Positions 1 through 25,118 of a DNA stretch of 25,118 bases are shown here, piece after piece. The stretch's first letter is position 1, and each line of letters opens with the position of its first letter. Position numbers and translations under genes: made by a program. Source of the stretch: a bacterium. Lineage in GTDB: Bacteria; Bacteroidota; Bacteroidia; Bacteroidales; WCHB1-69. The notes beneath the pieces are model-generated. The model saw only the letters and a program-made list of their open reading frames with translations. It ran no database searches and was not told the origin of the DNA. The stretch covers positions 1 through 25,118 of the forward strand of contig CAVIPZ010000002.1 of assembly GCA_963644715.1 (NCBI GenBank), given 5' to 3'.

Positions 1-78
1 CCTCAAACCAATACCGAAATTGAAATTCCGGCCAAATCAATTGTCCGTTTCAAGGCTGGTTCAGAACTGAAATTCTAA
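1..78 (+). CDS. hup: HU family DNA-binding protein, 3' fragment (truncated by window start)
   Basis: Frame 1 reads PQTNTEIEIPAKSIVRFKAGSELKF*, matching the HU C-terminal arm motif (NP)QTGxxIxIPAxxxxxFKAGxxLK. Confidence 0.85.
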   Translation, partial: PQTNTEIEIPAKSIVRFKAGSELKF

Positions 79-98
79 TTTTCAAAACTAAAGACGTG

Positions 99-126
99 AA
101 AAAGCCCTCATGTCAGGGCTTTTTTT
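99..126 (+). terminator. Intrinsic terminator after hup
   Basis: aaaaagccct-catgtc-agggct followed by a T run; hairpin with U-tract about 20 nt after the stop. Confidence 0.85.
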
Positions 127-142
127 GTTTGCCTGATAATTT

Positions 143-835
143 ATGAGAGACATCATCGACCCTACGCTGCGCGAAGAGATAATAGCCTACTTGTCAGGAT
201 TTGTCACGGAAGTGCGTCGCGACAGGATGGCTGAAGTGCTGGCCAACCGCACCCGTCACGTCACTGTTGTGCTTGAAGACCTGTACCAAACGCAGAACAT
301 CAGTGCCGTGATGCGCACTTGCGAATGTTATGGCATACAAGACGCCTACATCGTAGAAAACCGGAACGAGTTTGAGATACACCACGACATCAGTATGGGC
401 GCTGACAAATGGCTGACGCTGCACCGCTACCCGCACGGGGAAGGAAACGTCAAAAAGTGTATCGATGACCTTCACGCTCAAGGCTACCAAGTGGTGGCCA
501 CACTTCCCGACGAACGGAAAACATCCGTATGGGATTTGCCCGTTGAGCAGAAAACCGCTTTTCTGTTTGGCACAGAGTTGACCGGACTTTCCGACGAGGC
601 TGTGCAATATGCAGACTGCAATGCCTTGATTCCGATGTACGGATTTACCGAAAGTTTCAACATCTCGAACTCGGCAGCCATCATCCTTTCCGGATTTACC
701 GAAAGGATGCGTCGCTCGGCGGTTGACTGGCGTCTTGACCCCGATGAGGCCCGCTCCCTCTATTGCAACTGGCTTCAGAAAAGCGTCCGCGACCCCGACG
801 GCATCATCGACCACTACCTGAAGTCGAGGGGGTGA
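143..835 (+). CDS. trmH: TrmH/SpoU family tRNA (guanosine-2'-O)-methyltransferase
   Basis: SPOUT motifs VVLEDLYQTQNISAVMRTCE, FGTELTGLS and IPMYGFTESFNISNSAAI. Confidence 0.85.
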   Translation: MRDIIDPTLREEIIAYLSGFVTEVRRDRMAEVLANRTRHVTVVLEDLYQTQNISAVMRTCECYGIQDAYIVENRNEFEIHHDISMGADKWLTLHRYPHGEGNVKKCIDDLHAQGYQVVATLPDERKTSVWDLPVEQKTAFLFGTELTGLSDEAVQYADCNALIPMYGFTESFNISNSAAIILSGFTERMRRSAVDWRLDPDEARSLYCNWLQKSVRDPDGIIDHYLKSRG

Positions 836-1400
836 CGGCCAGTTTACGCCACTTCAGATAGCCGACGACCGCAATCAGCGTATAAATCGAGTAAAGTACG
901 GCTGTGGGGTAGAGTCCTTTCCAAGTGTAAAGGATGACCGAAACAAGGTCAACCACAACCCACAGCAGCCATTGCTCGGCATACTTGCGCGACAGCATCC
1001 ACATGGCCACAATGCTCAATGCGGTGGTAAAGCCGTCACCAATAGGGACTACGCTGTCGGTCAAGAATTTCAGGATTGACGAAAATGCCAGCCAAAGAGC
1101 GGCAGTCACGGCCATAGACTTAAGCAGACAGCGTGCAGGAATCCGGATTATCGGTATCTCCTCTTCATTCCCAGCAGGGTTCTTCTTCCGGTTTTTCACC
1201 CAAAAAACCCAGCCGTAAACATTGGCGCCGATGTAATACAGGTTAAGGGCGGCATCGGCATAGAACTTTCCGTGAAAGAATATGACCACATAAAACAACG
1301 ACATCAGAATGCCGACGGGCCAAAGACTTACATGGGCTTTGTATTCAAGAAACAGGTATAGCAGCCCGATGGCTGCACCGACAATCTCAATTACATCCAT
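804..1400 (-). CDS. pnuC: PnuC-family vitamin transporter (nicotinamide riboside or thiamine type)
   Basis: Multi-TM 198 aa; EIVGAAIGLLYLFLE, YGWVFW, DGFTTALSIVAMWMLSRKYAEQWLLWVVVD (WxxW motif). Confidence 0.88.
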   Translation of the reverse strand: MDVIEIVGAAIGLLYLFLEYKAHVSLWPVGILMSLFYVVIFFHGKFYADAALNLYYIGANVYGWVFWVKNRKKNPAGNEEEIPIIRIPARCLLKSMAVTAALWLAFSSILKFLTDSVVPIGDGFTTALSIVAMWMLSRKYAEQWLLWVVVDLVSVILYTWKGLYPTAVLYSIYTLIAVVGYLKWRKLAVTPSTSGSGR

Positions 1401-1418
1401 ACTTTTTTCAGTAGAAAC

Positions 1419-1470
1419 GGCGGCAAAAATACAAAAAATGAAGTGTCGTTTTTTTTGTATTTTTGCCGCC
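1419..1470. promoter_or_regulatory. Divergent Bacteroidota sigma-A promoters (pnuC and dsrC) forming a perfect 20-bp inverted repeat
   Basis: ggcggcaaaaatacaaaaaa (1419-1438), 12-nt spacer, ttttttgtatttttgccgcc (1451-1470). TAnnTTTG boxes at 1424-1431 (-) and 1458-1465 (+). Confidence 0.75.
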
Positions 1471-1488
1471 TGTAAAACACTTGTAATT

Positions 1489-1806
1489 ATGGCAAATATT
1501 GAATACGAAGGAAAAACCTACGAGCTTGACGGTGATGGCTTCATGCTTAAGCCCGAAGAGTGGACCGAAGGTCTGGCCGCAGCAATCGCCAAAGCCGATG
1601 GCATTGAAGAACTGAACGAAAGCCATTGGAAGATCATCCGTTGCATCCGCGAAAATTACGAAGAAAAGGGCATTGCCCCGATGGTGCGCGTCATCTGCAA
1701 GACTTCAGGGCTGAAACTGAAAGAGATATACGAACTGTTTCCGTTGGGACCAGCCAGAGGCGCGTGCCGCGTTGCCGGGCTTCCGAAACCGGAGGGCTGC
1801 GTATAA
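1489..1806 (+). CDS. dsrC: DsrC (TusE/DsrC/DsvC family) sulfur-carrier protein with both C-terminal cysteines
   Basis: 105 aa from ATG 1489 (MANIEYEGK...); DGDGFM, GIAPMVR, KLKEIYELFPLGPARGACRVAGLPKPEGCV* with Cys93-X10-Cys104. The track ORF start at 1309 overlaps pnuC and is unlikely. Confidence 0.9.
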   Translation: MANIEYEGKTYELDGDGFMLKPEEWTEGLAAAIAKADGIEELNESHWKIIRCIRENYEEKGIAPMVRVICKTSGLKLKEIYELFPLGPARGACRVAGLPKPEGCV

Positions 1807-1827
1807 GCACAAAAACATAACGCGCTT

Positions 1828-2472
1828 ATGTTGCCAATCCAATATGTTGCCCTGGTTGCAGTCGTGTGCTGCTTCTGCGGGATGGTCGCTTTCTTTGTCA
1901 GAACAGTCAGGTTAGGGAAGCCGAAGGATTTGTCGGAAAAGAGCGGCGACACGGCTAAGGGCATCTTGTATGCCAACACAAAAGCCATGATGCCGCAAAA
2001 CAAGGAGTCTGCATACCTGCACATTCCCTCGTATGTCTCCGGCATGCTTTTCCATATCGGCACTTTCTGCAGTTTGCTCATATTCGTGCTGTCGTTCTTC
2101 CCGTTTTTCGGACGGTGGATGAACAACTTGCCTGTTCTGCGTGTACTTCTTGCGGCGGCTGTGTCTGTGACCTGCTTCTGCGGGTATGCCCTGCTGTTGA
2201 AAAGGGCTTTTTCGAAAGACTTGAAGCCGCTTTCTACCCCCGACGACTATATCTCCAACGCACTGACATCCACATTCCAACTGTTTACCGTGTTGTACCT
2301 GTGCCTCTCGTGCGTTCCGGCTATTGTTGTCCTTTACTATATTGCTTGCTCTCTGCTGTTCTTGTATATGCCGCTGGGAAAATTGAGACATGTCGTGTTC
2401 TATTTTGCAGCACGCTATCACCTCGGCTTTTTCTATGGATGGCGGAATGTATGGCCCAACAATGAAGATTGA
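1828..2472 (+). CDS. NarI/DsrM/TmcC-like membrane cytochrome b subunit
   Basis: About five hydrophobic segments; LFHIG (His76), KR...STPDDY and YMPLGKLRH (His188) are characteristic of the nitrate reductase gamma / DsrM family; 21 nt downstream of dsrC. Confidence 0.7.
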   Translation: MLPIQYVALVAVVCCFCGMVAFFVRTVRLGKPKDLSEKSGDTAKGILYANTKAMMPQNKESAYLHIPSYVSGMLFHIGTFCSLLIFVLSFFPFFGRWMNNLPVLRVLLAAAVSVTCFCGYALLLKRAFSKDLKPLSTPDDYISNALTSTFQLFTVLYLCLSCVPAIVVLYYIACSLLFLYMPLGKLRHVVFYFAARYHLGFFYGWRNVWPNNED

Positions 2473-2493
2473 ACCCGATAAAACTTTTGCATT

Positions 2494-3900
2494 ATGAGAT
2501 TAGATTTTTTAGGCGCCACCGGAGAGGTTACTGGCAGCAAGTTTTTGCTTACCACTAAAAAAGGAACCAAAATATTGCTGGACTGCGGAATGTATCAAGG
2601 CAAAGGACTTGAAACCGACCACATGAACAGAGACTTGGGCTTTGACCCGGCCGAAATTGACATTTTGCTGTTGTCGCATGCCCACATCGACCATTCGGGA
2701 CTCATCCCCTACATTTACAAATTGGGATTCCGGGGCAAAGTGTTCTGCACGCCGGCCACCCGTGACCTTTGCGCTATAATGCTGGCCGACTCCGGACGGA
2801 TACAGGAGGCGGATGCCAAGCAGTTCAATAAGAAGACCTCCCGAATCGGCAAAGAGCCTATAGAGCCAATCTATACGGAGAAAGATGCGGCTGAGTGTAT
2901 GACCCAGTTCGTGAGCATACCGCGGAACCTGAAATTCGACATAATGCCCGACTTTTCCATAGAATTTTTCGAGACCGGGCACATGTTGGGAAGCAGCGCC
3001 GTTTATATCACCTTTAAAGAGGGACGCAAGACGCGCACGCTTTGTTATACGGGCGACATAGGGCGTTACAGCAAGCAAATACTGCCAGACCCCGAAGCCT
3101 TTCCGCCAGCAGACTACATTATCACGGAATCGACTTACGGCGACAGGTTGCACTCAACGCTTGCCGAGGCTGATATGGAATTGGCTATGGTTGTGAAAGA
3201 CGCCTGCGCCAAACGGAAAGGCAAACTGCTCATCCCTTCTTTTGCCATAGGAAGGACACAGGAAATCGTCTATTCGCTGCATAGACTGAAAAAAAGCGGC
3301 AACCTGCCTGACATCGAATGTTTTGTGGATAGTCCGCTGGCATGTTCCGCCACCAACATTTACCGGCTGCATGACGAGAACTTCAACAGCGACATCCGTA
3401 AATTCATGGAGCAGAACAGAGACCCGTTCGGATTCGATGACTTGACGTACGTTCGCACCGTTGAAGATTCAAAACGGCTGAACACCTCAAACCGTCCTTG
3501 CATCATCATATCCGCATCGGGCATGATGGAAGCCGGACGTATCAAGCATCATCTGGCCAACAACATTGAGAACCCGAGGACTACGATTTTGTGTGTAGGC
3601 TACTGTTCTCCCAGCACCTTAGGAGCAAAAATCATGCGCGGCGACAAGAAAGTCTCCATTTTCGGACAACTTTATAACGTAAACGCTCATCTTGCCCGCA
3701 TTGATGCCTATTCAGGACATGCCGACTACAAAGAACTAATCGCCTATCTGTCTTGCCAGAAAGACAACAAGAAACTCAAAAACATCTTTGTCGTACATGG
3801 CGAAGACGAGGCGCGCAACACTTACGTCCAGCACCTTGGCGAGGCCGGATTCAAGCACACATACGTGCCGGTATTCCGCGAAACTGTTGAACTTGTCTGA
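2494..3900 (+). CDS. MBL-fold beta-CASP metallo-hydrolase (YSH1/COG1236-like ribonuclease)
   Basis: FLGATGEVTGS, DCG, SHAHIDHSG, GHMLGS, YTGDIG, ESTYGDRLH, SASGMMEAGRIKHHL, SGHAD, VHGE. Confidence 0.9.
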   Translation: MRLDFLGATGEVTGSKFLLTTKKGTKILLDCGMYQGKGLETDHMNRDLGFDPAEIDILLLSHAHIDHSGLIPYIYKLGFRGKVFCTPATRDLCAIMLADSGRIQEADAKQFNKKTSRIGKEPIEPIYTEKDAAECMTQFVSIPRNLKFDIMPDFSIEFFETGHMLGSSAVYITFKEGRKTRTLCYTGDIGRYSKQILPDPEAFPPADYIITESTYGDRLHSTLAEADMELAMVVKDACAKRKGKLLIPSFAIGRTQEIVYSLHRLKKSGNLPDIECFVDSPLACSATNIYRLHDENFNSDIRKFMEQNRDPFGFDDLTYVRTVEDSKRLNTSNRPCIIISASGMMEAGRIKHHLANNIENPRTTILCVGYCSPSTLGAKIMRGDKKVSIFGQLYNVNAHLARIDAYSGHADYKELIAYLSCQKDNKKLKNIFVVHGEDEARNTYVQHLGEAGFKHTYVPVFRETVELV

Positions 3901-3916
3901 CGCAGATCTCTGTACA

Positions 3917-4786
3917 ATGAGCAAACTGAACATACTGGTGACGGGAGCGAACGGGCAACTCGGGAGGTGCATTCAGGACTTTTCGAAAAGGCTTCCGGAG
4001 GGCGAATGTCGATTCTTTTTCACAGACATCGATACGCTTGACATTTGCGATGCCGGGCAGATAGAGCGGCGAATTGTCAGGGATGAAATAGACGTCATCG
4101 TCAATGCTGCGGCCTATACGGCCGTTGACAAGGCCGAAGACAACATTGCGGAGGCTTATCGCATCAACCGCGATGCCGTGGACAATTTGGCCAAGTGTGC
4201 AAAGCGTCGTGGGGTGTATCTGGTTCACATCTCTACTGACTATGTGTTTTCGGGCGATGAGTGCCGGCCGCACCGCGAGGAAGACCCTATAGCCCCGCGG
4301 TCCGTTTATGGAAAATCGAAAGCGGAAGGAGAGCAGGCCATTCGCGACAGCGGATGCCATGCGACGATAATCCGCACCTCGTGGCTCTATTCCGAGTATG
4401 GTCATAATTTTGTGAAGACGATGCTCAAATTAGGGAAGGAGCGTGAGCGCGTCACGGTTGTGTATGACCAGATAGGCGGCCCGACTTACGCGGGAGATCT
4501 GGCCTCTGCAATATGGAGCGTAATTGAGAAGAACGGCAAGTCAAGCGGGATGAACGTTTACCATTTCGCAAACAAAGGCAGCATCAGCTGGTTCGACTTT
4601 GCACAGGCCATTATGGAAATCGGCGGTTGCAATTGTCGAGTAGATGCCATCTTGTCGGAAAATTATCCCGCAAAAGCGCCAAGACCGGCTTGTTCCGTGT
4701 TCGATTTGAGCAAGATTGAAAGTGAAACAGGCATCGATATACCCTATTGGAGAGATAGTTTGAAACTGACAATCAGTAAATTATAA
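3917..4786 (+). CDS. rfbD: dTDP-4-dehydrorhamnose reductase
   Basis: Start at ATG 3917 (MSKLNILVTGANGQLG); NAAAYTAVDKAE, HISTDYVFSG, YGKSK, NFVKTML, DQIGGPTYAGDLA. Confidence 0.93.
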   Translation: MSKLNILVTGANGQLGRCIQDFSKRLPEGECRFFFTDIDTLDICDAGQIERRIVRDEIDVIVNAAAYTAVDKAEDNIAEAYRINRDAVDNLAKCAKRRGVYLVHISTDYVFSGDECRPHREEDPIAPRSVYGKSKAEGEQAIRDSGCHATIIRTSWLYSEYGHNFVKTMLKLGKERERVTVVYDQIGGPTYAGDLASAIWSVIEKNGKSSGMNVYHFANKGSISWFDFAQAIMEIGGCNCRVDAILSENYPAKAPRPACSVFDLSKIESETGIDIPYWRDSLKLTISKL

Positions 4787-4836
4787 AAAATATGAATAAT
4801 TTTTTCTGATAAAGGTTGAAGCTTTCAAAAAAAATG

Positions 4837-4844
4837 TATTTTTG
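4837..4844 (+). promoter_or_regulatory. Bacteroidota -7 promoter box for tRNA-Thr/tuf
   Basis: TATTTTTG(C) in an AT-rich intergenic region about 55 nt upstream of the tRNA. Confidence 0.65.
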
Positions 4845-4899
4845 CCAACCTTTTGAAAATGTACGTGTGAAACGTTCTTTTTTTAAAGTATGAAGATCA

Positions 4900-4971
4900 G
4901 CCGTTGTAGCTCAGTGGTAGAGTACCTCCTTGGTAAGGAGGGGGTCACGAGTTCAACTCTCGTCAACGGCT
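4900..4971 (+). tRNA. tRNA-Thr (GGT)
   Basis: Acceptor GCCGTTG/CAACGGC; D arm GCTCAGTGGTAGAGT; anticodon stem CCTCC-TTGGTAA-GGAGG; T arm ACGAG-TTCAACT-CTCGT; CCA not encoded. Confidence 0.96.
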
Positions 4972-5029
4972 CTCTTTTTTTTTGACAACTGATAACTATT
5001 AAAAATATTAATCATTAATTTATAAGAAA

Positions 5030-6217
5030 ATGGCAAAAGAAAAATTTGAACGTACCAAACCCCACGTAAATGTGGGAACCATCGGTCACATCGACCATGG
5101 CAAGACAACTTTGACGGCTGCTATCACGACTGTTTTGGCAGACAAAGGTCTTTCCGAGGTCAGATCATTCGATTCAATTGATAACGCACCTGAGGAAAAA
5201 GAGCGTGGTATTACCATCAACACGGCTCATATCGAATATGAAACAGCAAATCGTCACTATGCACACGTTGACTGTCCGGGTCACGCCGACTATGTGAAGA
5301 ACATGGTAACGGGTGCCGCTCAGATGGACGGCGCTATTCTGGTCGTTGCTGCTACGGATGGTCCGATGCCTCAGACCCGCGAGCACATCCTGTTGGCAAA
5401 ACAGGTCGGCGTTCCGAGAATGGTTGTTTTCATGAACAAGGTTGACCTTGTTGACGACCCTGAGCTTCTCGACCTCGTTGAAATGGAAATCCGCGACCTG
5501 CTGACATTCTACGGTTTCGACGGCGACAACACCCCGGTTATCCGCGGCTCTGCTCTCGGCGGCCTGAACCTTGAACCGAAATGGGTTGAGAAAATCGTTG
5601 AACTGATGGATGCAGTTGACACTTGGATTCCGCTGCCTCCGCGCGATGTTGATAAAGACTTCCTGATGCCGGTAGAAGACGTGTTCTCTATCACGGGACG
5701 TGGCACTGTGGCTACAGGTAGAATCGAGACGGGTGTCATCCACACTTCTGACCCTGTTGACATTATCGGTATGGGTGCCGAAAAACTGAAATCAGTCGTT
5801 ACCGGTGTCGAGATGTTCCGCAAGATTCTCGATGAAGGCGAAGCTGGTGATAACGTAGGTCTGCTGCTCCGCGGTATCGACAAGGACGAAATCCGTCGTG
5901 GTATGGTTATCGCAAAACCGGGCTCTATCCATCCGCACAAGAAATTCAAAGCTTCTGTGTATGTTTTGAAGAAAGAAGAAGGCGGTCGTCACACCCCGTT
6001 TGGCAACAACTATCGTCCTCAATTCTACTTCCGTACAACGGACGTTACGGGCGCAATCACACTGCCGGAAGGCGTTGAGATGTGTATGCCTGGTGATAAC
6101 GTTGAAATCACGGTTGACCTGCTCTCTGAAATCGCTCTGAACCAGAACCTCCGTTTCGCTATCCGCGAAGGTGGCCGTACGGTAGGCGCAGGTCAGGTAA
6201 CTGAAATCCTTGACTAA
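5030..6217 (+). CDS. tuf: Elongation factor Tu
   Basis: [60 protein letters not shown]. Confidence 0.99.
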
Positions 6218-6232
6218 TCGTCATTGAAAATA

Positions 6233-6262
6233 TAAAAAGGGGCAAACTCATGCCCCTTTTTA
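6233..6262 (+). terminator. Terminator-like hairpin between tuf and tRNA-Trp
   Basis: taaaaaggggca (6233-6244), loop aactca, then the complementary arm (6251-6262) ending in a T5 run; perfect 12-bp stem. Confidence 0.7.
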
Positions 6263-6265
6263 CAC

Positions 6266-6336
6266 AGGGGATTAGTTTAATGGTAGAATGACGGTCTCCA
6301 AAACCGCAGATGGGAGTTCGATTCTCTCATCCCCTG
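6266..6336 (+). tRNA. tRNA-Trp (CCA) with unpaired 27-43 position (4-bp anticodon stem)
   Basis: Acceptor AGGGGAT/ATCCCCT plus G73; D arm GTTT-AATGGTA-GAAT; anticodon arm A-CGGT-CTCCAAA-ACCG-C; T arm GGGAG-TTCGATT-CTCTC. Confidence 0.93.
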
Positions 6337-6382
6337 CTAAAAATCATTGTGTTTTTTCATAATTGATGTGATAAGGTTTAAC

Positions 6383-6420
6383 TAAAAAAGGCATATTTTG
6401 TAATATGTCTTTTTTATTTT
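6383..6420 (+). terminator. Intrinsic terminator downstream of tRNA-Trp
   Basis: aaaaaaggcatatt-ttgt-aatatgtctttttt (one G.U pair) followed by a long T-rich tract. Confidence 0.65.
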
Positions 6421-6466
6421 TGCCTTTTGGTTTTTACTTGTATAATGTTTTGGTACACCATACCTT

Positions 6467-6474
6467 TACCTTTG
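6467..6474 (+). promoter_or_regulatory. Bacteroidota -7 promoter box for the FtsZ-like gene
   Basis: TACCTTTG(C) about 50 nt upstream of ATG 6524. Confidence 0.6.
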
Positions 6475-6523
6475 CAAACTCAAACAGCAGGGTATGGATT
6501 TCTGCATAAAACATTATTACACT

Positions 6524-7075
6524 ATGAATATTACTTGCATTAAGAATTCTGAAACTACAAACACCTCCAAGATTCTGCTCATCGGCATTGGAACCGCCGG
6601 TTCTTCTGTTGTTCAAACTGCAGCGCAACGACACAATGCTGCTCACCTCAACTGCTATTTGTGCGACGTGCCCGCAGGTTGCGCCAATGAACCCAAACGC
6701 GGACGGAGATACGCTATAACCTTACTTCCCGAACTGGACGAAATGACAAAAGGCTGCATACAAAAGGTTATCCTGATTTCGGCGTTAGGCGGAGGAACAG
6801 GTTCGGGTGCAACACCTTTAATTGCCAATTATTTTGTTGCGAAAGGAGTATCGTTGCATTGTGTTGTTTCTCTTCCGTTTGAATTTGAGGGAGAACACAG
6901 ACAGACCAATGCCAAGTCTGCTGTTTATGAACTTCTGAGTGTCGCTGCCAGCACAAAGGTAATCAATCTCGCCAGGTGTGCCAAGTTTTGCAACCCTGAT
7001 GAACAGTTCGGTACATTTATGGACAAAGTTGACCTGATATTCATTAAGGAGATAGCGTCTTTACTTGATGAATGA
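6524..7075 (+). CDS. Short FtsZ/tubulin-family protein: N-terminal GTPase domain only (about 183 aa; alternative start 6494)
   Basis: ILLIGIGTAG (T1-like), tubulin signature ALGGGTGSGATP, VVSLPFEFEGEHR; ends after a helix-H7-like segment. ATG 6524 has an AT-rich leader with A at -3. Confidence 0.8.
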   Translation: MNITCIKNSETTNTSKILLIGIGTAGSSVVQTAAQRHNAAHLNCYLCDVPAGCANEPKRGRRYAITLLPELDEMTKGCIQKVILISALGGGTGSGATPLIANYFVAKGVSLHCVVSLPFEFEGEHRQTNAKSAVYELLSVAASTKVINLARCAKFCNPDEQFGTFMDKVDLIFIKEIASLLDE

Positions 7076-7101
7076 TGCTTTAGGATGCTATATGTTTGCG
7101 A

Positions 7102-7629
7102 TTACCTTTTCAGGATTGTAAACAATAAATAACCGATGACGCAAAGGGTGCAGATGTATGAGAGAGCAAGCGAAAATGTAGAGAAAATTAAGGATAGACA
7201 AAGGATTGGCAGCACAATATAGGCTAATTTTTTCTTTTCTGTCAGACTTGCCCAGACATATTTCATCTTTGTCTTGAAATTTGCCCAATTGTTCTTGCCT
7301 CCGTTGCGCTTTGCCCCTTTGTACCCTGTATAATCGTCATAGTCGTTTTCGGTCTTCGGCTTTTTTGCACGCTTTACGCGCACGCCAACGGATTTGTAGT
7401 ATGTTTTGCCATCATTTGTGGCGCTGATTACCAGTTGCGTTTTGCCGCTTGACCGGTTGAGCCGGAACTTCTTTGACCCGATCGGTTCCACCGTCTGCGT
7501 TATCGTCTTAAATCCGTTGTCTATCGTAAACTGCACTAATTCGGCGTTTGTACACGACCATGTTACCTCTACGACTTCGCCTTCCGCTACACGTTGTTTG
7601 TCTGCCTTGAACTCAATTTTGGGCTTCAT
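7102..7629 (-). CDS. Hypothetical membrane protein (N-terminal beta-rich Ig-like domain, basic linker, C-terminal TM hairpin)
   Basis: 175-aa ORF filling the gap; alternating beta-strand pattern in the first ~87 aa; hydrophobic C-terminal ~40 aa; no signal peptide. Confidence 0.7.
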   Translation of the reverse strand: MKPKIEFKADKQRVAEGEVVEVTWSCTNAELVQFTIDNGFKTITQTVEPIGSKKFRLNRSSGKTQLVISATNDGKTYYKSVGVRVKRAKKPKTENDYDDYTGYKGAKRNGGKNNWANFKTKMKYVWASLTEKKKLAYIVLPILCLSLIFSTFSLALSYICTLCVIGYLLFTILKR

Positions 7630-7655
7630 ATAAAAAAGATTAGCAGCAGGTTATC

Positions 7656-7672
7656 TGCAAATAACGTGCCAA
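7656..7672 (-). promoter_or_regulatory. Sigma-54 (RpoN) -24/-12 promoter
   Basis: Minus strand reads TTGGCACG-TTAT-TTGCA, an exact match to TGGCACG-N4-TTGCW, 26 nt upstream of ATG 7629. Confidence 0.8.
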
Positions 7673-7728
7673 CATTGGCTGTGTCACTATGTTACAGATT
7701 TTGGACAATGATTGCCGTCTGTTATTTG

Positions 7729-10338
7729 TCATTTCTGTTTCTTTTTGCCTGTGATAAGTTGCTGAATTTCATTCAGTTTGTTCAAAGCATCAACCGGAGT
7801 TAAGGCATTGATGTCCAAACCGACAATCAGGTCTTTCACCTCCAGCAGCAACGGGTCATCGAGGTTGATGAAGCTGAGCTGGTAGCCGGCTGCGTGCTTT
7901 TCAATGCTTTTGTGTTCCTCTTGGCCGCTTCGCGATTGCTCCAGTTGTTTCAGTATCTCATTAGCGCGGGCAAGCACTTTTTCAGGCATGCCGGCCATTC
8001 GTGCCACATGTATGCCGAAACTGTGTTCGCTGCCGCCAGGCTCGAGTTTGCGCATAAAGAATATCTTGTTGTCAACCTCTTTGACGGACACATGGAAGTT
8101 CTTTATCCGGCTGAACTGCGCAGCCATGTCGTTAAGTTCATGATAATGGGTGGCAAACAGTACTTTGGCGTGATAATAGGGGGTCTCGTGCAGGTATTCT
8201 GCAATTGACCAGGCAATAGAAACGCCGTCGTACGTGCTGGTGCCGCGTCCGATTTCATCGAGCAGAATCAGACTTCGTGCCGAGATGTTGTTCAAGATGC
8301 TGGCGGTTTCGTTCATTTCGACCATAAAGGTAGATTCACCGGTAGAAATGTTGTCGGATGCCCCTACGCGGGTGAAGATTTTGTCGATGATTCCGATCTC
8401 TGCGGAATGTGCAGGCACAAAGCAGCCCATTTGACCCATCAACACAATCAGGGCAGTCTGGCGGAGCAATGCCGACTTTCCAGACATATTGGGTCCTGTT
8501 ATGATGATAATCTGCTGTTTCTCATTGTCGAGATATACATCGTTGGCTACATATTGCTCGCCTGGCGGCAGTTGCTTTTCAATGACAGGATGCCGTCCGT
8601 TGCAAATCTTTAATGCCGTGCCTTCGTTGATGTCAGGTTTTACATAATTGTTCTCTTTAGATACATCTGCAAAGCACAGCAGTACGTCAAGTCGGGCGAT
8701 TAACCGCGCGTCAATCTGTATCAACGAGATATAGTCCAACAAACTTCCAGTCAGTTCGTTGTATAATTTTGCCTCAATTTCGAGCATTCTGTCTTGAGCT
8801 CCGAGTATTTTGGCCTCTATCCCCTTGAGTTCCTCTGTAATGTAGCGTTCCCCGTTTGATAGCGTCTGTTTGCGGATCCAGTCGGCAGGCACTTTGTTTT
8901 TGTGGAGATTGGTGACCTCAAGATAGTAACCGAAAACATTGTTGAACCCGATTTTCAGAGAGGATATGCCGGTTTTTTCAGCTTCTCTATGTTGTATTTG
9001 CGCCAATACGTCTCTGCTGTTTCCGGCCAGGTCTGAAAGTTCATCCAGTTCGCTGTTGACACCGTGTTTGAACACCCCACCTTTGCTGACAACGACAGGA
9101 GGGTCTTCTTGTATTTCGTTTTCAATGCGTTGGCAGATGAGCAGGCAAGGGTTCAACTGTTCCGCAATTTTGTTGAGAGCAGGGTGTTTGGTGCGTCGGC
9201 ATGCGGATTGCACGCACGCTACGGCACGCAAGGCCCGTGCCAGTTGCAGTGCCTCGCGCGGGTTGATTTTGCTGGCAGCAATTTTGGAAACCATACGTTC
9301 CAAATCGCCCATTCGCCGCAAGGTGCTCCGGAGTTCAGCCAACAATTCCTCCTCCTGTATGAAATAGTCCACCACAGAAAGCCGTTCGTCGATGAATACC
9401 TTTTCTTTCAGCGGCATAAGGATCCATTTCCGAAGCATACGTGAACCCATCGGGGTTTGTGTATGGTCGAGTACTTGCATCAGCGTGACGGCATTCTCGT
9501 TAGGTGTTTGTACCAGTTCGAGGTTCCGTATGGTGAACTTGTCGAGCCACACATAGTGCTCCTCTTCAATTCGGTTTATCTTGCTGATATGCTGAATTCT
9601 GTGGTTTTGGGTTTCGTAAAGGTACTGCAAGGCTGCCCCGGCGGCTATGATGCCGACGGTAAGGTTCTCAACCCCGAAACCTTTCAGAGAGGTGGTTTTG
9701 AAATGCTTGGTCAGCAAATCGTAGGCAAAGTCGGGCATAAAAACCCAGTCGTCTAAGGTGGTGAGCAGCATCTTTTCGCCGAAATGCTGCTTGAAAAGTT
9801 CCGTCTTCCCTTTCTGGATGACCAGTTCCGCGGGTTTGAAATTCTGGAAAAGTTTGTCGATGTATTCGTAGTCACCCTCCGACATATAGAACTCGCCCGT
9901 GGAGATATCTACAAATGCGATGCCGCAAACCTTGTCAGAGAACTGAATGGCTGCAAGAAAATTGTTCTCGCGTTGTTCAAGCACTTTATCATTGATAGAC
10001 ACACCAGGGGTCACCATCTCCGTAATGCCTCGTTTTACCAGCGTCTTGGTGAGTTTCGGGTCTTCCAACTGTTCACAGATGGCCACCCGCAGTCCCGCCC
10101 GCACTAACTTGGGCAAATAAACGTCAAGTGCATGGTAGGGGAAGCCGGCAAGCTCGGTCTGTGACTGGTTTTTGCCGTGCTTTGTCAAGGTTATCCCCAA
10201 TATTTTAGAGGAAATGACCGCGTCTTTGCCGTATGTTTCATAAAAGTCACCCACTCGGAACAGCAATATGGCATCGGGATGTTGCGCCTTGAACTTGTTG
10301 TACTGTTTCATCAAAGGGGTCTCTGCACTTTTTTCCAT
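7729..10338 (-). CDS. mutS: DNA mismatch repair protein MutS
   Basis: TPLMKQY, FRVGDFYE, ITGPNMSGKS, STFMVEM, DEIGRGTST, FATHYHEL, SFGIHVA. Confidence 0.98.
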   Translation of the reverse strand: MEKSAETPLMKQYNKFKAQHPDAILLFRVGDFYETYGKDAVISSKILGITLTKHGKNQSQTELAGFPYHALDVYLPKLVRAGLRVAICEQLEDPKLTKTLVKRGITEMVTPGVSINDKVLEQRENNFLAAIQFSDKVCGIAFVDISTGEFYMSEGDYEYIDKLFQNFKPAELVIQKGKTELFKQHFGEKMLLTTLDDWVFMPDFAYDLLTKHFKTTSLKGFGVENLTVGIIAAGAALQYLYETQNHRIQHISKINRIEEEHYVWLDKFTIRNLELVQTPNENAVTLMQVLDHTQTPMGSRMLRKWILMPLKEKVFIDERLSVVDYFIQEEELLAELRSTLRRMGDLERMVSKIAASKINPREALQLARALRAVACVQSACRRTKHPALNKIAEQLNPCLLICQRIENEIQEDPPVVVSKGGVFKHGVNSELDELSDLAGNSRDVLAQIQHREAEKTGISSLKIGFNNVFGYYLEVTNLHKNKVPADWIRKQTLSNGERYITEELKGIEAKILGAQDRMLEIEAKLYNELTGSLLDYISLIQIDARLIARLDVLLCFADVSKENNYVKPDINEGTALKICNGRHPVIEKQLPPGEQYVANDVYLDNEKQQIIIITGPNMSGKSALLRQTALIVLMGQMGCFVPAHSAEIGIIDKIFTRVGASDNISTGESTFMVEMNETASILNNISARSLILLDEIGRGTSTYDGVSIAWSIAEYLHETPYYHAKVLFATHYHELNDMAAQFSRIKNFHVSVKEVDNKIFFMRKLEPGGSEHSFGIHVARMAGMPEKVLARANEILKQLEQSRSGQEEHKSIEKHAAGYQLSFINLDDPLLLEVKDLIVGLDINALTPVDALNKLNEIQQLITGKKKQK

Positions 10339-10359
10339 TTCAAATTTTTAAAAAGTTGA

Positions 10360-10391
10360 CAAAAATACAAAAAAAGCTTTTTGTATTTTTG
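10360..10391. promoter_or_regulatory. Back-to-back -7 promoter boxes for mutS (-) and gmk (+), forming a 14-bp inverted repeat
   Basis: caaaaatacaaaaa-aagc-tttttgtatttttg; boxes at 10360-10367 (-) and 10384-10391 (+). Confidence 0.7.
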
Positions 10392-10410
10392 CGCCTCTAA
10401 ACAAGGTTCT

Positions 10411-10977
10411 ATGAAAGGAAAAGTCATTATTGTCTCTGCTCCGTCGGGTGCCGGCAAGACCTCCATCGTCAGGCATCTGCTGACAGAGGTGCCCCAACTT
10501 CAGTTCTCGGTCTCTGCAACAACCCGAGCCAGACGCGATTACGAAACCGACGGAAAGGATTACTATTTCATCACAACGGAACAATTCAAACAACGCCTTC
10601 AACGCGACGAGTTTCTGGAGTGGCAAGAGGTCTATCGCGACCAGTTCTACGGTTCCCTGAAATGTGAAGTGGAACGCATCTGGGAAAACGGCCAAACGGT
10701 CATTTTTGATGTGGATGTCTTGGGCGGATTGAATATCAAGAAGTTCTATGGTGACAAGGCTCTTTCCATTTTCATCAAACCCCCGACGATAGCGGAACTT
10801 GAGCGGCGACTTAACAATCGCGGCACAGAGACATCCGAGACGTTGGCAAAACGTTTAGACAAAGCCGAATACGAATTGTCGTTTGCGGAACAGTTTGACG
10901 TTTCAGTGCTCAACGATGACCTTACGCGCGCACAGAACGAAATGGTTGTTATCGTAAAACGTTTTCTTGAACAATAA
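10411..10977 (+). CDS. gmk: Guanylate kinase
   Basis: ATG 10411 MKGKVIIVSAPSGAGKTS; SVSATTR, DGKDYYF, FLEWQEVY, DVDVLGG, RGTET. Confidence 0.96.
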   Translation: MKGKVIIVSAPSGAGKTSIVRHLLTEVPQLQFSVSATTRARRDYETDGKDYYFITTEQFKQRLQRDEFLEWQEVYRDQFYGSLKCEVERIWENGQTVIFDVDVLGGLNIKKFYGDKALSIFIKPPTIAELERRLNNRGTETSETLAKRLDKAEYELSFAEQFDVSVLNDDLTRAQNEMVVIVKRFLEQ

Positions 10978-10984
10978 AGGAAAG

Positions 10985-11788
10985 ATGGAAAAACTGATCG
11001 ACTATCAAAATCTTTGCCACGAGGTGGCAACCCTTGCTGCCCAAACAGGACGTTGGCTGCGCAACGAACGTCAAAACATCTCCTCTGTCGAGGTTGATGT
11101 GAAAGGTGTCCACGATTATGTCACAAAGTTCGACAAACAATCTGAAGCCACTATCGTGAAACGGCTGAAAGAGCTGTTGCCCGAGGCTGGTTTCATAGCG
11201 GAAGAAAAGACGGAAACGTTTCTTGCCGACCATTACAACTGGATTGTCGATCCGCTTGACGGCACAACCAATTTCATACACGGACTTCCGCCTACAGCCA
11301 TCAGTATCGCATTAAAGGAAGATGAGCATATTGCAGTGGGTGTTGTATATGAAATAGGGCGCGATGAGTGTTTTTATGCTTATAAAGGCAGCGATGCCTA
11401 TATGAACGGAAAGCAGATACACGTTTCGGCATGCCCGAATCTGAATGCATCGCTCTTGGCAACAGGTTTCCCCTATACTGACTTTTCCATTTTGAAACCC
11501 TTTATGGCTTATATGGAATGGTCGATGCAGCACACGCACGGCTTGCGCCGGTTGGGGTCTGCGGCCACCGACCTTGTCTATGTGGCCTGTGGAAGATGTG
11601 ACGGCTATTTTGAGTACGGCATGAAACCTTACGATGTGGCAGCGGGCGCTTTTATTGTGCAGCAGGCAGGCGGAAAGGTGTCTGACTTTTCAGGTGGCGA
11701 CAATTGGCTCTTCGGCGGCGAGATCGTAGCATCCGGGCCAGTGCTATTTCCGGAATTTCAGCAGTCCGTCTCCCGCTTTATGAAATAA
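10985..11788 (+). CDS. suhB: Inositol monophosphatase family protein (SuhB-like)
   Basis: DYVTKFDK, AEE, WIVDPLDGTTNFIHG, RRLGSAATDL, YDVAAG. Confidence 0.88.
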   Translation: MEKLIDYQNLCHEVATLAAQTGRWLRNERQNISSVEVDVKGVHDYVTKFDKQSEATIVKRLKELLPEAGFIAEEKTETFLADHYNWIVDPLDGTTNFIHGLPPTAISIALKEDEHIAVGVVYEIGRDECFYAYKGSDAYMNGKQIHVSACPNLNASLLATGFPYTDFSILKPFMAYMEWSMQHTHGLRRLGSAATDLVYVACGRCDGYFEYGMKPYDVAAGAFIVQQAGGKVSDFSGGDNWLFGGEIVASGPVLFPEFQQSVSRFMK

Positions 11789-11799
11789 CCCGGTCACAG

Positions 11800-12906
11800 A
11801 TGAAAAACATAGCCATTATAGGTGCGGGGGCGGCTGGACTGTTCCTTTGTCGGAAACTTTCTGGCAAAAGAGACCTGCAAGTCTATGTTTTTGAGCGGTG
11901 TCAGCAACCCGGCACAAAAGTGCGGGCGTCCGGCGGCGGCAGAGCCAACATATTCAATACGTCAGTTACGCCTGATTGCTATAACAGGCCGGAGTTTATG
12001 GCGAGCATGTTGCAAAAAGTGTCTCCCGTAACGCTACGAAATGAGTTTTCGGAAATGGGTCTTTTGATGGCAGCAGATGAGGAGGGGCGCGTCTATCCGA
12101 TGTCGTTGTCGTCAAAAACAGTTGTTGATGTATTGTTGGAGACCCTCGACAATATCCATCACGAGTTTGGCTACGAAGTCAGATCCCTTTACCGCAAAAG
12201 CGGAAAATGGCATGTGAACGATTATCCGGTTGCATTTGACAATGTGGTGCTGGCATCAGGGTCGGCTGCCAATATTTTGCCGGCGCTGCAAGAGTGTTGC
12301 AGCCGTTTTCTGCAGCCATTGCAGTTGAAAACGGTGCCGCAGTGCCCGTCGTTGGTCGGTTTTGTCATCAACAGGTATCCGAAGATGCTGTCAGGATGCC
12401 GTGCGCGTGCAATGGTTTCGCTGTTCCACGACGACAGGCTCGTGCATCAGGAAGCCGGCGAGGTGATGTTTAAAGAGGACGGTGTCTCCGGAATTGTGAT
12501 TTTGAACCTTTCTGCCTATTACAACAGGCTGGAAAGTCACAACAGCTGTTATCTCCTGTTGGATTTCGTTTATCAAGACGAACATTTTGACACAAAAGCG
12601 CATTTGCGCCGTTTCCATTCTTTTAAAGGCGTATTGCACCCGAAACTTTGCGCCTTGTATGACAAAACGCCTTTTGACCCTCGCAGGTTCAGACTGGACA
12701 TAAACGGAACCTACGACTTGTCGTTGGCGCAGGTGTGCCATGGCGGTGTCGATTTGTGCGAAATCAATGAGGATTTTTCATTGAAACGTTATCCTGAACT
12801 ATATGCTGCCGGTGAGTTGCTTGATGTAGATGGAATATGCGGCGGTTACAATCTGTTTTTCGCTTTTGCTTCCGCTTTAGTCGTGGCTCAATCCATAATG
12901 GTATAG
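11800..12906 (+). CDS. HI0933/YhiN/BaiN-family FAD-dependent oxidoreductase (divergent)
   Basis: ATG 11800 MKNIAIIGAGAAG; SGGGRAN, EEGRVYP, GEVMFKEDGVSG, AQVCHGGV, GELLDVDGICGGYNL. Confidence 0.85.
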   Translation: MKNIAIIGAGAAGLFLCRKLSGKRDLQVYVFERCQQPGTKVRASGGGRANIFNTSVTPDCYNRPEFMASMLQKVSPVTLRNEFSEMGLLMAADEEGRVYPMSLSSKTVVDVLLETLDNIHHEFGYEVRSLYRKSGKWHVNDYPVAFDNVVLASGSAANILPALQECCSRFLQPLQLKTVPQCPSLVGFVINRYPKMLSGCRARAMVSLFHDDRLVHQEAGEVMFKEDGVSGIVILNLSAYYNRLESHNSCYLLLDFVYQDEHFDTKAHLRRFHSFKGVLHPKLCALYDKTPFDPRRFRLDINGTYDLSLAQVCHGGVDLCEINEDFSLKRYPELYAAGELLDVDGICGGYNLFFAFASALVVAQSIMV

Positions 12907-13956
12907 TCCTATCAGGTCTGTGGCGGCTTTATAGGGGGAGATTTGTTTATTGCGCACTATCGGGAGCAGGCGTTCCATTTCGGCTTTTATCTTTCCATCA
13001 TTGTAAAAGCCGTTTTGCAATGAATAGTTGATCCAGTTGTGGAAGATATTGACAAGCTGTTCTGTTCTGTTGTGTTCAAAAAAGCCATTCTCCTTGGTCA
13101 TTTTCACATAATCCTGAATCAGCGACCAGACGGTATCGATGGCAAAGCCCTCCAAGGCGGAGCATATTTCAACAGGCACGGTCCATTGGCTTTCGTTGCG
13201 CGGGAAAAGTTTAAGCGCTGCTCTGTATTGTATTTGGGCTTGCAGGGCAGAAGGCTTGTTGTTGCCGTCGGCCTTGTTGATGAGCAGGCAGTCAGCCATT
13301 TCCATGATGCCTCTTTTGATGCCTTGCAGTTCATCGCCCGCGCCGGCAAGCATTAGCAGGAGAAAAAAATCGACCATCGATTTGACAACGGTTTCAGATT
13401 GTCCCACACCTACGGTTTCCACTAAAATAATGTCAAAACCGGCAGCTTCGCAAAGTATTATTGTCTCGCGGGTTTTGCGGGCCACGCCGCCCAAGGTGTT
13501 TCCGGAGGGCGAAGGGCGGATAAAGGCGTTGTCATCTACAGACAGCGATTCCATACGGGTTTTGTCGCCCAAAATGCTTCCTTTTGAACGTTCGCTGCTC
13601 GGGTCAATGGCCAAAACTGCCAATTTATGTCCCTGTTTAGTGAGCAGTTTGCCAAACGTTTCAATAAAGGTGCTTTTGCCGACCCCCGGAACGCCCGTGA
13701 TGCCGATGCGCAAAGAGTTGCCCGAATGGGGGAGGCAACGTTCTATGATGTCTTGCGCCATTTGGAAATGGTCAGGATTTTCGCTCTCTACCATTGTGAT
13801 GGCACGGCTCAAAATCATCCGGTTCCCGGAACGGATGCCCGTGACAAAATCTTCCAGATTCAGCTCTTTCCGTTTGCGTTTTGCCAGATGGGGATTGACG
13901 GAATGAGGCTGCTCAATGCCGGGACGCTCTGACAATGCTGTCTGAAAATTGCCCAT
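12877..13956 (-). CDS. meaB: Methylmalonyl-CoA mutase-associated GTPase MeaB
   Basis: RIGITGVPGVGKST, AIDPSS, GSILGDKTRM, ETVGVGQSE, GDELQGIKRGIMEMAD, NKADG. Confidence 0.95.
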   Translation of the reverse strand: MGNFQTALSERPGIEQPHSVNPHLAKRKRKELNLEDFVTGIRSGNRMILSRAITMVESENPDHFQMAQDIIERCLPHSGNSLRIGITGVPGVGKSTFIETFGKLLTKQGHKLAVLAIDPSSERSKGSILGDKTRMESLSVDDNAFIRPSPSGNTLGGVARKTRETIILCEAAGFDIILVETVGVGQSETVVKSMVDFFLLLMLAGAGDELQGIKRGIMEMADCLLINKADGNNKPSALQAQIQYRAALKLFPRNESQWTVPVEICSALEGFAIDTVWSLIQDYVKMTKENGFFEHNRTEQLVNIFHNWINYSLQNGFYNDGKIKAEMERLLPIVRNKQISPYKAATDLIGLYHYGLSHD

Positions 13957-13996
13957 AGTGCTGATTCTTCATAGGTTGCGGAAAATGATAATGCGT

Positions 13997-16441
13997 TTAG
14001 TCAAGATGATTCTTCAGTCGGTCTTCACCTCCGAAATTGAAATATACGGCCTCTTTCATCGAGGAGAAGTAGTGGAAGTTCATTCCATCGATGAAATTCT
14101 CTTTGATGTCGTCGATGTCAGGCTTGTTTTCATCTGACATTACGATGTCAAAGATGCCGCAGCGTTTTGCGGCCAGAATCTTCTCCTTGATTCCGCCTAC
14201 GGGAAGCAATTTCCCGCGCAGCGTAATTTCGCCGGTCATAGCCACTTTGTCACGCACCGTTTTTTTTGTGAAAGCCGACACAAGGGCAGTCAGGATTGTA
14301 ATGCCGGCCGAAGGCCCGTCTTTCGGGGTGGCGCCTTCAGGCACGTGAACGTGTACTTTTGTCTGCTCAAATACGCTCGGGTCAATGCCGTAGTCTTCTG
14401 CATGGGCACGGAGAAATTCGTAGGCTATAGTGACGGATTCTTTCATCACATCGCCCAGGTTGCCGGTCATCGTGAAACCCTCTTTGCCGCGTGAAGCGAG
14501 CACCTCAACAAAAAGGATTTCTCCGCCTACGGCGGTCCATGCCAGCCCTGTGGCCACGCCGGGCACTGAATTGTCGAAAGCCTTTTCCAATTGGAAAATC
14601 GGCGATCCGAGCAACCCTTTCAAGTCTGAAGGTTTCACTTTCTTCTCGGTTTTGCCGTTTTGCACCAATTCGGCAGCGCGTTTGCGTATGACCTTGGCCA
14701 ACACACGTTCCAGCGTGCGGACACCGGCTTCGCGTGTGTATTCGTTGATGATCGTCTTGACGGTGTCGTCCTGTATTTGGAGGTTTTGTTTGGTCAAGCC
14801 ATTCTCGTTCAGCTGTTTAGGCACGAGATGGCGTTTTGCGATTTCCAGTTTTTCTTCTGCCAGATAGCCAGGGATGTCAATGATTTCCATTCTGTCGAGC
14901 AGGGCAGGGTGTACATTGTTGAGGTTGTTGGCGGTAGCGATAAACAACACCCTCGACAGGTCAAAAGAGGTTTCCAGATAATTGTCGTAAAAGGCATTGT
15001 TCTGTTCTGGATCCATCACCTCAAGCAAGGCGGCAGAGGGGTCGCCTTGAACGTTCATGCCCGAAATCTTGTCGATTTCGTCCAGCACGAACACGGGATT
15101 GGCATAGCCGGCCTTGCGCATGTTTTGGATGATGCGGCCGGGCATAGCGCCGATATAGGTTTTGCGATGACCTCGTATTTCAGATTCGTCGCGCAGACCG
15201 CCTAACGACATTCGCACATACTTGCGTCCTAAAGCGGCGGCGACAGATTTCCCGAGCGAGGTTTTGCCTACGCCCGGAGGCCCGGCAAGGCAGAGAATCG
15301 GCGATTTCATGTCGCCTTTCAATTTCAAGACAGCCAGATACTCAATGATGCGTTCTTTGACTTTGTCTAGGCCGTAGTGGTCTTTGTCAAGTGTCTTGCG
15401 GGCTTTGTCAAGGTTGAAGTTGTCTTTGCTGTATTCGTTCCAGGGCAGTTCGACAAAGAGTTCCAAATAGTTGAGTTGCACGGAATAGTCTGGCGACATC
15501 GGGTTGGTGCGCTGCAGTTTGTCGAGTTCTTTCTTGAAAATGTCGGCGGTATCCGCGTTCCATTTCTTCTTGGCCGCCTTTTGTTTGAGTTCAGCGTAGT
15601 CTTTTTCGGCCGGAGTGCCGCCCAGTTCTTCCTGAATGGTCTTCATTTGCTGGTTGAGGAAATACTCGCGCTGCTGTTTGTCCATCTCTTGCCGCGACTT
15701 GTCTTGTATCTGGTTCTTGAGTTCTACCATCTGAAGGTCGCGGTGAAGCAGACGGAGTGTCCTTTTGGCTCTTTCGACAATGTCTGCCATTTCAAGAATC
15801 TCTTGTTTTTCCTTGGTGGAAACCGAAAGGCTTGAGGCCAGGAAATTGAGCAGGAAAACGTGGCTTTCGATATTTTTGAGGGCAAACGAAGCCTCCCGTG
15901 GCGCATTGTTTGAGAGTTTCAGCATACGACTTGCGGTGTCACGTGTCGTTGAGATGAGTGCTTTGAAATTCTCGTCGTTTATGACATCGGGGTCGAAATC
16001 GTTAGACTCAAATGGCTTGACGGTGCATTTGAAGTAGGGGTCTGTCTGCGTCATTTCTTGAAGCACAAAGCGGCGAACCCCCTGCACAATAATCGTCACG
16101 CCGCCGTCGGGCATTGTGATGTATTTGAGAATATGAGCCAGTGTTCCCACCTGGTAAAGGTCGTCAATGGTCGGCTCTTCCACTTCGTTCACACGCTGGG
16201 CCACCACGCCGATAGGCTCGCTGCTGCGCGAGTAGTCTTGCGCCAGCCGGATGGACTTTGTTCTTCCGACGTTTATGGGAATGACCATCCCCGGGAAAAG
16301 CAGCGTGTTGCGCAACGGCAACAGGGCAACCTCCTCTGGCAAGGCTTCTTCTTTCAGCCTTTTTTCGTCGTCAAGGGAAAACAATGGAATGAAGTTGGTG
16401 TCGCTATTCATAAATTCATCCAGTAATGATAGGTCTTTCAT
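13997..16441 (-). CDS. lon: ATP-dependent protease La (Lon)
   Basis: LPLRNTLLFPG N-domain, GPPGVGKTS, GHRKTYIGAMPG, LDEIDK, PKDGPSAG, GGIKEK. Confidence 0.98.
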   Translation of the reverse strand: MKDLSLLDEFMNSDTNFIPLFSLDDEKRLKEEALPEEVALLPLRNTLLFPGMVIPINVGRTKSIRLAQDYSRSSEPIGVVAQRVNEVEEPTIDDLYQVGTLAHILKYITMPDGGVTIIVQGVRRFVLQEMTQTDPYFKCTVKPFESNDFDPDVINDENFKALISTTRDTASRMLKLSNNAPREASFALKNIESHVFLLNFLASSLSVSTKEKQEILEMADIVERAKRTLRLLHRDLQMVELKNQIQDKSRQEMDKQQREYFLNQQMKTIQEELGGTPAEKDYAELKQKAAKKKWNADTADIFKKELDKLQRTNPMSPDYSVQLNYLELFVELPWNEYSKDNFNLDKARKTLDKDHYGLDKVKERIIEYLAVLKLKGDMKSPILCLAGPPGVGKTSLGKSVAAALGRKYVRMSLGGLRDESEIRGHRKTYIGAMPGRIIQNMRKAGYANPVFVLDEIDKISGMNVQGDPSAALLEVMDPEQNNAFYDNYLETSFDLSRVLFIATANNLNNVHPALLDRMEIIDIPGYLAEEKLEIAKRHLVPKQLNENGLTKQNLQIQDDTVKTIINEYTREAGVRTLERVLAKVIRKRAAELVQNGKTEKKVKPSDLKGLLGSPIFQLEKAFDNSVPGVATGLAWTAVGGEILFVEVLASRGKEGFTMTGNLGDVMKESVTIAYEFLRAHAEDYGIDPSVFEQTKVHVHVPEGATPKDGPSAGITILTALVSAFTKKTVRDKVAMTGEITLRGKLLPVGGIKEKILAAKRCGIFDIVMSDENKPDIDDIKENFIDGMNFHYFSSMKEAVYFNFGGEDRLKNHLD

Positions 16442-16465
16442 GCTGAATTGCTCGTGTTAATACAT

Positions 16466-16503
16466 AAAAAAACTGACCTCCTTTGACAAGCAAAAAAGGT
16501 CAG
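16466..16503 (-). terminator. Intrinsic terminator after rpmE2
   Basis: Minus strand: CTGACCTTTTTTG-CTTGT-CAAAGGAGGTCAG-TTTTTTT; 13-bp stem whose two G.U pairs form only on the minus strand. Confidence 0.75.
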
Positions 16504-16511
16504 CAAAAGTA
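16504..16511 (-). promoter_or_regulatory. Bacteroidota -7 promoter box, probably for lon
   Basis: Minus strand TTTTG-TACTTTTG-C, the same extended context as other promoters in the window. Confidence 0.6.
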
Positions 16512-16524
16512 CAAAATTTATGGA

Positions 16525-16794
16525 TTATTTATATTTGTTGCTTTCTAAATGACGGGCGTATTTGCTGCGGAACTTATCGACACGACCGGCGGTGTCAACC
16601 AGTTTCATCTTTCCGGTGAAGAAAGGATGAGAGGTGTTTGAGATTTCAAGTTTTACCAGCGGATACTCATTTCCGTCTTCCCATTGTATCGTGTCTTTTG
16701 TATTGACAGTTGATTTTGTCAAGAAAGCATAATCGTTTGACATGTCTTTGAACACAACTGTTCTATACTCTTTTGGATGGATACCTTTTTTCAT
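16525..16794 (-). CDS. rpmE2: 50S ribosomal protein L31 type B (zinc-free)
   Basis: [43 protein letters not shown]; no cysteines. Confidence 0.96.
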
Positions 16795-16831
16795 ATTGCT
16801 GCTGTTTTTCTTTTTCTAAAAATTCGGATTG

Positions 16832-16839
16832 CAAAAATA
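16832..16839 (-). promoter_or_regulatory. Bacteroidota -7 promoter box for rpmE2
   Basis: Minus strand TG-TATTTTTG-C about 37 nt upstream of the ATG. Confidence 0.65.
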
Positions 16840-16891
16840 CATTTTTTTTCAAATCTGCGTTGTGCGAAAAAATATTTTTTCAAAGACTTTC

Positions 16892-17860
16892 TCATTTGAT
16901 TCTAAGTCGTTGTCCTTCAATTATTTTACTTGGGACTGTGATGTTGTTCAAGGTCTGGATTTTATCAGTTGTCGTGTTGTGCTTCACGGCGATTCTGTAT
17001 AAAGTTTCGCCTTTTTGTACAATATGATATTCAATTTCGGATGGGTTGCCAGTTGCCGGCTCTTTTTCAGGTTCCTGTTTGGGTGCCTGCTGTGGCGATA
17101 CTGCCAGTGCCTTGTCCGCTTTTGTCTCGTCTAAGGGCAGTATCCTGAAGTCGGCTACGCTCAGCGAGAGTGTGTTGCCCGTGAGCGATCCGTCGGCAAA
17201 GTCGATTGCGTTCTCGGGATTGAAATGTTCGTTCAGGAAGCGGGTCTCAAAATGCAGCACGCACTCTGTCGCATTTCCGGTCTGGCCGGTTTGTCCGATT
17301 ACATCGCCGGCGTTGACCATCTGTCCCTGTTTGACGCAAAGCCTGCCCAAATGAGCATAGACGGTTTCAAGTCCGTTATAGTGACGAACAACCACCATAA
17401 GTCCGTAAGGACCATATTTCCGGGCCATACGAACCACCCCGTCGAAGCAACTTCTCACTAACGTCTGGCACTCTACTTTCAAATCTATGCCTGGATGAAA
17501 TCCGCCTTTTTTGGTTTGCCCGTAGGGGAGCAGTATTTCGTTGAATGTGCAAGGCGGTTCAAAGGGGTTGTTGGTTTCTTGTACTAACAATATGGTAAGG
17601 CGGTCTTGGCTGAAAGGTATGTCCAAAATTCGGCTGCGTATATGCGTCACGTCCCAATATTGCGAATAGAGGTCGTATGCCGGTATCTGGTAAGTTTCTG
17701 TTATAGATGGATATGCAGAGAGGATGCGTTCTGTAGAATCCATTGTGCAGGGCAGCGTGTCCTGAAGCATTGCATTAGCGGTATATTCTGTGATGTCAAC
17801 CGTTTGGGCGGCGGCTGTTAGGCAGAAAAACAAGGATAATATGGTGGTGAGCCTTTTCAT
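16892..17860 (-). CDS. Secreted M23-family peptidoglycan metallo-endopeptidase with C-terminal LysM domain
   Basis: Signal peptide MKRLTTILSLFFCLTAAAQ; HPGIDL, YAHL, LHFETR; LysM YHIVQKGETLYRIA. Alternative start 17866. Confidence 0.88.
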   Translation of the reverse strand: MKRLTTILSLFFCLTAAAQTVDITEYTANAMLQDTLPCTMDSTERILSAYPSITETYQIPAYDLYSQYWDVTHIRSRILDIPFSQDRLTILLVQETNNPFEPPCTFNEILLPYGQTKKGGFHPGIDLKVECQTLVRSCFDGVVRMARKYGPYGLMVVVRHYNGLETVYAHLGRLCVKQGQMVNAGDVIGQTGQTGNATECVLHFETRFLNEHFNPENAIDFADGSLTGNTLSLSVADFRILPLDETKADKALAVSPQQAPKQEPEKEPATGNPSEIEYHIVQKGETLYRIAVKHNTTTDKIQTLNNITVPSKIIEGQRLRIK

Positions 17861-17869
17861 ATACATTCG

Positions 17870-18361
17870 CTATAGATTCAGCCTGTTTATGACATTTGTG
17901 GAAGAAAAGCCCTCTTCGAGCGGGATGATGACGACCTGGCCGCCGTTGTTTTTCACAAAGTCGGCTCCGGCGATGTTTTTCGGCGTATAGTCGCCGCCCT
18001 TTGCCAGCACGTCTGGTTTTATTGTTGTAATCAGGCGGCAAGGGGTGTCTTCGTCAAACAGCACTACATAGTCCACTATCTCAAGGGCGGCGAGTACCAT
18101 AGCACGGGCTTCTTGACCGTTGACAGGTCGCGACGGACCTTTCAGCCGCCGTACCGAGCTGTCGCTGTTGAGCCCGACAATGAGCAAGTCGCCGAGTTGC
18201 CGCGCCTTTGCAAGACAGGTCACATGCCCGTAATGAAGCACATCAAAGCAGCCGTTGGTGAATACAGTCTTTTTGTGTTGCAGTGCCTCTCTGTTGGTTT
18301 CAAAGAAAGACGCCTCCACAATCTTTTGCCGGATGTGTTCTATGGGTGTTGTTGAATTCAT
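17870..18361 (-). CDS. rfaE2: D-glycero-beta-D-manno-heptose 1-phosphate adenylyltransferase (stand-alone RfaE domain II / HldC)
   Basis: [48 protein letters not shown]. Confidence 0.9.
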
Positions 18362-19428
18362 GCTTGAGGTTTTGGAGCGTTGGATTTTTTATAAAACGAT
18401 GCCAAAAGCAATGACAAGAAGCCAACTGCCAACACAATCACGGTTTGCATAATCCAGCCGATCCAGCCGGCGGCGAGACCTTGTATGTAGGGCACCTCAT
18501 ACAAGAAGAGGATGCCAGCCACAATCAAGGGGAAAGAACCAAGGCCCCCTTGCGAGATTATGAAAGCTATTGTGCTGAAAGTCAGAATTGTAAATGCAAC
18601 CATAGGACCAATGCCATGCAAATAAGGAATCGATAGCATGCAAAGGTAAATGCCTAAAAAGTAGGCAATCCACATCAGAATGGTCCAGAGCACAAAACGC
18701 CATGGGTGGGGTAGGTCTTTGATGGAAACGATACCATGCCACATATCCACGAAGAAATTGCGGATTTTCATGCAGAACTTTGATTTCCGCCACCATTTGC
18801 GGGTCAGGTGAATCGCCACGGCCAAAATAACGACGACAGCAATCAGCACATACAGGCCGCTGCCGTATATAAGAGCCGACCATTTGGCGCTCAACCAAGA
18901 GCCGAGCGACAATTGAGCCTCTCGGTCCACGATGAGTTCGGACAAAATGCCGGTATTGACGGCTATAGAGATGATCAGCAGTACCAGCCAGCAGATGATA
19001 TCAACGACTCTTTCGGTCACCACAGTGCCGAGCGACTTTTGGAAGGGCACGTCTTCAAAGCGCTGCAGAAAAGAGCAGCGCAGCACCTCGCCGAGGCGCG
19101 GCAAGGCCAAGTTGGCAAGATAGCACACCATAACAGAATAGAACGCCATGGAGAGCCGGGGTTTGTACCCTAACGGTTCGAGCAGGATTCTGGCCCTCAC
19201 GGCGCGCGCAAAGTCAGCAAATATGGCCATGGCAGCCGCGGCTGAGATGATCAGCCAGCTTTTGGGGTTGTTGATTTTCTCCATCGCTTCCAACATAGAC
19301 CGGATGTCATCGTGGCTCAACGAACGAAGCGACAGCCAGATGAAAAAGACACCCAGCCCGACAAACAGCACCAACTGGATGACTGTTCTCAAAAGACTTT
19401 TCCCCTTTATATTTTGTTCTTTCTGCAT
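18358..19428 (-). CDS. Lysylphosphatidylglycerol-synthase TM domain / UPF0104 flippase-like membrane protein
   Basis: Multi-[37 protein letters not shown]; 4-bp ATGA overlap with rfaE2. Confidence 0.85.
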
Positions 19429-19466
19429 GCAGATCGGTTTTTGTGATTACTATGTTTATATTATGG

Positions 19467-20429
19467 TTACCATCCAAAAGGGTGTGGCTCAAGCGGATAC
19501 TTGGCCATAGGATGATAGTCGCCTTTCAGTCCGACAGGCACGGCATTGCGGATGTCATAGACAATCTGGATGCATTTCCGTACCTCATCAAGTCCGAAGC
19601 CTTTGCCGTTGAGGATCTGGCGGTAACTTTCGGAATGCAGTTCTGAAAAACCGCTGCTGAAATCCACCTCTTCATTCTCGATCTTCATAGCACGGTAGGT
19701 TCTTCCGCCGGCTTCCGCTATGTCTTTGGGGAGTGTTTTTGCATTGATGCTGAGGAAATAGCGCACTCGAGCCCGGTCAAAGCAGAGCAATCCCGCAGCC
19801 CGGTCGTGCGAAATCAGGTGGACGATGTTTTCCTTGACATCACCGAACAGGTAGCCTAAGAGGTCGTAGAAATGAACCCCGATATTGGTAGCGATGCCGC
19901 CGCTTTTATGCGGGTCGCCTTTCCAGGAGGCATAGTACCATTTGCCGCGTGCGGTGATGTAGGTCAATTCTACATCAAATACTTTGTCGTGCGGAGCAGC
20001 CTCTATTTTGCGTTTCAAGGCAACGATGGAGGGGTGAAGCCTCAACTGCAGGATATTGTTGACTATGTGTCCGGTTTCCTGCTCCACCCGTTGCAGGGCA
20101 TCGATGTTCCAAGGGTTCAACACCAGCGGTTTTTCGCAGATGACGTCTGCGCCGAGCCGCAAGGCATAGCGCGTGTGCGAGTCGTGGAGGTAGTTTGGCG
20201 TGCATATCGACACCATTTCTATACGCTCGGCGGAGTTTTTGATTTTAGTGCAATGGCGGTCAAACAGCTCTTGTTCCGTAAAGAATGCCGCATCCGGGAA
20301 ATAACTGTCCAAAATGCCTACGCTGTCAAACTTGTCGTAGGCGGCCACTAACCGATTGGCGGTTTCTTTGATGGCTTTCAGATGTCGCGGCGCCACGTAG
20401 CCGCCTGCCCCTATGATTGCGAAGTTCAT
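19467..20429 (-). CDS. wbpB: Gfo/Idh/MocA oxidoreductase, WbpB/WlbA-like UDP-GlcNAcA 3-dehydrogenase
   Basis: ATG 20429 MNFAIIGAGGYVAPRHLKAIK; DSVGILDSYFP, ICTPNYLHD, CEKPL, SWKGD, SGGIATNIGVHFYD. Confidence 0.82.
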   Translation of the reverse strand: MNFAIIGAGGYVAPRHLKAIKETANRLVAAYDKFDSVGILDSYFPDAAFFTEQELFDRHCTKIKNSAERIEMVSICTPNYLHDSHTRYALRLGADVICEKPLVLNPWNIDALQRVEQETGHIVNNILQLRLHPSIVALKRKIEAAPHDKVFDVELTYITARGKWYYASWKGDPHKSGGIATNIGVHFYDLLGYLFGDVKENIVHLISHDRAAGLLCFDRARVRYFLSINAKTLPKDIAEAGGRTYRAMKIENEEVDFSSGFSELHSESYRQILNGKGFGLDEVRKCIQIVYDIRNAVPVGLKGDYHPMAKYPLEPHPFGW

Positions 20430-20430
20430 T

Positions 20431-22356
20431 TTACGCCAGATTTTCTTTCTGATTGTCAATAGCTTCAAAAACGGAATTGTTGCTCTTGTATTCCGGCACG
20501 ATTTTCTTCATCTGCGCCACGACGGAAAAGGCGTCTTCATCGCGCATTGCGATAAGTTTTTCGATTTCCGGAACCAGCACCTGATATTCGTAGGTGCGCA
20601 CTTTTGCGATTTTGACTTTGCTGTTGTTCGTCTTTATGGTGTTCTCCTCGTCAGCCAGCAGTTCTTCGTACAGTTTCTCGCCCGGACGGAGACCAGTATA
20701 GCGGATGGAGATGTCTTTGTCGAGGGTGAGCCCGGACAACTGGATCATCTTTTTGGCCAAGTCGCTGATTTTGATGGATTTTCCCATATCGAAGATGAAA
20801 ATCTCGCCGCCGTTGCCCATGGCTCCGGCCATAATCACCAGTTGGCACGCCTCCGAGATGGTCATAAAATAGCGTGTAATGTCGGGGTGCGTTACCGTGA
20901 CGGGACCGCCGTTTTCAATCTGCTTCCGGAAGATCGGGATCACCGATCCGTTAGAGTCGAGCACATTCCCGAAACGGGTGGTGATGAACTTGGTAGTCTT
21001 TTGGTGGAAATTCAAGGCTTGCACATACATTTCGGCAATGCGCTTTGAGGCACCCATCACATTGGTGGGGTTCACGGCTTTGTCGGTGGAGACCATCACG
21101 AACTTTTTGGCTCCGTATTTGACAGACAGGTCGGCCAGCAGTTTGGTGCCGCCCACATTGACCTTGATGGCGGAGCGCACATTTTTCTCCATCATCGGCA
21201 CATGCTTGTACGCCGCCGCATGATAGACAATGTTGGGTTTGTATTTGGCGAACAGTTTCTCGGTCTGTCCGGCATCGCAGATGTCTTGCACATAGAGGCG
21301 GATGTTTTTCATGCCGTTTGCCTGTTGCAGTTCGTCTTGCAGGAAAAAGCAAGGAGTTTCGGCTTCATCTACCAGCACCAGCTGCTTGTAGTTGAACTGC
21401 AGCAGTTGCCGCACGATTTCGCTGCCTATGGAGCCGGCCGCGCCTGTGATCATGATGGTCTGGTCGTTCAGTTCGGAGTTGAGCAGCGACAAGTCAAGTT
21501 GTATCGGACTTCTTTTCAGAAGGTCTTCAATCTTCACTTTCTTGATCTGTTTGAAGCTGAGGTTGCCGTTCAGCCACCGTGACACGGGCGGCACCTTGAG
21601 CACTTTCACGTTATGAGGCAACGCCGTTTCCGTAATCTCATTAACCTTGGCATTGGTGATTTTCTGCACGGCAATGATGAGGAATGATATGTTGTTGAGG
21701 CTCAAATACTCGTCGAGTGTCCGGTAGTCCATCACCGGGAGGCTCTCGAGCTGCATGCCTATTTTGGACGGATTCTCGTCAAAGAATGCCGTGACATTAT
21801 ATTTGCTGGCATTGTCACGGTCAATGGTGCGTTTTGTGGTGACGCCAGACTCGCCGGCACCGAAGATGACAATGTTTTTGCGCGATTTTGACGGGTTCAT
21901 CGTCTCCAGGTAATACATCTTGAAAGCGAAACGGTAGAACATAAGCAGCACCGTTGTGATGAAGAACTCTATCATCCATACGGAGTTCGGCACGATGAAA
22001 CGCCCAGTGATGGCATAGATGACAAGGTTGGTGAAGCCGATGGCGATGGAACCTAAGAAACAGGACCAGAATATTTTTACTACGTCTTTTGTGCTGGTGT
22101 AACGCACAACCAGATGGTGAGTTTGGAAGATTTCAAAAAATATGAACCTGAAAACAAGAATGATGAGCGGAGAGTAAAGATAGTAGGACAGGTTCAGGTG
22201 GGAGGGGAATTTGAAGTTGTCCCGTAGAAAGAGAGCGAGGAATACGGCTATCACTACGGCCAGCATGTCAAAGGTCATGATTATCCATGGCGGCGTGATG
22301 TGCAGTTTCCGTATTTTCAGATATATTTTTTTTGTTGGTGATGTCAAATTGTTCAT
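20431..22356 (-). CDS. CapD/PglF/WbpM-like membrane-bound NDP-sugar 4,6-dehydratase (polysaccharide biosynthesis protein)
   Basis: Four N-terminal TM helices; FGAGESG; ITGAAGSIGSE, HAAAYKHVP, STDKAVNPTNVMGASKR, RFGNVLDSNGSV, GLRPGEKLYEEL. Confidence 0.9.
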   Translation of the reverse strand: MNNLTSPTKKIYLKIRKLHITPPWIIMTFDMLAVVIAVFLALFLRDNFKFPSHLNLSYYLYSPLIILVFRFIFFEIFQTHHLVVRYTSTKDVVKIFWSCFLGSIAIGFTNLVIYAITGRFIVPNSVWMIEFFITTVLLMFYRFAFKMYYLETMNPSKSRKNIVIFGAGESGVTTKRTIDRDNASKYNVTAFFDENPSKIGMQLESLPVMDYRTLDEYLSLNNISFLIIAVQKITNAKVNEITETALPHNVKVLKVPPVSRWLNGNLSFKQIKKVKIEDLLKRSPIQLDLSLLNSELNDQTIMITGAAGSIGSEIVRQLLQFNYKQLVLVDEAETPCFFLQDELQQANGMKNIRLYVQDICDAGQTEKLFAKYKPNIVYHAAAYKHVPMMEKNVRSAIKVNVGGTKLLADLSVKYGAKKFVMVSTDKAVNPTNVMGASKRIAEMYVQALNFHQKTTKFITTRFGNVLDSNGSVIPIFRKQIENGGPVTVTHPDITRYFMTISEACQLVIMAGAMGNGGEIFIFDMGKSIKISDLAKKMIQLSGLTLDKDISIRYTGLRPGEKLYEELLADEENTIKTNNSKVKIAKVRTYEYQVLVPEIEKLIAMRDEDAFSVVAQMKKIVPEYKSNNSVFEAIDNQKENLA

Positions 22357-22378
22357 TTACCCATTATTAAACCGGTTG

Positions 22379-22386
22379 CAAAAGTA
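22379..22386 (-). promoter_or_regulatory. Bacteroidota -7 promoter box for the capD-like operon
   Basis: Minus strand TTTTTTTG-TACTTTTG-C, 22 nt upstream of ATG 22356. Confidence 0.65.
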
Positions 22387-22410
22387 CAAAAAAATGAATA
22401 GCCTCCTAAA

Positions 22411-22470
22411 TGCCGCCACTTTCGGCAATTAGAAACTATAGGTGTCAGTGTTGTCAGAAAAGTGGCGGTG
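22411..22470. repeat. Imperfect ~60-bp inverted repeat (long hairpin) between alaS and the capD-like gene
   Basis: tgccgccactttcggcaa (22411-22428) pairs with ttgtcagaaaagtggcggtg (22451-22470) around a 22-nt loop. Confidence 0.6.
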
Positions 22471-22487
22471 CAGATAAGGTTCGCTGT

Positions 22488-25091
22488 CTATTCGGAAACC
22501 AATCGTATGATTTCCGCCACGGCATCGGGGACTCCGGCAGCATTCTTTCCGCCGGCCATAGAGAGGGCAGGTTGTCCGCCTCCGCCGCCTTGGATGAGTT
22601 TGCCGGCGGCGCGCACCAGTTTTGTGGCGTCAAATCTGCCCGCAAGGTCGTCAGAGAGCGCGACAACAAGATTCGGCTTGTTGTCATAAACGCTGCCCAG
22701 CACAACAATTCTGTTTGGCTCTTTGCGCAGTTGGAAAGCGGCATTGCGCAGCATATCGGGGCTGAATGTGCCGATATGGGAGAGCAACTGCATGCCGTTT
22801 ATGGTCTTGGCGGCCGCTTCCAGCTCTTGGCAGCAGGTCAGCACTTGCTGTTTTTCTATTTCTTCAATCTTCTTGCGCCCTTGCACATTCTCGTCCATCA
22901 GTTTCTGAATGGCCTGCTCTATGTTGCCTGTGCCGAGCAAGTTCTTCATGCGCTGTATCAAGTCTTGGTTGTGATATACGGTTTCTTCGGCGGCAGTGCC
23001 GGTTACGGCCTCGATGCGGCGCACGCCGGCGGCCACGGCGCCTTCTGACACGATTTTGAAAAAGCCGATGTTGCCGGTTGCGGAGGTGTGCGTGCCGCCA
23101 CAGAGTTCAACGGCGTCGCCGAATTGGATGACGCGCACCAATTTTCCGTATTTTTCGCCAAACAGGGCCACGGCACCTTTGGCACGGGCTTCTTCAATGG
23201 GCACATCGATGTGCTCCTGCAAAGGTATGTTTTGGCGTATCATGTCGTTTACCATCTTCTCAACAAGTACGATTTCCTCGTCTGTGACTTTTGAAAAGTG
23301 CGAAAAGTCGAAACGCAGGCGGTCTGGAGCCACCATTGATCCTTTCTGTTCCACATGTTTGCCCAGAATGGTGCGCAAGGCATGGTCAAGCAGGTGGGTT
23401 GCCGAATGGTTGTTGGCTGTTTTCTGCCGTCTGTCGGCATCTACTTTTGCCGTAAATGCGGCTGTCAGATTGTCGGGCAGTTTGGCAGTGTGGTGAATGG
23501 TCAGGTTGTTCTCTTTTGTGGTGTTGAAGACCTCGACGGTCTCCGTCTGGCTCTCGAGCCGTCCTGTGTCGCCCACTTGTCCGCCCGATTCGGCATAGAA
23601 CGGAGTTTTGTCGAGCACAATCTGATACGAGGTTTTGTTCTTGGCCGTAACCTTGCGGTATTTCACGATTTTACAATCGCAACTGGTTTGATGATAGCCT
23701 ACAAACGTTGTCGGCGTGTCCAGATGTTCGAGTTCCATCCAGTCGTCGGCGGTGACGGCGGCGGCAGCACGCGAGCGCTCTTTCTGCCGGAGCAGCCCAC
23801 GTTGGAAGCCCTCCATGTCAACCGTGCAGTTTTTTTCAGAAGCCAGCAGTTGTGTGAGGTCCACAGGGAAGCCGTAGGTGTCGAACAGTTCAAAGGCAAA
23901 ATCGCCGTCTATTTGGGCTTTGCCGCTGTTTTTAGACACATACTCTTCAAAGCGCACGATGCCCTTGGCCAAAGTTTTCAGGAAAGCGTTTTCTTCTTCC
24001 AGAATGATGCGGGCGATGAGTTCCTGCTGACGTTTGAGTTCCGGGAACTGATGTCCCATTTGTTCCGTCAGGTCTGGCACGAGGCTGTAGATGAACGGGT
24101 CTTTGAAGTTGAGGAAAGTGAATCCGTATCGGATAGCTCTGCGCAGGATGCGTCGGATGACATAGCCGGCACCCGTGTTGGAGGGCAGTTGTCCGTCTGC
24201 GATAGAGAACGACACGGCTCGCAGGTGGTCGGCCACAACGCGCAAGGCAATGTCGGTATCCTTGGCTGCGCCGTACTTGACGTTTGCTTTTTGGGCTATC
24301 TTTTGGATGATAGGCTGGAAGACGTCGGTGTCGTAATTCGATTTCTTGTTCTGAACGGCCATGCAGAGTCTTTCAAAGCCCATGCCCGTGTCCACATGCC
24401 GGTTTGCCAGCATTTCCAACTCGCCGGCGGCGTTGCGGTTATATTGCATAAACACCAGGTTCCAGATTTCGATCACGAGCGGATTGTCTTTGTTGACAAG
24501 GTCGTGTCCGGGCACGATGGCGCGCTCTTTGTCGTCGCGGAGGTCGATGTGTATTTCAGAACAAGGTCCGCAAGGTCCGGTTTCGCCCATCTCCCAAAAG
24601 TTGTCTTTCTTATTGCCGCGCAGGATGCGAGCTTCAGGCAGATATTGCCGCCACAGGTTGAACGCTTCTTCGTCAAACGAGGTGCCGTCTTTTTCATCAC
24701 CCTGAAACACCGTGGCGTATAGCCGCTCTTTGTCCAGTTTCATTACTTCTGTGAGAAACTCCCAGGCGTATGCGATGGCCTCTTTTTTGAAATAGTTGCC
24801 GAACGACCAGTTTCCGAGCATCTCAAACATCGTGTGGTGGTAGGTGTCTCTGCCAACCTCTTCCAAGTCGTTGTGCTTGCCGGACACGCGCAGGCACTTT
24901 TGGCTGTCGGCCACCCTGACGTGCTCGGGGTGCGAATTGCCCAGAAAAATGTCCTTGAATTGGTTCATTCCAGCATTGGTGAACATCAAGGTGGGGTCGT
25001 TTTTCACTACAATGGGGGCAGAGGGTACGATATGGTGATCTTTTGATTTGAAAAATTCCAGAAAAGCGGAACGGATTTCAGCTGAAGTCAT
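22488..25091 (-). CDS. alaS: Alanine--tRNA ligase
   Basis: DPTLMFTNAGMNQFK, HHTMFEMLGNWSFG, EIWNLVFMQ, VDTGMGFER, editing NHSATHLL and ELCGGTH, GGGGGQP. Confidence 0.99.
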   Translation of the reverse strand: MTSAEIRSAFLEFFKSKDHHIVPSAPIVVKNDPTLMFTNAGMNQFKDIFLGNSHPEHVRVADSQKCLRVSGKHNDLEEVGRDTYHHTMFEMLGNWSFGNYFKKEAIAYAWEFLTEVMKLDKERLYATVFQGDEKDGTSFDEEAFNLWRQYLPEARILRGNKKDNFWEMGETGPCGPCSEIHIDLRDDKERAIVPGHDLVNKDNPLVIEIWNLVFMQYNRNAAGELEMLANRHVDTGMGFERLCMAVQNKKSNYDTDVFQPIIQKIAQKANVKYGAAKDTDIALRVVADHLRAVSFSIADGQLPSNTGAGYVIRRILRRAIRYGFTFLNFKDPFIYSLVPDLTEQMGHQFPELKRQQELIARIILEEENAFLKTLAKGIVRFEEYVSKNSGKAQIDGDFAFELFDTYGFPVDLTQLLASEKNCTVDMEGFQRGLLRQKERSRAAAAVTADDWMELEHLDTPTTFVGYHQTSCDCKIVKYRKVTAKNKTSYQIVLDKTPFYAESGGQVGDTGRLESQTETVEVFNTTKENNLTIHHTAKLPDNLTAAFTAKVDADRRQKTANNHSATHLLDHALRTILGKHVEQKGSMVAPDRLRFDFSHFSKVTDEEIVLVEKMVNDMIRQNIPLQEHIDVPIEEARAKGAVALFGEKYGKLVRVIQFGDAVELCGGTHTSATGNIGFFKIVSEGAVAAGVRRIEAVTGTAAEETVYHNQDLIQRMKNLLGTGNIEQAIQKLMDENVQGRKKIEEIEKQQVLTCCQELEAAAKTINGMQLLSHIGTFSPDMLRNAAFQLRKEPNRIVVLGSVYDNKPNLVVALSDDLAGRFDATKLVRAAGKLIQGGGGGQPALSMAGGKNAAGVPDAVAEIIRLVSE

Positions 25092-25118
25092 ATTGTCATA
25101 TATTTTTTTAAGGGCGCA

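Follow-up and report, generated by a model that had tools for sequence, protein, structure and literature searches.

DsrC and the DsrMK membrane proteins are usually treated as parts of sulfite and sulfate respiration. DsrABCMK is considered the minimal Dsr set (PMC10504309), and the DsrMKJOP complex reduces DsrC-bound sulfur with menadiol (PMC10861901). For DsrM-1, quinol oxidation on the periplasmic side has been proposed. In a cryo-EM preprint, the cysteine of the DsrK GECGH motif is proposed to relay sulfur between DsrC and the cluster, and the Asp ligand of DsrK was suggested to suit an oxygenated sulfur substrate (bioRxiv 10.64898/2026.08.25.746951). PMC8477390 takes a DsrC hit for a false positive when DsrAB is missing, and passages of PMC10266427 and PMC13232883 mention DsrC for sulfate reduction only. 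A precedent for menaquinone exchange without energetic coupling is given by the mono-heme EtfD (PMC13083937).

The present work concerns a window of 25,118 nucleotides, the whole stretch of DNA analysed, which is contig C2 of the source genome (G000; 1.9 Mb, 276 contigs, 89.65% complete); for most of its relatives, the record is that of a Bacteroidales MAG of rumen or gut origin. A sequence-only reading had pointed out in this window a two-cysteine DsrC gene followed by a DsrM/NarI-like membrane gene, here called M, and had proposed a DsrC cycle independent of DsrAB, with scattered dsr genes as the alternative. Our analysis revealed that dsrC and M, together with the genes of an Fe-S protein (K) and of a cysteine desulfurase, constitute a four-gene module without sulfite reductase. 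Of the readings of this module, a DsrC cycle that runs without DsrAB and is coupled to the quinone pool seems the best, and its sulfur input is pointed to by the fourth conserved gene, the cysteine desulfurase, which lies outside the window.

The dsrC-M pair and its two products

The M reading frame begins 21 nt past the dsrC stop codon (Table 1) and the surroundings are housekeeping genes (trmH-like, pnuC and a beta-CASP nuclease), both as noted before from the sequence; likewise, no dsrAB or dsrK-like gene was found within the window, and a DsrK-like gene is present elsewhere in the genome (contig C38). The notion that the pair has its own promoter gained support from the element TAnnTTTG, which we take to be the Bacteroidetes-type promoter consensus and which was located 27-40 nt 5' of dsrC in 24/24 loci of the genus. 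This element was missing in the one out-of-family locus compared, and a scan of the window for sigma-70 promoters and terminators gave counts at chance level, with nothing at dsrC. In one gut RNA run a 532-nt contig spanned the dsrC-M junction (1530-2061; depth 4.2, 3 differences), and the remaining window was patchily covered (12/30 bins). Since this run was found using the dsrC-M gene itself and DNA carry-over is possible, the contig is only a hint of co-transcription.

Table 1. Features of the dsrC-M locus, with positions in the window
Feature	Position	Strand	Remark	Basis
TAnnTTTG element	1458..1465	+	31 nt 5' of dsrC	sequence, conserved in genus loci
DsrC	1489..1806	+	105 aa, Cys93 and Cys104, clade-specific Cys70	PF04358, TIGR03342, PDB matches
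M, NarI-fold (TmcC/HmcE-like) membrane subunit	1828..2472	+	214 aa; predicted one cytoplasm-side heme via His76/His188	

Several observations concern the gene context. The beta-CASP metallo-beta-lactamase nuclease gene (2494-3900) begins 21 nt past M, where K sits in intact operons, and is also present in 46/80 related loci. Farther downstream, after tuf, a short ORF (6494-7075, 193 aa) encodes an FtsZ/tubulin GTPase domain alone (PF00091, E 4.5e-18). Two records titled Oscillospiraceae (L032, L033) hold the dsrC-M pair at 86-88% identity and in the same Bacteroidales-type gene context, and are probably mislabelled or mixed bins.

The first product is a two-cysteine DsrC and not a TusE, in agreement with the sequence-only reading: it scored 123.6 bits with PF04358 (E 6e-36, cut-off 24.9) and 104.4 bits with TIGR03342 (cut-off 53.5), whereas the TusE equivalog NF008562 gave 73.7 against a cut-off of 191 bits. 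Its closest solved structures, 2xsj_C (E 1e-35) and 2v4j_C (5e-34), both of them DsrC chains of 105 aa from complexes of dissimilatory sulfite reductase, aligned end-to-end without gaps, which bears out the claimed likeness to Desulfovibrio DsrC in length and Cys numbering. Ten residues lie between Cys93 and Cys104, the two C-terminal cysteines looked for by the DiSCo criterion (PMC8477390). Together with Cys70 they are invariant in 26/26 aligned module DsrCs; E. coli TusE has the final Cys only, the Cys93 equivalent being missing. A branch with SH-aLRT 99 separates the 46 module DsrCs from the one-Cys and the dsrAB-linked rows in a quick tree (93 rows in total); because this tree was built from few columns and contains no rows of Desulfovibrio-type DsrC or TusE, it shows a distinct clade and no origin.

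Members of the DsrC family were present in 108/351 Bacteroidales genomes and belong to two classes, the other of which has one Cys and lies within sqr-DUF1641-dsrE2 clusters; none was found in the remaining 243 genomes of the order, nor in B. thetaiotaomicron. In Bacteroidota the clusters of this one-Cys DsrC/TusE class (L187-L206, L255-L267) comprise Crp/Fnr, type III SQR, DUF1641, the carrier and DsrE2, and both classes occur side by side in some genomes, e.g. G358.

M had no Pfam match, gave only weak NCBIfam scores with HmcE (32.8 bits, cut-off 275) and TmcC (27.9 bits, cut-off 240), and did not match any PDB entry in sequence searches with the single sequence or the profile. Its AlphaFold model (pLDDT 92) contains five membrane helices; E. 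coli NarI occupied ranks 1-8 in Foldseek (prob 1.00, E only 0.03-0.07) and was at the top in VIA-align (Z 10.7, rmsd 5.6, 172 aligned), followed by EtfD (Z 8.8), a Z under about 13 not being decisive for helical bundles. With these modest scores, the model suggests a NarI-family membrane fold, as proposed earlier for this gene. In a multiple alignment H76 and H188 of M correspond to NarI H56 and H205, which are presumably the ligands of the proximal heme; since hhalign of the M profile was not significant (prob 2.4 with NarI and 0.2 with the membrane CCG protein of the source genome), this mapping rests on the fold match and the multiple alignment. In EMO the distal and proximal His are 18 residues apart, which agrees with H56/H205 as the proximal pair (10.64898/2026.08.18.745454).

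At the positions of NarI H66 and H187, M has residues other than His, and its outer loop before the final membrane helix is some 30 residues shorter than that of NarI. Both H76 and H188 are invariant in 224/224 close M homologues, in which the two outer-heme positions are His in 0/224 and 0/224. Among distant homologues (117 full-length sequences of the 150 representatives listed), H76 was found in 117/117 and H188 in 114/117, with His at the outer positions in 0/117 and 1/114. The basic loops of M place H76 and H188 on the cytoplasmic side. The four-His/two-heme pattern of DsrM was therefore not found in M, in which H76 and H188 alone are invariant. Since only the ligands of the cytoplasm-side heme are retained, M is probably mono-heme and non-electrogenic, unlike DsrM. 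Hence, of the description of M as DsrM/NarI-like, the NarI fold stands; energetically M would not be an equivalent of DsrM, because the outer-heme ligands of DsrM and NarI are missing.

A second heme on H65 and H198 was considered. These residues are more than 96% conserved in the 224 close homologues; in the distant set H65 was found in 105/117 and H198 in only 18/117, which led us to reject this heme as a family feature, although it may exist within the close clade alone. Ten distant M relatives that were looked up included one from an Acidobacteriota MAG and one labelled 'nitrate reductase gamma subunit'.

The Fe-S partner, the desulfurase and their co-occurrence

A CCG partner in a genome without dsrAB had been named beforehand as the result that would support the proposed DsrC cycle, and such a partner was found. 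A CCG search of the source genome gave four proteins, of which K (P0003, contig C38) is TmcB/HmcF/DsrK-like. All its scores were below cut-off (TmcB 306/735, HmcF 296/750 and DsrK NF045796 233.4/400 bits), and by these scores K is nearer TmcB/HmcF than DsrK. Besides two CxxCxxCxxxC cubane motifs, K has [G/A]ECGH and a single complete CCG motif whose last residue is Cys; this is the set given for DsrK, HmcF and TmcB (PMC10861901). ECGH and CCG were found in 19/19 operon copies (one ORF call truncated), and the motif set is also present in P0003. The CCG-terminal Cys fits, as we infer, a plain persulfide or disulfide chemistry. Because K and M are below the NCBIfam cut-offs (DsrK, TmcB and HmcF models), their substrate and direction rest on homology. 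The K gene of the source genome has its own TAnnTTTG element, and a K orthologue was inside the fetched locus in 16-17/80 M loci. A plasmid search with K gave one match, unrelated and hydrogenase-linked.

The fourth gene encodes a TIGR01977 cysteine desulfurase, its orthologue in G012 scoring 423.7 bits against a cut-off of 377; the second-best model was the selenocysteine lyase SclA (306.7 bits, cut-off 525). In the source genome this gene spans the break between contigs C88 and C76, whose ends overlap. The motifs EHN, GHK (PLP lysine) and RxGxxC (catalytic Cys) were conserved in 19/19 sequences, and the latter two are also present in the copy of the source genome, which holds a separate SufS-like paralogue besides. 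In five loci (L172, L180, L183, L185 and L254) the operon has beside it another gene of the aminotransferase class V/SufS-like kind, which is longer (465-493 aa). Near the relocated desulfurase there is, in part of the genus, an NAD-dependent epimerase/dehydrogenase gene (L208:128-1078; 9/22 loci of L269-L290), presumably threonine dehydrogenase-like.

The neighbourhood survey confirmed that dsrC and M are co-conserved: dsrC was beside M in 78/80 loci found with M, the gene being less than 200 nt from the contig start in the two misses, and M was beside dsrC in 24/25 loci found with dsrC. In 20 loci from other families the intact operon usually has the order dsrC-M-K-desulfurase, preceded in 11/20 by a small Cys-rich gene; these loci were picked from the top DsrC matches, with M clustered in 15/20 and four M-size gaps unchecked. 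The small gene (about 82 aa; L174:8408-8656 and 10 other loci) is located directly 5' of dsrC, has no Pfam or NCBIfam match and was not found in the source genome.

At the level of the order, the module-type DsrC (E<1e-30) was present in 44/351 Bacteroidales genomes, 30 of them classed by reading the sequence and 14 by score. K was found in 43 of the 351 genomes, all among the 44 DsrC carriers, and a desulfurase orthologue with at least 58% identity in 44/44 carriers (one as two fragments); the other 307 genomes had no K at E<=1e-30, and their best desulfurase match had 44% identity. The distance from K to dsrC is no more than 5 kb in 39/43 genomes, the four exceptions all belonging to the source genus, and that from the desulfurase to dsrC in 37/44. 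The carriers are spread over 25 families, kin among them not being independent, and the full operon also occurs in G568, from another class of Bacteroidota. In the source genus the operon is split and the genes are kept, with DsrC in 23/24, K in 22/24 (one fragment) and the desulfurase in 23/24 sampled genomes. In G328 (C38; L171:6823-8353) dsrC is 53 nt from the desulfurase, with no M or K between, and in G029 (C11:8189-9678) dsrC adjoins the desulfurase directly. Since G328 keeps both genes and K was not found in its genome (95% complete), the DsrC-desulfurase pair may work without the membrane part.

As for the sulfite reductase, dsrA was over cut-off in 0/351 genomes of the order, and NIR_SIR was found in 0/58 carriers, most of them 93-100% complete, the dsrAB-bearing control being positive (1/1). 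These results speak against scattered dsr genes and against a canonical dsrAB set elsewhere in the genome, the latter of which would have brought the locus back to a known pathway. Among the operon neighbours no conserved client gene or multiheme cytochrome gene was found, nor was a conserved rhodanese, DsrE or transporter gene. What is shown for the module comprises the identity of the genes that make it up, the catalytic motifs they keep, the fact that all four occur together, and that dsrAB is missing.

A possible route from cysteine to sulfide

Because dsrC and M travel with K and a desulfurase, and not with a sulfite reductase, the module likely makes H2S from cysteine sulfur. We propose, with confidence slightly above even, that it disposes of electrons by converting cysteine to alanine and H2S, the desulfurase loading DsrC and menaquinol, via M-K, freeing the sulfide. 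A persulfide on Cys339 of the PLP desulfurase would be transferred to Cys104 of DsrC, the desulfurase replacing DsrAB as the DsrC loader. The DsrC persulfide would then undergo reduction on the non-cubane cluster of K via the GECGH cysteine; alternatively, Cys93 would resolve it, yielding H2S and a DsrC disulfide that K would then reduce. By both routes two electrons would be used per cysteine. These would pass from menaquinol to the single cytoplasm-side heme of M and on to the two [4Fe-4S] clusters of K, for a net reaction Cys + 2[H] -> Ala + H2S. Since without an outer heme the M step would move no charge, the module would act as an electron sink, with the energy gain, if any, upstream.

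The source genome contains menA above cut-off (searched in this genome alone), menG, RnfD, four FeFe-hydrogenase matches and mnmA. The search for quinol sinks covered three families: Sdh/Frd over cut-off was found in 0/18 genus genomes, the match in the source genome being NadB, NrfA in 0/18 and cytochrome bd in 0/5. The complex I/NiFe 49-kDa subunit was found in 0/5 genomes. A wider suggestion is that cysteine is a terminal electron acceptor in gut and other anaerobic Bacteroidales, the mono-heme reductase being the main menaquinol outlet for a short respiratory chain in a genus from which fumarate reductase, NrfA and cytochrome bd have disappeared. We advance this tentatively, as possible but short of probable.

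The source genome also holds genes for HdrB-like, HdrC-like and membrane CCG proteins. On contig C85 (1-1424) an HdrB-like gene precedes the start of an FAD protein at the contig end, and contig C146 (1144-3901) contains HdrC-like, small Fe-S and membrane-FeS-CCG genes; together these probably represent an Hdr/Qmo-like cluster, whose products might supply the quinone pool or have DsrC as their target. Contig C265 (L219:1-2134) holds a truncated ORF with siroheme-reductase-like Cys motifs and a C-terminal TusA/YedF-like domain, followed downstream by two siroheme-synthesis-like genes; it escaped PF01077, which gave 0 matches in the source genome. The ORF had no match in three close kin, and its TusA domain alone was matched in 1/5 genomes; as it does not track the module, we rejected it as a module part.

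Several points count against the reduction of cysteine. In E. coli, sulfur goes to TusE through TusA and TusBCD and not directly from the desulfurase. The Cys/Ala+HS- couple lies at about -106 mV, or -59.5 kJ/mol with H2, as estimated from formation energies, and menaquinol at about -70 mV (PMC10861901). The reduction of cysteine by menaquinol is thus marginal, being slightly uphill at standard state unless sulfide is low, and the final sulfur-release step alone may be more uphill than the overall couple; in sulfate reducers, reduction of DsrC-bound sulfur driven by menadiol is nonetheless observed. Furthermore, G328 has DsrC and the desulfurase without K, the operon is broken in the source genus, and the HdrB-like, HdrC-like and membrane CCG proteins of the source genome could also act on DsrC.

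The flow of electrons might also be the opposite. The DsrC disulfide would then be the electron acceptor for a soluble HdrABC-like system during fermentation, M-K would reoxidise DsrC (or sulfide plus DsrC) with menaquinone, and the desulfurase would prime or repair the sulfur on DsrC or K. From thiol to menaquinone is the downhill direction, the mono-heme EtfD, second structural match to M, reduces menaquinone (PMC13083937), HdrB-like and HdrC-like genes are at hand in the source genome, and a DsrC-FlxABCD-HdrABC interaction in fermentative growth is cited by PMC10504309. However, this direction calls for a menaquinol outlet, and none of the three families searched provided one in the genus; A. 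fulgidus DsrMKJOP was inactive with reduced DsrC in the menadiol assay, and a dedicated desulfurase in all 44 carriers exceeds the need for priming. We regard it as rather unlikely.

A biosynthetic relay, in which the desulfurase loads DsrC for tRNA thiolation (TusE-like), a cofactor or an Fe-S client and M-K keeps DsrC reduced or clears excess sulfane sulfur, would be in line with the normally biosynthetic role of desulfurases (PMC13232883), with mnmA in the source genome, with DsrC and TusE forming one family and with the DsrC-desulfurase pair of G328. Yet Cys93, dispensed with in E. coli TusE, is invariant here, and the TusE model remained far below cut-off. The DsrE/TusBCD family (PF02635) had 0 matches in the source genome (89.65% complete), where TusA was found as a fused domain only and the SufS-like paralogue is separate; most genomes of the order, like B. 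thetaiotaomicron, do without a DsrC-family gene, and the module has no conserved client gene beside it. Such a relay seems to us unlikely.

Still less can be said for sulfane sulfur from outside (polysulfide, S0) or selenium, collected by DsrC and reduced by M-K, with the PLP enzyme as a selenocysteine lyase or an accessory. SclA as the second-best model of that enzyme and selD over cut-off in 27/59 carriers point this way; against it, selD was over cut-off in 0/18 genomes of the source genus, the operon has no conserved gene coding for a rhodanese, a DsrE or a transporter, and the cluster that does resemble sulfane handling, with sqr, DUF1641, the one-Cys carrier and dsrE2, belongs to a separate clade, which makes this reading quite improbable. 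Finally, that these are parts of a canonical Dsr sulfite reduction with dsrAB unassembled, as the incompleteness of the source genome, a DsrC closest to the reductive type among solved structures and the C265 ORF with its siroheme-synthesis-like neighbours might suggest, is largely refuted and very improbable given the dsrA and NIR_SIR counts in mostly complete carriers and the near absence of that ORF from close kin.

Relation to known systems

In the literature searched, no description of a dsrC-M-K-desulfurase cassette was found; subscription papers and supplements may mention one. Venceslau et al. 2014 reportedly treats DsrC/TusE/RspA. All the parts of the module belong to known families, and it is their combination and the one-heme pattern that set it apart. 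In roughly one of every eight Bacteroidales genomes sampled (44/351), DsrC and DsrMK-like proteins make up a separate conserved module, for which another enzyme is the predicted feeder. If the conversion of cysteine to H2S is true, the gut would have an H2S route and electron sink that dsrAB surveys miss, and DsrC would have, besides the trisulfide mechanism and for comparison with it, another kind of input in the form of a persulfide and two electrons; if cysteine is moreover a terminal acceptor, this source of H2S, invisible to dsrAB searches, would also be a hydrogen sink in rumen and hindgut. The proposal is testable with four purified proteins.

The module resembles the DsrMK and DsrMKJOP systems in its two-Cys DsrC, its NarI-fold membrane subunit and an Fe-S subunit that carries a pair of cubane motifs, a single CCG motif and the Cys and His of GECGH (PMC10861901; 10.64898/2026.08.25.746951). 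Unlike those systems, its carriers have no DsrAB and the desulfurase is the conserved fourth gene; M is without the outer-heme His and the outer loop of the diheme DsrM, the CCG motif of K ends in Cys and not in Asp as in A. fulgidus DsrK (233 bits against the DsrK cut-off of 400), and the module DsrC has an extra invariant Cys70. With Desulfovibrio Tmc and Hmc (TmcBC, HmcEF) it shares the best NCBIfam matches of K and M, and, as in TmcB/HmcF, K has one CCG motif ending in Cys and T/GECGH (PMC10861901). In contrast to Tmc/Hmc, every model stays under its cut-off, the operon has no conserved gene for a periplasmic multiheme cytochrome, and K and M are associated with dsrC and a desulfurase, their hosts being without sulfate reduction.

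As in the E. coli IscS-TusA-TusBCD-TusE-MnmA relay, a PLP cysteine desulfurase would stand upstream of a carrier of the DsrC/TusE family; unlike that relay, the carrier has two redox Cys, TusBCD/DsrE is missing in the source genome and a membrane reductase pair is attached. The mycobacterial mono-heme EtfD (MsEMO) is similar in its NarI-type membrane domain with the proximal heme only, which is connected with cubane and CCG clusters and with menaquinone in an energetically uncoupled manner. EtfD, however, is a single fused chain, has clusters that are not catalytic and receives its electrons from ETF, whereas M and K are separate proteins and K keeps the catalytic GECGH cysteine.
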